This document shows, piece by piece, positions 1 to 64,000 of a DNA stretch of 64,000 nt; positions within the stretch are counted from its first letter, which is position 1, and each line of letters starts with the position of its first letter. Made by a program: the position numbers and the translations under genes. Source of the DNA: a virus (taxonomy: Duplodnaviria > Heunggongvirae > Uroviricota > Caudoviricetes); IMG/VR virus record IMGVR_UViG_3300042561_000621; one strand, given 5' to 3'. The notes under the pieces were generated by a model that made no database searches, was not told where the DNA came from, and worked only from the letters and a program-made list of their open reading frames with translations.

Positions 1-151
1 AATCTTTATCATCCATAGCATAGTAGATTTCATTAGGTACCACCCATTTATCAGATAAACCTTTATAATTACATAACAACTCCCTAAAGATAAACTTAGG
101 ATGTCTTTTAGTAACTATTATTCTAAATATATACCTTAATTGATCTAGCAT
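1..151 (-). CDS. hypothetical protein, 5' part only; gene runs off the window start
   Basis: ATG at 149-151 on the minus strand (MLDQLRYIFR...), frame open to the window edge, 3 nt from the upstream gene stop. Confidence 0.35.
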   Translation of the reverse strand, partial: MLDQLRYIFRIIVTKRHPKFIFRELLCNYKGLSDKWVVPNEIYYAMDDKD

Positions 152-153
152 AA

Positions 154-309
154 TTAATTGCCAAACACCCTATTATAATCCTCAATTAATCTAACATCAT
201 CCATGTTAACAACTTGTCTTCTAACAGCTTGTTCATCCTTATATTCTTGCTTATTAACATAATAACTAATAAGCTTTGTTCTATATTGTTGTCTTTCTTC
301 TTCTGTCAT
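154..309 (-). CDS. small hypothetical protein (51 aa, MTEEERQQYRTKL...)
   Basis: ATG at 309 two nt after the stop of the upstream ORF, TAA at 154-156; below the ORF-track length cutoff. Confidence 0.35.
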   Translation of the reverse strand: MTEEERQQYRTKLISYYVNKQEYKDEQAVRRQVVNMDDVRLIEDYNRVFGN

Positions 310-310
310 A

Positions 311-565
311 TTAGTAAATCCAATTATTATTTTTAATCTTATTAATTACATCTTGTAATTGCTCTTTAAAATTATTACCAACACCTTCTATATAACCTGT
401 TTCCCATTCATCATCAAGAGTAGCCCAATTACTAACAGTATATGTTTTATTTAGTTTAATAATAATGTCTTGCCAGTATGTGTTGATAATTTCAAGAGAA
501 CAGTGATTACTCTTATCACTAATGATTTTATATAACTCTAACCACAATTCTTGTTCTTCATTCAT
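311..565 (-). CDS. hypothetical protein (84 aa)
   Basis: ORF packed tightly in the minus-strand operon. Confidence 0.5.
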   Translation of the reverse strand: MNEEQELWLELYKIISDKSNHCSLEIINTYWQDIIIKLNKTYTVSNWATLDDEWETGYIEGVGNNFKEQLQDVINKIKNNNWIY

Positions 566-570
566 ATGTC

Positions 571-1728
571 TTATTTAACACTTGTATATACAATAGTAGT
601 AGTTTCAATTGCACCACTATCAGGACTATTAATAACAAGAATAACAATGTCAGTATCTTCAAAGCCCTTAACAACTGTTACTCTTTGATTAATAGTAATA
701 CCAGGACAACTATTATTAGTTAATTGCAATGCTTGTTTAAGATGATTAACTTCCAATGAAACATCAACAAAACCACCATCATATAATTCTGGTTTTAACT
801 TAGCTGGTTCTTTACTGCTACCACTAAACACTTGTAATAATGTATTAGTAGCAGTATCACTTGTTAAATTAATATAATCTCCTTCAGTATGAAAAGAAAT
901 AGCTAAATCTAACTCAGATCTTTTAACTGTGATACAACCACCAGCATCTAAACTATATATGTTATTAATAGTTTTCTCTATATTAGTAATACTATTTAAA
1001 CTCTTATAACATACAACACCCTTATCAGATGCAAACATTAACCATTTATTATTACTATTATAACCTATGGTAATAGAAGGTCCTAAAAAGGATAAAGTAC
1101 TATTTAATAAAGTAGGTTTAATAGCAAATGTTATGTTACCAATACTATCTAATTTAGACATAAATAGATTGTTACCAGTGGTGCCAAACTTACCACTAAT
1201 ACATAACTCTTTACTATCTCCTTTAATACCAATAACACTATTATCACAGCTCTTAGCAATATCACTAACAGCTATTAAGTGAGGCACTAAAGTTGTATTA
1301 TCTTCATCTAATACATTATATTTATTTTCATTTAAGAAGTCTGAATTAATAAATGAAACATTATCAACCCATATAGATTCTCCAATTGAACCTAAATTTA
1401 ATAGACTAAACGTAAGTACATTATTAATTAAACTTACCTTTAAATATTGTGTTTTAGAGGGTATTTTAGATAAGAGTAAGGACAGCTTTGTATGATGTAT
1501 TAAACAAGTACCTTCAACATTATTAGTCCCTTCTAAAGGTATATAAAACTTAACTCCATAACTATTATTAATAGCAGTAAATGTAAGTTTATCTCCTTCA
1601 ACAGGATCAACAGTAATAGTAATTTCAACACACTGTTCTAATGAAGAATTCATTTTAGAATTAGCTAGATTAATAGCTTGTTTAGCAGTAGTTTTAAATC
1701 TTGTTATATCAGTAATTGCAATTAGCAT
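571..1728 (-). CDS. hypothetical protein; weak resemblance to a DnaN-type sliding clamp
   Basis: 385 aa, close to DnaN length, with alternating hydrophobic beta-strand-like pattern; sits in the replication module next to the polymerase and RecA; no strong motif. Confidence 0.35.
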   Translation of the reverse strand: MLIAITDITRFKTTAKQAINLANSKMNSSLEQCVEITITVDPVEGDKLTFTAINNSYGVKFYIPLEGTNNVEGTCLIHHTKLSLLLSKIPSKTQYLKVSLINNVLTFSLLNLGSIGESIWVDNVSFINSDFLNENKYNVLDEDNTTLVPHLIAVSDIAKSCDNSVIGIKGDSKELCISGKFGTTGNNLFMSKLDSIGNITFAIKPTLLNSTLSFLGPSITIGYNSNNKWLMFASDKGVVCYKSLNSITNIEKTINNIYSLDAGGCITVKRSELDLAISFHTEGDYINLTSDTATNTLLQVFSGSSKEPAKLKPELYDGGFVDVSLEVNHLKQALQLTNNSCPGITINQRVTVVKGFEDTDIVILVINSPDSGAIETTTIVYTSVK

Positions 1729-2345
1729 TAATTATCACCTAAATCATAAGGAGATAAGATTGATGAGTCATCTTCATCATCTTCATCATCATCTTCATCT
1801 TCAATATCATCTTCAATATCATCAGAAAAATTATCTTTATCTTTATTTAAATCTTGATTGTACATACTAATTGAATCAATTAAATCAATACCAAGTCTAA
1901 ATCTAAGATCCTCTCTAATAACTTCAATTTGTTCATATAACATATCAAAGTATTTTAACAAATCAAATTCTGAAAAGAAATTAAATAGATAGCTTATTTG
2001 AAAGTAAGTTTCACCATCTTCCTTAACTGGTTTTATATCAAGATGTCCAATTAAGTTAGGTTTATAACTATAATCAGTAATGTCATATTGATATGCAGCA
2101 GCTTCTTCTATACTAGCAATATGAATAAGTCCTATATGAAACCTACCTTTAATAAAGCTTAAATCATTTGTAAAACCCTTATTAAACACAAGTTGAATGT
2201 TCATATCAGATGATCTAATGTGCCACTTATCTTGTTCTACAACAGGTCTTAATACTTTACCAATAAGCCAGTTATTAAACTTACTACTATAGAGAGCTTC
2301 AAAAAGATTATCTAAACTTGCAATGTTATTGTTGTTGTTTAACAT
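1728..2345 (-). CDS. hypothetical protein with poly-Asn N-terminus and acidic D/E-rich C-terminal tail
   Basis: 205-aa ORF; stop/start overlap with the neighbouring gene. Confidence 0.5.
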   Translation of the reverse strand: MLNNNNNIASLDNLFEALYSSKFNNWLIGKVLRPVVEQDKWHIRSSDMNIQLVFNKGFTNDLSFIKGRFHIGLIHIASIEEAAAYQYDITDYSYKPNLIGHLDIKPVKEDGETYFQISYLFNFFSEFDLLKYFDMLYEQIEVIREDLRFRLGIDLIDSISMYNQDLNKDKDNFSDDIEDDIEDEDDDEDDEDDSSILSPYDLGDN

Positions 2346-2407
2346 GTATTTGTATACTGTAAATTAGTATTAAATATCAAACTTAATAGATGATTACTAC
2401 TTAATAT

Positions 2408-2959
2408 TCATTCATCTTTTAATTCTTCTTCATCAGGTTCTAAATAGTCAAGGGGGTTATAACCACTAATAGTAAAGTTACCTTTACCATTAGCTTCTAA
2501 TAAATCTTCTATTGTAGTTTTTTCTCTAACTTCTAATTCATGTATCATAAACCAACTAAATAGTTCTAATACTTCTCTATCCTTATCAACTTGGCCAAAG
2601 TATAAAGTCTTACCCATAGCACTTTGTACTTCTTGTTCAGTTGCTACAAACAAACCATACAAAGTTGTATAAAAGCATTCCAACTCAAATTTATATAGTT
2701 TTAAAGGATTCATAAGCTTTTGATAAGACTTCTCTACATAAGGCTGTTCTATATCCTCTGGAGGCAAACAATCATTAACATATCTATGCCATTTATTAAT
2801 AGACAATACACATCTATACATAAATGTTTTAGTATTTTCACTGTATATAGACCAATCAATAAGTTTACTATTTTCTCTTCTTTCCCAAATATCACCCTTA
2901 TAACTTACTTTTTGTATAGTAGTTGGGCCAATTGTAATTGGTGATTCTATGAGCTTCAT
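2408..2959 (-). CDS. hypothetical protein (183 aa)
   Basis: ORF begins 4 nt after the polymerase exon-3 stop codon. Confidence 0.5.
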   Translation of the reverse strand: MKLIESPITIGPTTIQKVSYKGDIWERRENSKLIDWSIYSENTKTFMYRCVLSINKWHRYVNDCLPPEDIEQPYVEKSYQKLMNPLKLYKFELECFYTTLYGLFVATEQEVQSAMGKTLYFGQVDKDREVLELFSWFMIHELEVREKTTIEDLLEANGKGNFTISGYNPLDYLEPDEEELKDE

Positions 2960-2962
2960 ATA

Positions 2963-3124
2963 TTATTTCTTCCAACAAGGAGCAATTGTAAGTGAACTAA
3001 ACCCACCAGTCTCACAACCAAAGTACTTATATAACATATCACCTTGCACCTTTTCCATCAAAAGTTTTAATTCATTACCAACTTCTTCTGCCATTGGTTT
3101 ATATAACTCATATACTATTTCATC
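2963..3124 (-). CDS. family-A DNA polymerase, exon 3 (C-terminal motif C region)
   Basis: Minus-strand translation DEIVYELYKPMAEEVGNELKLLMEKVQGDMLYKYFGCETGGFSSLTIAPCWKK*. Joined to exon 2 it gives ALVHDEIVYE, matching PolA motif C (QVHDELVFE). Confidence 0.75.
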   Translation of the reverse strand, partial: DEIVYELYKPMAEEVGNELKLLMEKVQGDMLYKYFGCETGGFSSLTIAPCWKK

Positions 3125-3370
3125 CCTACTGTTATTTAATACTCGTTTCCAGTATTAGCCTACCATTTCTAGTAGTGTCGGATCATATCATTAATAGTTA
3201 CATTAACTATTACCTGCCGCTTCAGGAACCACTAGGTCCTTACTCTCCTAAGAGATGATCTCTGCACTTTACCTATGTTATTAGGTCTTAGCTCAATGTT
3301 ACCTTATACTGTTACCATACTTAGGTTTCTTTGAATTCAACAAGTTTAATCTGCACAATGATAAAGGGTT
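3125..3370 (-). mobile_element. putative ORF-less group I intron (polymerase intron 2, about 246 nt)
   Basis: Interrupts codons VH|DE of PolA motif C. The upstream exon ends in U and the intron ends in G. R-like (UAAGACCUA) and S-like (GAUAUGAUCC) elements occur in the expected order. The interval has no ORF. Confidence 0.55.
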
Positions 3371-3499
3371 ATGCACAAGAGCTACAATGTTATTTCTAAC
3401 ATTATATCTATTATTAATGTCTTCCAGATATGTTTTTATAACTGGCAAAGTTACTTTTAATTGATCAGCACAAAAGCCTTGAACATCCTTTATTGTTAT
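3371..3499 (-). CDS. family-A DNA polymerase, micro-exon 2 (about 43 codons; 5' boundary +/-10 nt)
   Basis: Frame with no ATG reads (I)TIKDVQGFCADQLKVTLPVIKTYLEDINNRYNVRNNIVALVH. This aligns to the PolA PMQGTAADIIKRAM...MIMQVH segment that is absent from the flanking ORFs. Confidence 0.65.
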
Positions 3500-3772
3500 C
3501 CTAAAAGCTTTTTATCTTTTAGTTCTATAGCTTCTTATTAACTATAGTTCAGCATATTTTTTTATCCTTGCAAAGTTAATGCAGTGGGATATTAGAGTCT
3601 CTTGGCTATTTATATTCTGTTAGTCTTAACAGGTTCAATTAGCTATGCGTTGCCCCTGACTAGTTTATTACTACTTAGCCTTCGGTTCAGGTTATCATCT
3701 CAGACTTTCCTGCTTAATACTCTAATTATCATTTACTAATTACTTAGTAATGGGACATGTATTTTATCCGTT
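3500..3772 (-). mobile_element. putative ORF-less group I intron (polymerase intron 1, about 270 nt; boundaries +/-10 nt)
   Basis: Non-coding, locally GC-richer and structured interval between SAQRKGPN(G) of exon 1 and KDVQG of exon 2. R-like UAAGACUAACA and S-like CUGAACUAUAGUU elements lie just upstream of the 3' splice site. Confidence 0.5.
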
Positions 3773-5623
3773 AGGGCCCTTCCTCTGTGCTGAAGATTCA
3801 TTTCCTTTAGAATTAGCTTCATCTACATACAACCATCTAGAGGTTGGTAATCTAATTCTTTTACATCTAACACCTTCTTTAGAAGTAGTATCTAACCAAT
3901 GTTTAAGTTTATAAAATTGATTAAAATAACTAGTTAGTATCTTTCCTGCTTCTTCTACTGAACATTTTAAATCATTAGACAAACCTTGTTCAGTCTTACC
4001 ATAGATAACACTAAAATTTAATACTTTGCCTTGAAATCTATAATCAGCACCATCATGACCCTTTTCAGCCATCTCTCTAATTAGTTCAGGTGCATAAGTC
4101 TTTAAAGCAGGACATAAACCCATAGCAGCTACTGTATGAGGATCAGTGTAAGGATCTTCTACTGGTTTATTATCCTTATTAAGTATTTGATTACCCTTGC
4201 TATCAAGTAAATATAACTGCTTCTTCTTTTGATAAAAAGGTGCCAAGCCAGCTTCATCTTTAGCATATGCCATAGCAGTGAGTACCTCTTCTGCTACATA
4301 GTCTATACCAGCTATAACATAGTTGTCCCTAGCAATATAACCACTTCTAACATTAAACTTACCTCTTGCTATAACTTGTTGAAGATTCATTTTATACTTC
4401 TTATCTCCAACAATAATAGAACCAGATGAAGACATTCTTCCTGTGGCGGTTCCTACAGGATTAGTAGTAGCATGTAAGGCTCCACTTATAGGATTAACAA
4501 TACTGTTATACTTACTGATTTCTGTCTTTAGTTTTTCCTGCTTCTTATAAGTTATTAGAGTATTAATAACCTCTTTAGCTTCAGCTTTATTAGTAATGTT
4601 ATCAACATCTAAGTCTTCATCCTCATCATCAGAGTCATCTTCTTCTTCATTATCACTAGTTAAAAACTCTTTCATAATGACAGCATTTAATGCTGTCAAG
4701 TTAACTTTAAACTTACTATTAATAATAGAAGCTAACTTCTTAGGGTTGTTAAATACTTTAGTTACAAGAGGTGATACAGACATACATTGATGCAATACAC
4801 CCTCATCATCTTCTTGTAGTTCTACAGATAATGGCTGATCTAACTGTTTAGCAAGACTAATTTTAGTCTCATTAGATAGTAGTTCAAGCTCTTTAATAAA
4901 GCCAACCATCTTATCCTTATCAATGATAAAACCTACATATTCAACTATAGCTAGAATTCTCATAGCTTCTTGATCTAAGTTGAATGCATACTCTTCATCA
5001 TAGTCTTGTATTAAAGAATCTTTAACACTTAAAATTAAGTTTAACCATTCACTACTAACATCTCTAGCTGAATACTTTAGTTGTTCTGATGATAACAAAG
5101 GAGAAGACCAATCAGATGTTTGTAACTCTTTACTCATTACAACACCAGCAAAGTGTTTCATAATAACAGCTAAACCAGCACCTATTAACTTACCCTGTCT
5201 CCAACCTATACTCACATATAAAGTATTAAACATTACCATAGAACAATATATATTAGTAAGTTCTAAGTTGTAATGATGCTTAATCTGTCTTATTTCAAAA
5301 GCAGCATTATGAGCCCACACTATAAACTTAGAACTATCACTAAGTAATAATAATAAAGGTGTTATATCTACATTATTTAATTCAATAACAATAGGTGCTC
5401 CATCATTACCAATCCAATTAATACTAAGTAATCTAAGCTTATTACAATAAGGATCAATGCCACTACTAACAAGCCTAAATTCTTCTTTAACATACGTTTC
5501 AAAATCAATACCTACATTAACTATATTATTAATAGAAAGAGTTACAAGAGTATTAATAACATACTCTTGTAACTCTTTATTTGTAGTAATGTAGGAATAA
5601 TCATTATTCCTATGTGACAACAT
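3773..5623 (-). CDS. family-A DNA polymerase, exon 1 (3'-5' exonuclease domain, polymerase motifs A and B)
   Basis: TATGRMSSS; DYVAEEVLTAMAYAKDE (motif A-like); GKVLNFSVIYG (motif B); SAQRKGPN matches SAERAAIN. The ORF-track stop at 3764 lies inside the intron. Confidence 0.8.
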
Positions 5624-6137
5624 TATCTTCTTCTATAGTAGTATTTACTAAATCATCAATTGAACTAAATCTATCATTTAATATTCTAGCTTCAGCTTCT
5701 AATTGTTCATCTGATATAGGTAGTTCCTCTGAAGTATTATTTAACATAGCATCTATTTTAAATTGTATTTCAGGATCAAATAAAGTTACATTAGCTTCAG
5801 GGCCAATAACATCTTGTTTAGGATCAAATGATGCAACTCTAACAGACATATTAGAAGGTTGATTATTATAATTATTATTATTATTATAATTATTATAGTT
5901 ATTATTACTAGAAGGATTTACATAAGATGTGTTAGGTTTATAATTAGTATTAATTACTTGTTTTACACCTAATGTTTTACCTAATTGACCAAGTAACTCT
6001 TGAGCTTCAGTTATAAATAGGGCTAAACTTTCTAAGTCATCAATAGTTAACTTCTTAGAAACTTTAGACCCCATTAATAATCTAGCTTCCTTTAACTTAG
6101 CAACAAGACTGTTATTATTTAAAGGTTGTTTTGTCAT
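5610..6137 (-). CDS. hypothetical protein with N/Y-rich low-complexity linker
   Basis: 175-aa ORF overlapping the polymerase start by 14 nt. Confidence 0.45.
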   Translation of the reverse strand: MTKQPLNNNSLVAKLKEARLLMGSKVSKKLTIDDLESLALFITEAQELLGQLGKTLGVKQVINTNYKPNTSYVNPSSNNNYNNYNNNNNYNNQPSNMSVRVASFDPKQDVIGPEANVTLFDPEIQFKIDAMLNNTSEELPISDEQLEAEARILNDRFSSIDDLVNTTIEEDNVVT

Positions 6138-6409
6138 TAATTAGAACCATTCAATAGTTCATGATACTTAGTAGTAATTCTAGAAACTTGAGTATTTAAA
6201 GCTCTAATAACACTAGGTCTAGTATCCTCAATTTCTTCATCTGTTAGATTTGTTAGTGCATTAACAAGAGTTACAATATTAGTTCTCTTTCCCTTCTTTG
6301 TAGTAATATCAGCAACTGTAGTTGTTACAGTTACAGGCACATCACTAGCACTAATTAAATCAACATTAGACACAGACTGAACAGTTGTTGTAGTTTCTTC
6401 TTCAAACAT
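6137..6409 (-). CDS. hypothetical protein (90 aa, T/V-rich)
   Basis: ORF with start/stop overlap to its neighbour. Confidence 0.4.
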   Translation of the reverse strand: MFEEETTTTVQSVSNVDLISASDVPVTVTTTVADITTKKGKRTNIVTLVNALTNLTDEEIEDTRPSVIRALNTQVSRITTKYHELLNGSN

Positions 6410-6449
6410 AATATATCTCTCTTTTTGTTTTGTTTTAAAAAATAACTCT

Positions 6450-7472
6450 TTAAATTAAAGAATTAACATGATCTCTTAGAGCTATAAATAAAGGCTGTTC
6501 TGTTTTTAACTTAGTAGCTAAATTGCTTTCACCTTGTACTTTAATAGGCTCATCTGAACTTAAATTGGGCAAACTTAAAGTAATCCAAGAACCAGCTTGT
6601 TTAATAACATTTACATCTGGATGCTTGGCCATTCTAATCAAATCTATGTAAGGATTATACATAGTGTTAGTAATAGTTTTATCATCACTATCTTGTTCTA
6701 AATCTACTTGCATATCAATAGATCTCAATGCTCTACCATACTTTGATTTAATACATTTAATCTGTACATCAAAGTCATTAATACCTTGTTCATCAGGTGC
6801 TTTTAATGCTCTCTTACTAGTCATTAATCTAATACTAGCCCAATAAGGTAAACCCTTACCACCCATACTACCTTCAGGGTTACCATAACCACTCAAGTTA
6901 GTATTTCTAACTTGATTAATAAGAATAAGTACAACATTATGTTTCTTACACTTAACACTAAATTGTGGTAAGTTTTCACTTAACAATCTAGCTCTAACAC
7001 CCATAACATGAACATCCCCTACTTCTTTACTTTCATCTGTTAATTTCTCTGGAACAAGACCAGCAACACTATCAATAATAACAGCACAGAAGTCATCACT
7101 AAGATAAGATCTAGTACATTGTAAACCTTCTTCAGCACTAGTAGCATCTACTAATAATACCTTATCAGGATCTAATCCAACATTAGTAGCATGTGTACTA
7201 GTATAACCAAACTCACTAGCTTGTATATAACCAACAAACTTATCTGTTTGTTTTTGTAATTGAGCAGCTAAATACATAGCTAATAATGATTTACTTGTTT
7301 GTTCAGGACCATATATTTCAATAATAGTGCCATATGGAACGCCACCACCTAACAAGTAATTAATAGAAGGTGATTCTAACTTAAATCTTTGTACTTCAAC
7401 TTGATTACCAATACAAACTTGTTTCTTACCAACTACCTTTTCAGTTAGTTTTAAATACTCATTTAAATCCAT
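6450..7472 (-). CDS. RecA/UvsX-like recombinase
   Basis: LGGGVPYGTIIEIYGPEQTSKS (RecA P-loop region), VIIDSVAGLVP (Walker B), and overall RecA length and architecture. Confidence 0.8.
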   Translation of the reverse strand: MDLNEYLKLTEKVVGKKQVCIGNQVEVQRFKLESPSINYLLGGGVPYGTIIEIYGPEQTSKSLLAMYLAAQLQKQTDKFVGYIQASEFGYTSTHATNVGLDPDKVLLVDATSAEEGLQCTRSYLSDDFCAVIIDSVAGLVPEKLTDESKEVGDVHVMGVRARLLSENLPQFSVKCKKHNVVLILINQVRNTNLSGYGNPEGSMGGKGLPYWASIRLMTSKRALKAPDEQGINDFDVQIKCIKSKYGRALRSIDMQVDLEQDSDDKTITNTMYNPYIDLIRMAKHPDVNVIKQAGSWITLSLPNLSSDEPIKVQGESNLATKLKTEQPLFIALRDHVNSLI

Positions 7473-7525
7473 TATCCATATACCTTATAAGATTAAACTT
7501 AAAAGGCAAACTTAATAATTACAGA

Positions 7526-8092
7526 TTAATCTGGTTTTACATAATAAGTAGTTTCAGTATCAACATTAATCCCAGTAAACTTAATGTGATCCACTTCAAA
7601 TACCATTCTAGCTTTTAAAACAGTATCTTCTGTAAATAATTCTAAACTTAGAACACTAGGCATAGTAAGATCATTTAGTTTGATAGGACCTAAATCCCAA
7701 CCACTAAGTACAGCATCTTTATTTTTTTCTGGTAATCTATAAGTAGTAGGATCTTCTGCCCCTATTTCTAATGTAATAGCTTCTTTATTGTTTTCTACTT
7801 CTTTACTATCCCATGTAATCTCTTCTAATCCATCTAATTTAAACTTAGTTGGTGTTTTTCCAGGGCTAAAAATAGCAGTGAGATTAGTACATATATGATC
7901 TTTACCATCTATATTAACTACTAAATCATTATTACCGATCACAGCAGCTAATGAATATTTTCTAGAGTGTACTCTTATAGGACCAATTGATACATCATAA
8001 ATATTAAGCTCTTTATTAGTATGTATTGATTTAAGCTTACTATCTGGAATAGGGAGAAAGCATTTATTGCTTAGTGTTATGTTTGATAACAT
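7526..8092 (-). CDS. hypothetical protein (188 aa)
   Basis: ORF in the replication/recombination module. Confidence 0.45.
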   Translation of the reverse strand: MLSNITLSNKCFLPIPDSKLKSIHTNKELNIYDVSIGPIRVHSRKYSLAAVIGNNDLVVNIDGKDHICTNLTAIFSPGKTPTKFKLDGLEEITWDSKEVENNKEAITLEIGAEDPTTYRLPEKNKDAVLSGWDLGPIKLNDLTMPSVLSLELFTEDTVLKARMVFEVDHIKFTGINVDTETTYYVKPD

Positions 8093-8141
8093 ATTATTTA
8101 TTATTGTTTATACTAAATTTATATTAAAAGTTACATATTAA

Positions 8142-8606
8142 TTATTCTATATCTTTACAAAACCCTTCTAACCATTCTGGTGCTTCTTGTTCATTGGTAA
8201 CGCCAAAGTATAAAGCAATCCTACCTTTAGTGCCATATTTCTTCCAAGCTTGTTCATAATCTTTAACAGCTTGATAAGCATTCATAGCTCTTTGAACTGA
8301 GTCAGTTTCATCTTCTAATGTCCAAGTTCTACCTAAATATTCAAGCCAATTAGGATCTACATCATATAAATATTCATCAGATGTTTTATCAATAAGTTGA
8401 CCATACATATCCCTTGAAGGATCACCATATGTTAAATAATCATAATAAGCATCTTCTAAATCACTAAACACTTCTTGTATATAATTAACAACATTAAGTC
8501 TTTCTCTAGTCTTATTAATGCTTTTTAGTTTCTTTTTGTAGTTTTTATTACAATTCTTTATTTTATACAGTTTCTTGTCTAACATAACCATTCTCCAATT
8601 GTTCAA
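8142..8606 (-). CDS. hypothetical protein (154 aa)
   Basis: ORF; overlaps the upstream gene. Confidence 0.45.
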   Translation of the reverse strand: MNNWRMVMLDKKLYKIKNCNKNYKKKLKSINKTRERLNVVNYIQEVFSDLEDAYYDYLTYGDPSRDMYGQLIDKTSDEYLYDVDPNWLEYLGRTWTLEDETDSVQRAMNAYQAVKDYEQAWKKYGTKGRIALYFGVTNEQEAPEWLEGFCKDIE

Positions 8607-9033
8607 AGACTAACTTAGACATTATAAACACAGGACCATATTCTTTACTATGTATAATATGTATCTCATCTATTCTATATTCATCTTTAGTAACAGCTAG
8701 TTTATTAGTTGTTGTTCTACTTTTAATTGAGGTTGGAATTATATCACCATTAGGTAAATGTAAATTACCATCACCATCTCTAAACTTAGCACCGCTAGAT
8801 TCAGTGGCTTCTAATCCTAACTCTTTAACAAGATTATTTTCAACTGTTCTACCTCTTTTATTACACTCTTTACCCCTGGCTGATAATGTTAAATCTTTAC
8901 AAGGATGAGGTTCTTTTAATAATTTTGATAAAGGTTTATAGTATAACTTACCTTCACCTATAATTGCTAAACAAGATGAACATTTATCATCTCTATTCTT
9001 ACAGTTAGTTTCAAATTTAATGGGACAAGGCAT
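8563..9033 (-). CDS. putative Holliday-junction resolvase (Hjc-like PD-(D/E)xK nuclease) with N-terminal Cys zinc ribbon
   Basis: CPIKFETNC...CSSC zinc ribbon; VENNLVKELG...ESSGAKF...DIIPTSIKSR matches the Hjc pattern ER..L...G......SG......D+.A....IE.K. Confidence 0.4.
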   Translation of the reverse strand: MPCPIKFETNCKNRDDKCSSCLAIIGEGKLYYKPLSKLLKEPHPCKDLTLSARGKECNKRGRTVENNLVKELGLEATESSGAKFRDGDGNLHLPNGDIIPTSIKSRTTTNKLAVTKDEYRIDEIHIIHSKEYGPVFIMSKLVFEQLENGYVRQETV

Positions 9034-9104
9034 ACAATACTCTATACAATTTAATTTAAATTAAATACAAATAACAATAATAATACTAATTAATAAACAT
9101 AAAC

Positions 9105-9524
9105 ATGCTTCTTAAATACTCTTTATCAACTCAAATAACCAATAATATAGAAACAGATGTTAAATGGATATTACCAGCTACAATTGCTCTTGCAACTAGT
9201 AATACTTATACTTTTACATCTGTAGATATTACAAAAGGCACTCCTTTTATAATAAATATAGATAACACATATATAGTTAGATATTTAGCTATAAGTAGTG
9301 ATCAATCATTCACATTAAGTATAAATAATCAACAAGAACTTATAACTAAAACATATGCAGTTGATTATGGTGTTAATAGTACTGGTTATACTAACATTAG
9401 TAAGATTAGTAGTATAAAAATAACTAATCCAACTGGTACAAGAGGACCAATTGGAAATCAGTTTAGTAATCCTAATATTATAGCTGTTAAATACTTATTA
9501 GTATTAGAAAAAATAACTACTTAA
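9105..9524 (+). CDS. hypothetical protein (139 aa)
   Basis: Plus-strand ORF in a divergent intergenic arrangement. Confidence 0.4.
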   Translation: MLLKYSLSTQITNNIETDVKWILPATIALATSNTYTFTSVDITKGTPFIINIDNTYIVRYLAISSDQSFTLSINNQQELITKTYAVDYGVNSTGYTNISKISSIKITNPTGTRGPIGNQFSNPNIIAVKYLLVLEKITT

Positions 9525-9533
9525 TAACATCTT

Positions 9534-9917
9534 CTAAAGACTTTTAGTAGTACTTTTATTACTACTTTTAATAGCTTTACTTGGTTGTTTAATCTTAATT
9601 TGTTTAGAAGTAGTAAAGAAATAATCACAATTAGGATCTATTTCATTAGTTATTTTTTCTGTAGTTAAGTTATAAGTATAATAGGTAAATATGGATCTAG
9701 GAGTTGTTGTAGCTGTTGGATCCATTTTTATGGTTTGTTTTTCATCAATACTAAACTTAACTCTTTCTCCTTCTTCTACTTGTACAATAACACTATAAAG
9801 TCTTGGACTTTCAATAGGAATTACTTGAGTTCCTCTTTTACTATTTACAATTATAATTTGTAGTGAATCTTTTTTTACTAAAGGATTGATAGGAATAATA
9901 ACATCAGTCTCTTTCAT
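9534..9917 (-). CDS. hypothetical protein (127 aa)
   Basis: ORF. Confidence 0.4.
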   Translation of the reverse strand: MKETDVIIPINPLVKKDSLQIIIVNSKRGTQVIPIESPRLYSVIVQVEEGERVKFSIDEKQTIKMDPTATTTPRSIFTYYTYNLTTEKITNEIDPNCDYFFTTSKQIKIKQPSKAIKSSNKSTTKSL

Positions 9918-9925
9918 TTATTTAT

Positions 9926-10426
9926 TTATTCTCTTATAATATGTTTTAAATTACTTAAGACTGTCTCTTTTAGAGAACAATTTAACAAATTAAGTTCTTT
10001 TATATCTTTAATATAAGTTACTCTTAAATCCTTTATAGTTGTAGGCTTATTAAATATTAAAGATATATATATTAGTTTACTTTTATCTCCATTACATAAG
10101 CCTCTTCTTATAAGGGGCCAATAATAATTATCTCTATTATAATATGGTGTTGTTATACTATATGTAATAGATGATGCCAGTAAATCTAAATCTTGTAAAC
10201 ACTTGTGTAAAGGAATAATATTAACTATATGTGGATATGTTTCTCTTTGATAAGTGCCATATAATATACTTTGAAATATATATTTATTTTTATTTAAATT
10301 GCTCATTAAAATACAACATATATAAATTAGTTTAATCTTTAATCTTATAAAATGAATAATAGTCAGTCTTATTAAATACATATTATATAATAATAATAAA
10401 ATGTAACTTTTTTTAATTAAATACAT
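9926..10426 (-). CDS. doubtful ORF (low-complexity I/L/Y-rich)
   Basis: Extremely AT-rich, low complexity; possibly a non-coding leader or promoter region instead. Confidence 0.2.
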   Translation of the reverse strand: MYLIKKSYILLLLYNMYLIRLTIIHFIRLKIKLIYICCILMSNLNKNKYIFQSILYGTYQRETYPHIVNIIPLHKCLQDLDLLASSITYSITTPYYNRDNYYWPLIRRGLCNGDKSKLIYISLIFNKPTTIKDLRVTYIKDIKELNLLNCSLKETVLSNLKHIIRE

Positions 10427-10440
10427 TGATGATTCATTAT

Positions 10441-10495
10441 TAAAATTTATATTGTATTTATTATTAATAAAAACATAAATACAATATAAATTTTA
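10441..10495. promoter_or_regulatory. perfect 20-bp inverted repeat (taaaatttatattgtattta ... taaatacaatataaatttta) with 15-nt spacer in a divergent promoter region
   Basis: Read directly from sequence; located 43 nt upstream of the tail-fibre-like gene cluster. Confidence 0.5.
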
Positions 10496-10537
10496 ATAAT
10501 GTTAAGGTTTATTATATAAATAATATAAAACAAATAA

Positions 10538-11407
10538 ATGGCATCTAAAAGAATTAGTCAATTGCCTCCTGCATCTTCTGTATCAGGCAATTCATTATTA
10601 GCTATTGTTAATAACAATGTAACTGAAAAAGTTACTATATCTCAACTACCTTTAGGTATTACTACAGTTAATAATTTAGGAACTGGAGCTTCATTAGGAT
10701 TTATAGCAGAAAATCAATTAAAGTTAAAAACTTTAATAGCTGGAACTGGTTTATCGTTTACAACAAGTTTTAATAGTGTTACATTAAATACAATATTTAA
10801 TGTTAATAATGTAGGTAGTGGAACCTCACTTATAAATTCATTTACTAATCCTAATCTAGCTTTAAAGTCTATAACTGGATCTGGTAATATTACTATAACA
10901 GATAATACTACTAGTATTAATATTGCTAGTACACCATTAACAACTTCTAATACTGGTAGTGGAACATCATTTATAAACTCTTTTACTAATAACAACTTAG
11001 CTTTAAAGTCTATAACTGGATCAGGTAGTATAACAGTTACAGATAACACTACTAGTATTAATATTGCTAGTACCCCTGTAACAAGTTCTACTACAGGTTC
11101 TGGAACTTCTTTTATAAATTCATTTACTAACTCTAATTTAGCTCTCAAATCAATAACTGGATCAGGTAGTATAACTGTAACTGATAATACTACTAGTATT
11201 AATATTGCTAGTACCCCTGTAACTGCTTCTAGTAGTGGTTCTGGTACATCCCTTATAGATTCATTTACCAACTCTAATCTAGCTTTAAAGTCTATAACTG
11301 GATCAAATGGTATAATAGTTACAAATAATACTACTAGTGTTGATATTGCTAATACTAATAATATAAATTTTGCTCAAATTTTAGCAATAGGAATGCTTAA
11401 ATGTTAA
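10538..11407 (+). CDS. repeat-containing fibre-like protein (4 tandem copies of a ~41-aa unit)
   Basis: TSFINSFTNSNLALKSITGSGSITVTDNTTSINIASTPVT repeated four times; antisense ORF 10714..11271 is a shadow. Confidence 0.6.
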   Translation: MASKRISQLPPASSVSGNSLLAIVNNNVTEKVTISQLPLGITTVNNLGTGASLGFIAENQLKLKTLIAGTGLSFTTSFNSVTLNTIFNVNNVGSGTSLINSFTNPNLALKSITGSGNITITDNTTSINIASTPLTTSNTGSGTSFINSFTNNNLALKSITGSGSITVTDNTTSINIASTPVTSSTTGSGTSFINSFTNSNLALKSITGSGSITVTDNTTSINIASTPVTASSSGSGTSLIDSFTNSNLALKSITGSNGIIVTNNTTSVDIANTNNINFAQILAIGMLKC

Positions 11408-12762
11408 TACTAGGAACAACAACAGATAAAATTCAAGTTACTTTAAGTAGTGCAATTACTACAAATCAATTAGATTGTATTGCAACTTATAAAGATATAA
11501 CAACTTCAGCATATTCTGGAAGCGCACCAATACTTGTTACAACTAATAACACTACTGCTGTAGATTTGGTTCCAGCACCAGCTTCTAATACTCAAAGAAT
11601 TGTAGATTTTATTAGCATTTATAATAATGACACTGCAAATGCTACTGTAATTGTAACAATAAATAGAAATGGTTCAATTGGAATCCTTTTTAAATGTACT
11701 TTAAAAACTAGTGAATCTTTAGTATATAGTGAAGGTGCAGGTTGGAATATACATTCAAATGATGGATCTCCTAAACAATCTTTATTAAATGATTATAGTA
11801 ATATAACTACAAATAAAAATTACTTAATTAATCCTAATTTTAAAGTAATTCAAGGAGCAGTCTCAGGTACACTTGCAAATTCTAATGCATTGCCAAATCA
11901 ATCCCTAGGATATTTAGGCAAAACTAATTGGTATGAATGTGCTACTGGAGGCACTCCCACTTATGCTTATAATGCTACTAATGAATCAGTTACTTTTACT
12001 GGTGCTGCATCTACAACTAATATATATTTTGGTCAAAGAATTGAAAGTTCAAATGTAGTTACACTTGCAAATAAAGTAGCAACAATGACCTTAAGTGTTG
12101 AACTCTCTAATTCATTGTTAACAGCTGTAACTTGGGAGATATTTAGACCTACTACAAGTAATGATGTACATGGTACAATTGGCACTCCAACACAAACATT
12201 AATTGCTAGTGGTACATGGAATGTAAATAGTACCTTAACCCGATATAATGCTAGTTTTACTCTTCCAACATCAGCTTCTACAGGATTAGATATAAGATTA
12301 AGAGTAGGAGCACAAACTTCAGGTACTTGGGTAATTAGTAGATTAAAATTAGAAGAAGGTAGTATTCCCACTACTTTTAGTTGTGAAGATTATTCACAAG
12401 AACTATTTAAATGTCAAAGACATTTTATTAAAAGTTTTGATATTGATACTGTTCCAGCTCAAAATGCTGGAAGAACTTCTGCCTTTGAATTTTTTGCAGG
12501 TAGTGTTGCTGCTGCTAGTGCAGTATACTCTTTAAGATTTCCTAATAGAATGTTTGTTATTCCATCTGTAACATTATTCAATCCAAGTGTGGCAAATGCA
12601 CAGGTAAGAAACCAATCAAGGTCTGCTGATTGTTCTTCTAGCACTGTTGTTGCTAATGGTACATCTCAATCAGGAATTGCAATACAAGCAACTGGTGCTA
12701 CTGCTCAAATGGTAGGAGATACATTGTCAATTCACTATTCTGCATCTGCACAAATTCCTTAA
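11401..12762 (+). CDS. putative tail fibre / receptor-binding protein, paralog A
   Basis: 453 aa, S/T/N-rich; first ~130 aa nearly identical to 12919..14205 while the C-terminus diverges. Confidence 0.5.
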   Translation: MLILGTTTDKIQVTLSSAITTNQLDCIATYKDITTSAYSGSAPILVTTNNTTAVDLVPAPASNTQRIVDFISIYNNDTANATVIVTINRNGSIGILFKCTLKTSESLVYSEGAGWNIHSNDGSPKQSLLNDYSNITTNKNYLINPNFKVIQGAVSGTLANSNALPNQSLGYLGKTNWYECATGGTPTYAYNATNESVTFTGAASTTNIYFGQRIESSNVVTLANKVATMTLSVELSNSLLTAVTWEIFRPTTSNDVHGTIGTPTQTLIASGTWNVNSTLTRYNASFTLPTSASTGLDIRLRVGAQTSGTWVISRLKLEEGSIPTTFSCEDYSQELFKCQRHFIKSFDIDTVPAQNAGRTSAFEFFAGSVAAASAVYSLRFPNRMFVIPSVTLFNPSVANAQVRNQSRSADCSSSTVVANGTSQSGIAIQATGATAQMVGDTLSIHYSASAQIP

Positions 12763-12918
12763 TTAAATTTACTTTATTTTTAAAGTAAAACAATACTTTT
12801 ATTAAATAATAATAATAATTTCATGAGAATTCTAGTATATATCAATTTACCTTTTACACCTATATTTAATAATATTAATGTAAATAATAATATAAATTTT
12901 AACAGTAGGATTATTTAA

Positions 12919-14205
12919 ATGTTAATATTAGCAACAACAACTGATAAAATTCAAGTATTACTTACAAATGCAATTACTACAAATCAATTAGACTGTATTG
13001 CAACTTATAAGGACATTTCAACTATAGCTTATTCTGGTAGTTCTCCAACACTTGTTACAACTAACAATACAACTGCTGTAGATTTAGTACCAGCACCAGC
13101 TTCTAATGTTCAGAGAATTGTAGATTTTATAAGTGTTTACAATGCTGATACTGTAAATGCAACACTAACTATAAGAATAAATAGAAATGGTTCTACTGGA
13201 GTACTTTTTAGATGTACTTTAGCAACTAATGAGTTACTTGTATATGTTGAAGGAAAAGGTTGGAATATACACTCAAGTAGTGGTTTATCTAAACAATCTT
13301 TATTATATGATAATAGTAATATTAGTTCAAATCCAAACTATTTAATTAATAGTGGTTTTCAAGTTGCACAAGCAGCAACATCTGCAACAATTACTGCTGG
13401 TACAGCTAGACCTACTGCTTCAATTGGCTATCCAGTTGTTGATAGTTGGTTTTGTTATTCAGTTGGTGGTAATCCAACTTTAGCTCAAATTGCTGGTTCT
13501 AACACTACGGCTAATAGACTTCAATTAACTGGTGCAGCATCTATAACTTCTGTTGGTATTGGTCAGAGATTAGAAGCTATAGATACAACATCATTAGCTT
13601 TAAAGACAGTAACTTTATCATTTGAATGTAGTAATTCTTTACTTACATCTTTAACAGTAATAGCTAATAGACCTACAACTACAGCTAACACATTTGGCAC
13701 AATTGGAACTCCTACAAAGACTTTAATAAATTCTACTAATGTTGCAATTAATTCAACTTTAACTAGATATTCAGTAACATTTACTTGTCCACAAGATGTT
13801 GATAAAGGGTTGGAAATACTATTTGTTTTAGGTGCTCAAACTAGTGGCACTTTTGTTTTAGCTAATGTTAAATTAGAAGAAGGTAATATTGCTACTACAT
13901 ATGTAAATTCTATTTATTTATCTGAATTGAATCAATGTCAGAGATACTTTAGAAGATTATCAGATTATCTATATGTTTATTTTGCTGGTACTGGTGGTAC
14001 ATTAAATACTGAACAAATGCATTTAAATATGTTTGGTACTACTAGAATTAGAAATTTAATAGCAGGTAATGCATTCAGTGGAACTACAGTTACTATAGTA
14101 GCAGGGCTCACTGAAGATTCAACAATAGCAAATTATACAAATACTGGTGTAGCTGGTTACCGTGGTGGCAATCCAGTATATACAGTATCAGCATACATTC
14201 CTTAA
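12919..14205 (+). CDS. putative tail fibre / receptor-binding protein, paralog B
   Basis: MLILATTTDKIQV...CIATYKD...WNIHS N-terminus shared with paralog A; variable C-terminal half. Confidence 0.5.
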   Translation: MLILATTTDKIQVLLTNAITTNQLDCIATYKDISTIAYSGSSPTLVTTNNTTAVDLVPAPASNVQRIVDFISVYNADTVNATLTIRINRNGSTGVLFRCTLATNELLVYVEGKGWNIHSSSGLSKQSLLYDNSNISSNPNYLINSGFQVAQAATSATITAGTARPTASIGYPVVDSWFCYSVGGNPTLAQIAGSNTTANRLQLTGAASITSVGIGQRLEAIDTTSLALKTVTLSFECSNSLLTSLTVIANRPTTTANTFGTIGTPTKTLINSTNVAINSTLTRYSVTFTCPQDVDKGLEILFVLGAQTSGTFVLANVKLEEGNIATTYVNSIYLSELNQCQRYFRRLSDYLYVYFAGTGGTLNTEQMHLNMFGTTRIRNLIAGNAFSGTTVTIVAGLTEDSTIANYTNTGVAGYRGGNPVYTVSAYIP

Positions 14206-14226
14206 AATAAACTAATAAATAAAACA

Positions 14227-14604
14227 ATGGAATTTACATATAAACTAATACTAAATGAATCTAATTCAATTTTAAGAATTGAAGATAGTGCTGTTATTCC
14301 TCAAGGAGATAATGGCGACTGGCAATTATATGAAGCTTGGTTAGCAGAGGGTAATACACCTATACTGCCAGATGAATTACCAAAACTTATTAGAGAACTA
14401 GATGCTACAACTTTAAGACTAAGCTTATTAAAACTTAATCTATTAGATGATGTTGAAGAAAAACTAGCAACACTTCCTAGAGCAGCACAAATTGCTTGGG
14501 AATACTCTGTAGTTGTTAAAGAAGATTCAGTTTTAGTACAAGAAATAATTTCTAAATTAAATTTAGATATTGATTTAATATTTAAAACAGCATTAGAATT
14601 ATAA
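14227..14604 (+). CDS. hypothetical protein; possible fibre assembly or chaperone role from position only
   Basis: 125-aa ORF immediately downstream of the fibre paralogs and followed by a terminator. Confidence 0.4.
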   Translation: MEFTYKLILNESNSILRIEDSAVIPQGDNGDWQLYEAWLAEGNTPILPDELPKLIRELDATTLRLSLLKLNLLDDVEEKLATLPRAAQIAWEYSVVVKEDSVLVQEIISKLNLDIDLIFKTALEL

Positions 14605-14625
14605 TAATAAACTGTTTAATAAAAA

Positions 14626-14666
14626 CCCTCCTAGAAACTTAATTAAAAAGCTCTAGGAGGGTTTTT
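14626..14666. terminator. bidirectional rho-independent terminator
   Basis: ccctcctag / ctaggaggg 9-bp stem, then a T-run; lies between converging genes. Confidence 0.7.
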
Positions 14667-14670
14667 ATAT

Positions 14671-14710
14671 TTAAATTAAATTAAATTAAATTAAATTAAA
14701 TTAAATTAAA
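14671..14710. repeat. (TTAAA)8 microsatellite
   Basis: Eight tandem ttaaa units; overlaps the stop codon of the GH19 gene. Confidence 0.8.
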
Positions 14711-14971
14711 TACTTGTTTAGCTTTTTTAAAATAACTTATACGATCAGATAATCCATTATAGCCACCATTAACTCTTAATGATACTTCTTCTACAGTAGC
14801 TTCATCATCATTTATATAAGAGGACATTTTATTATTAAACCACCAAAATCCAGCAGAGGTAAAGGGTAAATTACTAGCAACATAATCAACACCTTCCATA
14901 ACTTTAGGATTATTTAAGTGTCTACTAAGAGCTTGATAGTTTGCTCTACCAGTTAGTTGTATGAAACCTCC
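14696..14971 (-). CDS. GH19 lysozyme/chitinase-type peptidoglycan hydrolase, exon 2
   Basis: GGFIQLTGRANY is the GH19 catalytic signature (GRGxIQLTGRxNY); the frame is open upstream of the annotated start with no ATG. Confidence 0.7.
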   Translation of the reverse strand, partial: GGFIQLTGRANYQALSRHLNNPKVMEGVDYVASNLPFTSAGFWWFNNKMSSYINDDEATVEEVSLRVNGGYNGLSDRISYFKKAKQVFNLI

Positions 14972-15287
14972 CAATTTGTTACATGTTAATCGTTTCCATT
15001 AACATTCTCATACTTTCATATGAGTTCAGACTATATCTTATATAAGTATTAACTTATACCCTGGCGCTTCAAACTCACTTGAGTCTTACCTTACTTGGTT
15101 ATACATTATTTAATGTACCCTTTCTTTAGTCGTTGCAGGTTCCTTCTTTTTTCATTGTCAATTATAAAAAGAAGGCTTCCTTCAGTATTGTCCATTGTTA
15201 CATCTTCCTGTTATTTGTATATAATATAACACAAAGCTTTAGGATTTTCACTGAATTCACCAGGTTTTACAAGGGCAGTATTTGTTT
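14972..15287 (-). mobile_element. ORF-less group I intron in the GH19 lysin gene (about 316 nt)
   Basis: The GH19 motif is split as GDGPKFKG | GGFIQLTG. The upstream exon ends in U and the intron ends in G. A near-consensus S element AAGAUAUAGUCU lies about 60 nt upstream of the 3' splice site, with an R-like GCAACGACUAAAG upstream of it. Confidence 0.65.
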
Positions 15288-16190
15288 ACCCTTGAATTTA
15301 GGTCCATCCCCAAGTTCTGTATTACCTAAATCTTCTCTAAACTCATAATCTTCACCATCAGCTATTTCTTTAGTATATCTTAAACCACCACTTTCATGTG
15401 CAGTTTGACTTATAAAATGTGCAACATCTAGTTTAGTATTAATGTTAAAAGTGTTAAGGCAATTAATCATATCTTTATACTCATTACTAGTTAATGTTGT
15501 GTCATATATAGTATTACATTGTTCAATAGTAGGTCTAAAATTATTACTAAATGTAATATTAACTCCATCTTTTAATAAACTTATATGTGGTATAAAAGCA
15601 TAAAAGACTCTATCTTTTATATTAAATGATATATGATTTGTATTAATATCAAATGCATAATCATCTATATATATTTGATTATTAGACTTAACTTTAATCT
15701 TTTTAGTATTATTTAAATTACTGCTATCAACAGGCTCTAATTTATAATATGTTTCTTGTTTAGCTATTAACAATAAAGAAGTTTTATCATTATCAAATGA
15801 TAATTGTAAATCACTATTTATATTAATATCTGATAAACTACTAATAGGATTTAATATGGGTTTTTCTATTATAGGTTCTGAAACAACAATATTGTTGTTG
15901 TTTAATACATCATCTTTATTCTTTCCAGGTAATCCTTTAGGCGTATATACATCCTTATCAAGCCCCTTTAAAGAAGCACCAAATATACTTACTAAAGTTG
16001 TATTTATTAAATGCCCTATTTCTTGATTTGTTAACTTTCCATCTACTAATATTTTATCAATTGTAGGACTTAAAGTTGAAATATAATAAACTCCCAAAAC
16101 ACTTAAAAAGTGTTTTGTAAAGAATAAATTAATTGGATTATTATTACTATTACTCATAAATTTAGGCTCCCCAAATATAGCCATTACCAT
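15288..16190 (-). CDS. virion-type GH19 lysin, exon 1 (about 230-aa N-terminal domain plus start of the GH19 domain)
   Basis: ...FISQTAHESGGLRYTKE...GDGPKFKG carries the GH19 catalytic Glu region; it is the first gene of a tail-like module. Confidence 0.65.
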
Positions 16191-16683
16191 CTTTATTTAC
16201 ATATAATTTAGTATTAGGTATAGGAGTTGGTAATATGTAATCATTTAATCTACTAATAGTATATTGTTTATTAATTGCACTATTAGTATTATTAATTAAT
16301 ACAGTAGTTAAAGTTGGTCTTGTTAAAGGTGAATTAGATAATGCTTTATTATTTAATATTGTAGTAAAGTTTGTTTTAATAGTATCTAAATTATCTATAT
16401 AAGTATAACTATTAGTAGTAATACTATTTATATTATTTATTAAAGTATATTTATTTAATAGACTATTATGTTTAACTTGTAAATTATTAATTAATCTTGT
16501 TGTATAACTAACTTGAGGAGGAATATAAATTGTATTTATATCTAATACAAGTTCAGTTAATATATTATTAAAAGGACCAAATAAAGAATTTAAATAATCA
16601 TTAAAGTTATCAATTGTATTTATACTTTGATCCCCTACTAAATTCTCTCTATTAAATATATCAAAAGATGTTAAGTACTCCAT
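16162..16683 (-). CDS. hypothetical protein, probable virion/tail module component
   Basis: Translationally coupled overlapping ORF; N/I/T-rich. Confidence 0.4.
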   Translation of the reverse strand: MEYLTSFDIFNRENLVGDQSINTIDNFNDYLNSLFGPFNNILTELVLDINTIYIPPQVSYTTRLINNLQVKHNSLLNKYTLINNINSITTNSYTYIDNLDTIKTNFTTILNNKALSNSPLTRPTLTTVLINNTNSAINKQYTISRLNDYILPTPIPNTKLYVNKDGNGYIWGA

Positions 16684-17222
16684 TTTAAATCTCCATTATC
16701 ATCAGTTATTAAATACTTTAAAGGTTGTAATGGTTTAGGAGGTTGTTCTGATTTTTGAAGTTCTTTATTTAAATAATCTACATTAACAATACTAAGTAAA
16801 TTAGTAGGATTAGGACATTGTAATTGTTTAAATTCGCCATCTATTATATCTATTTTATTAACATTATATAATTCCTGTTTATAATTTAAATTATTTAATG
16901 TAATTCTATCTTTATAAGATAAAATACTAACAAGATCACTTAATATGTCATTTAATTCATCTATTAAAGGTTCAGCTTCTTCTTGATTTTGAGTTATTGT
17001 TATATATTTATTATCATTTAATAGATTATATATAGATGTATTATTACTACTATTAATAGAATTATAAAGACTAATTTTATCTTCTATTTGCTGTCTTTTT
17101 AGTTTTAAATCTTTAATTTTATCATCTATTATTTGTAAATAATTAATACTAATATACTCTTCAATATTATTAATTGAACTTATATTTTCTTTATTTACTC
17201 TTTCTTCTCTAATTATTGCCAT
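16671..17222 (-). CDS. hypothetical protein, probable virion/tail module component
   Basis: Overlapping ORF in the same operon. Confidence 0.4.
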   Translation of the reverse strand: MAIIREERVNKENISSINNIEEYISINYLQIIDDKIKDLKLKRQQIEDKISLYNSINSSNNTSIYNLLNDNKYITITQNQEEAEPLIDELNDILSDLVSILSYKDRITLNNLNYKQELYNVNKIDIIDGEFKQLQCPNPTNLLSIVNVDYLNKELQKSEQPPKPLQPLKYLITDDNGDLKWST

Positions 17223-17803
17223 ACTATTTCACCATTATTATTACATATTAAAGTTGAATTAACTTTTTTTGATTTAGGTATTTTAGGTAAATTAGATATG
17301 TAATTATTTAGCCATTCTTTATTTATTAATGCATAAATAGAAGATGATATTTCATCTAATACTATTTGATTTGTATATATGTTTACATTGTTAATTGTAT
17401 TATTAACAATTGAATTAATTATGCCATTACATTCTTCTATTAAACTATTAATAGTGTTTATAAGTTCTATAAAAAGGAAAGTATTAGGTACTACATAAGT
17501 ATATGTATTTATTAAATTAAGTAGATCTTTTTCATCTTGTAATAATAAACTAACTTGTCTACAATCACTTATAAGGATGTCTAAATCATCTAATGTATTA
17601 TTATAAGTAGCATCTAATTTGTCTAATTTATTTAATATATTAATATAAGTTGTATTATTTTTAATAGAATCATCTAAATCTTTAAAAGTTATTAGAGGGT
17701 GTTTTCCATAATTAGTTTTTCTATTATTTGCTTTATTATTAATGAGTATATTTTGAGCTATAGTTTGTGTCATTATTATTCTATTAATATATTCTATATA
17801 CAA
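17213..17803 (-). CDS. hypothetical protein, probable virion/tail module component
   Basis: Overlapping ORF in the same operon. Confidence 0.4.
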   Translation of the reverse strand: MYIEYINRIIMTQTIAQNILINNKANNRKTNYGKHPLITFKDLDDSIKNNTTYINILNKLDKLDATYNNTLDDLDILISDCRQVSLLLQDEKDLLNLINTYTYVVPNTFLFIELINTINSLIEECNGIINSIVNNTINNVNIYTNQIVLDEISSSIYALINKEWLNNYISNLPKIPKSKKVNSTLICNNNGEIVWQ

Positions 17804-17810
17804 TATTTAT

Positions 17811-18266
17811 ATGTTTGATTTACCCACAAAGAGTGAGCTATTAGCTTTACCAACTTTATATACAATTAATAATATTACTCCTATAATATATAACTTTTTA
17901 GGAGAATATTTAAATCATTTAAATCTAAAAGACTCTAATTTAATAATACCAAGTATAACTTTAGATATTGTTAAATCTAATAAAACTTTAAGTATTAGTT
18001 TACCTTATTCAAATTCTTATAAAGAATATATTAATTGGGAATATGGAATATTAAAATATAATACGGTTCCCAATTTATTTTTAGTAAATAATAAAACTGA
18101 TATTGGCCCTCTTATTTATTTATTGGGAGATGTAAATACAACTAAAATTATTCTATATACTATATCTCAACAAATGGAATTAGTTATAGATTCATTTGCT
18201 TATAATACCTTTGATGGTATTTTAAATTATAAAAATAATCCTGAAGATATTGTTTTATTAGATTAA
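17811..18266 (+). CDS. hypothetical protein (151 aa)
   Basis: Plus-strand ORF starting 7 nt from the divergent minus-strand gene. Confidence 0.4.
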   Translation: MFDLPTKSELLALPTLYTINNITPIIYNFLGEYLNHLNLKDSNLIIPSITLDIVKSNKTLSISLPYSNSYKEYINWEYGILKYNTVPNLFLVNNKTDIGPLIYLLGDVNTTKIILYTISQQMELVIDSFAYNTFDGILNYKNNPEDIVLLD

Positions 18267-18319
18267 ATAATATCTTCAGGATTATTTTTATAATTTAATT
18301 TAATTTAATTTAAATTAAT

Positions 18320-19717
18320 TTAAATTTTCATAATATATGCTAGGGCATAATAAGGAGGTAAATTATTAGTTGTAGCAGTAGTAGTTGAAAATCCATGAGT
18401 ATGCCCTCCATTAGAACCAGCAGATGCAACACTAATATTAGTAGTATTTAATGTACTATTTGCATAGGGAGGATTAACCCAGGTATCACCAGGTTTACCA
18501 GGCGCTCTAGATTCAAAAGTTGATCCAGTAGCAAAAAAAGCATACCCACCAACTATATGATTATGACCAGGATCATTTACAGTATGAGTATGTGCTGGCA
18601 TTTGACTAACAGTTAAAGTAGTAGCATTACTAGTACCACTTAAGGTATGAGTATGATTAATAGTACCACCAACAGAATTAACAGAATAAAGAGAGCCAGC
18701 ACCTACTATAAATCTATTTCTTAAGTCTGGGGTATTGTTTGTACCATCACAATTATGAACTAAGAAACCATTAGCAATAAAAGAATGATTATCTTCTACT
18801 TCAATATCATATTTAATATCATAAATTCTTCTATTCTTTTTAGAAGAATGTAATTCACTTATTGCTTTCTTTTCAACTGTAAAAGTTACTAAATCTTTAG
18901 AAGTAGAATCATATCTAAGTATTTTATCTCCTGTATTTACATATTCTGTTTTAGTCCATCCTTTATTAACAACCCAAACAGGATGATCTTTGGTTAAAGT
19001 TAGAGATTTAGGACCTAATCCTTTTGCTTTAGCTACTTTTAATTTATACCAAATAGATCTATCTTCAACTTTGTTCTTAAACCAGTTAATAACTTTTTTA
19101 TGTTCTAATTTACCAGTGCTTTCATTATATGAAACAACTTCAACTGCTAATTTATTATTAACAATATCTTGTATTTCCATAATACTACCATCAGACAATA
19201 AGACTTGAGAATCACCTAATAAACAAAGCTGCCAAGAAATAGGAATAGCACTAGTTAAACCACTCCAAACTACAATAATACCCATTGCAATTCCAAGTTC
19301 TAATGTTATTATTCTACCTTCTATTGATAATAATCTACTATTAAATGAACTAACAGTATTATTTAAAGTATTAAAAGAATTAACTAAATTAGCAATTTGT
19401 TGAGCTTGCTCAGCTATAGTTGCATTTTGATTATTAACTAATGTTGTAATTGCATCAATATTACTCTGTAATGAAGATTGAACATCTGCTAAATCTTGTG
19501 CAGTTTCTCCAATAGCACTAGCATTATTAGCTATACTACTATTTATACTATTTATAACATTAGTTTCAGATAAACAAGTGTTTAAACTTGCACTATTAAT
19601 TTTAGAACAATTAAGTTCTCCAGTTGCATTTGCTAAATCTAAGACGTAGTCATAGTTTGAGTCAACCTCTGAACATGAAAGGGGACTGCCCTTAGTGGAT
19701 ATTTTTATCAGACTCAT
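18320..19717 (-). CDS. phage tail-collar-domain protein carrying a mini-intein
   Basis: The N-extein ends ...AIPISWQL and the C-extein starts CDGTNNTPDLRNRFIVGAG. Joined, they match the collar consensus IPxGWxLCDG..TPDLRGRF. HTHT/HNH repeats and a Gly-rich stretch lie downstream. Confidence 0.75.
   Translation of the reverse strand: MSLIKISTKGSPLSCSEVDSNYDYVLDLANATGELNCSKINSASLNTCLSETNVINSINSSIANNASAIGETAQDLADVQSSLQSNIDAITTLVNNQNATIAEQAQQIANLVNSFNTLNNTVSSFNSRLLSIEGRIITLELGIAMGIIVVWSGLTSAIPISWQLCLLGDSQVLLSDGSIMEIQDIVNNKLAVEVVSYNESTGKLEHKKVINWFKNKVEDRSIWYKLKVAKAKGLGPKSLTLTKDHPVWVVNKGWTKTEYVNTGDKILRYDSTSKDLVTFTVEKKAISELHSSKKNRRIYDIKYDIEVEDNHSFIANGFLVHNCDGTNNTPDLRNRFIVGAGSLYSVNSVGGTINHTHTLSGTSNATTLTVSQMPAHTHTVNDPGHNHIVGGYAFFATGSTFESRAPGKPGDTWVNPPYANSTLNTTNISVASAGSNGGHTHGFSTTTATTNNLPPYYALAYIMKI
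18752..19225 (-). mobile_element. mini-intein (158 aa, Hint domain, no homing-endonuclease domain)
   Basis: It begins with block A CLLGDSQVLLSDGS and ends ...GFLVHN before the +1 Cys. It is inserted exactly inside the conserved W-x-L|C-D-G collar motif. Confidence 0.7.
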
Positions 19718-19799
19718 TATATTATTTTTTATAAATTATGTTATAATAAATATTATCAAATAAATGATAATACATAAAATAAGCTAATTTAATAATACA

Positions 19800-21038
19800 A
19801 TGAGAAAAAATAAAGATAAAGGTATTTATAAAATAATAAATATTATTAATAATAAATATTATATAGGTTCTAGCGTTGATTTACAAAGTAGAAAAGCAAA
19901 TCATTTTAGAAAACTAAAAACAAATAAACATCATTGTGTTCATCTTCAAAATGCTTGGAATAAACATGGAGAAGAAAACTTTAAATGGGAAATAGTAGAA
20001 ATACTAAATGATTTAGATTTAGCTGAAATTAGAAAAGTAGAACAAAAATATATTGATGCTGATTTTAATAATCAATATAATATTGCAAAAGATACTATGG
20101 CTCCAGGAATTTATTCAGAAGAAGTAAAGCAAAAACAAATTAATGCTTGTAGAGATACAATAAGACCTAATAACAAAACAGGTCATACAGGTATTCATTA
20201 TTCAGAAAAAGAGAAAGATTATAGACCCTCTATACAAGTTTGGGGTATTAGAGTATTTCTTGGTTCTTATAAAACATTACAAGAAGCTATTAATAAAAGA
20301 AAAGAAGCTGAAGAATATTTTTGGCAACCTTGTATAGAAAAATTATCTAAAGAATTAAAACAATTAATTGTTAAACAATATAAAGAAGCTAATAAAATAG
20401 CTAGATCTAATACAAATGTTGAAGGAGTTGTTTATTCTAAAGATAGAGAATACACAGCTTATATAACAACTAAAGACAATATAGCAATTCATTTAAGTAC
20501 TAATCTAACTTTTAAACAAGCCTTAAAAGTTAGAAAAGAAGCAGAACAATATTTTTATTCAGAAGAATTTATAAATTTATCTTTTCAACAAAAAGAAGAA
20601 GCTATAAAACAATACAAAGACAAATTAAAAGGATGTAGAAATAAATCTGGCCATAAATTTGTTATATGGAATAAAAATACAAATGATTGGGTAGTTAAAC
20701 CTTTTATTGATAATAAATTAATAATGCTTGGCTATTATAAAGATTTGAATAAAGCTATAAAAGTAAAAAATGCGGCTTTATTATATTTTAACTCTACTGA
20801 ATTTTTATCTAATAATTTAGAAACTAGATTACAATTAGCACAAAACTATAAAAAAGAATGTTTATTAAATAAGAATAAAGATAAAGAACAAGGAATTTGT
20901 TATATTAAATCTAAATCTATTTGGAGGGCTTATATATTTTACAATGGTAAAAATATATCTTTAGGTCAATATCCAACTAAAGAAATGGCTCTTCAAGTTA
21001 GAAAAGAAGGAGAGTTAAAATATAGAAATAATACTTAA
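19800..21038 (+). CDS. free-standing GIY-YIG homing endonuclease with four AP2-like DNA-binding repeats
   Basis: GIYKIINIINNKYYIGSS...R...N GIY-YIG core, followed by four repeats of the type YRPSIQVWGIRVFLGSYKTLQEAINKRKEAEEYF; it lies on the strand opposite to its neighbours. Confidence 0.75.
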   Translation: MRKNKDKGIYKIINIINNKYYIGSSVDLQSRKANHFRKLKTNKHHCVHLQNAWNKHGEENFKWEIVEILNDLDLAEIRKVEQKYIDADFNNQYNIAKDTMAPGIYSEEVKQKQINACRDTIRPNNKTGHTGIHYSEKEKDYRPSIQVWGIRVFLGSYKTLQEAINKRKEAEEYFWQPCIEKLSKELKQLIVKQYKEANKIARSNTNVEGVVYSKDREYTAYITTKDNIAIHLSTNLTFKQALKVRKEAEQYFYSEEFINLSFQQKEEAIKQYKDKLKGCRNKSGHKFVIWNKNTNDWVVKPFIDNKLIMLGYYKDLNKAIKVKNAALLYFNSTEFLSNNLETRLQLAQNYKKECLLNKNKDKEQGICYIKSKSIWRAYIFYNGKNISLGQYPTKEMALQVRKEGELKYRNNT

Positions 21039-21063
21039 ATAATAAAAATAATACTTAAATAAT

Positions 21064-21098
21064 AAAAAAGAAGCTATTTAATTTAGCTTCTTTTTTAT
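21064..21098. terminator. bidirectional rho-independent terminator
   Basis: aagaagct / agcttctt stem followed by T6; lies between converging genes. Confidence 0.65.
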
Positions 21099-21445
21099 TA
21101 TTCTTCATTTTTAATTTCAGCATCAATGTTTATAATATCTTCTTTAAACATCTTTTTAACCTTATCAATTAACTCTTGATTAATACATTGTAAGTTGTCA
21201 GGATTATTTACAATATCTAGCTCTAACAGTTCTAGAAACTTATATTCTCTATCACATTGTCTTAAAAACTCTATATAAGATTTAACTTGTAGTTGTCTTA
21301 AATCAATTGCTAAATACTGTTTAGTTATAGGATGTCTTCTAACAATTTTAAAAGAAGGCCATCTTTGATGTTGTTTGATAGCTTTTACTAAATCTTTATT
21401 AGTATGCCTATTTCTTCTAATCCAACGCTTATTTGTAATATTCAT
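21098..21445 (-). CDS. hypothetical basic protein (115 aa)
   Basis: ORF. Confidence 0.45.
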   Translation of the reverse strand: MNITNKRWIRRNRHTNKDLVKAIKQHQRWPSFKIVRRHPITKQYLAIDLRQLQVKSYIEFLRQCDREYKFLELLELDIVNNPDNLQCINQELIDKVKKMFKEDIINIDAEIKNEE

Positions 21446-21517
21446 TTAGCTCATATTATATTTTATAATTACTTGTATCTTATGCTATAATTTATATATT
21501 AATACATAAATTTACTC

Positions 21518-22399
21518 ATGTCAGACAGTTACTTTTATTATTCAAATTTAGTAGATAGATATAAAGGGCCAGCAGTGTTGTGGTGTATGCTAAGAAGTGT
21601 GCCCCAGCAAGCATCTGCTGGTAAAGCTCTTATGTCTATAACTGAATATGCAATTAAATTAGAAGTAACAAAAGATACTATAAAAACTTACCTCAAAGAC
21701 ACTAGATTTTTTAGGTCTGCAATTGCCACTAAAGAAAACAATGATATATATTCTGTATATCTTGTTAGTGGTAAAAAGGTATTAGAAGGCTTAGAAAAGC
21801 AACTACAAAGCGAAGAATCACCAGCTTTAGATAAAAATGGTGATTATAGACTTGGAGTTAAATTTGAAAGTGTTCTAACAAAGGTAAAAGATATTGTAAA
21901 AGAAAGTAGATTAGCTATTACATTGTATCTTCAAAAAAGAGCAAGAAAAGCTAAAAAATACACACTTACAAAAATTCAAAAGAAAACAAAAACAAGAGTA
22001 ATAAATCACTACTCTTTCTTTAACCAAGATAATACTCCTACTAATAATGTTTCTGGGGCAATGTTTAATTTGTTAAAGAAAGATGATACTAGAGATAATG
22101 GATTTAAAACAACTATATTTCTAGGCAGTGATAGCACATATGCAGGAGTAACACTAGAAACAATTGCTAAGGTATTAGGTAGATCAATGTCTACTATTAC
22201 TAGATCTTTAAAAAAAGTGGCAAAGATTAGATTATATCAATTTAATCCTAGTTACTACAAAGAAAGAAAAGAGCAAGAGTTTTTAAAGTCAGAAGGACAA
22301 GATAATACATTTGGTAAATACTATAAATTTAAAAACTTTACTTTTAAAGCTTTACCAAATTGTTATTATCCTTGTATTAATATTCTAGGAAGTTATTAA
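21518..22399 (+). CDS. hypothetical protein (293 aa)
   Basis: Plus-strand ORF, K-rich. Confidence 0.45.
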   Translation: MSDSYFYYSNLVDRYKGPAVLWCMLRSVPQQASAGKALMSITEYAIKLEVTKDTIKTYLKDTRFFRSAIATKENNDIYSVYLVSGKKVLEGLEKQLQSEESPALDKNGDYRLGVKFESVLTKVKDIVKESRLAITLYLQKRARKAKKYTLTKIQKKTKTRVINHYSFFNQDNTPTNNVSGAMFNLLKKDDTRDNGFKTTIFLGSDSTYAGVTLETIAKVLGRSMSTITRSLKKVAKIRLYQFNPSYYKERKEQEFLKSEGQDNTFGKYYKFKNFTFKALPNCYYPCINILGSY

Positions 22400-22533
22400 T
22401 TTAGCTTCTTGTTGTTGTCTTCTCCTCCTCTCCCCACAGCTAACCCTTAAAGAGAGTATACATTATTACTTTAGTCATAATAAACTAGACTTAAATCAAG
22501 TCTAGTTTTACTGTGTTTATTACTCTTTTATTG

Positions 22534-22575
<42 letters not shown>

Positions 22576-22599
22576 AACAATAAATTAGTAATAAATATC

Positions 22600-22824
22600 A
22601 TGACTAATCAAAATGACCCTTATAAAAATATTAGAAGATTTCTATTTGGGAAAGATGCTATTAAAGAGGGAGTTAACAGAGAAGCTTTACTTTTAGCTAG
22701 TTATAAGGGAGATGTTACTTGGCCCTATTCTAAAAGCATTTTTGATGAAGGAGTAAGTTATTTAAAAATACAACATAAGTTTGATCCTTTTTATACAACT
22801 GATAGAGAAGCCTTTTTTAATTAA
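22600..22824 (+). CDS. hypothetical protein (74 aa)
   Basis: ORF. Confidence 0.35.
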   Translation: MTNQNDPYKNIRRFLFGKDAIKEGVNREALLLASYKGDVTWPYSKSIFDEGVSYLKIQHKFDPFYTTDREAFFN

Positions 22825-22852
22825 CTTTTAATACAACTTATATATTATTACA

Positions 22853-22972
22853 TTATTCAACCTTACAAGGGTTTTCTTTTGTACATTCATTAGTATTATG
22901 TTCTTTATTACATCCTGTTAAAAACAAACATAAAACTAAACATATAGCTGTTACAATTTTTAAATTAAACAT
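22853..22972 (-). CDS. small putative lipoprotein (39 aa)
   Basis: MFNLKIVTAICLVLCLFLTGCNKEHNTNECTKENPCKVE: a signal peptide with the lipobox L-T-G-C; below the ORF-track cutoff. Confidence 0.4.
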   Translation of the reverse strand: MFNLKIVTAICLVLCLFLTGCNKEHNTNECTKENPCKVE

Positions 22973-22982
22973 GTTATTTTTC

Positions 22983-24401
22983 CTAATTATCTATTACTAA
23001 TAATTCACCAAATAAAGGAATATTACTCTCATTGTATTCCTTTTCTAATACTGTCCATATAACCTGTATAGAACCTTTATTATTAAATGGTTCTAATTCT
23101 TGTGGAACTCTTTCTAAGTATAAATCTGTTAATACAACAATTAAACATACATTATTAATATCAACTTGTTCAAAACCTTTATTAATAAACTGTTTAAAAA
23201 GAGGTATAACATCAGTACCTCCACCTCCTACTAAGTATTTATCTTTATGTTCTAATAACACATCAATAAGAGGTCTATCTAACTCACTCATATTAAATAA
23301 ATGAGTACCAGTAATGCTATCATCAAATGTTACTAAAAGTAAATTACCAACAACTTTACTAATACTATTAATTTGATCTAAGAAGTGATTTAAACATTCA
23401 ATGGAGCCATAAATACTACCAGATAAATCAACAAATACAGCTATTGTATCTGGCTCTGGCAGTCTAATATAAGGATGGTTAATAGCACATCTATTAAAAG
23501 GAGATAAACCCATTTCATAACCATAAAACTCCTCCTCGCTAACAATATTATAATTAGTTATAATCTTATCTGATAAAGAATTAGAAGCTATTTGTTTAAG
23601 TCTATCCTCCCATCTTAAATCACTACTTTGAATAGAATCTACATCAGAAGGTATTAACTTATTAGATAACTTTCCATGTTGCTTTTTCTTATCATTTCTA
23701 ATAGCATTAGCAGCCTTTTTAGTCAGATCTTTAAGGATTTCTTGTTGTTCTTCATTATTGTTAGTAGAATCAGCTTCTAAAACATCAAGATCTATCTCTT
23801 CTAACTTTATAGTAAGACCAGATGGTAATGTAATAGTATCTAAGTCATCATTATTACCATCTTGTTGTTGTCCCTTATTACTACCTCCACCACTAAACTT
23901 ACTATTAGTTAACACATAAGCAAGTAATTGTTCTTCTGTCCAATTATTATCATTAATTCTTGGATGATCTTTTTCTAAAAAAGTGGATAAAAAGACACCG
24001 CCTAAGTCACCAAAAGTATAACCCGCCTCTTTTAATGATTGATTAATAATAGCATCTTCAACTAGATTAAGTATATGGTTTAAGAAGTAAGCTTTATCAG
24101 CATATTGTTTATACAAACCCTTATTATGAAGACCAAATCTATAACTATGATTAAGATATATATGATACATCTCATGCAAAGTTAAAGTTATAAACTCACT
24201 TAACTTACTACTATCAGCCTCAATTTTATTAATGTAAGACTTATTATACATAATAGTATTATTAGTACAAGCTGCATAAGCAAAGTCATAATCCCCTATC
24301 TTAATACTAATAGCAGATAACAAATAAGCAAAAAATGGTTCAACTTTATTAACTAATAAATATATAGTTTTATCAGTAATCTTAAAACTTAGTTTAGACA
24401 T
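22983..24401 (-). CDS. VWA-domain protein with N-terminal zincin-like HExxH motif (DUF2201-like partner of a MoxR ATPase)
   Basis: TLHEMYHIYLNH (HExxH) and the MIDAS motif VDLSGSIYGS; overlaps the upstream AAA+ gene by 8 nt. Confidence 0.6.
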   Translation of the reverse strand: MSKLSFKITDKTIYLLVNKVEPFFAYLLSAISIKIGDYDFAYAACTNNTIMYNKSYINKIEADSSKLSEFITLTLHEMYHIYLNHSYRFGLHNKGLYKQYADKAYFLNHILNLVEDAIINQSLKEAGYTFGDLGGVFLSTFLEKDHPRINDNNWTEEQLLAYVLTNSKFSGGGSNKGQQQDGNNDDLDTITLPSGLTIKLEEIDLDVLEADSTNNNEEQQEILKDLTKKAANAIRNDKKKQHGKLSNKLIPSDVDSIQSSDLRWEDRLKQIASNSLSDKIITNYNIVSEEEFYGYEMGLSPFNRCAINHPYIRLPEPDTIAVFVDLSGSIYGSIECLNHFLDQINSISKVVGNLLLVTFDDSITGTHLFNMSELDRPLIDVLLEHKDKYLVGGGGTDVIPLFKQFINKGFEQVDINNVCLIVVLTDLYLERVPQELEPFNNKGSIQVIWTVLEKEYNESNIPLFGELLVIDN

Positions 24402-25674
24402 TGCTATTTTTTATACCCATATCAACTGTAGATTTAGTAACAATATGTTCATTTATAATCTTTTCACAGTCTTCTATTAACTGATAATAAACATTAACCC
24501 TAGAATTAGCCATTAACATATCAAACACATTACTAATAGTTGCTGGAGTATTAATGCCCTCTTTAAATTTAGTAGATATCAGCTTATCAAGTACTTGCAT
24601 AAGATTACTAATTGGTGGATAAACATAAGTCATCTTACCTTTTTTATTATAATTGACTTCAATCTTACCTTCATCTTTTAATTTTACAAAGGTTGTCATT
24701 CTATTATTAATCTCTTGATAAACAGTGAAAATAACACTACTTACAGCTTCTAAGTTGGCTGTAATATGTTTACTATAATCAACTGACTTATCTTTACAAG
24801 TAGACTCTAAAAACTCAATAGAAGGAATATTTAAAGTACTATTTAAACTTCTAATAAAGATATTAGATAAACTACTACCAATAAGACCGCTAACATTTTG
24901 AGTAAAACTCTCTTTATACTTATTGTCTAACACATTAACAGTTAATTTATATAACATATCAGACACAGCAGACCAAGTTCTAGGACAAGGATTAACATAG
25001 TTATTACTATTAGCACCATAACCTACAAACTCAGTTGGAATACCACCATTAGCTGCTAAGAACTTACTATCATTAGTGATTGCCCACTTCCTATCTTTTA
25101 AAAATGCATGAACACTAGGGTGATTATGATTTGCACTATATTCTAAGTATTCTTCAACATTAAGTTGTACTTCTAAAAGCACCAATCTACTAATAATAGG
25201 ACTACTAATATTAAATACATTAGCATTATCACTAGCTCTATTAGTGGCACCAACAATGATAAACTTATCAGTTGGTAAGTCATAGTTACCAAGCTTTCTA
25301 TCACCCAGTAGTTGCTGCAAAATCATCATCTCTTGAGGATTAGCATTAGCAAAGTCATCTAGAAACAATAGAGTCTTTTTATCATTATTAATAGCATTGT
25401 TATACCATTCAGCAACATAATGAGTACAAGCTTTTGTTTCAGGATCAATAAAATCAACGCCATAGATATTAGATTTAGTGATTAAACCTCCTGTAAATAC
25501 AACAATGTTATAATCATTATCTTTAGCATATTGATAGATTTTAGCTGATTTACCAAGACCAGGAAAGCCCATAAACAAACAACTTCTATTAGTATAACTA
25601 GCAAGTTTAATTTGCATAGGAATACTATTTAAAGTAATCTCCCCACCATTAAAATTTGACAACTTATTTGACAT
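24394..25674 (-). CDS. MoxR/AAA_5-type AAA+ ATPase
   Basis: Walker A FMGFPGLGKS, Walker B LLFLDDF, and a sensor region ...VGATNRA. Confidence 0.7.
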   Translation of the reverse strand: MSNKLSNFNGGEITLNSIPMQIKLASYTNRSCLFMGFPGLGKSAKIYQYAKDNDYNIVVFTGGLITKSNIYGVDFIDPETKACTHYVAEWYNNAINNDKKTLLFLDDFANANPQEMMILQQLLGDRKLGNYDLPTDKFIIVGATNRASDNANVFNISSPIISRLVLLEVQLNVEEYLEYSANHNHPSVHAFLKDRKWAITNDSKFLAANGGIPTEFVGYGANSNNYVNPCPRTWSAVSDMLYKLTVNVLDNKYKESFTQNVSGLIGSSLSNIFIRSLNSTLNIPSIEFLESTCKDKSVDYSKHITANLEAVSSVIFTVYQEINNRMTTFVKLKDEGKIEVNYNKKGKMTYVYPPISNLMQVLDKLISTKFKEGINTPATISNVFDMLMANSRVNVYYQLIEDCEKIINEHIVTKSTVDMGIKNSNV

Positions 25675-25726
25675 AATTAACTTATATTTTTACTTATTTT
25701 TACTTAACTTTATTTAATTTTATTTA

Positions 25727-26278
25727 TTAAACATTTTTCAAACAACTAGTAATTTGATTCTTTGAATCTAATACTATTAAATCTAAATAATTAATATATT
25801 TAAACAACATAACAAATGAAGAATATCCTCTTAATTTCCAACTTCCTAACTCATAATATATCATGTCATCTTTTACAATTTCATCTAATGATAAATTAAA
25901 AGTTATAAGTAATTCTTTTAAAATCACATCTTTTATAAGAATCTTATCAGGCAAATTATAATTAATAAGAGTATAGTAAAACTTAGGATAAGCTACAACT
26001 CTATTAATAATTTCTAAGAATATTAAAGATATTTCTTCTTTTGTTTTAGTTTTATTTGTTATATTTTTATAAGTAATACATAAAGAATTAAATAAATAAA
26101 ATTCTTTTATACTAACTTGTAAATTTAATCTAGTATTATTTAATCCCAACAAGGTAATAGTATCATTAGCATTTATACTATAAAATGTTTTTATAGTTTG
26201 TTTATGAGAAAAGGTAAGATCATCTGGATAAACACCTCCTAATAATCTTAAAGAATTTTGTTGAAATACTCTGGACAT
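25727..26278 (-). CDS. hypothetical protein (183 aa)
   Basis: ORF. Confidence 0.4.
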   Translation of the reverse strand: MSRVFQQNSLRLLGGVYPDDLTFSHKQTIKTFYSINANDTITLLGLNNTRLNLQVSIKEFYLFNSLCITYKNITNKTKTKEEISLIFLEIINRVVAYPKFYYTLINYNLPDKILIKDVILKELLITFNLSLDEIVKDDMIYYELGSWKLRGYSSFVMLFKYINYLDLIVLDSKNQITSCLKNV

Positions 26279-26817
26279 TAAATAATAATTGCACTAGTTC
26301 TACTACTAATATGTGTTGGAATTCTTACAATATTCTCAGTCATAATACTTAGTCCTTCCATAATATCAACTATCTTTCTAGTATTAAGATTATCTTCAGT
26401 CCATAAATGAGTACCACTATCACTTATATTTGTAATACTTTCTGGAACTATTGGAAAATAATAACATTCAACAGTGTTATTACCTTTTACTCTTGTACTT
26501 AATTGATAAGATTTAGTAGTATAACTAAGTTCTAAAGTATATTCTGCATTTTTAAAGATTATATTATTAAATCTATTATCTACAAATGTAATATTTTCTA
26601 TATTATTTAAATCAACTTTACTTAAATCTTCATTTGTTTGAAGATCAATATATAGAGAAACTCTTTTCTTATTAGCTTTATTAGTATTATTAGAGGGTAA
26701 ATCATAATGAATTAAATCTTTTCCTACAAATCTATTAATTGCAAAATGCAAAATTAAATTATTATTACTAAGCTGTTTCCAACTAGTAAAAACCCCACAC
26801 ACATAATTGATTGACAT
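26278..26817 (-). CDS. hypothetical protein (179 aa)
   Basis: ORF. Confidence 0.4.
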   Translation of the reverse strand: MSINYVCGVFTSWKQLSNNNLILHFAINRFVGKDLIHYDLPSNNTNKANKKRVSLYIDLQTNEDLSKVDLNNIENITFVDNRFNNIIFKNAEYTLELSYTTKSYQLSTRVKGNNTVECYYFPIVPESITNISDSGTHLWTEDNLNTRKIVDIMEGLSIMTENIVRIPTHISSRTSAIII

Positions 26818-26902
26818 CTTAGCTTTTTTTTATACATAATATTTATTAAAATTAAATGTTTACAAACTTAATATTACATAATATAAAAAATATTTTATAA
26901 TA

Positions 26903-26950
26903 AATTTTTAGTATGTAAGTAAAATATTTTAATTTACATACTAAAAATTT
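26903..26950 (-). terminator. 17-bp perfect-stem hairpin, probable terminator after gene 26952..27215
   Basis: aaatttttagtatgtaa ... ttacatactaaaaattt, immediately after the stop codon. Confidence 0.5.
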
Positions 26951-26951
26951 A

Positions 26952-27215
26952 TTATAAATCTTCATTTATTATATTAATTCTTTTAGGAAACCAAGTATCA
27001 AAATGAAGAAATTCCTTATGCATAAAAGACCAATCATCTGTAGAACTAATATCAATATTAATATTGATATTACTACTTAAAACTTCTAATAATTTATTTG
27101 ATAAACTAAAAATATAATTATCTAGTTTAAGATAATTTATTAAATAAAAGGTTATTGTATTAGCATTTATATTTTTAACATATAAATTATTTTTATTCTT
27201 AGTTTTTTTAGACAT
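26952..27215 (-). CDS. hypothetical protein (87 aa)
   Basis: ORF. Confidence 0.35.
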   Translation of the reverse strand: MSKKTKNKNNLYVKNINANTITFYLINYLKLDNYIFSLSNKLLEVLSSNININIDISSTDDWSFMHKEFLHFDTWFPKRINIINEDL

Positions 27216-27483
27216 TGATAAATCCTTTATTATATACTTCTTTTTCTAAGGAACTAAACAAATTGATAATTTCTGCTTGAATAATTACAAATTGATTATT
27301 AGTAAAATTATCTTCTAAATACCCATCATCATATTTTATATATAATGATGATGGGTTAATATTTAGCACAACTGCAAATTTAATAATAGGATTATATTTT
27401 AATGAATTATCTAAAGCTAGTTCAGCTATAGCTAATCTATCATTTAAATTAACCTTTTTTCCTTGTCGGTCTACTATAATCAT
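27208..27483 (-). CDS. hypothetical protein (91 aa)
   Basis: ORF. Confidence 0.35.
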   Translation of the reverse strand: MIIVDRQGKKVNLNDRLAIAELALDNSLKYNPIIKFAVVLNINPSSLYIKYDDGYLEDNFTNNQFVIIQAEIINLFSSLEKEVYNKGFINV

Positions 27484-27787
27484 TTAACAATTCCTCTTTA
27501 ATATTAAAATACTTAATAATCTTATCTTTAGTATTACTAATAGTATTAACACCATTAATCATACCTGATAAATGTCTAGGTTTAATACCTAAATCACTTG
27601 CTACATCTTGTTGTCTTTTACCAGTTAATTTAGTAAGAACACCTAATGTATAAGCTCCACTTAGTACTCTCCAATGAGTAATAAAAGACTCTGCAATAGC
27701 TCTATCTTCAACACTTAACTTATCATTATTATAATCAAACTTTAGGGCTTTATACTCAGCCAAATTTTTAGGATATGTAATAGTCAT
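27449..27787 (-). CDS. XRE-family helix-turn-helix transcriptional regulator
   Basis: LTGKRQQDVASDLGIKPRHLSGMINGV is a canonical HTH_3 motif. Confidence 0.6.
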   Translation of the reverse strand: MTITYPKNLAEYKALKFDYNNDKLSVEDRAIAESFITHWRVLSGAYTLGVLTKLTGKRQQDVASDLGIKPRHLSGMINGVNTISNTKDKIIKYFNIKEELLNDYSRPTRKKG

Positions 27788-27861
27788 TGTTATTCTTTAA
27801 CTCTTATATGTGTAACATGTATGTATATATATTAATGTGCAAACTTAAAGTGGGTATGTAT

Positions 27862-28248
27862 TTAATTCCACTCTTCCCACATAGCTAAAACAAGCTGTAA
27901 TACATTAGTTAAATCTGAATAAATCTCTTTATGATAAGATTCTTTTAGACTATTACTAATAGTTATTAAATTAATTAAAGAGTTAAACTCTATTAAAGTA
28001 AAACCCTTCATGTTTAAATATTTACTAATAGAAATAATCTTTTTTAATTTGGGCCCTTTAGTAGGATATAAATTAAAATAATCTTCTACATTCTTATCAA
28101 GGTATAAATTAAAACCTCTTAGAGGAGAATATATAATAAGTCTTATTTCATCATTTGAAGCATAGTTTTTATTAGCTGATAAGATATAATTAGTTATACT
28201 TTTCTTTTTAAACTTTTCTTTAAAGCATTTAATATAGATAGGTTGCAT
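27862..28248 (-). CDS. paralog-family protein 1 of 5 (conserved C-terminal LQLVxAxWxxWN)
   Basis: N-terminus MQPIYIKCFK and C-terminus ...VLQLVLAMWEEWN. Confidence 0.5.
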   Translation of the reverse strand: MQPIYIKCFKEKFKKKSITNYILSANKNYASNDEIRLIIYSPLRGFNLYLDKNVEDYFNLYPTKGPKLKKIISISKYLNMKGFTLIEFNSLINLITISNSLKESYHKEIYSDLTNVLQLVLAMWEEWN

Positions 28249-28254
28249 ATTAAT

Positions 28255-28644
28255 TTAGTTCCAGTCATCCCATTTAGCAATTATAAGTTGCAATAACTCA
28301 ACTAATTTAGAAGCCGAGGGCCAACCAGGTCTAATATTACTTTCTTCAATCATCTTTTCTAGTAAATATATTAAATCATAAAACTCTATTAAACTAAAAT
28401 GTTCTACATCTGCATACCACCATTCTATAGACCTTGTATTGTAAACTTCAACTATTTCATAATCTTTATTTACTTTTAAATTTATAAACAGTTCATCATA
28501 GTTATAGAACTGGGTTAAATATATAAATTTATCTAGGTTAATAGGATTATTACTATCTACTATAAAGTATTTAATATGACTTTTAACTTCATCCTTAGTT
28601 TTAAACTTATAAATGTATATAGGTTTTAACATACTTAATTCCAA
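28255..28644 (-). CDS. paralog-family protein 2 of 5
   Basis: C-terminus ...LLQLIIAKWDDWN. Confidence 0.5.
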   Translation of the reverse strand: MELSMLKPIYIYKFKTKDEVKSHIKYFIVDSNNPINLDKFIYLTQFYNYDELFINLKVNKDYEIVEVYNTRSIEWWYADVEHFSLIEFYDLIYLLEKMIEESNIRPGWPSASKLVELLQLIIAKWDDWN

Positions 28645-29036
28645 TCATCCCATTTAGCAATTATTAATTGTATTAAATTAATTAATTCTTCTTTTGCACA
28701 AAAAAAAGAAGGACAAAAAATATAAAAGCTCTTATTAAAATCTCCATCTCTTAATTTATAAAACATGTCTAACATACTTAATACTTCTTTAAAAGTTAAA
28801 TCTGTATACAACATTATATTAGTTTTATTTCTATTAAAATTTGATACTTTACTCCATTCTACTAATATATCAAATTGAAGAATGTAACTATTAGTATCAA
28901 CAAGTTGAATGTTTACAGGAAATAGATTTAAGTTATCTATAACTTCTTCTTTATTAGTTATTGCTAAGTAGTAGATAGTCTTATTAATTCTAGTTAAAGT
29001 GGTTCTTTTACATAATTTATATTTAACTTCAAACAT
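28635..29036 (-). CDS. paralog-family protein 3 of 5
   Basis: C-terminus ...LIQLIIAKWDDWN. Confidence 0.5.
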   Translation of the reverse strand: MFEVKYKLCKRTTLTRINKTIYYLAITNKEEVIDNLNLFPVNIQLVDTNSYILQFDILVEWSKVSNFNRNKTNIMLYTDLTFKEVLSMLDMFYKLRDGDFNKSFYIFCPSFFCAKEELINLIQLIIAKWDDWN

Positions 29037-29047
29037 AATTTAACATA

Positions 29048-29410
29048 TTAATTCCAATCCTCCCCTTTAGCTACAATCAACTGCAATACATTTGTTATAT
29101 GGTCATAATATTCAGATTTATTACAATCTTCTAATAAGTCAATTAAAGAATTAAAACTCATTAAATGAAATCTTTTAGTCTTTTTATTAAGAGATACAAC
29201 ACTATCTAAGTTATACCACGCAGTAGTCCAATCTTCACTAATAGTAAAATAAGACTTATTTATAATTTTGTTAATATAAATTTTAGTTTTTAAATTAATA
29301 GAATTTACTATGCAAAACAACTTATCCTCTGGATTATAGTTTTTAGTATCTAATAAAATATATTTATTTAAATGTTCTAGCTCAAATTTATAAAGGTATA
29401 TAGGTTGCAT
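29048..29410 (-). CDS. paralog-family protein 4 of 5
   Basis: N-terminus MQPIYLYKFE and C-terminus ...VLQLIVAKGEDWN. Confidence 0.5.
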   Translation of the reverse strand: MQPIYLYKFELEHLNKYILLDTKNYNPEDKLFCIVNSINLKTKIYINKIINKSYFTISEDWTTAWYNLDSVVSLNKKTKRFHLMSFNSLIDLLEDCNKSEYYDHITNVLQLIVAKGEDWN

Positions 29411-29779
29411 CTAATACCACTTATCCCATTTAGCAATTACAAGTTGTAATAACTCAATTAATGTATGTTTATTATAATGAAAACTATTATTTACATCTTT
29501 AATAACTAATAATAATTCATCAAATGTTATAAGTCTTTTATTATTTAAATATCTATTAGGTAAACTAAAAGATTTAGTCCAAAAGAACATATTGTCATAA
29601 TTAACTACACTTTCACTAATAAAAATAATTCTAAATTCACTAATATTTAAAACTTGAAACTTATAATCAAATGCTTTTGGATTATTAAAAGTATATGCAG
29701 TCAAGATTATAAAACAACATTCATTAAAATTAGTAATTGATTCTTTAATATAAATGTATATTGGTTTTATATTACTCAT
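29411..29779 (-). CDS. paralog-family protein 5 of 5
   Basis: N-terminus IKPIYIYIKE and C-terminus ...LLQLVIAKWDKWY. Confidence 0.5.
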   Translation of the reverse strand: MSNIKPIYIYIKESITNFNECCFIILTAYTFNNPKAFDYKFQVLNISEFRIIFISESVVNYDNMFFWTKSFSLPNRYLNNKRLITFDELLLVIKDVNNSFHYNKHTLIELLQLVIAKWDKWY

Positions 29780-30177
29780 TTAACCTTTAAATTAACTCCT
29801 TTTTTAGCTATAGCCCTTTTATTATTATAACTATTACCTTTATGCACTGCATCTATTTCCAACTGTTCTAATAATAATAGCTTCTCCTTAGTAATACTTT
29901 TATCTGCTACTACAAGTACATTAAATGTAAAATTAACAAGGCCAAATTTATTAAAATCTTCTTGTAATCCTTTATTACTATGTTTGTTAAACATTAAATT
30001 AGTAATATGACTATTCCATCTAGCTGTTAAATTAGTTGAACTGCCAATATATTTTTTATTATTAGAAGTACAAGTAATGCAATATATACCAACTAACTTT
30101 AGTTTTCTATAAGAATAAGCTTTACTTTTAGATGTAGTATTATTAGAGCTTTTTTTAGTTTTAATATTTGTTGTCAT
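29776..30177 (-). CDS. small GIY-YIG endonuclease (133 aa)
   Basis: VGIYCITCTSNNKKYIGSSTNLTARWNSH. Confidence 0.65.
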   Translation of the reverse strand: MTTNIKTKKSSNNTTSKSKAYSYRKLKLVGIYCITCTSNNKKYIGSSTNLTARWNSHITNLMFNKHSNKGLQEDFNKFGLVNFTFNVLVVADKSITKEKLLLLEQLEIDAVHKGNSYNNKRAIAKKGVNLKVK

Positions 30178-30250
30178 AATCTATTCAGTTTATTTACTTT
30201 ATAAAAGTTATTATTAATGAATAGATTATAACATAAGAAAAAAGAGTGTT

Positions 30251-30556
30251 TTATTTTTTATTCTCAACTTTAACTGAAAGACAGTGCCAAGCCTTACTTT
30301 CACCTTCTACAGGAACTAGCATAACTTTTCTTTTTGTTTTTCCACTTTTCTCTGCTCTTCCATAGCAAGTATTTAATGCATCAGATCTTCTTTCAGTACG
30401 AATAATATCTCCTAAAAAAGATACATCTTGACGGCGTTGAGCAACCTTAATAATATCTGATTTGTAATTATTTGGCAATGTTAAATCTGTCATTGCTGCA
30501 ACAACAGGAACTTGAATTGAAAAAATTAATGTAATAATACTGATAAATGATTTCAT
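30251..30556 (-). CDS. small secreted protein (signal peptide MKSFISIITLIFSIQVPVVAA; two Cys)
   Basis: Internal Met gives a 101-aa product with an N-terminal signal peptide; the local GC content is visibly higher than in flanking DNA. Confidence 0.45.
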   Translation of the reverse strand: MKSFISIITLIFSIQVPVVAAMTDLTLPNNYKSDIIKVAQRRQDVSFLGDIIRTERRSDALNTCYGRAEKSGKTKRKVMLVPVEGESKAWHCLSVKVENKK

Positions 30557-30612
30557 AACTGTAATTGTGAATGTATTTATTAAAAGATTATATATGAAAT
30601 AAAAACATAACA

Positions 30613-30645
30613 TTGTTTATGTTTATGTTTATGTTTATGTTTATA
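30613..30645. repeat. (ATGTTT)5 hexanucleotide tandem repeat
   Basis: Read directly from sequence, upstream of gene 30251..30556. Confidence 0.8.
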
Positions 30646-30703
30646 TTATTTAAGTTTGTTTTATATATTTAATACAAATCACCATAAATAATATAAACTA
30701 TTG

Positions 30704-31237
30704 TTAAATTAGAGTTTTACTTACAGTTGCTAGTAACTTATTATCATATTGATTAGAATAAGTAAGTCTAAAGTAAGACATTATATCTTTAATATTAGTA
30801 AGTTTGTTACTATTAATAATATCTAACATTTGTTCCTTTGTTAACTGTTGAGGTAACAAACCTTCTAAGTACTCTAACTCTTTAACAAGTGATTCTAAGT
30901 TAGTGTTAGTAGGATTTAAACAAAGTATTTGTTCTAATGTTAATTGATCATATGTAATAGTTAAATTTGGTACTAATGTAGTACCAATATCCTTTTTATC
31001 ACTTTTACTAATAATTGTAATAGCTGCATTTCTAGCCACATTAAATCTTTTCTTAACAACATCTAAATATATATCTTTAGATAGTTGTAATACATCTAAT
31101 TGTTTCTCTTTAGATACAGCTTTTAAACTCTGTAAAAGACCTTGTTTAAACTCTAATAAATCATCGGAGTCTCTATTAAATCTACCTTGTTTAATTTGTT
31201 CTTGTAACTGTTGAATGTTTATATTATTTGTTGTCAT
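30704..31237 (-). CDS. hypothetical protein (177 aa)
   Basis: ORF. Confidence 0.45.
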   Translation of the reverse strand: MTTNNINIQQLQEQIKQGRFNRDSDDLLEFKQGLLQSLKAVSKEKQLDVLQLSKDIYLDVVKKRFNVARNAAITIISKSDKKDIGTTLVPNLTITYDQLTLEQILCLNPTNTNLESLVKELEYLEGLLPQQLTKEQMLDIINSNKLTNIKDIMSYFRLTYSNQYDNKLLATVSKTLI

Positions 31238-31353
31238 ATTATTTAATCAACTTATTTATCTAATTTAATACTTAGTAATAGTTGTTCTAGTTAAAAAAAA
31301 CAACAAATTAAAAGCATTTATATTTGTTATATCTTTACTTTTAATTTGTTGCA

Positions 31354-31599
31354 TTATTTTTTATCCCAATTGTTTTTGCTTTGTATATTACCAATGTTTT
31401 CTAGAAAATCTTCAGGTGAAAAAGTTTTAGATGATTCTTTTCTTTCATATTTTATAGTTTGCAAAGCAACAAATTCTACCGCCCACATTTCATCATTAGA
31501 GCAGTAAGTATTTATATCTTCTGAAGGTATAAAAACACCACAAATGATTAAATACTTACCTGATCTTCTAATAAGGGCTTTACCCTTAAACATTTCCAT
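31354..31599 (-). CDS. small protein overlapping the stop of the SPFH gene; possible NfeD-like partner
   Basis: The 1-nt stop/start overlap with the SPFH gene mirrors bacterial stomatin-NfeD pairing; no strong motif. Confidence 0.3.
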   Translation of the reverse strand: MEMFKGKALIRRSGKYLIICGVFIPSEDINTYCSNDEMWAVEFVALQTIKYERKESSKTFSPEDFLENIGNIQSKNNWDKK

Positions 31600-32387
31600 T
31601 ATTGTTTGTTAGTATTAACAATAACAGGTGTTGAGCCTCCAGTAGAACCTCCAACTGTAAATACAGAACTATTACCATTCCACTTCTTAATAGCAGCATC
31701 TTGAAGCAGTACAGGTGTTAATGATTGACTGATAATACTATTATTCTTAGCAATTGTATTAGCAGTTTCTAGATCAATCTTAGCCTGTTCTTGTCTTTGA
31801 ATAGCAATAGCCTTTAATTCAATTGCTTGTTGTACTTCAGGATCTAATACAAGACCAGTTACTACAAAGTTTTGTAGAATTACAACAGATTGAGCTTTTA
31901 AACTACTATTAATACCTTCTTCAATTTCATCTGCAATTGCAGCTTGATTAGCAATAATATGACTAATAGGGTACTTAGCAATAACTTGTTTAACTACTGC
32001 TAATAAAGTAGGTTGTAATGCTACATTTTTAATAATCTCACTATCTTTATCTTTATCACCTGATAGAATAACCAGTTTTGCAGTTTGAGCAGCATGTAGA
32101 CCATTAATATTGTAATTAGCAGTAGCTGTAATTGTAACTTGTTGACCGTCTGATGTTAGAGATGTAAACTTCTCTGGCACTGATTTAGTACTAACATCCA
32201 ATTGTTTAGTAGATGTAATAAATGGTGTAACTAAATTCAAACCAGGAGTAAGAATTTGTTGTTGTGCTTCACCAAATCTATATACAGCATGTACAGTGCC
32301 TTCTTGAACTGGTACAATAGATCCAAAAGCTACTGATGTAATAATAGTAATTACAGTAATACCACTAATAAGTTGAATAAGATTCAT
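31599..32387 (-). CDS. SPFH / band-7 (stomatin/prohibitin/HflK-C-like) membrane protein
   Basis: N-terminal TM helix, then VPVQEGTVHAVYRFGEAQQQILTPGLNLVTPFI (the SPFH core signature) and a coiled-coil C-terminus. Confidence 0.7.
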   Translation of the reverse strand: MNLIQLISGITVITIITSVAFGSIVPVQEGTVHAVYRFGEAQQQILTPGLNLVTPFITSTKQLDVSTKSVPEKFTSLTSDGQQVTITATANYNINGLHAAQTAKLVILSGDKDKDSEIIKNVALQPTLLAVVKQVIAKYPISHIIANQAAIADEIEEGINSSLKAQSVVILQNFVVTGLVLDPEVQQAIELKAIAIQRQEQAKIDLETANTIAKNNSIISQSLTPVLLQDAAIKKWNGNSSVFTVGGSTGGSTPVIVNTNKQ

Positions 32388-32431
32388 AGTTTTAATTCTT
32401 TATTTGTTTAATTTGTTGTTTGTTTTATTGT

Positions 32432-32797
32432 TTATAGATACTTAATAGCAAAGTAATTGATTAATAAATGTAAAATGTTATCAACTATAATCACTAACCA
32501 AACACTTAAAAATGGTGGTGTTTGTTCTGGATATAACTCTTGTAATGCTTGTGGATTAAAGCCACCAAACAAGTAGTTTTTCCATCTAGTAACATAAGTT
32601 GCTAGTCTAAACTCATCTATAATCACACGTGTAAATGCAATTACAAACAATGCATTAGGACTAGCAATTGTTATAAAGGGCAAACTATACATGATTCCAT
32701 GATAAACAGCCCATTTATTTGATGATGTTTTGTTGATAGCCATGTTATGACTTTGTAAGACATAATCACCAACAAGATGACATAATAGTTGTTCCAT
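32432..32797 (-). CDS. integral membrane protein (multi-TM)
   Basis: Hydrophobic segments [18 protein letters not shown] and [21 protein letters not shown]. Confidence 0.45.
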
Positions 32798-32800
32798 GTT

Positions 32801-33052
32801 TTAGTTCCAATTCTTTAATAGTTGATTAATAATATCTTTAAGTTTAATAACATCATCTTTAGAAAAGACTACATTTACTACTGTTGTAGAATTATCATTT
32901 CTATCTTCATCTATTACACTTAAGTGTCCTTTATTATCAATCTTTAGAAAATTAAAGCTGCTAGGCTCTATAATAAATTTAGAAAGGGTAGGAGTAACGA
33001 TTGTTGTAAACTGGTGCATAATATTAATCCTTAAATATATTGTTGTTTTCAA
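32801..33052 (-). CDS. hypothetical protein (83 aa)
   Basis: ORF. Confidence 0.35.
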   Translation of the reverse strand: MKTTIYLRINIMHQFTTIVTPTLSKFIIEPSSFNFLKIDNKGHLSVIDEDRNDNSTTVVNVVFSKDDVIKLKDIINQLLKNWN

Positions 33053-33257
33053 TCAACATAATTAAATAACTATAACTGTTATTATATTGTCCTTGTTTAT
33101 AAGAATACTTATCCAACAAAACTTGTTTATTAGTAATGTTATTCTTTGTAATAACTTCCTTTAAACAGGTAATAGTATCTTCAAAGATCCTTTTACTATG
33201 TTCTGAAGCACCTTCTAATTTAGCTGCTGGAAAGGCTACTTTACATATATCTAACAT
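33024..33257 (-). CDS. hypothetical protein (77 aa)
   Basis: ORF overlapping its neighbour by 29 nt. Confidence 0.3.
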   Translation of the reverse strand: MLDICKVAFPAAKLEGASEHSKRIFEDTITCLKEVITKNNITNKQVLLDKYSYKQGQYNNSYSYLIMLIENNNIFKD

Positions 33258-33280
33258 GTAACTAATCTTAGCTTCACAAT

Positions 33281-33607
33281 CTAACTTAGATAGTTTGCAA
33301 GTGTTATATGCAAAAGGAATAGTAATGTTACCAAAACAGTAATACTATCACTACCTGAACAATAGTTAACAATAACCTCTTGTCCTTGTTTATTCTTTGT
33401 TATAACAGGCACTTTATACAAATGACCCTTACCACATCCAAATAATTCTTTATCTTTAGTACTTACAAACTCTAAATTATAAGTTCTAATTTCAGTCTTA
33501 ATCTCTTTTAGTTGATTATTTGTTAAAGGACTAGTTAACATTGTAAATATAGAAGCAAATCCAAGATAAAAAACAACTACTAATAAAAAAATAGTAGGGC
33601 CAATCAT
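33281..33607 (-). CDS. small membrane or secreted protein
   Basis: N-terminal TM or signal sequence MIGPTIFLLVVVFYLGFASIFTML. Confidence 0.4.
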   Translation of the reverse strand: MIGPTIFLLVVVFYLGFASIFTMLTSPLTNNQLKEIKTEIRTYNLEFVSTKDKELFGCGKGHLYKVPVITKNKQGQEVIVNYCSGSDSITVLVTLLFLLHITLANYLS

Positions 33608-33653
33608 CCTTAAAAGTCTTAAACATATTAATTATTACTCTTTTTTATTACTA

Positions 33654-34115
33654 TTAATTATTACTATTTTTATAACTGTTAATTAATCTTAATACTCTGT
33701 CAGCTTTAGATAAATTAATTTGTTTATCATCTTCTGTTAGATCAGTATAATAAGCATTTGCTCTATACTGTTCATCCATTGTTAGTTCAACTTGAACAAT
33801 ATCATCAGCCCAAATATCATGCATTAAAGAAGCTAAACCCTCTCTAACCTCTTCTGCTTCGTAGTTACTCAAAGAAGCATTAACTGTTCTTAGAAGCTCA
33901 TTCTCTTTATTAAGCTTATAAGTTTCATACCACCAACCTGCTATCCAAGTAAGAATAATAAAACTATTTATAAGATAAGATAAAGCAACACCAAACAAAT
34001 CAAACCAAGTTAAAATAAGTACAATAATACTAATCCAATTATAATAACTACTAAAAGCAAATACTTCTAACAAGTTAATAACATACTTTTTAATCTTTCT
34101 AAACACATATGACAT
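33654..34115 (-). CDS. membrane protein (2 TM helices)
   Basis: Hydrophobic segments WISIIVLILTWFDLFGVALSYLINSFIILTWIAGWW. Confidence 0.4.
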   Translation of the reverse strand: MSYVFRKIKKYVINLLEVFAFSSYYNWISIIVLILTWFDLFGVALSYLINSFIILTWIAGWWYETYKLNKENELLRTVNASLSNYEAEEVREGLASLMHDIWADDIVQVELTMDEQYRANAYYTDLTEDDKQINLSKADRVLRLINSYKNSNN

Positions 34116-34140
34116 AATATTTTATTCCTTTATTTATTAA

Positions 34141-34674
34141 TTAATTTAAATTAAACTTATCTCTATAAAACTTAACTGCTTCTTGTCTACTATTAAACAA
34201 GTATATATCCTCACTATATGGAGGATAATCATAGAATGAAAAGGTTTTGTTAGTGGTCTTATTTAAAAAACTAACAAGGTTATAACTATAAATAAAGTAA
34301 AAGTTAAACTCTCTTCTTATACTTTTAATTACAACATTAATAGGTGGTAGATCTTTATAAATGGCCCAATATTCATCACCTTCTTTTAGGTCATTATATA
34401 TACTACTATTAGGAAATATATCTTTTACAACATCTTTATTATGTTCAAAAATGTTTTCAATTACTTGTTTAATTGTGTATTCATTAACTTCATCATCATC
34501 TTGACTAAAGTTATTTTTATCATCATCAATTAATACATTAAAGTCCGTAAACAGTAAGTCACTATAATAATATGTTGGTACTATATATTTAATTTTAATA
34601 TTTTCTAGTACAACTTTAACTACATCATCTGATAACTTAAGTTCTTCTTTTAAATACTTAATTAGCTTGTCCAT
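34141..34674 (-). CDS. hypothetical protein (177 aa)
   Basis: ORF. Confidence 0.4.
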   Translation of the reverse strand: MDKLIKYLKEELKLSDDVVKVVLENIKIKYIVPTYYYSDLLFTDFNVLIDDDKNNFSQDDDEVNEYTIKQVIENIFEHNKDVVKDIFPNSSIYNDLKEGDEYWAIYKDLPPINVVIKSIRREFNFYFIYSYNLVSFLNKTTNKTFSFYDYPPYSEDIYLFNSRQEAVKFYRDKFNLN

Positions 34675-35185
34675 TTTGTTCTATTTTTATATAAGTTAAA
34701 GCTTCATCTTTAGTTTCAAAGAATTTATCTAAATACTGACCACCAAACTTTAAAAAGTTTTTATCATTATTAAACATTTGATTTATAGATCTTGCATTAA
34801 CTTGATAATGTACATGTTCAGTTAATATATAATCATATTCTTTATCACAAACTGATTCTAAATATTTATATATTCTAGTAACATTTATGTTAAATAGTTT
34901 ATTATATTTAACTTGATAATATGTTTTACCTTCTTCAAAGAACTTATAAATTCTATTATCAATGTGTTTAACTTTATCTAAATTAGCAACTATAATGTTA
35001 TCTATAAGCTGTCTTATATGATCATTAGAATAGTTTAATTCATCTTCAGTATAAGCATAATCAGAGTACTTAGATTGCAACTTATAAATAGTAACAGGCA
35101 CTACTTGTAGATTACTTTTAACTAGATCTAATACACTAGGATTTATATCTTGTAGCTCTAATAACTCATTAATATTAATAGTCAT
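34658..35185 (-). CDS. hypothetical protein (175 aa)
   Basis: ORF. Confidence 0.4.
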   Translation of the reverse strand: MTININELLELQDINPSVLDLVKSNLQVVPVTIYKLQSKYSDYAYTEDELNYSNDHIRQLIDNIIVANLDKVKHIDNRIYKFFEEGKTYYQVKYNKLFNINVTRIYKYLESVCDKEYDYILTEHVHYQVNARSINQMFNNDKNFLKFGGQYLDKFFETKDEALTYIKIEQNGQAN

Positions 35186-35760
35186 AAGTTAAAGGTGTCC
35201 CCTTGTGTAATAACACCCTGTAAGATGTTAGTAATAACATCACTACTAAAGTTTATAATATTACTTAGTTGATTCTGTTCAAACTCTGTAAAATTTGATA
35301 AAACCCAATCTAATATAGTACTATTAACAGGCTGTCCAATACCAATCTTAAATCTAATAAACTCTTCTGTTTGTAACTCTTTAATAATACTTTTAACACC
35401 ATTATGACCTCCAGCAGAGCCACCTTCTCTTAATCTAATAGTGCCAAATGGTAAGTTTATATCATCATGTATAATAAGTACCTGTGAAGGCTGTAAACAC
35501 ATCTCTTCCATTGTATTTCTAACAGATAAGCCGCTATCATTCATACCTCCTATAGAGGGTTTTAAAAGAGCTACTAATTGTTTTTTACCAATATATAAAG
35601 GACCTCTATAAATACTATTACAATAAGTTTCACTTGATATTACTCCGTATTCTTTTATTAAGTTATCAATAACTCTATAACCAATATTATGTCTAGTCTT
35701 AGAATAATTTAAACCTCTATTGCCTAACCCAACTACAAGTTTTATATTACTAATTGTCAT
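35182..35760 (-). CDS. pth: peptidyl-tRNA hydrolase (bacterial Pth type)
   Basis: LVVGLGNRG..YSKTRHNIGY and HDDINLPFGTIRLREGGSAGGHNGVKS match the Pth catalytic His/Asp signatures. Confidence 0.8.
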   Translation of the reverse strand: MTISNIKLVVGLGNRGLNYSKTRHNIGYRVIDNLIKEYGVISSETYCNSIYRGPLYIGKKQLVALLKPSIGGMNDSGLSVRNTMEEMCLQPSQVLIIHDDINLPFGTIRLREGGSAGGHNGVKSIIKELQTEEFIRFKIGIGQPVNSTILDWVLSNFTEFEQNQLSNIINFSSDVITNILQGVITQGDTFNL

Positions 35761-36220
35761 TATTATTCTTTAACCAAGTATCAATAACATGTTTAGCTGT
35801 ATTAACTGTTGCATAAATACTAGCTGCATCATACCAAACTATATGTTTATCATCTACATCTTTATGCTCACCAACTAAGTATTGATCATTCTTACATTGC
35901 TTAATATAGCCTTTATCAATGACAAGACTATCAGTAACATTTATACCAACTGAATGACCATTAGTTTCAATTACATATACAAATTGATTATAATCAAAAG
36001 GCCCAATCTTAGGAGGATATAATAGATTAATTAAATCTTCCTTAGTCTTTGCTATAACAGTACTAGAAGACCAAATAGAAATGTTTTTATAATCTATAAA
36101 GTATCTAAACTCAATACAGGATTCTTGTTTAATATTTAAAATAGTATTAAGTCTAATCTTATTATGTCTAGAATCAAGCCACCATATCTCATCACCAACT
36201 TCAAACTTTGTTATTGTCAT
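35750..36220 (-). CDS. hypothetical protein (156 aa)
   Basis: ORF. Confidence 0.4.
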   Translation of the reverse strand: MTITKFEVGDEIWWLDSRHNKIRLNTILNIKQESCIEFRYFIDYKNISIWSSSTVIAKTKEDLINLLYPPKIGPFDYNQFVYVIETNGHSVGINVTDSLVIDKGYIKQCKNDQYLVGEHKDVDDKHIVWYDAASIYATVNTAKHVIDTWLKNNNDN

Positions 36221-36229
36221 ATTAACCTT

Positions 36230-36775
36230 TTAAGTCATTATTAAAGCTGTTTTATATTTGTTTAAAAGAGCTTCTTCTGTTACAAATAACTCTGCACCCT
36301 TAGCGGTACTAGGCTTAATACCATATATTGTAAGTCCTTCTTCATCATCCCAAGCTCTAGCAGAAAAGGTTAAATAGTTAAACCAAAACTCTTGATATCT
36401 TTTATATTCATCTTTTGTTAGATTATAAGTGTAATTAGTTTTAGTAATAGTAATCTTATAGTAAACATTAATACTACTAACATATAAATATCTAACACAA
36501 CCTTCTGTTAAATCAGGATATTGACAGGAATTAACAATAGTAATTTTATCTTTATTACAGCTTGCAATATGACTTAACAAGTCATTAAAGTTGGCCTCAT
36601 CATCATTAAATGTATTGTTAGTTTCTGTGTCCCATAAGACATAAGCATTACCATAGCTATAGTTAATAATATTCTGTTTACTTTCAACTAGTGTTGCTGC
36701 TAAATCAATTAGTTCTTTGTTATTACTTACTTTGTTTAGTTGATCTATAAGTATTTGTTGTGTGTTTTGTGTCAT
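36230..36775 (-). CDS. hypothetical protein (181 aa)
   Basis: ORF; first gene after a terminator. Confidence 0.4.
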   Translation of the reverse strand: MTQNTQQILIDQLNKVSNNKELIDLAATLVESKQNIINYSYGNAYVLWDTETNNTFNDDEANFNDLLSHIASCNKDKITIVNSCQYPDLTEGCVRYLYVSSINVYYKITITKTNYTYNLTKDEYKRYQEFWFNYLTFSARAWDDEEGLTIYGIKPSTAKGAELFVTEEALLNKYKTALIMT

Positions 36776-36812
36776 ATTGTTTTGTATATAAATACATTTA
36801 TAATAAAAACAA

Positions 36813-36845
36813 AAGGCGTTTTATATAATATAAAACGCCTTTTAT
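36813..36845. terminator. rho-independent terminator (GC-containing hairpin with T-runs on both sides)
   Basis: aaggcgtttta ... taaaacgcctt stem with flanking U-tracts. Confidence 0.65.
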
Positions 36846-36872
36846 TATTTACTATTTAGTTGTTATAAGAAC

Positions 36873-37190
36873 TTAGTCTTCATCTTCTAAGTAGTAATCA
36901 TCATCACTATCATAATATGAATAGTCTTCATCTTCTAAATCACCATCCCCATCATAATCACCTAATGAAGGAACATTATAACTCCTATAAAGCACTTTAT
37001 CAATTTCACCCTTATCATATGTATATTCTGATAAAGGAGTATAAGCACAAGTTCTAATTTTACTATTGTTATAGTCTCTAGGAATAGCAACAATGTCTGC
37101 TGGATCTACTTCACATAGTAGAATAGCATCATGTCCTGACACTGCTGAACCATAGTGAGGTAAGTATTGCCAACTGCAAACGTGTCAATT
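36873..37190 (-). CDS. 3' exon of split gene C (C-terminal acidic tail); function unknown
   Basis: The frame is open upstream of the annotated start (HVCSWQYLPHYGSAVSGHDAILLCEVDPADIV...) with no ATG, and the exon lies downstream of a LAGLIDADG-bearing intron. Confidence 0.45.
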
Positions 37191-38038
37191 TTTGTTATCT
37201 TAAGGGCTTTTTATCCCCTAATTCTAATCCTTTCGGTTTATAATGATTTAATAAATAATTATTATATTTTCTATTTATTGATAAACATTTACTGTAATAA
37301 ATTTCAGATAAGAATCTATTACCACTTACTTTTAAAGTTAATTTATAAGTGTTATTTTGTTTACTAATAGAAAAGCAGTTTCCATAATTATTTAATATAT
37401 ATTGGCTTAGTTGATTAATAAAAACTTCACTTGCTGATACTATGCAAGCTTGTCTACTTAAACAACCATCTCCATCCCAACAACCTCTTATTAAATCAAG
37501 CATATAAATACTATCTATATTAGGCAAACTAACAGTAAAAGATTTCTTCTGAGTAATTGAATATTTCTCTAAATCTTTAACCATTTGTTTACATCCAATA
37601 CATAACAAAACGTATTTATCTTCTATTACTTTAAGACAATAATTATCTACACCTAAATCTAAAAGAAATTTATCTAATATATCTTTATCTTTTATGTGTA
37701 GTTTTATATTTACTGTTTTGCCTCGATGGATATATCCATCACTTAAAATAAGTCCAAGAAAATAAGCTTTATTTGAAGAATCTATATTTTCAAAGTAATT
37801 TTTGGGCCAATTGTATTTAATCATTATATATTAGTTCAGACTATCTCTTCATCCTATTATACTATAGGATGTCCCTGCCTCGTGGATTTATTATATTCTG
37901 ATACTTCTATCAGGTTCAAAATCTAGTCGTTGCACCTGGTTAATATATTATTACTAACCTTCAGTTGCTGATTGCCATATACTATTATTAGTACTTAGGT
38001 TTCCAGTTTATTTCAGGGATTTATTACCTATTAATTAC
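37191..38038 (-). mobile_element. group I intron carrying a LAGLIDADG homing endonuclease gene (boundaries +/-20 nt)
   Basis: An S-like GAAGAGAUAGUCUGAAC and an R-like GCAACGACUAG element (minus-strand RNA) are present. It shares the sequence blocks tagtcgttgca and agttcagactat with the GH19 intron. The core is GC-richer than flanking DNA and has no ORF. Confidence 0.55.
37195..37824 (-). CDS. LAGLIDADG homing endonuclease (double-motif)
   Basis: AYFLGLILSDGYI and LIRGCWDGDGCLS. Confidence 0.75.
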   Translation of the reverse strand: MIKYNWPKNYFENIDSSNKAYFLGLILSDGYIHRGKTVNIKLHIKDKDILDKFLLDLGVDNYCLKVIEDKYVLLCIGCKQMVKDLEKYSITQKKSFTVSLPNIDSIYMLDLIRGCWDGDGCLSRQACIVSASEVFINQLSQYILNNYGNCFSISKQNNTYKLTLKVSGNRFLSEIYYSKCLSINRKYNNYLLNHYKPKGLELGDKKPLR

Positions 38039-38041
38039 TTA

Positions 38042-38638
38042 ATAGGAGGCCACTACATTTAGCCCATGACTACAAGTTTGATCAATATTATCATCAACAA
38101 AGTTCCTCTGTACCACTACAGGAACATTAAACATTTGTTTAAATGTCTTTGTATATAAATCAAGAAACACTTCTTTATCATCTGTTCTCTTTACAATCTT
38201 ATACATGATTAAGTTGCCCTTTTCATTGATAACAATGTTATTAGCTTCAATGAAGTCAAACAAGCATCTATTAACCCTATAAGAAGGATTAAGTCTAACC
38301 TTTTCCCAGAACTTAATTAAAGGTGTAATAGAAGACTCATCTTGTTCATACATTGCAATAAGTGTTTTGTTTAAAGATGGTGGTAATTGTTCTACTTGGC
38401 CCTCTTTATTAGTATATGTTACTAAACCTTCTCTAGTAATAGTAACACCTAACTTAGTACTAACTTGAGTTACAACATCAAATAGTTTAATAATAGCTTC
38501 TTCATCTTTATTTCTAATAAGTTCTAATACTTTATTATACTTATCTTCATTTGTATATTTATGTATTGTTACTGGTTTGCCCTTTACAATTATATTTAAT
38601 GTGTTATTTGTGCTATTTAAAATATAGTTAATTGTCAT
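38042..38638 (-). CDS. 5' exon of split gene C (200 aa); function unknown
   Basis: ATG at 38638 overlaps the stop of the upstream gene; the product ends ...QTCSHGLNVVASY at the intron boundary. Confidence 0.45.
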
Positions 38639-40289
38639 TTGTTTCTTCTTTTTCTGTATTATTATTTTGATGTTTGTTATAAAAATCAACTAACTCAATG
38701 TAGTGTGTAATATGACTTTTATTTTGTATATTATTATAACCATAAGAATTAATACTACCTTTAATAATAGGATATGTATTATCTATATCTTGTATTAAAT
38801 CCCTCATATTAAAAGCGCCATGTTTAAGTTCTAACAGACCTTCACTAATAAAATGATTTATTAACTGTTTATGTTTTAACTTAGTATCAAATACTTTAGC
38901 ATCTTCTAAAAACATTGTTATAGGATGATTAGGATGTTCTTTAATAAAATCTGTTTTATATTCAATTTCATTAATATAATTAGATCTATAACTGTTTAAA
39001 TATAAAGTAAAGTTACTATTTAAAACACTAAAATCATCTAGTATAAGTTGAATTAAATCAGTCCAACTATCTTTAACAAGACTTACATCATTAACAACAT
39101 ATATGTCTTTATTTATATAATTAAATAGTAAGGGTTTTAAATAAGTATTAACATACTTACTATAAAAGTCCATTGATATATAATAAACATTCTTACTTAG
39201 CAACTCTTTACTAATGTTTAATTCTCTACCAATCTCACCATCATATGTTGATAATCTATAACACTTTTTGTTTGTTTTAACTGATGCTTTTCTAACTTTA
39301 GTTGCTTTAACAAGTCTATCAACTGGTAAGAAATTAGATAAACATGGTAAATTATAGTAATTATTATCAATGTTATTAACAAGAATAATCTTACTAAGAT
39401 CTGATTCTACATCTTCACATTGTTCTAACTCTTTAACTGTTGGAATATAATTTAAATCATTGTAATAATATATTTTAGAGCTATAAAAACGTTCACCATA
39501 AGTAGAAGTATAAGGATTACATTTATAACTCTTTTTAGTACTTAGGTATCTAACAATATCACACAACCATTTTCTATCACTAACAGTTTTACCACTCCAA
39601 TTAACACTATCAGTATTAAAGTTATTCTTATATAAGAAAGTTAAAACATCTGTAAAACATGTAAAATCTTTAACTTTAATAGCAACTAACTCTTTATAGT
39701 CTTCTACTATTTGAGTGATTAAAGAACATAATGTATTCTTTGTTCTAGTACTAAGTTGTACATTCTTATCAGCAGCTTGATCAATGGAGCCAATAGGTAT
39801 ATTAAACACTACAGCATTAGTTCTTAATCTAGATTCAATATAGCCATATACATCACTATTTAAAGTATATTTTAAGTCTTGTAATTTAATATAGTTAGGT
39901 AAACCACCAATTAAACCCACCAAATTGTTAGCATTTGCAAAAGATGTAGCATGTGTTTTAAATGATTTAAACTCTTCATTATAGATTGGTGGCTGAACTA
40001 AAACACCATCAATGTTTACATTAGTTAAGTATTTAGTATGTTCTTTAACATAGTTAGATAAAGTAGTAAAGTCTTCATTTTTAATCTCAAATGAAATAGA
40101 AACACCCGTTAGTTCTTCTTCATTGTTAGTTACATTTTCTTCTAGTAATAGAGAAACAAAGACTTTATTGTTGTCTTTACTAATTACATACTCTCTCTTA
40201 TACTTGGCACCATCACTATCAATTGTAATACAAGTAGCAGTGTATAAGTCTGTATATGCTAAAGGTGACATTCTGCCAATTCCTACATG
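38628..40289 (-). CDS. GHKL-family ATPase, GyrB / type II topoisomerase ATPase-subunit-like, 3' exon
   Basis: In the joined product DVLGG|IGRMSPLAY resembles the G2 box (GGLHGVGVSVVNALS); LSTRTKNTL resembles the transducer QTK loop (SSQTKDKL); LYTATCITIDSDGAKYKREY resembles LELVIQREGKIHRQIY. Confidence 0.45.
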   Translation of the reverse strand, partial: HVGIGRMSPLAYTDLYTATCITIDSDGAKYKREYVISKDNNKVFVSLLLEENVTNNEEELTGVSISFEIKNEDFTTLSNYVKEHTKYLTNVNIDGVLVQPPIYNEEFKSFKTHATSFANANNLVGLIGGLPNYIKLQDLKYTLNSDVYGYIESRLRTNAVVFNIPIGSIDQAADKNVQLSTRTKNTLCSLITQIVEDYKELVAIKVKDFTCFTDVLTFLYKNNFNTDSVNWSGKTVSDRKWLCDIVRYLSTKKSYKCNPYTSTYGERFYSSKIYYYNDLNYIPTVKELEQCEDVESDLSKIILVNNIDNNYYNLPCLSNFLPVDRLVKATKVRKASVKTNKKCYRLSTYDGEIGRELNISKELLSKNVYYISMDFYSKYVNTYLKPLLFNYINKDIYVVNDVSLVKDSWTDLIQLILDDFSVLNSNFTLYLNSYRSNYINEIEYKTDFIKEHPNHPITMFLEDAKVFDTKLKHKQLINHFISEGLLELKHGAFNMRDLIQDIDNTYPIIKGSINSYGYNNIQNKSHITHYIELVDFYNKHQNNNTEKEETNDN

Positions 40290-40359
40290 TTATTCCTGTA
40301 TTACTACAGGCATGGACTATATCATCATTAATAATTTAATATTAATGCGGGACGCTGTA

Positions 40360-40968
40360 CTATATATTTATTGCTTTATACTTCATACATTCAATTTGAT
40401 TAACATAAGGTCTTACTATTTCTAAGAATCTTCTACCTTCTTTAGTAGACATTCTTAGTCTGTATAGATTTTTATGCTTTGTTATCTTCCAAGTAATATC
40501 CCATTTATCTTGAAAATATTTAACTATTGTTTCATTTTCTTCTTTTGATAAATAAGTACTAAGAACTAATTCCCAAGCATGTATCTTGCCATTTCTTTTC
40601 TTAGGATATAAAGAACCATCATCCATCCACCAAATAGCTAATCCTATAGGAGTTAATCTATTTAAAGCTTTAAGAGGTATAGTTTTTACTTTATTTTTAT
40701 ATAAATATTTATGTAAAACTCTAAAATATTTATGTCCTTTTTCTAAGATAACAGCGGGATATTTCCTATTAACTATCTGTCTAACATTTATATTAGATTG
40801 AAAGATATTTCTAATTAAATTAGCTTTCCAATCTAAATATTCTTTTTGTTTTAGACAGTGAGTAATGGTCAACCTACCATATAATGAAGCATGACTAGGT
40901 TTTGCAACGCAGCCATCTCCAAAAATAATTCCCATCAATATTGAAATGTTTTCTTTTGTTTTTAGCAT
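40360..40968 (-). CDS. LAGLIDADG homing endonuclease (double-motif), located between the R and S elements (P8-loop position)
   Basis: LMGIIFGDGCVAK and LAIWWMDDGSLY. Confidence 0.7.
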   Translation of the reverse strand: MLKTKENISILMGIIFGDGCVAKPSHASLYGRLTITHCLKQKEYLDWKANLIRNIFQSNINVRQIVNRKYPAVILEKGHKYFRVLHKYLYKNKVKTIPLKALNRLTPIGLAIWWMDDGSLYPKKRNGKIHAWELVLSTYLSKEENETIVKYFQDKWDITWKITKHKNLYRLRMSTKEGRRFLEIVRPYVNQIECMKYKAINI

Positions 40969-41098
40969 ATCTTTTCACACTCTTGGCGTGGATATAAAAT
41001 AATATAGATAGTCTCTGAACCTTCAGAAAATATATCTTCTGCTTGGCTGCTGATTGCCCTCAACACTACTTGGTGGGGTTTCCAGCAATTCATCCCGT

Positions 41099-41767
41099 TT
41101 AAAGTGGACAAGGCTTTTTATTTTTACTATACTCATTACTATTAAAATTTTTGCTCCAAGTAAAATTATTTATGACATCCCACTTTCTTTGTAGATACAA
41201 AGCATTATGATTTGTCATTAAATTTACTAAATTTATTATGCTAGTTTGACGACCAACTTTTAACTCATATTGGTTTCTTCTTGCAACTACACAATATCTA
41301 ATGTCATATTCATCATAGATAGCCATTATATATTTAAAGAACGAAGCACAATTTCCATATATTGTAATTCTTTTATTATTAGTTGAATTAACATATACAT
41401 TACCATCACCATCAAAAACACCTCTTAAGAAATCACCAGGATATAATAATTTTCCAGGATTACCTAATAGATCTTTGTTCTTCATACTTTTACTTGGCAC
41501 TAAACCATGACTCATTAAATCAATAACTAACTGTTTGCTATAACAATAGATTAACCAGCATTTATGATACTTTTCTTTTTTAGGTAAACAAAAGAAAGGA
41601 AACACTTCAACTATTCTATCTAATAATTCAACATCATTAATTTTGATTCTGCAACAGTAAGATTGTCCAATATTATTTGTAATAGATCCATCACTATAAA
41701 ATTAAACCTAATAAATAAGCTTTATTTGGAGTGTCAATTATTTTAAATTCATCAGTATATTTCATAA
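41099..41767 (-). pseudogene. frameshifted LAGLIDADG homing endonuclease gene
   Basis: ATG at 41767 gives MKYTDEFKIIDTPNKAYLLGLIL, then a stop. The +1 frame continues FYSDGSITNN...FDGDGNVY, so a single indel falls inside LAGLIDADG motif 1. The N-terminal region is nucleotide-homologous to the HEG at 37195..37824. Confidence 0.55.
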
Positions 41768-41837
41768 TTAGATAATAGTTATTTTATTATCTAATTATAG
41801 CAAAAAGTTATATAAGTTAAACATACCTTATATACTT

Positions 41838-42176
41838 TTATCCACCTAATACATCATTACTAGTACTTTTAGTTGAAAGTCCTACTTTAGTGTATTCATT
41901 CAACATAAACTCTTTACTAATACCATTAGCATAATCTCTAATAGTTATATTATTAGTAAAGTAATTAGGAAGCCAAATGTCTACTGGCCTAGTTATATTG
42001 TGTTTACTATGTTCATCCAGAGAATTGCTGCAAACTTCCTTAAATGCAGCAAGTAAAGTGTTGCTATAAATATTATTTCTAAGAAGACTAATAATAAGAC
42101 CAGATCTTTCTTCATCTATAGAAAAAACATTCTGGTCTAAATTAGTACTAATATTCTCATTTATTGTTGGAATCAT
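41838..42176 (-). CDS. GHKL-family ATPase (GyrB-like), 5' exon
   Basis: EVCSNSLDE (N box, ExxxNSxDE) and ITIRDYANGIS (G1 box, IxVxDNGRGIP); ends ...STKSTSNDVLGG at the intron. Confidence 0.45.
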   Translation of the reverse strand: MIPTINENISTNLDQNVFSIDEERSGLIISLLRNNIYSNTLLAAFKEVCSNSLDEHSKHNITRPVDIWLPNYFTNNITIRDYANGISKEFMLNEYTKVGLSTKSTSNDVLGG

Positions 42177-42243
42177 AAATTACATTATTAAGTTAAAGTA
42201 CAAATTACTCCTTAATAACAAACTTAAATAAAATAGGTGCAAA

Positions 42244-42699
42244 TTAAAGTTTATGTGTTCTTAAATTATCTTTTAACTCAGTTCTAAGTTGTTCTAAATA
42301 CTCAATGATCCATTTATGACCAGCATCAATTTGTTTACCATTAAACACATAATAATGACTAAAGGGTAAAGTAGAATCTACAAAGTTAAAGTATTGAGGA
42401 CCACCAGCAACTTTGATTTTAATGGCCTGTTTAATAATAGATTTAAACTCATCATCAGATAATGTTACAACTTTAGGTAAAGATCTACCTAACTGTTTAG
42501 CAGCAAAGCCAGACATTGATTTAAGTCTATTATCTCTAGTTGATAACCAATACCACAAACCTTCAATTGAATCAAATCTACCAAGGGATTCTAAATTTAT
42601 AGGATATCTATACCAGTTAGATAAGAAAACACCTAACACAGTTTTACCTTGTGAATAAATATTAATATGATCAATACCATCATTATTTGGATCAAACAT
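42244..42699 (-). CDS. hypothetical protein; weak NADAR/YbiA-like pattern
   Basis: VLGVFLSNWYRYP...FDSIEGLWYWL loosely resembles the LSNF...F.S.EH NADAR core. Confidence 0.25.
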   Translation of the reverse strand: MFDPNNDGIDHINIYSQGKTVLGVFLSNWYRYPINLESLGRFDSIEGLWYWLSTRDNRLKSMSGFAAKQLGRSLPKVVTLSDDEFKSIIKQAIKIKVAGGPQYFNFVDSTLPFSHYYVFNGKQIDAGHKWIIEYLEQLRTELKDNLRTHKL

Positions 42700-42711
42700 A
42701 ATTAAAACTCT

Positions 42712-43293
42712 TTAAGTATCATTTACATTACTAAACTTATTTAATTCATCTTGAACAAGTTGATTATATCTGTCTTGTTTTCTCTTTTGTTCTAATCTAA
42801 AAGTATTATTGATTAGTGTTTCAGTAGCTTCATCTATTGTTAGAAACAAGTCACTATTAGTAATAGAATTAACTACAAAATCTACATCTTCATCTAATCT
42901 TTTAATGCCTACTTGAGAATAAGCATAGGGCCCTTTAAACATGTCTTGAGTAAGACTAACATGATTATCAATTGATGTTATTTCACCTCTAATCAAAGTA
43001 AAGTTATGTTTATCAAAGTAGTAAACAACATCGCCAACTTTAAACTTAGTTAACACATTAGATATGTCAACCTCTTTATTGTTTATTAATACCTCCGTGT
43101 TTTCTATCTGATTAAAGAAGTAGTCAAGATATCCAAAAATACTATTATAAGATAAATGAATTTTAGTATTACCAGTTAAACATTTAAAAGTAGGAATTAA
43201 CTGTATTTCAGTGTTATTTACAACATAATCAATAGTAGCCTCTAAATAGTTACATTTATCTTTTATTAGTTGTTTTAGTTTTTGTTTATCCAT
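42712..43293 (-). CDS. hypothetical protein (193 aa)
   Basis: ORF. Confidence 0.45.
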   Translation of the reverse strand: MDKQKLKQLIKDKCNYLEATIDYVVNNTEIQLIPTFKCLTGNTKIHLSYNSIFGYLDYFFNQIENTEVLINNKEVDISNVLTKFKVGDVVYYFDKHNFTLIRGEITSIDNHVSLTQDMFKGPYAYSQVGIKRLDEDVDFVVNSITNSDLFLTIDEATETLINNTFRLEQKRKQDRYNQLVQDELNKFSNVNDT

Positions 43294-43300
43294 ATGTTTA

Positions 43301-43546
43301 TTATTTAATAGTAGTTAGAATTACTTGGCCCAAATTATTTACATAGAATTTAACAGTTAAACTGGTAGAGATGGTATCTTCTACTATAGAATTACTTACT
43401 TCTTTTTCAACAATAGTAAGACCAATTGCATTCTCAGCACCCCAACAAATGACATTATTATCATTACACAAGACAGAATCAAGTTGCTTTAAAAGGTTAA
43501 CTTTTAACTCTTGTGAAACATCTCTAGGTATTAAGTCATTAGACAT
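43301..43546 (-). CDS. hypothetical protein (81 aa)
   Basis: ORF. Confidence 0.35.
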   Translation of the reverse strand: MSNDLIPRDVSQELKVNLLKQLDSVLCNDNNVICWGAENAIGLTIVEKEVSNSIVEDTISTSLTVKFYVNNLGQVILTTIK

Positions 43547-43576
43547 ATAATTACTCTTTATTGTGTATTGTTTAAG

Positions 43577-44185
43577 TTAACTTACAAACATTTGAATGTG
43601 CTGAATGATAAAAGTATCAATATCAACATCTACATCAATTAACAAGGCTTTTAAAGGCTCTTTTAAACCCTCTTTAATACAAAGTTTAATTAGATTGATT
43701 AGAGCTAAATTCTTGGTAACTTCCTCATTTTCTGACAGTTTACTAGAGTGATAAAATATAAAGTTGGTGCCACTAGTAAGAATGTCTTGATTAGAAGTAA
43801 GACTTGTTAAGGCTGCAATAAAAGCAGTTCTAAGTTCAATTTGTTCATAGTGCAACTTATAATCAGAAACAAAGTTACTAAATATAGAATCACAATTAAT
43901 AGAATCATTGTTAAACTTTTCAAAGTCAGCTTTAGTTAGAGGTTTATCATCAACATTACTAACAAGCATATTATTCAATGACAAATACTGACAAATTGTT
44001 AAGGCTAAAGCTTCAACTGCTTCTTCATTCTCATCTACTAAAACATCTTTTAAACAAGTACTAACAGTTTTAAAAGCAGTAGGTGGCACCTTATTAATAT
44101 CTTTAACAATAATTAAAGAGGCTAATAGTTTTTCCTGTTCAAGTTCAGACATTGAAGAGATTAAATCAGAGAGATTAAGAGACAT
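43577..44185 (-). CDS. hypothetical protein (202 aa)
   Basis: ORF. Confidence 0.45.
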   Translation of the reverse strand: MSLNLSDLISSMSELEQEKLLASLIIVKDINKVPPTAFKTVSTCLKDVLVDENEEAVEALALTICQYLSLNNMLVSNVDDKPLTKADFEKFNNDSINCDSIFSNFVSDYKLHYEQIELRTAFIAALTSLTSNQDILTSGTNFIFYHSSKLSENEEVTKNLALINLIKLCIKEGLKEPLKALLIDVDVDIDTFIIQHIQMFVS

Positions 44186-44208
44186 ATATTATTACCTACA
44201 TTTTATTA

Positions 44209-44229
44209 TTAATTAATTAATTAATTAAT
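44209..44229. repeat. (TTAA)5 palindromic tetranucleotide repeat
   Basis: Read directly from sequence in an intergenic region. Confidence 0.8.
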
Positions 44230-44264
44230 ACCTTAAGCTATAACTGTTGATCGCTAGTAAAATA

Positions 44265-44921
44265 CTAAACACTATAAGTATGTTTAGGTACTGATGAATA
44301 CAAGCTTGTAATCTTTTGTTCAACTAGTCTTACATCATAGATGACATTAACATCACCCCATCTAGTAATAGGAGTAGTAGTACCAAATCGTTGATTAGAA
44401 GAGCCTGATAAAGCAATGCCACCAGCATTGTAAGTGGCACTTTTAGTATTTTCACTATAATCATCACTAGCACTTAAAGAACAACCTCTAATGCCACCAG
44501 CAGATTTACTTTGTAGCTTAAATGGTGTTTGTGGTTGTTCTTGTTCTGATCTAAACCAAATACTTACTCTACCATAATCATCATCTGATACAAAGTTTTC
44601 AACTGTCTCTTTAAACTCAGAACTACTCTTTCTAACAAAGGTAAACTGTTCACCATTGCTCTTATAAGTTTCTAGTGTAACCCCTTGAAATGGTGATAGA
44701 ATCCAAGCACCAATAAAGGCTTGCTCATCACCAACTTTGCCATTTAGATACACATCAATCTGCATTCTAACTGGTAAAGGATTATTAATTTTAATTTTAA
44801 ATACATCCTCATGTTTAAGAGCCACATGACTCATATCATTAGGATAAACAATAGAATTATCTTGTTTTAAAATATAAAACTTAAACTTGTTGTTACTTGT
44901 ATGATAACTTGATAATGACAT
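44265..44921 (-). CDS. hypothetical protein (218 aa)
   Basis: ORF. Confidence 0.45.
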   Translation of the reverse strand: MSLSSYHTSNNKFKFYILKQDNSIVYPNDMSHVALKHEDVFKIKINNPLPVRMQIDVYLNGKVGDEQAFIGAWILSPFQGVTLETYKSNGEQFTFVRKSSSEFKETVENFVSDDDYGRVSIWFRSEQEQPQTPFKLQSKSAGGIRGCSLSASDDYSENTKSATYNAGGIALSGSSNQRFGTTTPITRWGDVNVIYDVRLVEQKITSLYSSVPKHTYSV

Positions 44922-45416
44922 ATTAATTTTCTCTTTATTAATTTACAATTTATTTAATATTTAAACTTTATAATATTTATAATAAAACCCTCTTATAAAC
45001 AGCACTGCAAAGAAGGCAAGAACTATTTATAAAAGGGTTTTAAAATATAGCTAACACCGCAGCCAGAGGATAACTCAAGGTTGATTTAATAACCACCTAT
45101 AACCTTTAATCTGGATTTAAAATAACTTTAACATTTAATGATTAATCTTTGAGTGTATACTATAGCATCTGTTATAGAATATACAATTTGATCTTTAAAC
45201 TTATAAACTTTAACTTTTAACTTTTAAACTTTAAGAATAAATTTTCCACTACCATGAGTCACAGCTAGGATAATCTTAGTTTAGGTTTTGCTAACATGCA
45301 AAGTATTATATAGTCCTGAGACAGCAGGACTAACTGTATTAAAATTATGAGTTACACTATGCAGCTAATGATATAAACATTATTATATTACATTACTTCT
45401 AATAATGTAGTTAGTT
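44922..45416. other. 495-nt ORF-free structured region (candidate ncRNA, degenerate intron-like element or replication/packaging site)
   Basis: No ORF of 60 aa or more on either strand in an otherwise gene-dense genome. It has a 16-bp imperfect hairpin at 44985-45045, a stem agtcctg/caggact, an R/S-like AUAUAGUCC element, and aacttttaa repeats. Confidence 0.4.
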
Positions 45417-46082
45417 TTATACTACAAGAATTGTAGTAGCATTTGACTTAGAAATGGCCCTATCAAGCTCATTGTTAAAGCTATCAACATACTCTTGCAA
45501 TCTTTCAATTTCTCCCACAATACCAATAGGATCAACTCTAATAGGTTGATTAGTAGGACTAAATGTTTTAGTACATTCTTCTACAAACTTACTATTATCT
45601 GCTTTAATATCCTTTAAAGCAGCTTGTTTACCAATATAGTCTTGCAACTCAATGTTATATTGTTTTGTTGCTTCTACAAGTTCTCTTTCAATTTTAAAGT
45701 TAACTTGTTTAAGTCTTTCTAGTAAAGTCTTTTCAAGTACAAGAGACTTTCTTCTTTCAATAATTTCAGCAATAGTAAAAGATTCACCTAATATAGTAAC
45801 AGTATTAATAAGCACGGCATCTTTAGTCACACCAGCATTAGATCTAATAATAGCAGACTTAAGCTTATGTCTTCTTTTAATCAAATCATTAATAGATTGA
45901 TAACCAGATTTAGTAATCTGTTTAAATTCTTCAACTTGAGCTTGTAGTTTAGGGCTTACAAGTTTTTCTTTACTGATCATATCTAGAGTAGCCCTGCTGA
46001 TGTTATCAGGGATTTGTTTATCAAGTAGTGTAACATCAGCAAGAGCATCAGTAACACAATAGTTATTTGCAGTAATAGTCAT
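45417..46082 (-). CDS. hypothetical coiled-coil protein (E/K/L-rich; scaffold-like composition)
   Basis: 221-aa ORF with heptad-like charged composition. Confidence 0.4.
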   Translation of the reverse strand: MTITANNYCVTDALADVTLLDKQIPDNISRATLDMISKEKLVSPKLQAQVEEFKQITKSGYQSINDLIKRRHKLKSAIIRSNAGVTKDAVLINTVTILGESFTIAEIIERRKSLVLEKTLLERLKQVNFKIERELVEATKQYNIELQDYIGKQAALKDIKADNSKFVEECTKTFSPTNQPIRVDPIGIVGEIERLQEYVDSFNNELDRAISKSNATTILVV

Positions 46083-46095
46083 ATTATTTAACCTT

Positions 46096-46150
46096 TTAAT
46101 GTGTTTAATGTTTAATATTTAATGTGTTTAATGTTTAATATTTAATGTAT
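46096..46150. repeat. tandem direct repeat, about 2.2 copies of a 25-nt unit (ttaatgtgtttaatgtttaatattt)
   Basis: Read directly from sequence, upstream of gene 45417..46082. Confidence 0.75.
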
Positions 46151-46158
46151 GTAGCAAA

Positions 46159-46410
46159 TTAATTAGCAGTATCTGCTAACAATTCTTTAACATACTCTTG
46201 ATCAACTGATTTAAGCAAGTCTAATGCAAATGCAGGATTAGTATGTTGTATAATCTTAGCATACTTTCTAATAGCAACTCTAACAGCAGAACCATCTTTA
46301 ATATTATTAGCATCATATCTTAATACTATATATTTAGCTTTAGGATCAATAGGAGAACCATCTGCTTTAGATATAATAAACTTATCATATAAACCTTGTT
46401 GTTCAGACAT
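46159..46410 (-). CDS. hypothetical protein (83 aa)
   Basis: ORF. Confidence 0.4.
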   Translation of the reverse strand: MSEQQGLYDKFIISKADGSPIDPKAKYIVLRYDANNIKDGSAVRVAIRKYAKIIQHTNPAFALDLLKSVDQEYVKELLADTAN

Positions 46411-46412
46411 AT

Positions 46413-47495
46413 TTAATTAGTTTCATCTTTACCATGTTTCTTCATAAATCTATCATTCTTAACTTTAATAAAATGTTTACCATTGCTGATAACTACACCT
46501 TCATTAGGTGTAACACCATCTAATACACATACACTTTGTTGTGCAAAGTTATTAGCAAGTTCAAGTGTAGTAATTGAATTAAATGGTCCTCTATATAATT
46601 CAGGTACAATGTTAATATTAATATCTCTAAAGTTATTTAAATCAACATAAACTCCATCAATATACACAGAATATAAAAACATAGTTGGTTCCTTAAAACC
46701 ATAGCTAAAACCTTTGATAGTGCTTATAACTTCTCCAACAAGTTGTACTTGACTATCAAAGATATTAAAGCCTTTAATAGATGTTAACCTATCCCAAAAC
46801 TGGACACTAGCAAAAGGTGTTCTAAACATATTAGACCAGCCTTTACTATATACATTATCAACATCTTCCTTAAATACTAAACCATTATCCCATAAACCTT
46901 TACTAGTAAATATTAAAGAAGGACATTGTTCTCGTTCTTGTTTATCATAGTTCCATAATACATTTACTTGTGTACCATGTAACTTACTTGTAATAGTTAT
47001 TAATTCATCTTCAACAAACTTATTTAAGTATACAGAAGCATATTTACAATCATGTTTAATATCCCTTTTAAAAGGTCTACGATTATAAACTTCAACGGTG
47101 TTTATAATTTCATCAGGTACTTCTGGAATATACTTTTCAACATCTAATAAACTAGTTACATCTGTACCTAATTCAAGAGTATTAAGGTCAACACCAGTAA
47201 TCTCCTTAAACAAATCTTCTCTAACTACAATACCTTGTGATTCTTGGCCTCTCATAATTTTAAAGCCAACTTTATTACCTTCTTTACCTTGTAGATATTG
47301 CCCCCATTCTCTAATAAAAACCGGATGTTTTACAATACTATTCTTAGGAATAGCAACAGCTTTATCACCAGATACATATAGACCTTTTTGAACTACATAT
47401 TGTTGTTCTCCAATACCTACTAACTCTAAACTTGTAGTTTCTGGATCAGGATGAGGATATACTTTTACTTCTTCTACACATACTTTATATAACAT
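46413..47495 (-). CDS. RNA ligase (Rnl2/Rnl5-like nucleotidyltransferase) with an N-terminal extension of about 150 aa
   Basis: Motif I TSKLHGTQ (KxHG, compare T4 Rnl2 EKIHGTN), motif IV NEGVVIS and motif V HFIKVKNDRF. Confidence 0.55.
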   Translation of the reverse strand: MLYKVCVEEVKVYPHPDPETTSLELVGIGEQQYVVQKGLYVSGDKAVAIPKNSIVKHPVFIREWGQYLQGKEGNKVGFKIMRGQESQGIVVREDLFKEITGVDLNTLELGTDVTSLLDVEKYIPEVPDEIINTVEVYNRRPFKRDIKHDCKYASVYLNKFVEDELITITSKLHGTQVNVLWNYDKQEREQCPSLIFTSKGLWDNGLVFKEDVDNVYSKGWSNMFRTPFASVQFWDRLTSIKGFNIFDSQVQLVGEVISTIKGFSYGFKEPTMFLYSVYIDGVYVDLNNFRDININIVPELYRGPFNSITTLELANNFAQQSVCVLDGVTPNEGVVISNGKHFIKVKNDRFMKKHGKDETN

Positions 47496-47588
47496 ATTAA
47501 TTAAAACTCCTTAAACAAATAAACCTACAATAAACAAAACAATTACAATATATTTATGTATATATAAACTATATAAAACTTTAAATAT

Positions 47589-47840
47589 ATGGCAGCTAAA
47601 AAGAAAGTATACGTCTTTAAAAAAGAGGACAAATCAGCTAAAGGTGGTTTAACTGAAAAGGGGAGACAAGCTTATAATAAAGCTACAGGTTCTAACTTAA
47701 AACCACCTCAACCACAGGGAGGAGCTAGAAAGGATAGTTTCTGTGCTAGAAGTCTTGGACAAAAGAATAAATTTGGAATTGATTGTACAAAAACACCAGA
47801 CAAAAGAATATGTTTAGCTAGAAAAAGATGGAAATGTTAA
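47589..47840 (+). CDS. small basic Cys-containing protein (83 aa, MAAKKK...)
   Basis: Plus-strand ORF; its MAAK N-terminus and K-rich composition resemble the small gene at 62498..62650. Confidence 0.4.
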   Translation: MAAKKKVYVFKKEDKSAKGGLTEKGRQAYNKATGSNLKPPQPQGGARKDSFCARSLGQKNKFGIDCTKTPDKRICLARKRWKC

Positions 47841-48067
47841 TTACTTTCATTTCTTTGCATAAGCCAATAATTTAACTCTTCAGTTGTAAAACCAACAGCT
47901 TTAATAGTAAATTTATTATCTAAAAAATGAGTTGTTAAATCAAGTAGCTTCCACCAACTATTATTATAATAAACTTGACTGTAAATGTCATCATTTACAC
48001 ATTCAAAGACAATATTATTGTCAGTATCTAGTACTTTAAAGTATGTATAATCCATATTAAATCTCAC
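47837..48067 (-). CDS. hypothetical protein (76 aa)
   Basis: ORF. Confidence 0.35.
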   Translation of the reverse strand: MRFNMDYTYFKVLDTDNNIVFECVNDDIYSQVYYNNSWWKLLDLTTHFLDNKFTIKAVGFTTEELNYWLMQRNESN

Positions 48068-48089
48068 TTCTATTAATTTAAAACAAATA

Positions 48090-48125
48090 AAAGCTCTTGT
48101 TATTAACTAAAATAACAAGAGCTTT
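48090..48125 (-). terminator. rho-independent terminator (15-bp perfect stem)
   Basis: aaagctcttgttatt ... aataacaagagcttt, followed on the minus strand by a U-rich tract. Confidence 0.65.
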
Positions 48126-48179
48126 TATGATATATAACATAATGCATTTAATAATACATTACAATTCTAAACATCTTTA

Positions 48180-48572
48180 CTATAACTCTGTTATAGTTAC
48201 ATAATCAACTCCATTAAAACCAATTGCTTCAGCAGTTCCTAGAGATAAATCAATATCCCTATTATCATAGTAAGGGCCTCTATCAGTTACAGTTACAATT
48301 ACAGATCTTCCCCTATATGTAATTCTTAATCTAGTGCCAAATGCATATCTTCTATGAGCTACTGTTAAAGCATACTGATTAAATACTTCACCACTAGCTG
48401 TTAAATTACCATGAAATCCAGGCCCATACCAACTAGCTAATGCTTCATAGGAATTATTATAAGATTGCACCACTTTTACTTCATTTTGAGGTAATTCAGG
48501 AGGTAGTAAAGGAGATACAACACTTGTTGTAAGTGGAGTTAGCAAGTTAATTAATACTGGAATTAAGTTCAT
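48180..48572 (-). CDS. RlpA-like double-psi beta-barrel (DPBB) protein, putative lytic transglycosylase / cell-wall-binding enzyme
   Basis: ASWYGPGFHGNLTASGEVFNQYALTVAHRRYAFGTRLRITYRGRSVIVTVTDRGPY matches the RlpA signature (ASWYG..FHG..TA.GE...TAAH..LP.GT...V.N..NG.S..V.VNDRGP), with an N-terminal signal or TM. Confidence 0.7.
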   Translation of the reverse strand: MNLIPVLINLLTPLTTSVVSPLLPPELPQNEVKVVQSYNNSYEALASWYGPGFHGNLTASGEVFNQYALTVAHRRYAFGTRLRITYRGRSVIVTVTDRGPYYDNRDIDLSLGTAEAIGFNGVDYVTITEL

Positions 48573-48741
48573 TATTTGTTGTTGAATTTGTACAATTGTT
48601 ATATTTATTTATAAGTATTAGTATTGGTGTCATTAAACAAATACATATTATATAAGGCCATAACAAAGCCGTTGAATATCTTTTAATTAATACAAAGATT
48701 GATGTAATTATTAGATATAAGATAAAGATATATTGAATCAT
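48547..48741 (-). CDS. two-TM small membrane protein, holin-like
   Basis: A 64-aa product with two hydrophobic helices, overlapping the start of the RlpA-like gene. Confidence 0.35.
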   Translation of the reverse strand: MIQYIFILYLIITSIFVLIKRYSTALLWPYIICICLMTPILILINKYNNCTNSTTNNELNSSIN

Positions 48742-48790
48742 ATAAATAAAGATAAGTTAATTATAAATAAATAAACTAAGCATTATTCAT

Positions 48791-48940
48791 TCATTCATTT
48801 ATACTATCATTATTACTACATTCTTCACAGGAAACCCAAATTGTTTCATTATAAAACTTACCTGTAGTTTCATCTTTAAGATAAATGGTTCTCATATAAC
48901 CACCTTTATTATTACAGGATTTACACTTTTTATTACTCAT
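48791..48940 (-). CDS. small zinc-ribbon protein (49 aa)
   Basis: MSNKKCKSCNNKGG...WVSCEECSNND has two CxxC pairs; an AGGAG RBS lies 8 nt upstream; below the ORF-track cutoff. Confidence 0.45.
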   Translation of the reverse strand: MSNKKCKSCNNKGGYMRTIYLKDETTGKFYNETIWVSCEECSNNDSINE

Positions 48941-48955
48941 ATAATACTCCTATAG

Positions 48956-49510
48956 TTATTTAAATGAACAATTAGCAACTACATTCTTACCTTCATATAA
49001 GTCAAACTCCATACCATTTAAGTTTATGTTTTCAACTATTGAGGGTATTAAGAATGTTAAATATCCTTCACTAGTTGAATCTACAAACTCAATAGAAATA
49101 GATAACATTACATCTATGCCCTTAATATAAGTAGTACAAGAGTATTTACAATTAACTGGTACTGGTACTTTTCTAGCACCTTCAATCCACTTAATTGTAA
49201 TGTATCTATCAGGCATTGTAATACCTCTTTCTTTTAATAATGTAGTAGCTATATCATCAATTTCATTACTATTTAAAAAACCTTTATTATAGTTAGGTCT
49301 TTGTGTTACTACTTGATTATTATTAGCTAGTAAAGACTTAGTTAAACAAGCTGAATTAGTGCTTTTACTGCATGTTTGCAGTCTAAACTTATCAATTGAA
49401 ATAGGAGGCCCAACACTAACATGAACGTAGTTAATAGAATGTAAATTATCTCCTATAAACAAACCTCCACAGGCTCCACAAAGTCTTTGTTTAGGTTGTT
49501 CTTGTGTCAT
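48956..49510 (-). CDS. hypothetical protein with N-terminal CGACGG zinc-finger-like motif
   Basis: 184-aa ORF. Confidence 0.4.
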   Translation of the reverse strand: MTQEQPKQRLCGACGGLFIGDNLHSINYVHVSVGPPISIDKFRLQTCSKSTNSACLTKSLLANNNQVVTQRPNYNKGFLNSNEIDDIATTLLKERGITMPDRYITIKWIEGARKVPVPVNCKYSCTTYIKGIDVMLSISIEFVDSTSEGYLTFLIPSIVENINLNGMEFDLYEGKNVVANCSFK

Positions 49511-49785
49511 GGTATATTACCCTTAATATTATCTAAGAACTCTTGCTTAGCAAGCTTAGTAAATAATGCTGACTGACCAAGATAAAGCAAATGAAGAGAT
49601 TCTAGTAATTCTTTGGCCTGAGCAAGACTAATATTCTCAATTTGAGAAATAAAGACTTTATGCACAAACTGCTTTTCAATAGGGAGCTGACTCATATCAG
49701 AGTTAGTAGTAAATGATGGTACTACTTTATCTTTATTAGTATCATCATTGTTATCATTATCTGGTCTATCTGCTAATGCACTCAT
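49507..49785 (-). CDS. hypothetical protein (92 aa)
   Basis: ORF. Confidence 0.35.
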   Translation of the reverse strand: MSALADRPDNDNNDDTNKDKVVPSFTTNSDMSQLPIEKQFVHKVFISQIENISLAQAKELLESLHLLYLGQSALFTKLAKQEFLDNIKGNIP

Positions 49786-49813
49786 TGCTTATAACCTTTA
49801 TAATTAGTCTGTA

Positions 49814-50449
49814 TTAATTGTTACAATTGTATTCCATGTCATAGTGAAATCTAAGACATCTAATAACATCATAGTCATCATCAATAGCATTATGCTTTAC
49901 TTCTGTGTTATAGCCAGCTATCTCTAAACACTCTTTTAAGTTTGGTGTTTTGTCCATAGTATCTGGATCAAAGAATAGTTCTGCTGGATCATGCACCCTA
50001 TGAATAAAATATTGGTCAAGGGTTTGTTTTAAACCTGGCACCATGTCTAAGAAGGGCCTATCAAAACCACTAAAGTTCTTACCAGCAAACATTATTTTAT
50101 TATTCCAACCCCCATCACCTTTATGTAAGTGTTTAGTTAAAAACTTATTTATACAAGGTGCCACTTGATCAATTGTAATAATATCTGGATGAACACCTTC
50201 ATCAATGATTCTAATAATGTTCTTATTTAAGTTTAAAGCATATTCATCACCATATAGTGTAAATGGATACTTTATATAACAATGCCATGTAGGAAGAGTT
50301 AATAGATAGTCTTCTAAGTCTTCTCTTTTAACTCTCTTTCTACTATTATCTAGTACAATACCAACTTCTAAGATAAGAGATGTGGTCTTGTCTAAACCCG
50401 TAGTTTCAATGTCTGTTGCTGCAAGATTATATTTTAATTTACTGACCAA
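49814..50449 (-). CDS. DnaQ-like DEDDh 3'-5' exonuclease
   Basis: Exo I ATDIETTGLD, Exo II NFSGFDRPFL and Exo III HNAIDDDYD. Confidence 0.65.
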   Translation of the reverse strand: MVSKLKYNLAATDIETTGLDKTTSLILEVGIVLDNSRKRVKREDLEDYLLTLPTWHCYIKYPFTLYGDEYALNLNKNIIRIIDEGVHPDIITIDQVAPCINKFLTKHLHKGDGGWNNKIMFAGKNFSGFDRPFLDMVPGLKQTLDQYFIHRVHDPAELFFDPDTMDKTPNLKECLEIAGYNTEVKHNAIDDDYDVIRCLRFHYDMEYNCNN

Positions 50450-50661
50450 GTTTTAAACTCTCCATTAACACTAGCAATTGGTTCTTCATTTAATAATCCT
50501 TTGATATTAGCTTCATCAACATGTTCATATCCATTTATAAACATATCTTCTTTAATGAGATATACTCTTTTACTATTATCAAAATGATTATATCTAACAT
50601 CTTTAATAGTAACAGTTTGACCTGTTTTTAATATTACCTTATCACCAAGTTTAAACTGCAT
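50434..50661 (-). CDS. hypothetical protein (75 aa)
   Basis: ORF. Confidence 0.35.
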   Translation of the reverse strand: MQFKLGDKVILKTGQTVTIKDVRYNHFDNSKRVYLIKEDMFINGYEHVDEANIKGLLNEEPIASVNGEFKTWSVN

Positions 50662-50947
50662 TATGTTTATCCCAAATATTTACTGATTCTTGTAGATTAA
50701 GCCACGACTCAGGGCCATTACCTAATACATTACCAAGGTGTTCAGCAAGTTTATAATCAATTTGTACAGTACCTTTAATAATATTCTCTAAATGATCTAT
50801 TGCTATATCTAAGTATTGTGCAAAGGATTCAAAAGTAAAATCATCATTATCTTCATCTTCAATAATATCTAATAAAACAGAACCAGGGCTACCTGGTCTT
50901 CTTTTTCTGCTTAATATATGCTCAATATGTTCTTGTGATAATGCCAT
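50651..50947 (-). CDS. HigA-like HTH antitoxin-family protein
   Basis: RPGSPGSVLLDII...LAEHLGNVLGNGPESWLNLQESVNIWD matches the HigA/VapI consensus (PGE.L.E....LA..LG......W.NLQ..YDL). Confidence 0.45.
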   Translation of the reverse strand: MALSQEHIEHILSRKRRPGSPGSVLLDIIEDEDNDDFTFESFAQYLDIAIDHLENIIKGTVQIDYKLAEHLGNVLGNGPESWLNLQESVNIWDKHNAV

Positions 50948-50959
50948 CTTAATAACTCC

Positions 50960-51256
50960 TTATTTTGTTGGATATACATTGTTTTTAACTCTTAGAAGCT
51001 TAATTGTATGTTGTTCACTAGCAATCCAACAACTAACTAATAATTCCAACATTTCCATTTTTAAAGAAGAAACATGTTTAATATTAATTGTTGTTAGCCA
51101 TCCTAAAAACACATCTTTATCTTCTTTTAATGTATTTAAAAGCTTATCTTTATCTTGTTCTAATGTTGATATAGGATCAACATATTCAATGTAAACTGAT
51201 GCTAGTGGTGCATCAAATGATATACCACTAGCATTAAATTGATTATTATAATTCAT
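50960..51256 (-). CDS. hypothetical protein, candidate toxin partner of the HigA-like gene (position only)
   Basis: A 98-aa ORF immediately upstream in the same operon; no diagnostic motif. Confidence 0.2.
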   Translation of the reverse strand: MNYNNQFNASGISFDAPLASVYIEYVDPISTLEQDKDKLLNTLKEDKDVFLGWLTTINIKHVSSLKMEMLELLVSCWIASEQHTIKLLRVKNNVYPTK

Positions 51257-51545
51257 CTTCTGTTAATTCAACTAATTCTTCAATATCAATAACATGAGTT
51301 GTATTAAACTTAATATTAATATAAGCACCATGTCCTGATTGATTTGGAATTGGCCCAAGGAATAACAATGATCTATAATCACTCATATCTTCCTCTGGAT
51401 CATCTATAACATATTGTCTAAACATAGAATCATCCGTAAATTTAACTAATGATAAAGGTCTAGGTTCTTTGTTATTAGCTTTAATTTTATTAATCTCAGC
51501 TTCAATCTCAGCATCTGTTTTAGGTATCCAAGTTTTACTTGTCAT
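51246..51545 (-). CDS. hypothetical protein (start probably at an internal Met)
   Basis: The longest ORF would overlap the upstream gene by 107 nt; an internal ATG reduces the overlap to about 11 nt. Confidence 0.35.
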   Translation of the reverse strand: MTSKTWIPKTDAEIEAEINKIKANNKEPRPLSLVKFTDDSMFRQYVIDDPEEDMSDYRSLLFLGPIPNQSGHGAYINIKFNTTHVIDIEELVELTEDEL

Positions 51546-52320
51546 ATAGTTCATTATAGTATTGTTTAATAGCACTACTATATAGATAATAAGCAGCATC
51601 AACTGTCTCTGCTTCTTCTTTTGTATTAAACTCTTTACCATTAATAAAGAAGTCTAATAGTTCTGATAGAAATTGATTAAACAAGTTATCATAATTAACC
51701 TGTCCAACTAAGTTAATAGCTGCTTGTTCTACTAATAAAGTATTATTAGAATCACTAAACAATTTAGCATTTAATAGACTATTCCATAGGTCAATATACT
51801 GCCAACTAATAACATTATTAACCCATTTCCAATGAGGATATTTGTCTTTAGCTCTAATTTCAAAGTGTTGTAAAAACAATTTTAAATCCAATAAATCTTT
51901 ATAATTAGGATCGCTAAAACTAATATTTAATTGATTAATTGCATCCATTAATGCAAACTTTCTACCTTCATTTCTATTAAACTTATCTCCATATTGAGGG
52001 GATGATACACCTGTAATAATATAAGTGTTTTTACTCTCTGGGATCAATTCAAACCTTTTATTATTGCCGTTATAAATATGATCAGTTTCAATTTTAAGAG
52101 GATTACCTTCTCTATCAAACAAAAACACTTCAGTTGAAATATACTTCTTTTGTTTAAGTTTTGATTCATCTAATACAATAGTATGTTGACCTCTACTAAT
52201 AGCCTTATCAACTGCATTAACAGCATAAGCTCTATTAGGTACATACTTCCAATTATGTTTATATTCAAGCACTGGTTGTACTTGTTTAGATTTGTCATTT
52301 GTCATTAATACTTTTGTCAT
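51535..52320 (-). CDS. hypothetical protein (261 aa)
   Basis: ORF. Confidence 0.45.
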   Translation of the reverse strand: MTKVLMTNDKSKQVQPVLEYKHNWKYVPNRAYAVNAVDKAISRGQHTIVLDESKLKQKKYISTEVFLFDREGNPLKIETDHIYNGNNKRFELIPESKNTYIITGVSSPQYGDKFNRNEGRKFALMDAINQLNISFSDPNYKDLLDLKLFLQHFEIRAKDKYPHWKWVNNVISWQYIDLWNSLLNAKLFSDSNNTLLVEQAAINLVGQVNYDNLFNQFLSELLDFFINGKEFNTKEEAETVDAAYYLYSSAIKQYYNELYDK

Positions 52321-52365
52321 ATTATTATTTATTTTTTTATTATTTGTTTTATTTAATGTTTATTA

Positions 52366-52680
52366 TTACTCTTCAATTTTATGAATCTTTTGTAATAACT
52401 TAAGAAACTCTGACTTATCAAAAACATCTAAATTTGCATACCAAGATATAAATGTATATATTATTTTTAATTGATCATTTTTAGAAAAATCAATAAAGCT
52501 ATTATGACTAATCATAAAATCTCTTAAAAATTCTTGATCAATTTGTTGTATGTATTCTTTAGCAAGTTCTAAATCCTCAAACTCTTTAGAAAAATTATTA
52601 GTAGGGTGATTAACTACAAAAGAGGTAAAGTCAGTAACTTGGCCATTTGGCAATTTAACTTGTACTTTATAATCTGTCAT
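52366..52680 (-). CDS. hypothetical protein (104 aa)
   Basis: ORF. Confidence 0.4.
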   Translation of the reverse strand: MTDYKVQVKLPNGQVTDFTSFVVNHPTNNFSKEFEDLELAKEYIQQIDQEFLRDFMISHNSFIDFSKNDQLKIIYTFISWYANLDVFDKSEFLKLLQKIHKIEE

Positions 52681-52694
52681 AACAAAGCCTCATA

Positions 52695-53072
52695 TTAATC
52701 CTTAAGAATATCTATTACATCATAACCAAATAAGGAACAATACAGCCTTAAAAGAGATATTGCATCTTTAGATAAACCACTTGGATAATCTTTTGAAAGG
52801 GCTAAATAATCATCAACTATATAAGTTTTTATATTGTTTAAAGCTTCATCAAATGTTTTACCATATGCAGAGAGCTTAAACGTAGGAGATGATGCAATAA
52901 ATAGATCTTTCTTTGGTTGAGTTACTTTAATTATAATTGGGTAAGTAAATCCATAACCATCAACAAGATCTGTTATTTCACAGAATGATGCAATATATTC
53001 TCTAACAAAGAGATAATGTATAAATTGAATAATAGATCTAAATAAACCTAATTCTGTATCTTTACTACTCAT
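52695..53072 (-). CDS. hypothetical protein (125 aa)
   Basis: ORF. Confidence 0.4.
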   Translation of the reverse strand: MSSKDTELGLFRSIIQFIHYLFVREYIASFCEITDLVDGYGFTYPIIIKVTQPKKDLFIASSPTFKLSAYGKTFDEALNNIKTYIVDDYLALSKDYPSGLSKDAISLLRLYCSLFGYDVIDILKD

Positions 53073-53299
53073 TAGTTTCTTTTTTTAACTCCAATTATAT
53101 CTAGTAACAAAGTAAATAAAAACAAAGGCCAAAACAAAAATACAACTACAAATATATAAATTATGTATAACTTTTGTATAATTTTTGACCAATTATAATA
53201 ATATAAAGTCAAATCTTTGTACAAATAATTGTTTAGGTTAGCCCAAATAGACACCATAAACAACACACCAAAAAGAGGATAAACAATAAAATAATTCAT
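53072..53299 (-). CDS. small membrane protein (2 TM)
   Basis: Hydrophobic 75-aa product. Confidence 0.35.
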   Translation of the reverse strand: MNYFIVYPLFGVLFMVSIWANLNNYLYKDLTLYYYNWSKIIQKLYIIYIFVVVFLFWPLFLFTLLLDIIGVKKRN

Positions 53300-53308
53300 A
53301 ATATAACC

Positions 53309-53581
53309 TCAATTAAAAATAAATCTATCAAGAAAAACAAGACAAGGATTCCCCTCTGTTGTAATTATAAATTCATTAGTTTTAGGATCAACGGTTATAA
53401 TAACAGTTTGTTGTATGCCATTATTAATTTTGATTGGTTGTTCTTGTGAAGTATTATTAATTTGTTCACATCCAACATTGAAATTCCTAGTAACTTTACT
53501 ACTCATAATAAATCTATTTCTTATTATCCCTTTCCAAATCTGTTTCTGGATCAATTTTGTTAATTTCAAAAGAAAAGCCAA
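53309..53581 (-). CDS. hypothetical protein (90 aa)
   Basis: ORF. Confidence 0.3.
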   Translation of the reverse strand: MAFLLKLTKLIQKQIWKGIIRNRFIMSSKVTRNFNVGCEQINNTSQEQPIKINNGIQQTVIITVDPKTNEFIITTEGNPCLVFLDRFIFN

Positions 53582-53852
53582 TTCTAATAGTACTTAAAAA
53601 TATAATAAGATCAACTAATAAATAAGTAGAATAAAAAGGCCAAAACATAACAAAGAAACAATTACCAATAAAGAATTTTAATTCTCTTTCTTGATTACTC
53701 ATTCCTATCAAATCAGTATTTAAGTAATTAATTATAAACTTATTTATAATTGTATTAAATATTAATGCTTGAAGCCAACCAATTGATATATAAACTAATA
53801 AATATTCAATAGGAATATCATTTAAGTCATTTAAAACTGTTAAATCAATCAT
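53514..53852 (-). CDS. membrane protein (multi-TM)
   Basis: Hydrophobic segments; start uncertain because of a 68-nt overlap. Confidence 0.35.
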   Translation of the reverse strand: MIDLTVLNDLNDIPIEYLLVYISIGWLQALIFNTIINKFIINYLNTDLIGMSNQERELKFFIGNCFFVMFWPFYSTYLLVDLIIFLSTIRIGFSFEINKIDPETDLERDNKK

Positions 53853-54685
53853 ACTAATAAACTCTCTATACTACTTACAATTAAATGTCTAACAAACTTC
53901 TTTGGCAGTCTAACATTACTTACTTTATCTAGTAATATAGGCTTAAACAATGGTGCCACCTGTTCAAATGTAAACCCTGCTAAGCCACATCCAACTTCAG
54001 TTACAAGAAATGTTAGATGTGTATTATCTTTAGCAAATGTTATAAATTTGCTAACTTCATCTTCTAGCAAAGACATAGGAATAGATGGTCTTTGAGGCAC
54101 ATTTAAGTCTGTTGTAATAAGACCATATGTTTGACCTTTATAAGCTTCAACTAAGCCATAAACAGCACCAAACTTTAAAGCATGTTTAGCTGCTCCAGCG
54201 CCGTGGCGAAAATCTTGATTAGCTCCATAGAGAAACACTTCATTAAGCTCTAAATCATTAATAATATCAGGTGAATAATTATATGTTGGAGGATATAAAT
54301 TATAAGTAAATTGATATAATTCTTTATCTTTATTAGATTTAAAATAAGCTCTAGCAAAAGCTTCATCTCAACCTTCTAATTCACACCATTCTTTAATTCC
54401 ATTATGATGTTCAAGTAACATATAGTATGGATATAATTTATGTCCAACTCTATCTAAATGTTCTGTTTTAGTAGCAAAGACTATAATAGAATCAACTACT
54501 TGTTTGGTTTTATTATCAGTTCTAATAAATCTAACAGGCTGACCATGTTTAAGAGTTCTAATTAAAGCAATTTCATTAGGATAACATCTAGTAGTAGCAG
54601 TTCTAATACCTGTTCTAATAGCATCTATAGTATACATGTCAAGATTAGACATGTAAAAAGACATATTAAATGTTGGAATGTTCAT
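53849..54685 (-). CDS. two-domain protein with C-terminal macro-like (ADP-ribose binding/processing) domain, interrupted by a single in-frame TGA at 54368-54370
   Basis: ORFs 54368..54685 and 53849..54238 are in the same frame (...EWCELEG-TGA-DEAFARAYFK...). The downstream half has no ATG for 40 codons. In the C-terminal half, ...YGANQDFRHGAGAAKHALKFG... and ...LTFLVTEVGCGLAGF resemble the macro-domain Gly-rich loops. Confidence 0.4.
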
Positions 54686-54692
54686 AATAAAT

Positions 54693-54865
54693 CACTTAAA
54701 AAACTTATTAATAAACTTATTAATCTTATAAATAATAGAGTTAAACAAAGATCTTTTATATACTTGTCCATCTTTAATAACATTGCCCTTAACTTTATTA
54801 CCTTTTATAATAGTAATAGTTTCTTTTCCTGTTTTAACATCAATAGATGTAATTTTACCTGACAT
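54693..54865 (-). CDS. small K-rich protein (57 aa)
   Basis: MSGKITSIDVKTGKETITIIKGNKVKGNVIKDGQVYK...; an AAGGAG RBS lies 7 nt upstream; below the ORF-track cutoff. Confidence 0.4.
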
Positions 54866-55136
54866 TTGTATTCTCCTTTACACTTTTAAAAGTTAAAGAT
54901 AATTGTTGTAAAGCTTCTGAACCCTTAAAACATACAAAGTTTTTACCATCAGCATCACTTTTCTTATATAAAACAGTAATAATTTCTTCATTATTATATC
55001 TATTAACAAGAGGATGATAAAACTTAGCTATCCAAGTTTTACATGAAGCTATACCCTTACTAAGCACTGCATAATCAATATTAGTAATAACAATTGTAAA
55101 AACAACTAAACCATCTTTACTTATATATGTCCACAT
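54855..55136 (-). CDS. MWTYISKDG-family protein, paralog 1
   Basis: Shares N-terminus MWTYISKDG...NIDY.ILSKG with the adjacent gene. Confidence 0.45.
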   Translation of the reverse strand: MWTYISKDGLVVFTIVITNIDYAVLSKGIASCKTWIAKFYHPLVNRYNNEEIITVLYKKSDADGKNFVCFKGSEALQQLSLTFKSVKENTNVR

Positions 55137-55141
55137 AATAT

Positions 55142-55399
55142 TTAATTCTTTTGGCTTGTAAATCTATGTTCTGGAGTAATAACTAATTGATTAAACGCCA
55201 CTTCACCTTCAATGTAAATAAAACCACCAGTCTTTTTATAGATAATAGTGAGGTATTCACTATTATAATAATTATTAATCTCTTTATGATCAAAGTATTT
55301 CTTCCAAGGACTTTGTAAACCCTTACTAAGAATTACATAATCAATGTTTGAGTATGGAATAGCATATTTAGTTCCATCTTTACTTATATATGTCCACAT
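55142..55399 (-). CDS. MWTYISKDG-family protein, paralog 2
   Basis: Tandem paralog. Confidence 0.45.
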   Translation of the reverse strand: MWTYISKDGTKYAIPYSNIDYVILSKGLQSPWKKYFDHKEINNYYNSEYLTIIYKKTGGFIYIEGEVAFNQLVITPEHRFTSQKN

Positions 55400-55439
55400 A
55401 ATATTAAATCTCCTAATTAATATTTAAAACAAACTTAAT

Positions 55440-55811
55440 TTAACATTGAGGATCTTCTCCCCACACAAACTGATTTAAAAACTTACAATAATAAGTAGCT
55501 TCATCTACATCATTACTTATATCTTTATAGGGTGTTAATGGTACTGCATGTTTACACATAGCATTATCACTACAACATGATTTTGTCTTTGTATTATCAT
55601 AGAAAATAGTTGGATAACCTTCTCTATGTTCTACTTTATTAGCTGCTTTTAAATCATTACAATAGTTAAAGTATTTACTAGATAGAACCAATTCAGGAGG
55701 CCATTTTAATTTAAGTCTTTCATATATAGTCTTAGCGGGTATATTAAGTTCAATTGACCATTGTTTAACAGTTTGAACCTTACCTTTATACTTAATCTTT
55801 CTTATAGACAT
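55440..55811 (-). CDS. putative DNA-binding protein (N-terminal HTH, Cys-rich C-terminus)
   Basis: VKQWSIELNIPAKTIYERLKL HTH-like segment and C-terminal cysteines. Confidence 0.35.
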   Translation of the reverse strand: MSIRKIKYKGKVQTVKQWSIELNIPAKTIYERLKLKWPPELVLSSKYFNYCNDLKAANKVEHREGYPTIFYDNTKTKSCCSDNAMCKHAVPLTPYKDISNDVDEATYYCKFLNQFVWGEDPQC

Positions 55812-55892
55812 AATTAAATCATATCTCCTTTTTTACTATTGCAATACATACATAATAATAGTATTTCAACTGTTTTACATTGAGTCCAAACA

Positions 55893-56129
55893 TTATTCTT
55901 TTTCTTTGGCATTTTTTAACATAGATGTTATTAATTGTCCTTTAAGCATCTCAGCATGTTTATAAGGATCAGATAACTCTTGTGAATATTTATTTTGTAG
56001 CTCTTCATGTTCCCACATTAAAGTTTCTGTAATATCTAATAATGTTTTTAAATCTTCATCATTACATCTCCAAGGGGTAAACTTTATTAAATTATGCAGG
56101 GAAGTTAAATAATCTTTATTAATGTGCAT
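55893..56129 (-). CDS. hypothetical protein (78 aa)
   Basis: ORF. Confidence 0.35.
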   Translation of the reverse strand: MHINKDYLTSLHNLIKFTPWRCNDEDLKTLLDITETLMWEHEELQNKYSQELSDPYKHAEMLKGQLITSMLKNAKEKE

Positions 56130-56135
56130 ATTAGT

Positions 56136-56558
56136 TTAATTCCAATCAAATTGATTTATATTTAACTCTGTCTTACAAAACTCTATAAAAGTTTGTTGAC
56201 TATCTAATGGAGTATATCCTTTAAAGAAGTTATAGACTATGGGCCACATATTATTAATATTATAAGGCTCATTTAATATGCCTCTAAACATTGAATCATC
56301 TATACTATATATAGTTAAATTAATCCAGGGTCTTTTAGGTTCATTTATAAATGATAAAGCCAAAACATTATAAATTCTATTATATAAGATATAAGAACAT
56401 TCTTCAGTTACTTTAATAACCATAAAATAAGATGTGCCAGATCTGTTACTAATCTTATAAGTAAGACCAACAATAGATTCAGCCTCATCATCTGTAAAAT
56501 CATATATAGCAAATCTACTACTTTCTAATAGCTTTAATAACTCTAAAGTTGTTCTCAT
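56136..56558 (-). CDS. hypothetical protein (140 aa)
   Basis: ORF. Confidence 0.4.
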   Translation of the reverse strand: MRTTLELLKLLESSRFAIYDFTDDEAESIVGLTYKISNRSGTSYFMVIKVTEECSYILYNRIYNVLALSFINEPKRPWINLTIYSIDDSMFRGILNEPYNINNMWPIVYNFFKGYTPLDSQQTFIEFCKTELNINQFDWN

Positions 56559-56562
56559 ATTA

Positions 56563-57186
56563 TTAAAATAAATCCAATTTCAAAGTTTTTAAAACATCAT
56601 TAAATACAGTAAGATCAGCTAGATTAAATATAGGTATATTGTAATCTAATGCTATTCTTAAACCTTGTCCAGTACCACCAACAACCTTTGCATTAGGTGT
56701 CCAACAAAGGACAAAATCAACTGGTGATTTTAAGTCTGGTCCTAACACACAATAAGCATTTCTAGCCATTAACTTTTTAGTAAAGGGTGTTAAGTGTTGT
56801 GGTGCTGGATGATACTTATCAACTGTTTTTAACCCTTCATTCCAATTAAATAAAGAGGAACAATCTATAAAGTCAGTGCCATTTGCTGTTTTATAGTTAA
56901 AGTATTTAGAAGGCATAAACACTTTATAAAAGTATATTCTTGCTAAGAATGCTGCATCAGCACCTTCAGCAGCACCACTTGTATAAAGTATAAACAATTG
57001 ATGTTCTAACCTTTTACTTATATGTGACATTCTAATTAGAACTTCATATGGAGTACTTCTAGCACCAATACCAGCATAAGTTAATACTCTATTACTGTCA
57101 TCTTCTTTTTGTTTAATTAAAGATTGTAATAGAGTATTAAACTGGCAATTATGTTGAACATTAACTAAATTAATGTTATTAGTCAT
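56563..57186 (-). CDS. DprA/Smf-like (SLOG Rossmann-fold) DNA-processing protein
   Basis: LTYAGIGARSTPYEV...ILYTSGAAEGADAAFLARI matches the DprA pattern VGSR..S.YG....L...G...VSG.A.GID..AH. Confidence 0.45.
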   Translation of the reverse strand: MTNNINLVNVQHNCQFNTLLQSLIKQKEDDSNRVLTYAGIGARSTPYEVLIRMSHISKRLEHQLFILYTSGAAEGADAAFLARIYFYKVFMPSKYFNYKTANGTDFIDCSSLFNWNEGLKTVDKYHPAPQHLTPFTKKLMARNAYCVLGPDLKSPVDFVLCWTPNAKVVGGTGQGLRIALDYNIPIFNLADLTVFNDVLKTLKLDLF

Positions 57187-57205
57187 AATTTAATACTTTA
57201 ATACT

Positions 57206-57820
57206 TTAATTAATAGCTTTCCAATCTTCAACCTTTTTAACTAAATCTTCAATAAGAATATCTTCCTCTCTTAGAATAGTTTTTAGATCATTTTTAATAT
57301 TCTTCCAAGAGTTATACATACCACTTTTAATAGCAATTGCACTAAGAAAGAAACAACCTGATAATACATAATTTAAGCCAAAGAAGAAGTAACTAGTATA
57401 AGCAATATATGTAAATAAAACAATATAAATTTTTAACAAAGTACTAGTTAAAAACTTATAAAAACCTTTTAAATTGCCACCATTAATCTGACTTAAAAGA
57501 TATTTATAATCACCTTTTTTAATACTTTCTTTTACAGTATTAGTAAAATAATTACCTTCACCACCATATACAACACTCATTGACAGTATAATAATTATTA
57601 CTACAGGCCAAGTAATAACTTGTTGTATAAATATTAGAAAGGGATAATTAAAATAAAAAGGTAAAGCAAGTATTGATATACAAGTTGTACCTCCAATGAG
57701 TGATTTAATTGTCTTTATATTAATACTTTCTTTATCTTTAGCAAAATTACTAAGTTCTAGAAAATAGAAGTCGTAATCATAAGGATTATCAGACATGTTT
57801 GAATAGTCTCCATTAGACAT
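57206..57820 (-). CDS. integral membrane protein (about 4 TM)
   Basis: Hydrophobic helices throughout. Confidence 0.45.
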   Translation of the reverse strand: MSNGDYSNMSDNPYDYDFYFLELSNFAKDKESINIKTIKSLIGGTTCISILALPFYFNYPFLIFIQQVITWPVVIIIILSMSVVYGGEGNYFTNTVKESIKKGDYKYLLSQINGGNLKGFYKFLTSTLLKIYIVLFTYIAYTSYFFFGLNYVLSGCFFLSAIAIKSGMYNSWKNIKNDLKTILREEDILIEDLVKKVEDWKAIN

Positions 57821-57872
57821 AACATTTACCTTTAAATTTACAAATTAATTAATTTAATTAAACATAAGTTAT

Positions 57873-57922
57873 AAAAGATGTAATATAAAAGTATAAATTA
57901 ATAGCTTTATATTACATCTTTT
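57873..57922 (-). terminator. long-stem hairpin (about 18 bp), probable terminator
   Basis: aaaagatgtaatataaaag ... ctttatattacatctttt. Confidence 0.5.
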
Positions 57923-57948
57923 ATATTCTTTAATAGTTAATACAAGAA

Positions 57949-58302
57949 TTATTCTTTAGAAACTTCAATAAATAAATCTTCATCAATAGCATATTGTAAA
58001 TTCTGCACAATTAAATCTAAAGAAGCACCTTTTAAATTAACCTCTTTATTCTTATAACTTGCAGTTGCATTTAAGTTTGAATCCCAATTATCATAGCCAA
58101 AATCACTAATAGTATAATCACCAATAGTAATTACTAAATCATTTTTAATAGTATCAAGCTTAAGAGGTAATTGATAGATTTGCCTTCCAATCTTACTTAG
58201 TTTATAAACTAATTCTTGTTTAAAAAGATAGATATAATCAATTACATCTTGTTTTTTAATAGCTTTAATTTTATTAATAAGATTAGTTTTCAATGTATTC
58301 AT
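57949..58302 (-). CDS. hypothetical protein (117 aa)
   Basis: ORF. Confidence 0.4.
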   Translation of the reverse strand: MNTLKTNLINKIKAIKKQDVIDYIYLFKQELVYKLSKIGRQIYQLPLKLDTIKNDLVITIGDYTISDFGYDNWDSNLNATASYKNKEVNLKGASLDLIVQNLQYAIDEDLFIEVSKE

Positions 58303-58516
58303 ATTTACTCCAATTTTGTATTACATAATTTAAGAATGCTGATACATTACTATCATTATAATAAGGATCAATACTATTTAATTGTCCTCTAATATCCTTA
58401 GCTAAATTAGGACTGTAATCACATAAGGTATTAAACATATGTTGTCCAATTCTAATAGAAGGATGTCTTGTTTGAAGAGCAATTAGATAGTTGATAAATG
58501 ATTCAGATGTTGTCAT
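58283..58516 (-). CDS. hypothetical protein (77 aa)
   Basis: ORF. Confidence 0.35.
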   Translation of the reverse strand: MTTSESFINYLIALQTRHPSIRIGQHMFNTLCDYSPNLAKDIRGQLNSIDPYYNDSNVSAFLNYVIQNWSKYEYIEN

Positions 58517-58523
58517 ATTAATA

Positions 58524-59168
58524 CTACTTACTACTTAGAACTTTAGCTTTTAAAGCAGTATAAGAATACTTACCTACACAATGTAATCTACATAATCTAT
58601 GCATTTCAGCTTGACTAAACTTAGCTACAAACATAGTATAAGTGGCAGTTGGATTAGCTTTAATCCATTCAGTAGAGTTAGTATTAGCAGTAGTTACATT
58701 TAATACAGTATTAACAGGATTAAACATAAATCTAACATTAGTTTCTTTATTGAATGTTGGTTTAAACTTAGCTCTATAAGCAGTAACAGCATGTACATAC
58801 TTACTAGCATTCTCATGTGCAACTACATATACAGTTGCTGGCTTCATACTTTGAAAACTATTTGCTAAACCACAAACATAATGATAAATATGATTAGTTT
58901 GACCAATATAAAGTACTACATTATTACTATCAACTAGAAACAACATAGCAGAGATGTGAGATAGATTACTATTAGTAAGTACAAGATGCCAATTATTATC
59001 AGATGGAATGTCAATCTTATAAACATTGGCTTCTTTGTGATTATCTAATAAAAACTGTTGAATATTAAAGTCACTCTTCTTAGTCTTCTTAGTAGACTTA
59101 GCAGGCATCTTAGGAAGAATTACAGAGGAAGTAGAAACAGTCTTTTTAGCAGAATTAATTACAGGCAT
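58524..59168 (-). CDS. hypothetical protein; weak T5orf172/GIY-YIG-like segment (VVLYIGQTNHI)
   Basis: 214-aa ORF; the motif resemblance is weak. Confidence 0.35.
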   Translation of the reverse strand: MPVINSAKKTVSTSSVILPKMPAKSTKKTKKSDFNIQQFLLDNHKEANVYKIDIPSDNNWHLVLTNSNLSHISAMLFLVDSNNVVLYIGQTNHIYHYVCGLANSFQSMKPATVYVVAHENASKYVHAVTAYRAKFKPTFNKETNVRFMFNPVNTVLNVTTANTNSTEWIKANPTATYTMFVAKFSQAEMHRLCRLHCVGKYSYTALKAKVLSSK

Positions 59169-59211
59169 ATTGTTCTCTTTACAGATTAATTATTTAATGT
59201 TTATTGTTGTA

Positions 59212-59228
59212 ATATATATATATATATA
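59212..59228. repeat. (AT)8-9 dinucleotide repeat
   Basis: Read directly from sequence. Confidence 0.8.
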
Positions 59229-59231
59229 AAC

Positions 59232-59277
59232 AAAGTAAAAGCATGTTGTAACTATAACTACAACATGCTTTTACTTT
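59232..59277 (-). terminator. rho-independent terminator with 19-bp perfect stem
   Basis: aaagtaaaagcatgttgta ... tacaacatgcttttacttt, followed on the minus strand by an A/U-rich tract. Confidence 0.65.
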
Positions 59278-59301
59278 ATTATAAATTGTGTTTATTGTTA
59301 G

Positions 59302-59922
59302 TTATAAGAATAACCTAACAAAGGTTTTTAGTTCTGGGGGAGCAGACTTATTAAAGTCAGAACCAACTCTATCAATTAACTTATCAATAGATTTGTATAA
59401 CTCCTCATAAGTTTCTTCATTAGTTGTTGGTTTATTACTTATAACATAACTAAAGTTAGTTAGAATTAGGGCCACCTTATAATCCTGATCATTAAAAGTT
59501 GGAGTCTTAATATTAGCAGTTACAGTTACTGTTCTAGCAAGATGATTAATCTTAGTTTCAGTGATAGTCAAACCATGTTTATACTTATCTTCTTTGTATT
59601 TATCATAGACAGCATTATGAGCAATGTTAATTGAGTTTAAATTAGTATAAGGCTTTTCAATTGTAATAGTTTCAGTCTTATACTGTTTACTATTAACTGT
59701 TGTAGTGCCAAGCAAAAACTCAAAACCTAATGCTTTAACTTGTTCTTGAATAAACTCTTTAGTAATTGCACTAGTTGTAATAGTGCCTTCTTTTGCATTG
59801 TAAGTATAATCAGAAGGTGCTAAACCGAGGACACTAATTACCTTATTGATTACTTGTAAATCATCACCAACTTTAAATTTAAATTGTTGATTACTATTGT
59901 TTGTTGTTTGTGTTGTTGTCAT
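59302..59922 (-). CDS. hypothetical protein (206 aa)
   Basis: ORF. Confidence 0.45.
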   Translation of the reverse strand: MTTTQTTNNSNQQFKFKVGDDLQVINKVISVLGLAPSDYTYNAKEGTITTSAITKEFIQEQVKALGFEFLLGTTTVNSKQYKTETITIEKPYTNLNSINIAHNAVYDKYKEDKYKHGLTITETKINHLARTVTVTANIKTPTFNDQDYKVALILTNFSYVISNKPTTNEETYEELYKSIDKLIDRVGSDFNKSAPPELKTFVRLFL

Positions 59923-59980
59923 ATTTGTTATATGTTTAATACTGTATTTATGTGGTTAATATAAACTAAATAAGATTAAA

Positions 59981-60030
59981 TATAAAGAGGGTTAATACTA
60001 TATTTAATTGTAGTATTAACCCTCTTTATA
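59981..60030 (-). terminator. rho-independent terminator with 20-bp perfect stem
   Basis: tataaagagggttaatacta ... tagtattaaccctctttata, 7 nt after the stop of gene 60037..61233. Confidence 0.65.
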
Positions 60031-60036
60031 TAATAA

Positions 60037-61233
60037 TTATAGACTTTTTAAAAAGTCTTTTAACTTTTGTATCTCATCTTCTGTAAAAACCAAGTCTTTA
60101 TGAGGATAATAAGACTTATCCTTTCTAATTTGTAGCTCATGATAGGCTTTTGTTTCAGCTATTAATTCATCAACATTATTGGGAATATCAGTAATAAATT
60201 CAGCAATATCCTCCTCATTAACTTTTGATTTATTTAAAATAACTTCATGCATTTCAAATGATGTTGATAATTCTTTATCATATATCTTATCACCTGTTTC
60301 AACTATAGGATATTTTGGCTCTGGTTCTGGTAATGTTTCAGTTGCAAAGTCAGCAATATCTTCTTCATTAATAGAAGAAGTTGATTCAATATCACCATCT
60401 TTATTACTAATATCTTCTAATACTTGAGTAATATTAACAGAACTTTCTAATAACTCTAAAGTATCATCATTAACCACAGGATATTGATAACTGATAATTC
60501 TTTCAATTAATTTATCATAACCCCCAGTGTTTATAGCAGAATGTCTACAAGAATCAAACCTATCAACTATAATACAAGATTTAATAATAGCGGCTATATC
60601 ATCTGTATAAGTCTTATGTTTGGCACTTTGTCTACCAGTGATTGTAATAGTATTAACATAATTATAAAGATATTTCTCATCAGTATTAATACCAACATAG
60701 GTAATATCATCCTCATGTAATTTATTATCTATTAAGAATTTTAATTGACTATCTAATAGATTTTGTATTGTGGGTCTTTTATCAAAATGATAAGTTTTAG
60801 TAAATGTATTAGTTCTATTTTCTAATTCAATTACCTCTTTAGCACTTTCAATAATCTCTTTAGTTAACTTATTAGAGGTAATAACAAAGTGATTACTTGG
60901 ATACGTAACATACTCATGAAGCTCTAATCCTAAAGGTTCAAAGACTTTAAGTAAATCCTTATAATTTGTATGTGGAGCTACATTTAAATCAAAGATAAAA
61001 CCTTTATTATCTTTTCTAGGATGAAATAAACTAGTACTATAAGCTTCAATTGTAATAGTTTTAGTCTCATAATCAATTAATGTTCTAGTTATTAAATTGT
61101 TATTATCTAACAAGTGGCCATACTTCTCTACAAATTCAGCTTCAGCTTGAGTAATATCTACATGATTAATTACATGTTTAAAGTTATAAGTTTGTGTAAG
61201 ATGTTCAGGTTTATTTTTTATCTGTACTGTCAT
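60037..61233 (-). CDS. hypothetical protein (398 aa)
   Basis: ORF. Confidence 0.5.
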   Translation of the reverse strand: MTVQIKNKPEHLTQTYNFKHVINHVDITQAEAEFVEKYGHLLDNNNLITRTLIDYETKTITIEAYSTSLFHPRKDNKGFIFDLNVAPHTNYKDLLKVFEPLGLELHEYVTYPSNHFVITSNKLTKEIIESAKEVIELENRTNTFTKTYHFDKRPTIQNLLDSQLKFLIDNKLHEDDITYVGINTDEKYLYNYVNTITITGRQSAKHKTYTDDIAAIIKSCIIVDRFDSCRHSAINTGGYDKLIERIISYQYPVVNDDTLELLESSVNITQVLEDISNKDGDIESTSSINEEDIADFATETLPEPEPKYPIVETGDKIYDKELSTSFEMHEVILNKSKVNEEDIAEFITDIPNNVDELIAETKAYHELQIRKDKSYYPHKDLVFTEDEIQKLKDFLKSL

Positions 61234-61336
61234 ATTTGTATAGTAAATAATTTACTTAATATTCAAACTTAAATTTTTATTACTTCTTATTTCCTATATA
61301 ATATAGATATACAAATACAAGACAAGAAAAGAAAAC

Positions 61337-62374
61337 ATGTCAATTACTACATATAACTTTTATAACAAAGATTGGTTCATTGCTGCTGATGTTGTTAAGC
61401 ATTATAAATTATCTTCTAATTACAATACATACTATTCTAAATTCTATTCTAATGGTAGATTATTTGGCCCTGTGACCTCATATGAGTTTAGACTGTCAGA
61501 ATCATACTTAGAAGAGTTTAAGAGTCTTTATGGAGCTAATAATGCCTCATTAAATAAGACTAGTGCTGTATGGTTAATAGATGAAGAAACAGTTAGAAAG
61601 TTACTTAATAAAGATATTATTAATAGTAAAGATAAAACTGTTAAAACAGTAGAGAGTAATGCTTTATCAGTTAGATATAATCTTGGTGTTGATAAAACAT
61701 TTGAAGAGTTAAAGATTAAACATGTGGTAGATAATAAAGGTAATACACAAGTAGTAACACCAAAAGCTGAACCTGAATATATAGTTAATCCCTTATTTAT
61801 TAATTCTAATAATGTTGTAGTTGATAGTAATAATCATCCTCAATCTGATCAACTATTACCTAAACAAGAATATAAATCATCTAAAGAATTTATTAATATA
61901 TCTTATTCAAAGTACTCAGAAGAAGAGATTAGTGATTGTATTACATTACTTAGTAGTAAGTTAACTAACACGCCATATCAACAAGAGAAGTTATTAGAAG
62001 GTGGTTCTATTAGATTAGATTTATTCTCTTGCACTAGAAGATCTATCTATGCAATTGAGTTAAAAAAAGGACTTATTACATTAGATATGATAAAGGAGAA
62101 GTTAGAGACAAAACATTATCTAACATCTATTATGAATGCCTATCCAGACTTGAATATCACCTTTATCTTTTCATCACCAACGGGCATTACATGGGAAGGA
62201 TTTTTATACTTACAAGAAGCAAGTAAAAGTGTTGGGCCACACAAGATTATATATAGACCATGTAGTAACTTAATCCTTGACATGATTAATAAAAAGGAGA
62301 AAGAACTACCTTCCTACTACTATAAACAAATACTTGACAAGCCTATTATTAAATATCTTTTACAAGTGAATTAA
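61337..62374 (+). CDS. hypothetical protein; possible Bro-N/KilA-N-like N-terminal domain
   Basis: YNFYNKDWFIAADVVKHYKLSSN weakly resembles the Bro-N/KilA-N DNA-binding module. Confidence 0.4.
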   Translation: MSITTYNFYNKDWFIAADVVKHYKLSSNYNTYYSKFYSNGRLFGPVTSYEFRLSESYLEEFKSLYGANNASLNKTSAVWLIDEETVRKLLNKDIINSKDKTVKTVESNALSVRYNLGVDKTFEELKIKHVVDNKGNTQVVTPKAEPEYIVNPLFINSNNVVVDSNNHPQSDQLLPKQEYKSSKEFINISYSKYSEEEISDCITLLSSKLTNTPYQQEKLLEGGSIRLDLFSCTRRSIYAIELKKGLITLDMIKEKLETKHYLTSIMNAYPDLNITFIFSSPTGITWEGFLYLQEASKSVGPHKIIYRPCSNLILDMINKKEKELPSYYYKQILDKPIIKYLLQVN

Positions 62375-62403
62375 TAGTAGTTATATAGTTATATACAAGA
62401 TTT

Positions 62404-62430
62404 AAAAGGCTCAATTAAGAGCCTTTTTTA
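62404..62430 (+). terminator. rho-independent terminator
   Basis: aaaaggctc / gagcctttt stem followed by a T-run, 30 nt after the gene stop. Confidence 0.6.
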
Positions 62431-62497
62431 ATGTATACAATTATCTAATTAAACCTATTAATGTAATAACATTAACTATTACAATTAACTATATAAC

Positions 62498-62650
62498 ATG
62501 GCTGCTAAACAAGGTTTATACTCTAACATTAAAGCAAAACGAGATAGGATTAAAGCTGGTTCTGGTGAAAAGATGAGAGCAGTTGGATCTAAAGGAGCAC
62601 CAACTAAAGCAAACTTTAAACAAGCAGCTAAAACTGCTAAGAAGAAGTAA
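62498..62650 (+). CDS. small basic protein (50 aa, MAAKQGLYSNIKAKRDRIKAGSGEKMRAVGSKGAPTKANFKQAAKTAKKK)
   Basis: ATG/TAA ORF with markedly GC3-richer, highly-expressed-like codon usage (gct, ggt, aaa). A hairpin (aagaagaagtaata/tattacttcttctt) overlaps its stop codon. Below the ORF-track cutoff. Confidence 0.45.
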   Translation: MAAKQGLYSNIKAKRDRIKAGSGEKMRAVGSKGAPTKANFKQAAKTAKKK

Positions 62651-62677
62651 TATTATTACTTCTTCTTATAGTTATTA

Positions 62678-63430
62678 TTATAGCCAGCCAACATGTTTTA
62701 AAACACTATTGTTTCTAGTATCATTTACATTAAGAATAAACAATACAGTAATATAATTGTTACCATTTTCTTGTTTATTCTTAATAATTCCTTTAATTGG
62801 AACTTCATTATTATCATCATCTAATCTATAATTAATCCATCTTATATTAGACTTTGTAATATAGAAATCAATAAATGATGCAGGTGCTCTAACAACTAAA
62901 ATACTTTCTACTTGTTGAGACTTAATAGATTCATTTGAAGCATCAGGATGAGCTAACTTATACTCTTTAATATACTTATCTTCAACAGTTAATACTTCTT
63001 TAATAGTATTAATTTGTTCTGAAGTTAAGTCTTTGGTATAATTACTCTTTAAGTCTTTAAAAGATGTATAGAAGTTAATAGAAACATTAGTATTATTACT
63101 AATACTTTTAAACTTTAAAGCCTTTTGTTTACTTAAATTGTTTTCATTATAAGCAATATAAGTATACTGTAACCCTTCCTTATTTAAACTAACAAGCCAC
63201 TGTTTAAACTCCTCTAAAGAATAACACCAATGATTAACTTGAAGAGGATCATTTATAGCTTCATCATAACTTTGTGTATCATTAACTGTAGTATATAAAA
63301 CACTATATAATACCTTAATATCTTTACCAAATTTACTAATTAGCTGTAGTTTTGTCTCTTCTGTTGATCCTTCAAAAAGAATAACATTATCATTGTTTAA
63401 TACTCTTACATTTCTTTTAAAGTTAGTCAT
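62678..63430 (-). CDS. hypothetical protein (250 aa)
   Basis: ORF. Confidence 0.45.
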   Translation of the reverse strand: MTNFKRNVRVLNNDNVILFEGSTEETKLQLISKFGKDIKVLYSVLYTTVNDTQSYDEAINDPLQVNHWCYSLEEFKQWLVSLNKEGLQYTYIAYNENNLSKQKALKFKSISNNTNVSINFYTSFKDLKSNYTKDLTSEQINTIKEVLTVEDKYIKEYKLAHPDASNESIKSQQVESILVVRAPASFIDFYITKSNIRWINYRLDDDNNEVPIKGIIKNKQENGNNYITVLFILNVNDTRNNSVLKHVGWL

Positions 63431-63444
63431 ATATTTATACTTAA

Positions 63445-63789
63445 TTAATTTTTACTCTTTAGTTTGATTGATTGTTTACTATTATTAACAATAATAAGCC
63501 ATTCATTCTTATATTCATCATAAAGACAAGTAAGATTACTTATCTCTACTATTGTTCTTTTATAAGGAGATATAAAAGATTTAGTAGTTTGACCTGATTT
63601 TAGTAAATCAAGCCAAGTATTAATAGATGTAAAGTCTTTAACATTAGTACTAATGTCTAGATTATTTACAGCTTCTATAATACTATTTCCAATTTCATAT
63701 AGAATGTTTGAATTATAATATTCAATTCTATATAACTTTCTCCCTTTTTTTGTATCTTTATTCTTTAGTTTATTAGTTAATTGGGCCAT
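63445..63789 (-). CDS. hypothetical protein (114 aa)
   Basis: ORF. Confidence 0.4.
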   Translation of the reverse strand: MAQLTNKLKNKDTKKGRKLYRIEYYNSNILYEIGNSIIEAVNNLDISTNVKDFTSINTWLDLLKSGQTTKSFISPYKRTIVEISNLTCLYDEYKNEWLIIVNNSKQSIKLKSKN

Positions 63790-64000
63790 TAGATTTCACT
63801 ATTAAGTAAGTTTATAAAGACAGATAAACATAAACCCACTAAACTTATAATTCCAATAATAAAACATAAAACTATTAATGCTAAATACATATGTATTTAC
63901 CTCTTTTTATCTTGTGATTATATATATAGTTTAACTAAACTATATACAAATAAAATTAGAAAGGCCAATGGTATTGTTAGATTAATAATTAAATTAAAAA

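Follow-up and report, generated by a model that had tools for sequence, protein, structure and literature searches.

Layout of the locus

The window, by which we mean the whole 64,000-nucleotide stretch of DNA that was analyzed, comes from an uncultivated, large, AT-rich phage with a family-A DNA polymerase, a UvsX-like recombinase, and tail-fiber genes. All features described here lie on its minus strand. A gene assigned by its sequence to rIIA is present in two pieces: exon 1 (41840 to 42176), delimited with the PHROG profile phrog_612 and intronless homologues, holds 112 codons and the first base of codon 113, and exon 2 (38628 to 40285) opens with UAGGAAUU and completes codon L113 and the G2 box GG-L-GIGRMSP. 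The pieces are separated by a subgroup-IA-like group I intron (40286 to 41839), delimited from its Rfam matches and an alignment of relatives; its exact length is 1,554 nt, close to the 1.55 kb originally estimated. Rfam Intron_gpI and Pfam matches bear out the original prediction that this group I intron carries two LAGLIDADG genes, here called ORF-A and ORF-B.

The adjoining gene, rIIB (36873 to 38638), is also split. It matched phrog_609 (E = 2e-26 and 5e-9), PF26926 matches the rIIB of relatives, and its start at 38638 overlaps the rIIA stop. Within it we found a second group I intron of 875 nt (37186 to 38060; Rfam, 46.6 bits, E = 2.5e-10), in which an open reading frame forms a third LAGLIDADG gene (37195 to 37824). 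The spliced rIIB product would have 296 residues, the length of intact rIIB in the relatives L001 and L008.

The interrupted gene and its predicted splice junction

On profile and neighborhood evidence, the interrupted phage gene is rIIA, which encodes a GHKL-fold protein and has rIIB next to it. The RIIA profile phrog_612 matched exon 1 alone (E = 1.8e-17) and an earlier trial splice that was two residues shorter at the junction (E = 3.5e-29), the latter in a single stretch over residues 9 to 536 of 661; more than 2,000 tblastn matches to annotated rIIA genes span the exon junction. The full-length profile match is thus accompanied by an rIIB gene directly 3′ of it. Exon 1 carries the N box EVCSNSLDE (N51, D54) and the G1 box IRDYANGIS (D81, G85) of the GHKL ATPases, which together with the G2 box and the Bergerat fold place the product in that group. 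The original prediction of one split gene with these three boxes at its N terminus is supported.

Joining the exons gave a product of 664 residues with 93% identity to the intronless homologue P0001; intronless metagenomic homologues as a group were 76 to 93% identical to it. P0001 to P0009 among them are continuous across the junction, and homologues of 666 to 672 residues (76 to 92% identity) read GG[L/I]G[I/L]GRMSP there. The exon 1 open reading frame (41838 to 42176) terminates at NDVLGG and a stop codon, and the frame upstream of the open reading frame at 38628 to 40271 reads (HV)GIGRMSPLAY. No junction other than that between GGTGGAT and TAGGAATT combined a canonical U and a terminal G with restoration of both length and frame; this junction reads GG-L-GIG and replaces the GG/IGR junction first proposed. 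The apparent TAA stop of exon 1 straddles this junction, its T being the final exon base. An intein was also considered and rejected: a stop codon straddles the exon 1/intron junction, both open reading frames have their own starts, and noncoding ribozyme sequence lies between them and the exons.

A single group I ribozyme core

An Rfam scan of the whole window gave no intron match. When the region was searched alone, Intron_gpI (RF00028) matched at 40985 to 41094 (38.8 bits, E = 6.7e-8) and at 40294 to 40408 (26.5 bits, E = 3e-4); with ORF-B splitting the core, neither piece reaches the gathering score of 50. In L001, the copy of this intron that lacks ORF-B scored 84.1 bits (E = 1e-21), and its identity to the window is 93.6% and 97% over the parts common to both.

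The predicted 5′ splice site lies after U41840, which forms a U·G wobble, and the omega G is at 40286. In P1, exon GGUGGAU (41846 to 41840) pairs over 7 bp with the guide GUCCACU (41109 to 41103), a span of 737 nt; this helix is paired 7/7 in all lineages and invariant, so that complementarity alone speaks for it. In P10, AGG of exon 2 pairs with CCU (41113 to 41111), with a compensatory change to UGG/CCA in L004. A U·G pair in P1 with an internal guide, a terminal G, and P10 are therefore all present at the splice sites, and the junction that they define agrees with the intronless homologues. In an alignment of five lineages, which are related to one another, 97.8% of the cells of the 100 modeled pairs were paired. 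Compensatory changes occurred at 16 pairs, some of them in the P3/P7 pseudoknot and in P10; shuffles gave 5.4 ± 1.9 (0/500) and slid controls 1 to 4. In the window sequence itself, every core helix is paired along its full length.

The intron begins with a 5′ leader in the P1 loop (41766 to 41839), for which RNAfold gave two hairpins, P1a (41839 to 41803; two compensatory pairs) and P1b (41796 to 41766; 12 bp, 96.6% of cells paired), the second of which directly abuts the ATG of ORF-A. Beyond ORF-A lies the 5′ half of the core (41009 to 41097), made up of the P3 5′ strand CGGGAUG (41097 to 41091), P4, P5, P6/P6a, and the R element. This element had been predicted as GGTTCAGAGACTA and is present at 41021 to 41009, where the RNA GGUUCAGAGACUA includes the P7 5′ strand GACUA. 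The 3′ half (40286 to 40356) consists of the P3 3′ strand CGUCCCG (40354 to 40348), P8 (40347 to 40326), the P7 3′ strand UAGUC (40319 to 40315), P9 (40310 to 40295), and the omega G. The P7 strand lies inside the S element, which exists as predicted in the form ATATAGTCC, at 40322 to 40314, some 10 to 15 nt from where it had been placed. Compensatory changes were found in P3 (2), P5 (1), P6a (4), and P7 (1) for the 5′ half and in P8 (3) and P9 (1) for the 3′ half. The hairpins P7.1 and P7.2, an IA trait located between P7 and the P3 3′ strand, occur in L001, L003, and L039, the relatives without ORF-B, and the ORF-B cassette occupies the place of the hairpins in the window; the missing hairpins might make self-splicing weaker.

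Two endonuclease genes in different loops

ORF-A is a double-motif LAGLIDADG gene (phrog_4645; LAGLIDADG_3/WhiA-like) that homologue alignment and Pfam matches place at 41099 to 41765; the end first given was right, and the start moves from 41767 to 41765. Both the P10 strand CCU and the internal guide GUCCACU fall within its final codons. An additional T in the run of T's at 41701 to 41698 leads to a premature TAG at 41696 to 41694, and the alignment, which took in the intact 221-, 219-, and 220-residue ORFs of L001, L003, and L004, confirms the single-nucleotide frameshift predicted for motif 1: TTTT stands against TTT in the intact homologues and is the sole indel relative to them. The repaired ORF-A has the motifs LLGLIYSDG and LRGVFDGDG and matched LAGLIDADG_WhiA (2e-10), LAGLIDADG_3 (2.4e-9), and Hom_end (3e-5) in Pfam. 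It is otherwise 97% identical to the intact L001 homologue (dN/dS, 0.04), and to judge from this ratio ORF-A, apart from the extra T, is under strong purifying selection. To call the gene decaying, as had been done, is thus too strong for a lone homopolymer insertion. Two more independent ORF-A null alleles occur in L039 (TAC to TAA) and L040 (TGG to TGA), and we therefore regard its inactivation as real and recurrent in these populations.

ORF-B (40360 to 40968) is, as predicted, an intact LAGLIDADG gene; it encodes 202 residues with the motifs LMGIIFGDG and LAIWWMDDG and belongs to the LAGLIDADG_2 family (PF03161, E = 2e-37; phrog_11023, E = 7.6e-20). It forms part of a 652-nt cassette (40357 to 41008), bounded by comparison with L001 and L003, that consists of a 40-nt leader, the gene, and 3 nt, has ends that pair with each other (CUAUAU/AUAUAG), and stands in place of the 60-nt P7.1/P7.2 hairpins. 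L001, L003, and L039 lack the cassette. In L004 it has identical bounds and is 96.6 to 97.5% identical in nucleotide sequence to that of the window, against about 80% for the remaining intron. The ORF-B protein family comprises one cluster at 96%, with nothing next above 58%, and homologues in other phage introns occupy the same slot after P7. A cassette identity of about 97% with a lineage whose rIIA is about 40% identical suggests that the ORF-B cassette is mobile on its own.

Distribution among relatives

The rIIA alleles of relatives occur in intronless, one-ORF, and two-ORF states, and all intron-bearing alleles found contain ORF-A. The insertion site is identical in L004 and L039, whose rIIA proteins are just 40 to 50% identical, and close relatives are intronless. 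The site GGTGGAT^T[A/T]GG is common to 5/5 intron-bearing lineages, and all three intronless alleles use other synonymous codons there. Between the window and L004, identity is about 80% for the intron, about 97% for the ORF-B cassette, and 56% for exon 2. From these alignments, presence and absence alleles appear to share one site, with intron identity far above that of the host gene. The three states and the independent ORF-A nulls are consistent with the homing-endonuclease life cycle that the original prediction had read into the locus.

Comparison with known systems

Sellem and Belcour are said to have described, in 1997, a bi-ORF mitochondrial group I intron in Podospora anserina, nad1-i4, in which each of two loops carries an endonuclease ORF; relatives reportedly have just one ORF, which was taken as evidence for ORF mobility independent of the intron. 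The intron described here likewise has one ribozyme, two endonuclease ORFs, and relatives with one. It differs from nad1-i4 in belonging to a bacteriophage rather than a fungal mitochondrion, in that one ORF replaces P7.1/P7.2, and in that near-identical cassettes lie in introns about 80% identical.

The self-splicing T4 td, nrdB, and nrdD (sunY) group IA2 introns with I-TevI, I-TevII, and I-TevIII are likewise group I introns in phage protein genes (PMC3073962, PMC3984707, PMC2988022). They resemble the present intron, which is apparently also of IA type, P7.1/P7.2 being seen here in the ORF-B-less relatives, in that a peripheral loop houses an endonuclease gene whose 3′ end overlaps ribozyme elements, in having an in-frame stop shortly after the 5′ splice site and a hairpin beside the endonuclease gene start, and in their presence/absence polymorphism across related phages. 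However, the host genes here are rIIA and rIIB, the endonucleases are LAGLIDADG rather than GIY-YIG or HNH proteins, ORF-A occupies the P1 loop and has the guide in its last codons, and this intron has two endonuclease genes. Our literature search found no published intron in rIIA or rIIB. These genes themselves resemble T4 rIIA and rIIB in order, in PHROG and Pfam family matches, and in the N-terminal GHKL motifs, whereas the window rIIA is at most 27% identical to that of any cultured phage and is known from sequence alone.

A LAGLIDADG_2 (phrog_11023) intron ORF, from the same PHROG family as ORF-B, has been reported in Bacillus Bastillevirinae phages, and phiAGATE and Moonbeam have frameshift-split HNH genes inside introns (PMC11878797). 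ORFs located in P1 are known from the Synechocystis tRNA-fMet intron (I-Ssp6803I) and the Physarum LSU intron (I-PpoI) (Table 1 in PMC3073962). The overlap of the Synechocystis ORF with P1/P2 is matched here by that of ORF-A with the P1 guide strand ("core creep"), but I-Ssp6803I and I-PpoI belong to the PD-(D/E)xK and His-Cys box families and their host genes encode RNA.

Proposed mechanism and alternatives

We conclude, with a probability of roughly 0.88, that rIIA holds a mobile IA-like group I intron that carries two LAGLIDADG homing endonuclease genes and is predicted to be self-splicing. The intron would have inserted after base 1 of codon 113, within the G2 box of the GHKL ATPase domain. 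As the structure implies, the last seven exon bases would pair with the guide 737 nt downstream at the end of ORF-A; the U·G wobble would set the 5′ splice site and G40286 the 3′ splice site, and CCU beside the guide would pair with AGG among the first bases of exon 2. Ligated exons would restore NDVLGG-L-GIGRMSPLAY, and the junction-straddling TAA would halt ribosomes on unspliced RNA. From what is known of LAGLIDADG proteins, ORF-A is the candidate endonuclease for homing of the intron into intronless rIIA, and the ORF-B cassette, between P7 and the P3 3′ strand, may be exchanged independently as a unit. If the base call is correct, ORF-A would have just been inactivated in the window by the additional T, with ORF-B intact.

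A GyrB/topoisomerase-II-type ATPase required for replication, as had been predicted, is an extremely unlikely identity for the interrupted gene. The topoisomerase II profile phrog_543 did match, just at E = 1.4e-4, far behind both rIIA profile matches; a fold search returned generic GHKL matches, with Hsp90-family chains scoring equal to or above topoisomerase II, and a Pfam search of the gene product found no DNA_gyraseB, TOPRIM, or GyrB C-terminal domain. Since the adjoining gene is rIIB and the annotated tblastn matches are rIIA genes, neither "GyrB-like" nor "essential replication gene" describes it. Two separate elements, either a twintron or two adjacent introns with one endonuclease gene each, would accommodate endonucleases from different LAGLIDADG families, and in the phiNIT1 DNA polymerase gene an intervening sequence with two nucleases was read as sequential colonization by two introns (PMC11878797). 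We consider this very unlikely at rIIA, where the 1,554 nt contain one R/S pair and one P3-P9 set, the 652-nt cassette has no ribozyme match, and the cassette-free form in L001 is a complete intron. With one ribozyme core only, the element is therefore not a twintron, and the suggestion of a twin-ORF intron was correct.

That the ORF-A frameshift stems from an error of sequencing or assembly in a homopolymer, leaving a fully functional two-endonuclease intron with nothing decaying, is possible, if on balance doubtful. The lesion is one T in an otherwise intact gene with low dN/dS, and L004 to L006 and L041 to L043 have the same layout with both ORFs intact; against this stand the independent nulls in L039 and L040, and four bases make a short run for an Illumina assembly to get systematically wrong. 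A dead intron remnant, with rIIA a pseudogene or a two-piece gene in this phage, is an unlikely reading. T4 rII genes are nonessential on most hosts, and the absent P7.1/P7.2 and broken ORF-A would fit such a remnant, yet both exons are intact at 93% identity to P0001, the core helices are all paired, and the L004 lineage, represented by many independently sampled contigs, has intact exons together with this same two-ORF layout that lacks P7.1/P7.2. We regard the two-endonuclease intron in rIIA as belonging to a known kind of selfish element, of which it is a well-documented natural case, and not to a new kind.

rIIA gene interrupted by the intron

The locus lies in AT-rich DNA (~27% GC in the window) with all of its features on the minus strand, and it includes an exon-1 ORF of 112 aa (42176..41838) that ends ...STSNDVLGG* and an exon-2 ORF (40271..38628) whose reading frame is open upstream of the ORF, from ...HVGIGRMSPLAY. 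In PHROG profile searches, exon 1 by itself matched the RIIA families (phrog_612, E value = 1.8e-17) and reached the topoisomerase II family phrog_543 at an E value of 1.4e-4 only; exon 2 by itself had no match, and the joined exons matched phrog_612 in one stretch covering residues 9 to 536 (E value = 3.5e-29). A tblastn search against phage genomes returned >2,000 records at identities of up to 27%, with alignments that crossed the junction and matched genes annotated rIIA. The next gene downstream is rIIB, which matched phrog_609 in two pieces (E values = 2e-26 and 5e-9) and which carries Pfam PF26926 (Phage_T4_rIIB) in relatives. Pfam searches found no gyrase domain and no TOPRIM domain in the rIIA region or the spliced protein, nor did any Pfam family match the correctly spliced rIIA; a PDB sequence profile search yielded nothing relevant, and megablast of 36800-42300 against phage genomes gave no match. 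Structure prediction was performed on P0001, a homologue 92% identical to the spliced window protein.

Judged by its sequence, the interrupted gene is rIIA and not GyrB. The original prediction had described a GyrB-like, essential replication gene, which was wrong given the far better rIIA profiles, the rIIB gene downstream, and the lack of gyrase and TOPRIM domains in Pfam; its reading of the GHKL motifs stands, though without a specific link to gyrase. The correction removes an annotation trap in which gene callers split rIIA into unrelated ORFs of 112 aa and 547 aa and likewise call rIIB as two pieces; both mis-splits occur in many metagenomic phage contigs.

Exon junction and insertion site

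A search of ~5.8 billion proteins identified intronless full-length homologues (P0001 to P0009; 666 to 672 aa, 76 to 92% identity) with the motif ...N(D)xLGG[L/I]G[I/L]GRMSPLAY. Exon 1 ends ...GGTGGAT at 41840, with a T that also opens the apparent TAA stop, and exon 2 begins TAGGAATT at 40285; in-frame stops immediately past the 5' splice site are known from other introns (PMC3073962). Only one junction gave the homologue length and frame and also put a U ahead of the 5' splice site and a G ahead of the 3' one. The spliced product has 664 aa and reads NDVLGG-L-GIGRMSPLAY, and the predicted ligated junction is ...TTAGGTGGAT-TAGGAATTGGC. The group I intron (41839..40286; 1,554 nt) splits codon 113 within the G2 box, and G111, G112, G114, and G116 are invariant across the rIIA family. 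We also considered a junction between GATGTAT and TAGGAATT (..NDVLGIGRM), which conforms to the U and G rules and pairs with GUAUAU, and dropped it because its product would fall 2 aa short of every intronless homologue.

The insertion site has the sequence GGTGGAT^T(A/T)GG in the intron-bearing alleles of all five lineages. DNA was available for three intronless alleles (L008, L045, and L046; GGA GGN YTG GG), which read GGAGGGC^TGGGC, GGAGGAC^TGGGA, and GGAGGCT^TGGGA, encoding the same amino acids by different synonymous codons. In the window, the site comprises 41846..40278 (joined); an intronless version would read GGTGGATTAGGAATTGG. The codon difference is compatible with exon flanks having been co-converted during homing, together with a constraint from P1 and P10; it also fits intronless alleles that would be cleavage-resistant variants, and the codon data do not distinguish between the two.

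Architecture of the group I ribozyme

Over the whole window, Rfam returned nothing at either the gathering threshold or the E-value threshold; the intron halves emerged only when ~2 kb was searched by itself. Searched in this way, Intron_gpI matched one piece spanning P3 to P7 (41094..40985; 38.8 bits, E value = 6.7e-8) and one covering P8, P7', and P9 (40408..40294; 26.5 bits). The R element is GGTTCAGAGACTA (41021..41009) and the S element, 3' of ORF-B, is ATATAGTCC (40322..40314). The related contigs L001/L002 and L003 lack ORF-B but share the intron and its position (93.6% and 88.7% nucleotide identity), and the contiguous core of ORF-B-less relatives scored 84.1 bits with Rfam (E value = 1e-21), with hairpins P7.1 and P7.2 between P7 and P3' in an IA-like architecture.

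We counted covariation in a hand-built structure on five aligned lineages (window, L001, L003, L004, and L039). Across 100 modelled pairs, 97.8% of cells were paired, and both-sided changes occurred in 16 pairs, versus 5.4±1.9 in shuffles (0/500) and 1 to 4 with slid partners. The compensatory pairs were distributed over P6a (4), P8 (3), P1a and P3 (2 each), and P10, P5, P7, P7.2, and P9 (1 each). P1 pairs GGUGGAU (41846..41840) with GUCCACU (41109..41103), with a U·G wobble at the splice site; it does not vary among the lineages, its support being complementarity only. P10 is AGG/CCU and in L004 becomes UGG/CCA. Because the final codons of ORF-A (..P-C-P-L-stop) contain the guide, ORF-A, the first of the two LAGLIDADG genes, is placed in the P1 loop. 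Overlap of an ORF 3' end with a ribozyme element is known in other introns, as is a hairpin abutting the endonuclease start codon (PMC3073962).

The predicted intron with twin LAGLIDADG ORFs proved right, with one core and two ORFs. Its features exist at nearly the positions first assigned to them, the start of ORF-A (41765) having been 2 nt off and the R and S elements roughly 10 to 15 nt. A twintron was ruled out by the single R/S pair and single core in the intron, and an intein was rejected. Elsewhere in the window, R/S-like motifs at 8601(+), 15037(-), and 15614(-) were without Rfam support. By analogy with the intron family, guanosine-initiated self-splicing would restore the rIIA mRNA.

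ORF-A and its loss

ORF-A (41765..41099; phrog_4645) was present in every intron-bearing allele found. In the window, it is broken after AYLLGLIL* and resumes in another frame as YSDGSITNN..., owing to a single indel relative to the intact 221-aa ORF of L001 (TTTT for TTT at 41701..41698). When repaired, the protein shares 97% identity with the L001 ORF and matches LAGLIDADG_WhiA, LAGLIDADG_3, and Hom_end. The substitutions (31 synonymous and 7 non-synonymous, dN/dS 0.04) imply that ORF-A had, until very recently, been kept under purifying selection. A search for exact patterns at the frameshift site had no match in metagenome or viral contigs, and the contig listed in JGI 3300059473 begins downstream of it, inside the C-terminal part of ORF-A. 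The one-nucleotide frameshift of the original prediction is present in the window sequence as an apparent lesion, and the description of the gene as decaying is weakly supported, since it rests on one homopolymer base.

Two further alleles bear on this loss. Over 1,645 nt, L039 and L040 differ by two substitutions only, and each introduces a stop codon into ORF-A (TAC to TAA in L039, in the stretch 2501-3169; TGG to TGA in L040, in the stretch 428-1096). On these sequences, ORF-A loss is real in this intron family, and the nonsense pair suggests a non-random process, namely, selection for loss of the ORF-A endonuclease. As expected of its family, an intact ORF-A product would cleave the stretch of intronless rIIA that codes for the G2 box, after which repair would copy the intron in.

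ORF-B cassette and its probable mobility

ORF-B (40968..40360) is intact and encodes 202 aa with a LAGLIDADG_2 domain (Pfam E value = 2e-37). It lies in a 652-nt cassette (41008..40357) that stands in place of the 60-nt P7.1/P7.2 region, to which it showed no similarity above shuffled controls. A cassette with identical ends occurs in the L004 lineage (L004-L006, L009/L011, and L041-L043), where both ORFs are intact. The ORF-B protein family consists of one 96% cluster, then nothing above 58%, and in other viral contigs, distant homologues (51 to 59%) within related introns occupy exactly this slot, straight after ...GGTTCA(G/A)(A/C)GACTA. In L012-L017 (~2360-3230 each), those LAGLIDADG_2 genes follow the P7 5' strand with a similar leader of ~40 nt, and the P4-P6 cores are related.

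Between the window and L004, nucleotide identity was 96.6 to 97.5% in ORF-B plus its leader, 81.5% in ORF-A, 79 to 84% in the ribozyme core, 68 to 72% in the exon flanks, and 56% in the rest of exon 2; the rIIA proteins of the window and the L004 lineage are ~40% identical. From this gradient we infer that the intron passed between divergent phages after they had split from each other and that the ORF-B cassette was exchanged more recently still; the cassette therefore appears to behave as a unit of its own. Going by its family, the ORF-B product would promote the spread of the cassette that encodes it, possibly through cleavage of introns that lack ORF-B, and it may act as a maturase too, a role suggested by the absence of P7.1/P7.2.

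A bolder reading, which we regard as possible but rather unlikely, is that the two homing endonuclease genes are selfish elements independent of each other, both housed in a single ribozyme and in conflict with splicing. Under this reading, the ORF-B cassette would home into intron DNA itself, at the P7.1/P7.2 region, which, if true, explains why ORF-B is 97% identical across introns of ~80% identity in hosts whose rIIA proteins share ~40%. The stop of ORF-A falls just past the internal guide sequence, and so ribosomes finishing ORF-A would, speculatively, unwind P1; in td, splicing suffers when ribosomes translate I-TevI into core elements (Gibb & Edgell 2010, cited in PMC3073962). ORF-A null alleles could then, again speculatively, be positively selected for better rIIA splicing. 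Such selection, if true, accounts for three independent and very recent knock-outs, i.e., the +1 T of the window and the stops of L039 and L040.

rIIB intron and genome context

The rIIB gene (38638..36873) is interrupted by a second group I intron (38060..37186; 875 nt, Rfam 46.6 bits, E value = 2.5e-10), with P1 formed by GGGCU/GGCCU and the terminal G present. Its spliced product of 296 aa corresponds to the intact rIIB of relatives, and the predicted ligated junction is ...CATGGGCT-ACACGTTTGC. A third LAGLIDADG gene (37824..37195; 209 aa) lies 3' of P9 and belongs to the same PHROG as ORF-A, at 32% identity. The contigs L007 and L008 encode one identical intronless rIIA protein (P0009), and their rIIB genes (~7013-9058 and 7013-7903) differ: one is intact (296 aa), whereas in the other an intron containing a LAGLIDADG ORF of 271 aa splits the gene at the position also used in the window, a presence/absence polymorphism. 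In the distant two-ORF lineage (L004, at 2787-3486, and also L005 and L006), rIIA exon 1 is split near the N box, into a 57-aa and a 63-aa piece, by an extra, ORF-less group-I-like intron whose R element is at 3104 and whose S element is at 3232; the rIIA gene of this lineage therefore has two introns.

Further window genes encode a UvsX-like recombinase, tail-fibre proteins, and HNH endonucleases; this content points to an uncultivated large phage, and related contigs reach 257 kb. Large free-standing HNH/homing-endonuclease-like genes lie at 19800..21038 (+; phrog_99/314) and 22983..24401 (-; phrog_1314), and the genome is rich in selfish nucleases. No tRNA genes were found in the 64 kb. The family-A DNA polymerase (3764..5623, -; 619 aa) shares only ~30% identity with the Ma-LMM01-type polymerases of Microcystis phage; in the records of the latter, the match spans separate exonuclease and polymerase features.

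Relation to known systems

Phage genes with mobile group I introns are a classical finding, and the mechanism here is of a known kind. Group I introns with two ORFs occur in fungal mitochondria, Podospora nad1-i4 reportedly among them. Full-text searches of one open-access library found no report of rIIA or rIIB introns. Phage introns mostly carry GIY-YIG, HNH, PD-(D/E)xK, or EDxHD enzymes, and LAGLIDADG enzymes are found mainly in organelles, bacteria, and archaea (PMC3984707). A LAGLIDADG_2 intron ORF is described in a Bacillus phage DNA polymerase, along with frameshift-split intron HNH genes (PMC11878797); that LAGLIDADG_2 ORF and ORF-B share a PHROG family.

Sequence analysis shows which gene is interrupted, where its exons join, how the ribozyme is built, and which series of alleles exists. 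On these findings, rIIA and rIIB join the phage genes hosting mobile group I introns, with the one in rIIA interrupting exactly the G2 ATP-binding motif, and LAGLIDADG endonucleases are seen to circulate in environmental phages. The natural allele series, comprising intronless, one-ORF, and two-ORF alleles together with three different ORF-A nulls, is unusually informative: it offers ready material on the endonuclease gain-and-loss cycle and is suited to studying the independent mobility of intron ORFs and to gauging how costly translation is when an ORF overlaps a ribozyme guide sequence.

Follow-up and report, generated by a model that had tools for sequence, protein, structure and literature searches.

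The question raised by this locus is whether a TGA inside an otherwise open reading frame of an uncultured phage marks regulated readthrough, a reassigned codon or a gene that was broken recently. In the 64,000-nucleotide stretch of DNA analysed (the window), which has a GC content of 26.7% and carries the majority of its genes on the minus strand, positions 54685..53849 of that strand form one frame of 278 codons plus a stop. The frame opens at an ATG at 54685 and reaches its natural stop at 53851-53849 (279 codons with the stop), and its sole break is a TGA at 54370-54368, codon 106, in the context GGT TGA GAT (...EWCELEG*DEAFARAYF...) with G as the +4 base. No other TGA in the window is flanked by such long open frames (107 and 172 codons). 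Because out-of-frame stops occur at a density of ~9% per codon, a 172-codon open stretch after a stop has p ~1e-7, and the open frame 3' of the TGA is not due to chance. Translation would find no ATG, GTG or TTG for 43 codons downstream of codon 106, the first being a GTG at 54238-54236 and the first ATG lying at 54076; the first-pass annotation had correctly noticed the lack of a start and had given the stretch as 40 codons without ATG. It had also described TGA as a rare stop in a TAA-dominated genome, and this is borne out by the minus-strand ORFs of at least 50 aa, which end with TAA in 76 cases, TAG in 11 and TGA in 8. The natural stop at 53849..53851 (minus strand) is itself a TGA, placed where the gene and the next one (53852-53514) overlap in ATGA, and 47/47 homologues end there. 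Four of the eight minus-strand TGA stops (53311, 53851, 54370 and 54694) lie within 1.6 kb (window 53309-54865), where three successive same-frame ORF pairs have TGA as the sole separator; of these stops, 53851 at least is ancestral, since relatives too have the ATGA overlap.

When the joined sequence was searched against 5.8 billion proteins, 47 homologues without interruption were found in related metagenomic phages, 259-294 aa long (typically ~277 aa), with 47-87% identity and 91-100% query coverage; a further cluster member, with 90% identity, is the nearest intact relative. The alignment is colinear across the TGA in all 47 full-length homologues, and the split frame is therefore one gene (53849..54685, minus strand), unbroken in the homologues and broken here, as the first-pass annotation had proposed from two ORFs in one frame with nothing but TGA between them. 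Since colinearity leaves zero added sequence, an intron, intein or other insertion at the TGA is ruled out. Position 106 is Trp in 47/47 aligned homologues, within the motif LEGWD(E/S)FA, and is Leu in one truncated relative that does not belong to the alignment. At the DNA level, the 5/5 relatives that were read have GGT TGG GAT (L003, lying on a 257-kb scaffold; L004, with 92% nucleotide identity to the window over ~12 kb; L087; L005; L086), where the window has GGT TGA GAT. Judged by this alignment, the in-frame TGA (54368..54370, minus strand) stands in place of the conserved Trp106 codon and is the product of one G>A transition, TGG to TGA. An otherwise identical TGG version of the gene is absent from the protein collection.

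The fused protein was modelled with AF2 from a 48-sequence alignment (pLDDT 88.6, pTM 0.84), giving two domains packed together. Residues 1-130 (54296..54685, minus strand) form a predicted ASCH/PUA-like domain with the ASCH beta-barrel fold and a conserved GxRxxTxR at 26-33, in place of the ART, DarT or Tpt1 domain that had been suggested for this half. An inter-domain linker of residues 131-148, PPTYNYSPDIINDLELNE (54242..54295, minus strand), leads to a divergent macro domain of the A1S_2505 family at residues 149-278 (53852..54241, minus strand), which has the three-layer alpha/beta/alpha macro fold and conserves N156, HGAGAA and VGCGLAG; the Gly-rich motifs quoted in the first-pass annotation are indeed present. 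In the model, codon 106 comes after helix 94-104 and ahead of helix 108-117, both in the N-domain, to which strand 124-129 also belongs. Because the TGA thus lies inside the N-domain, before its last helix and strand, it is not a clean domain gate, and the earlier idea of a stop placed between the N-domain and the macro domain does not hold. The 105-aa product, as modelled, would be a truncated ASCH fold without helix 108-117 and strand 124-129 and is probably non-functional.

The two halves differ in how they can be placed among known families. Neither the halves nor the fused protein matched any Pfam family at E<=1, Macro PF01661 and ASCH included, while the positive control, phiKZ AdfM, matches Pfam Macro at 4.9e-7. 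NCBIfam NF049995 (A1S_2505, annotated as a phage non-structural protein) covers residues 150-264 over model positions 1-109 of 109 with 96.2 bits (cut-off 45), and PHROG 2072 matches with an E of 4.9e-25. The wider A1S_2505 family profile aligns with phiKZ gp104 (AdfM) at an hhalign E of 2.5e-5 and weakly with human TARG1 across ITK...GCGLD (E 0.06). Because Pfam Macro fails, it is fold, profile-profile comparison and NCBIfam A1S_2505 that carry the macro call, and with it the original macro-like reading of the C-terminal half, the search with PF01661 having given no match. For the N-half, no match was found in Pfam, PADLOC or PHROG; its profile gave noise only against PDB sequences, found this phage clade only among 1.84 billion representatives, and in the domain scan hit just two loci, both on metagenome contigs of JGI, with no hit in GTDB genomes, so that no host was found. 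There is likewise no Pfam ASCH match to relate it to known ASCH/PUA-like domains (E. coli YqfB ac4C amidohydrolase, ZmASCH, EF3133), from which it differs in forming a tiny sequence family seen only in this phage clade.

DarG2 and AdfM macrodomains take ADP-ribose off DNA. The A1S_2505 family (NF049995; PHROG 2072) is widespread in phages, with 425 phage records and 93 IMG/VR loci, and no tested function for it was found in the literature. FGSN/YGAN, HGAGAA, PT(K) and VGCGLAG are common to the family and the present protein. A typical member stands alone, is ~150 aa long and has Lys in PTK (35/42), whereas this clade has an N-terminal ASCH-like domain and Thr: Thr192 (window 54110-54112) stands where DarG, AdfM and TARG1 have their catalytic Lys, and this residue is Thr in 48/48 ASCH-fused proteins. 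Thus the catalytic DarG K80 and AdfM K78 correspond to Thr192 here, while their Asn (N22, N23) is kept as N156; phage AdfM strips DarT2-added ADP-ribose off DNA, and the roles of the DarG and AdfM residues have been described (PMC13309987). The substitution suggests that the macro domain of the fused clade either has changed chemistry or only binds. Further differences are that the PADLOC DarG model matches AdfM (4.4e-39) and finds no match here at E<=1, that the ASCH-macro protein has no DarT-binding C-terminal domain, and that DarG and AdfM have no ASCH fusion. ICP1 AdfB proved not to be a macrodomain. Other ADP-ribose-related motifs are kept (N156 and the Gly-rich HGAGAA and GCGLAG loops), and by analogy we infer that the macro domain binds or hydrolyses ADP-ribose; the modelled fold of the ASCH/PUA-like domain would fit binding of nucleic acid or nucleotide. 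The gene would then act in counter-defence by binding or removing ADP-ribose on nucleic acid, a role drawn from fold and analogy only. Protection from ADP-ribosylating host defence is the likeliest role, given that the nearest characterised analogues are the DarG2 and AdfM macrodomains.

The TGA is present in several assemblies. The exact 105-aa product is encoded on at least four contigs (JGI 3300059473, GCA_043538025.1, Logan SRR27419709), whose readable DNA is 100% identical to the window; each contig record comes from one or two samples, and the identical contigs are probably from one project, which limits their independence. The same TGA also stands on a fifth contig, GCA_043537245.1 (L091), whose haplotype has lost 29 bp close by, at window ~53562-53590; this loss alters the 3' end of the downstream 112-aa gene (53852-53514, minus strand). 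The deletion therefore reveals population heterogeneity beside the TGA allele, and because the same TGA recurs in several assemblies and on the deletion haplotype, a one-off assembly error is unlikely. Values of dN/dS between the window and relatives are 0.14-0.25 upstream of the TGA and 0.21-0.26 downstream, and those of two intact relatives are 0.16 for the N-terminal and 0.30 for the C-terminal part. The window-specific branch carries 29 synonymous and 28 non-synonymous changes (28/30 and 39/32 for intact relatives), and all family-invariant residues are kept in the window gene. By these comparisons constraint is not relaxed on either side of the TGA, a pattern that efficient decoding of TGA as Trp would leave as well. 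None of the ~17 orthologues common to the window and L004 (92% identical) is disrupted; general assembly decay is ruled out, with no second broken orthologue found. As far as the sequences tell, the TGA allele is real and recent, in one genotype.

TGA is a terminator in this phage genome, which uses the standard code. In minus-strand ORFs of 80 aa or more, TGG occurs in frame 162 times and TGA internally once, and TGA ends conserved genes; for these reasons it is not a sense codon here, and a genome-wide TGA = Trp is ruled out by the same codon counts and conserved ORFs. Reading TGA as sense raises the coding-strand ORF content from 15,986 to 16,899 aa only. TGA closes other genes, several of them via ATGA overlaps, and in 4/7 the frame reaches TAA or TAG after 2-22 further codons; one such short extension follows the ASCH-macro gene's own natural stop, the shared end of the 47 homologues. 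Code 4 would join the upstream 57-aa gene to the ASCH-macro gene, and 53581-53309 to 53299-53072, pairs that relatives keep separate. In 93 alignments no in-frame stop was seen at conserved positions in relatives. A scan for tRNA genes, which reached ~74 kb (the window and ~10 kb past its start; <60% of a genome of at least 130 kb, with relatives up to 257 kb), found none, and none occurs in L092, L089, L091 or the relatives' loci. Stimulatory RNA structure around or after the TGA was not detected (MFE z = -1.26, with 19/200 shuffles folding equally well), Rfam, SECIS included, gave no match around it, and a scan for promoter-like and terminator-like sites gave no excess over chance. Selenocysteine is ruled out, since homologues have Trp and there is no SECIS in Rfam and no significant hairpin. 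One public gene call at this locus used genetic code 4. It lies on the 2.4-kb contig L091 (GCA_043537245.1 JBFDSX010000538.1, corresponding to window 55552-53073), where P0119 is a 341-aa fusion of the upstream 57-aa gene, both gene halves and 3 extra codons. Because DNA identical to L091 on longer contigs was called under code 11, this call is probably a metagenomic gene-caller artefact of a short low-GC contig.

The first in-frame restart after the TGA is the GTG at codon 150 (54236..54238, minus strand), and the 129-aa product that would start there is exactly the NF049995 domain; public gene callers call this 129-aa ORF. GTG is found at codon 150 in 5/6 sequences, L005 having GTC, and makes up 6.5% of the Val codons in the window. 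No convincing and no conserved Shine-Dalgarno sequence was found before GTG150. Its conservation could be a hint of an internal start for the macro domain. In close relatives (L094 2501-4317, and also L095 and L093), the gene is split at the domain junction, corresponding to window ~54240, by a gene for a 265-aa endonuclease with PHROG endonuclease and homing-endonuclease matches. After the split the ASCH gene has 162 aa and ends ...DDEVFVIDSCINSIL, and the macro gene, of 153 aa, begins MINVNEETYDYSPENIMELKENEIFVFGSN. A junction peptide of ~20 residues is present on both sides of the endonuclease gene, which points to insertion of a free-standing homing endonuclease and not of an intron. The copy kept on the macro side starts inside the linker (Y.YSP.NI.EL) and forms the N-terminal leader of the stand-alone macro protein. 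The two domains can therefore persist as separate polypeptides.

Several explanations compete for the TGA, and they differ in how much of the protein would be made. If TGA were efficiently read as Trp during infection, through a code-4 host, a suppressor tRNA(UCA) or a UGA-reading tRNA-Trp, the gene would be fully functional. The stop does sit exactly at a Trp, as code 4 predicts and as in code 4/15 recoded phages, which this low-GC jumbo phage from metagenomes otherwise resembles; the downstream sequence is without decay, the genome has 26.7% GC, a public code-4 call gives the 341-aa fusion on a 2.4-kb fragment, the tRNA scan covered <60% of the genome, and UGA-reading variants of bacterial tRNA-Trp have been proposed (PMC13092985). 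Recoded phages, however, have many in-frame stops, whereas here there is one in 64 kb against 162 TGG, although code 4 in an AT-rich genome would make TGA the strongly preferred codon. Conserved genes also end with TGA, decoding of TGA would fuse genes that are separate in relatives, relatives have no in-frame TGA, no suppressor tRNA or other tRNA was seen in 74 kb, and the code-4 call is best explained as the gene caller's choice of model; we regard such decoding as quite improbable. A maintained TGA is very improbable in our estimate: it would act as a dose-reducing or infection-stage valve, through a UGA-reading host tRNA-Trp or a phage suppressor tRNA, on an ASCH-macro protein that recognises ADP-ribosylated nucleic acid without the DarG Lys. 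Programmed, regulated readthrough, which would give a short ASCH product and a rarer full-length product at a set ratio, as for Qbeta A1, was suggested by the first-pass annotation and is the least probable of the readings. Of all stops UGA leaks most, and tRNA-Trp is its natural misreader in both E. coli and B. subtilis (PMC5289835); the base at +4 is G and not the strongly terminating U, and the downstream frame is intact. As in these leaky systems (Qbeta A1, E. coli, B. subtilis), the decoder would be tRNA-Trp acting on UGA, with the difference that here the inserted residue is the ancestral one. Against it, the stop is not conserved (Trp in 47/47, TGG in 5/5), no significant downstream structure and no Rfam match were found, and the allele occurs in one genotype only. 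The Qbeta stop is conserved and functional and its short product is the main functional protein, but here the stop lies inside the N-domain and the short product is a truncated fold.

Two further explanations concern the reality of the stop and the fate of the sequence behind it. That the true codon is TGG and the TGA a sequencing or assembly artefact would be compatible with a single-base change and with TGA contigs that are identical and possibly drawn from overlapping read sets. The same base is, however, found in JGI, GenBank (two assemblies) and Logan assemblies and on the 29-bp-deletion haplotype, the local sequence GGTTGAGATG has no homopolymer run and no other gene in the region is damaged, which leaves an artefact improbable, though more probable than a programmed stop. 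The likeliest of the alternatives, though an unlikely one, is a functional split, with the macro domain made alone from GTG150 and working without the ASCH domain. This explanation draws on the exact match of the GTG150 ORF to the NF049995 domain (residues 150-264), on stand-alone domains of ~150 aa being the common form in hundreds of phages, on the close relatives that encode the two domains separately, and on GTG occurring at codon 150 in 5/6 sequences though it accounts for 6.5% of Val codons. Yet there is no conserved Shine-Dalgarno sequence at GTG150 and L005 has GTC, the codon lies 132 nt past the stop, which is far for termination-reinitiation, the region has no promoter-like excess, and the product would be without the ~12-20-aa leader (SPDNITEL...) that stand-alone and split versions keep.

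The reading we prefer, with a probability of roughly 0.7, is a recent and genuine TGG>TGA nonsense allele, a hypomorph or young pseudogene, and not programmed recoding. In this reading, an uncultured jumbo phage of low GC has one genotype in which a single G>A change made TGA out of the TGG of Trp106, while the intact gene encodes a 277-278-aa accessory protein with a lineage-specific ASCH/PUA-like domain packed on a divergent macro domain. Termination at UGA would leave the 105-aa fragment, and full-length protein would arise only through ordinary low-level misreading of UGA by tRNA-Trp. Such misreading would restore the exact wild-type sequence because the lost codon is that for Trp. The macro domain alone might in addition come from GTG150. 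There is no sign of regulated readthrough, so that between the two options offered by the first-pass annotation, readthrough and a fresh pseudogene, the latter is favoured. With TGG in the relatives and no stimulatory RNA structure, its proposal of a programmed event is not supported.

The phage that carries the allele encodes a polymerase of family A, tail fibres and numerous homing endonucleases. Megablast gave no match to a similar isolated phage, and the DNA polymerase is <=30% identical to those of Microcystis phages. Mobile endonuclease genes (HNH, GIY-YIG and LAGLIDADG, with TnpB/OrfB_IS605 in L003) are abundant in the phage group, at window 19800-21038, 22983-24401 and 55440-55811, L004 8670-9056, L003 4701-5936 and 14462-17216, and L092 11499-12359. 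Their presence varies among syntenic relatives, as with an HNH gene that is found in L004 and not at the window site. Directly downstream of the macro gene, window 52686-53855 and L004 10825-11926 hold different small-ORF cassettes, a mosaic replacement of ~1.2 kb. Window 54855-55136 and 55142-55399 are tandem paralogous genes of 93 and 85 aa, both starting MWTYISKDG... and without a family match, of which relatives have one or two copies. Window 56563-57186, which lies 2 kb upstream of the ASCH-macro gene, encodes a DprA-like/SLOG protein (PHROG 768, E 4e-44), and fusions of A1S_2505 domains with the SLOG family PF10686 are known from some other phages.

When a low-GC phage carries a TGA in frame where Trp is expected, neither code 4 nor programmed readthrough has to be the reason. 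As a recoding candidate the locus carries little weight, being one nonsense allele, of recent origin, in an accessory gene that is dispensable. The fusion of an ASCH-like with an A1S_2505 macro-like domain is specific to a clade of uncultured jumbo phages and is a modest novelty in a known, uncharacterised phage family. If the protein does counter ADP-ribosylating defences, it would do so by different chemistry or by binding, since the catalytic Lys of DarG2 and AdfM is absent. That one genotype has lost the gene, and that in others an endonuclease gene splits it, fits an accessory counter-defence gene under fluctuating selection.
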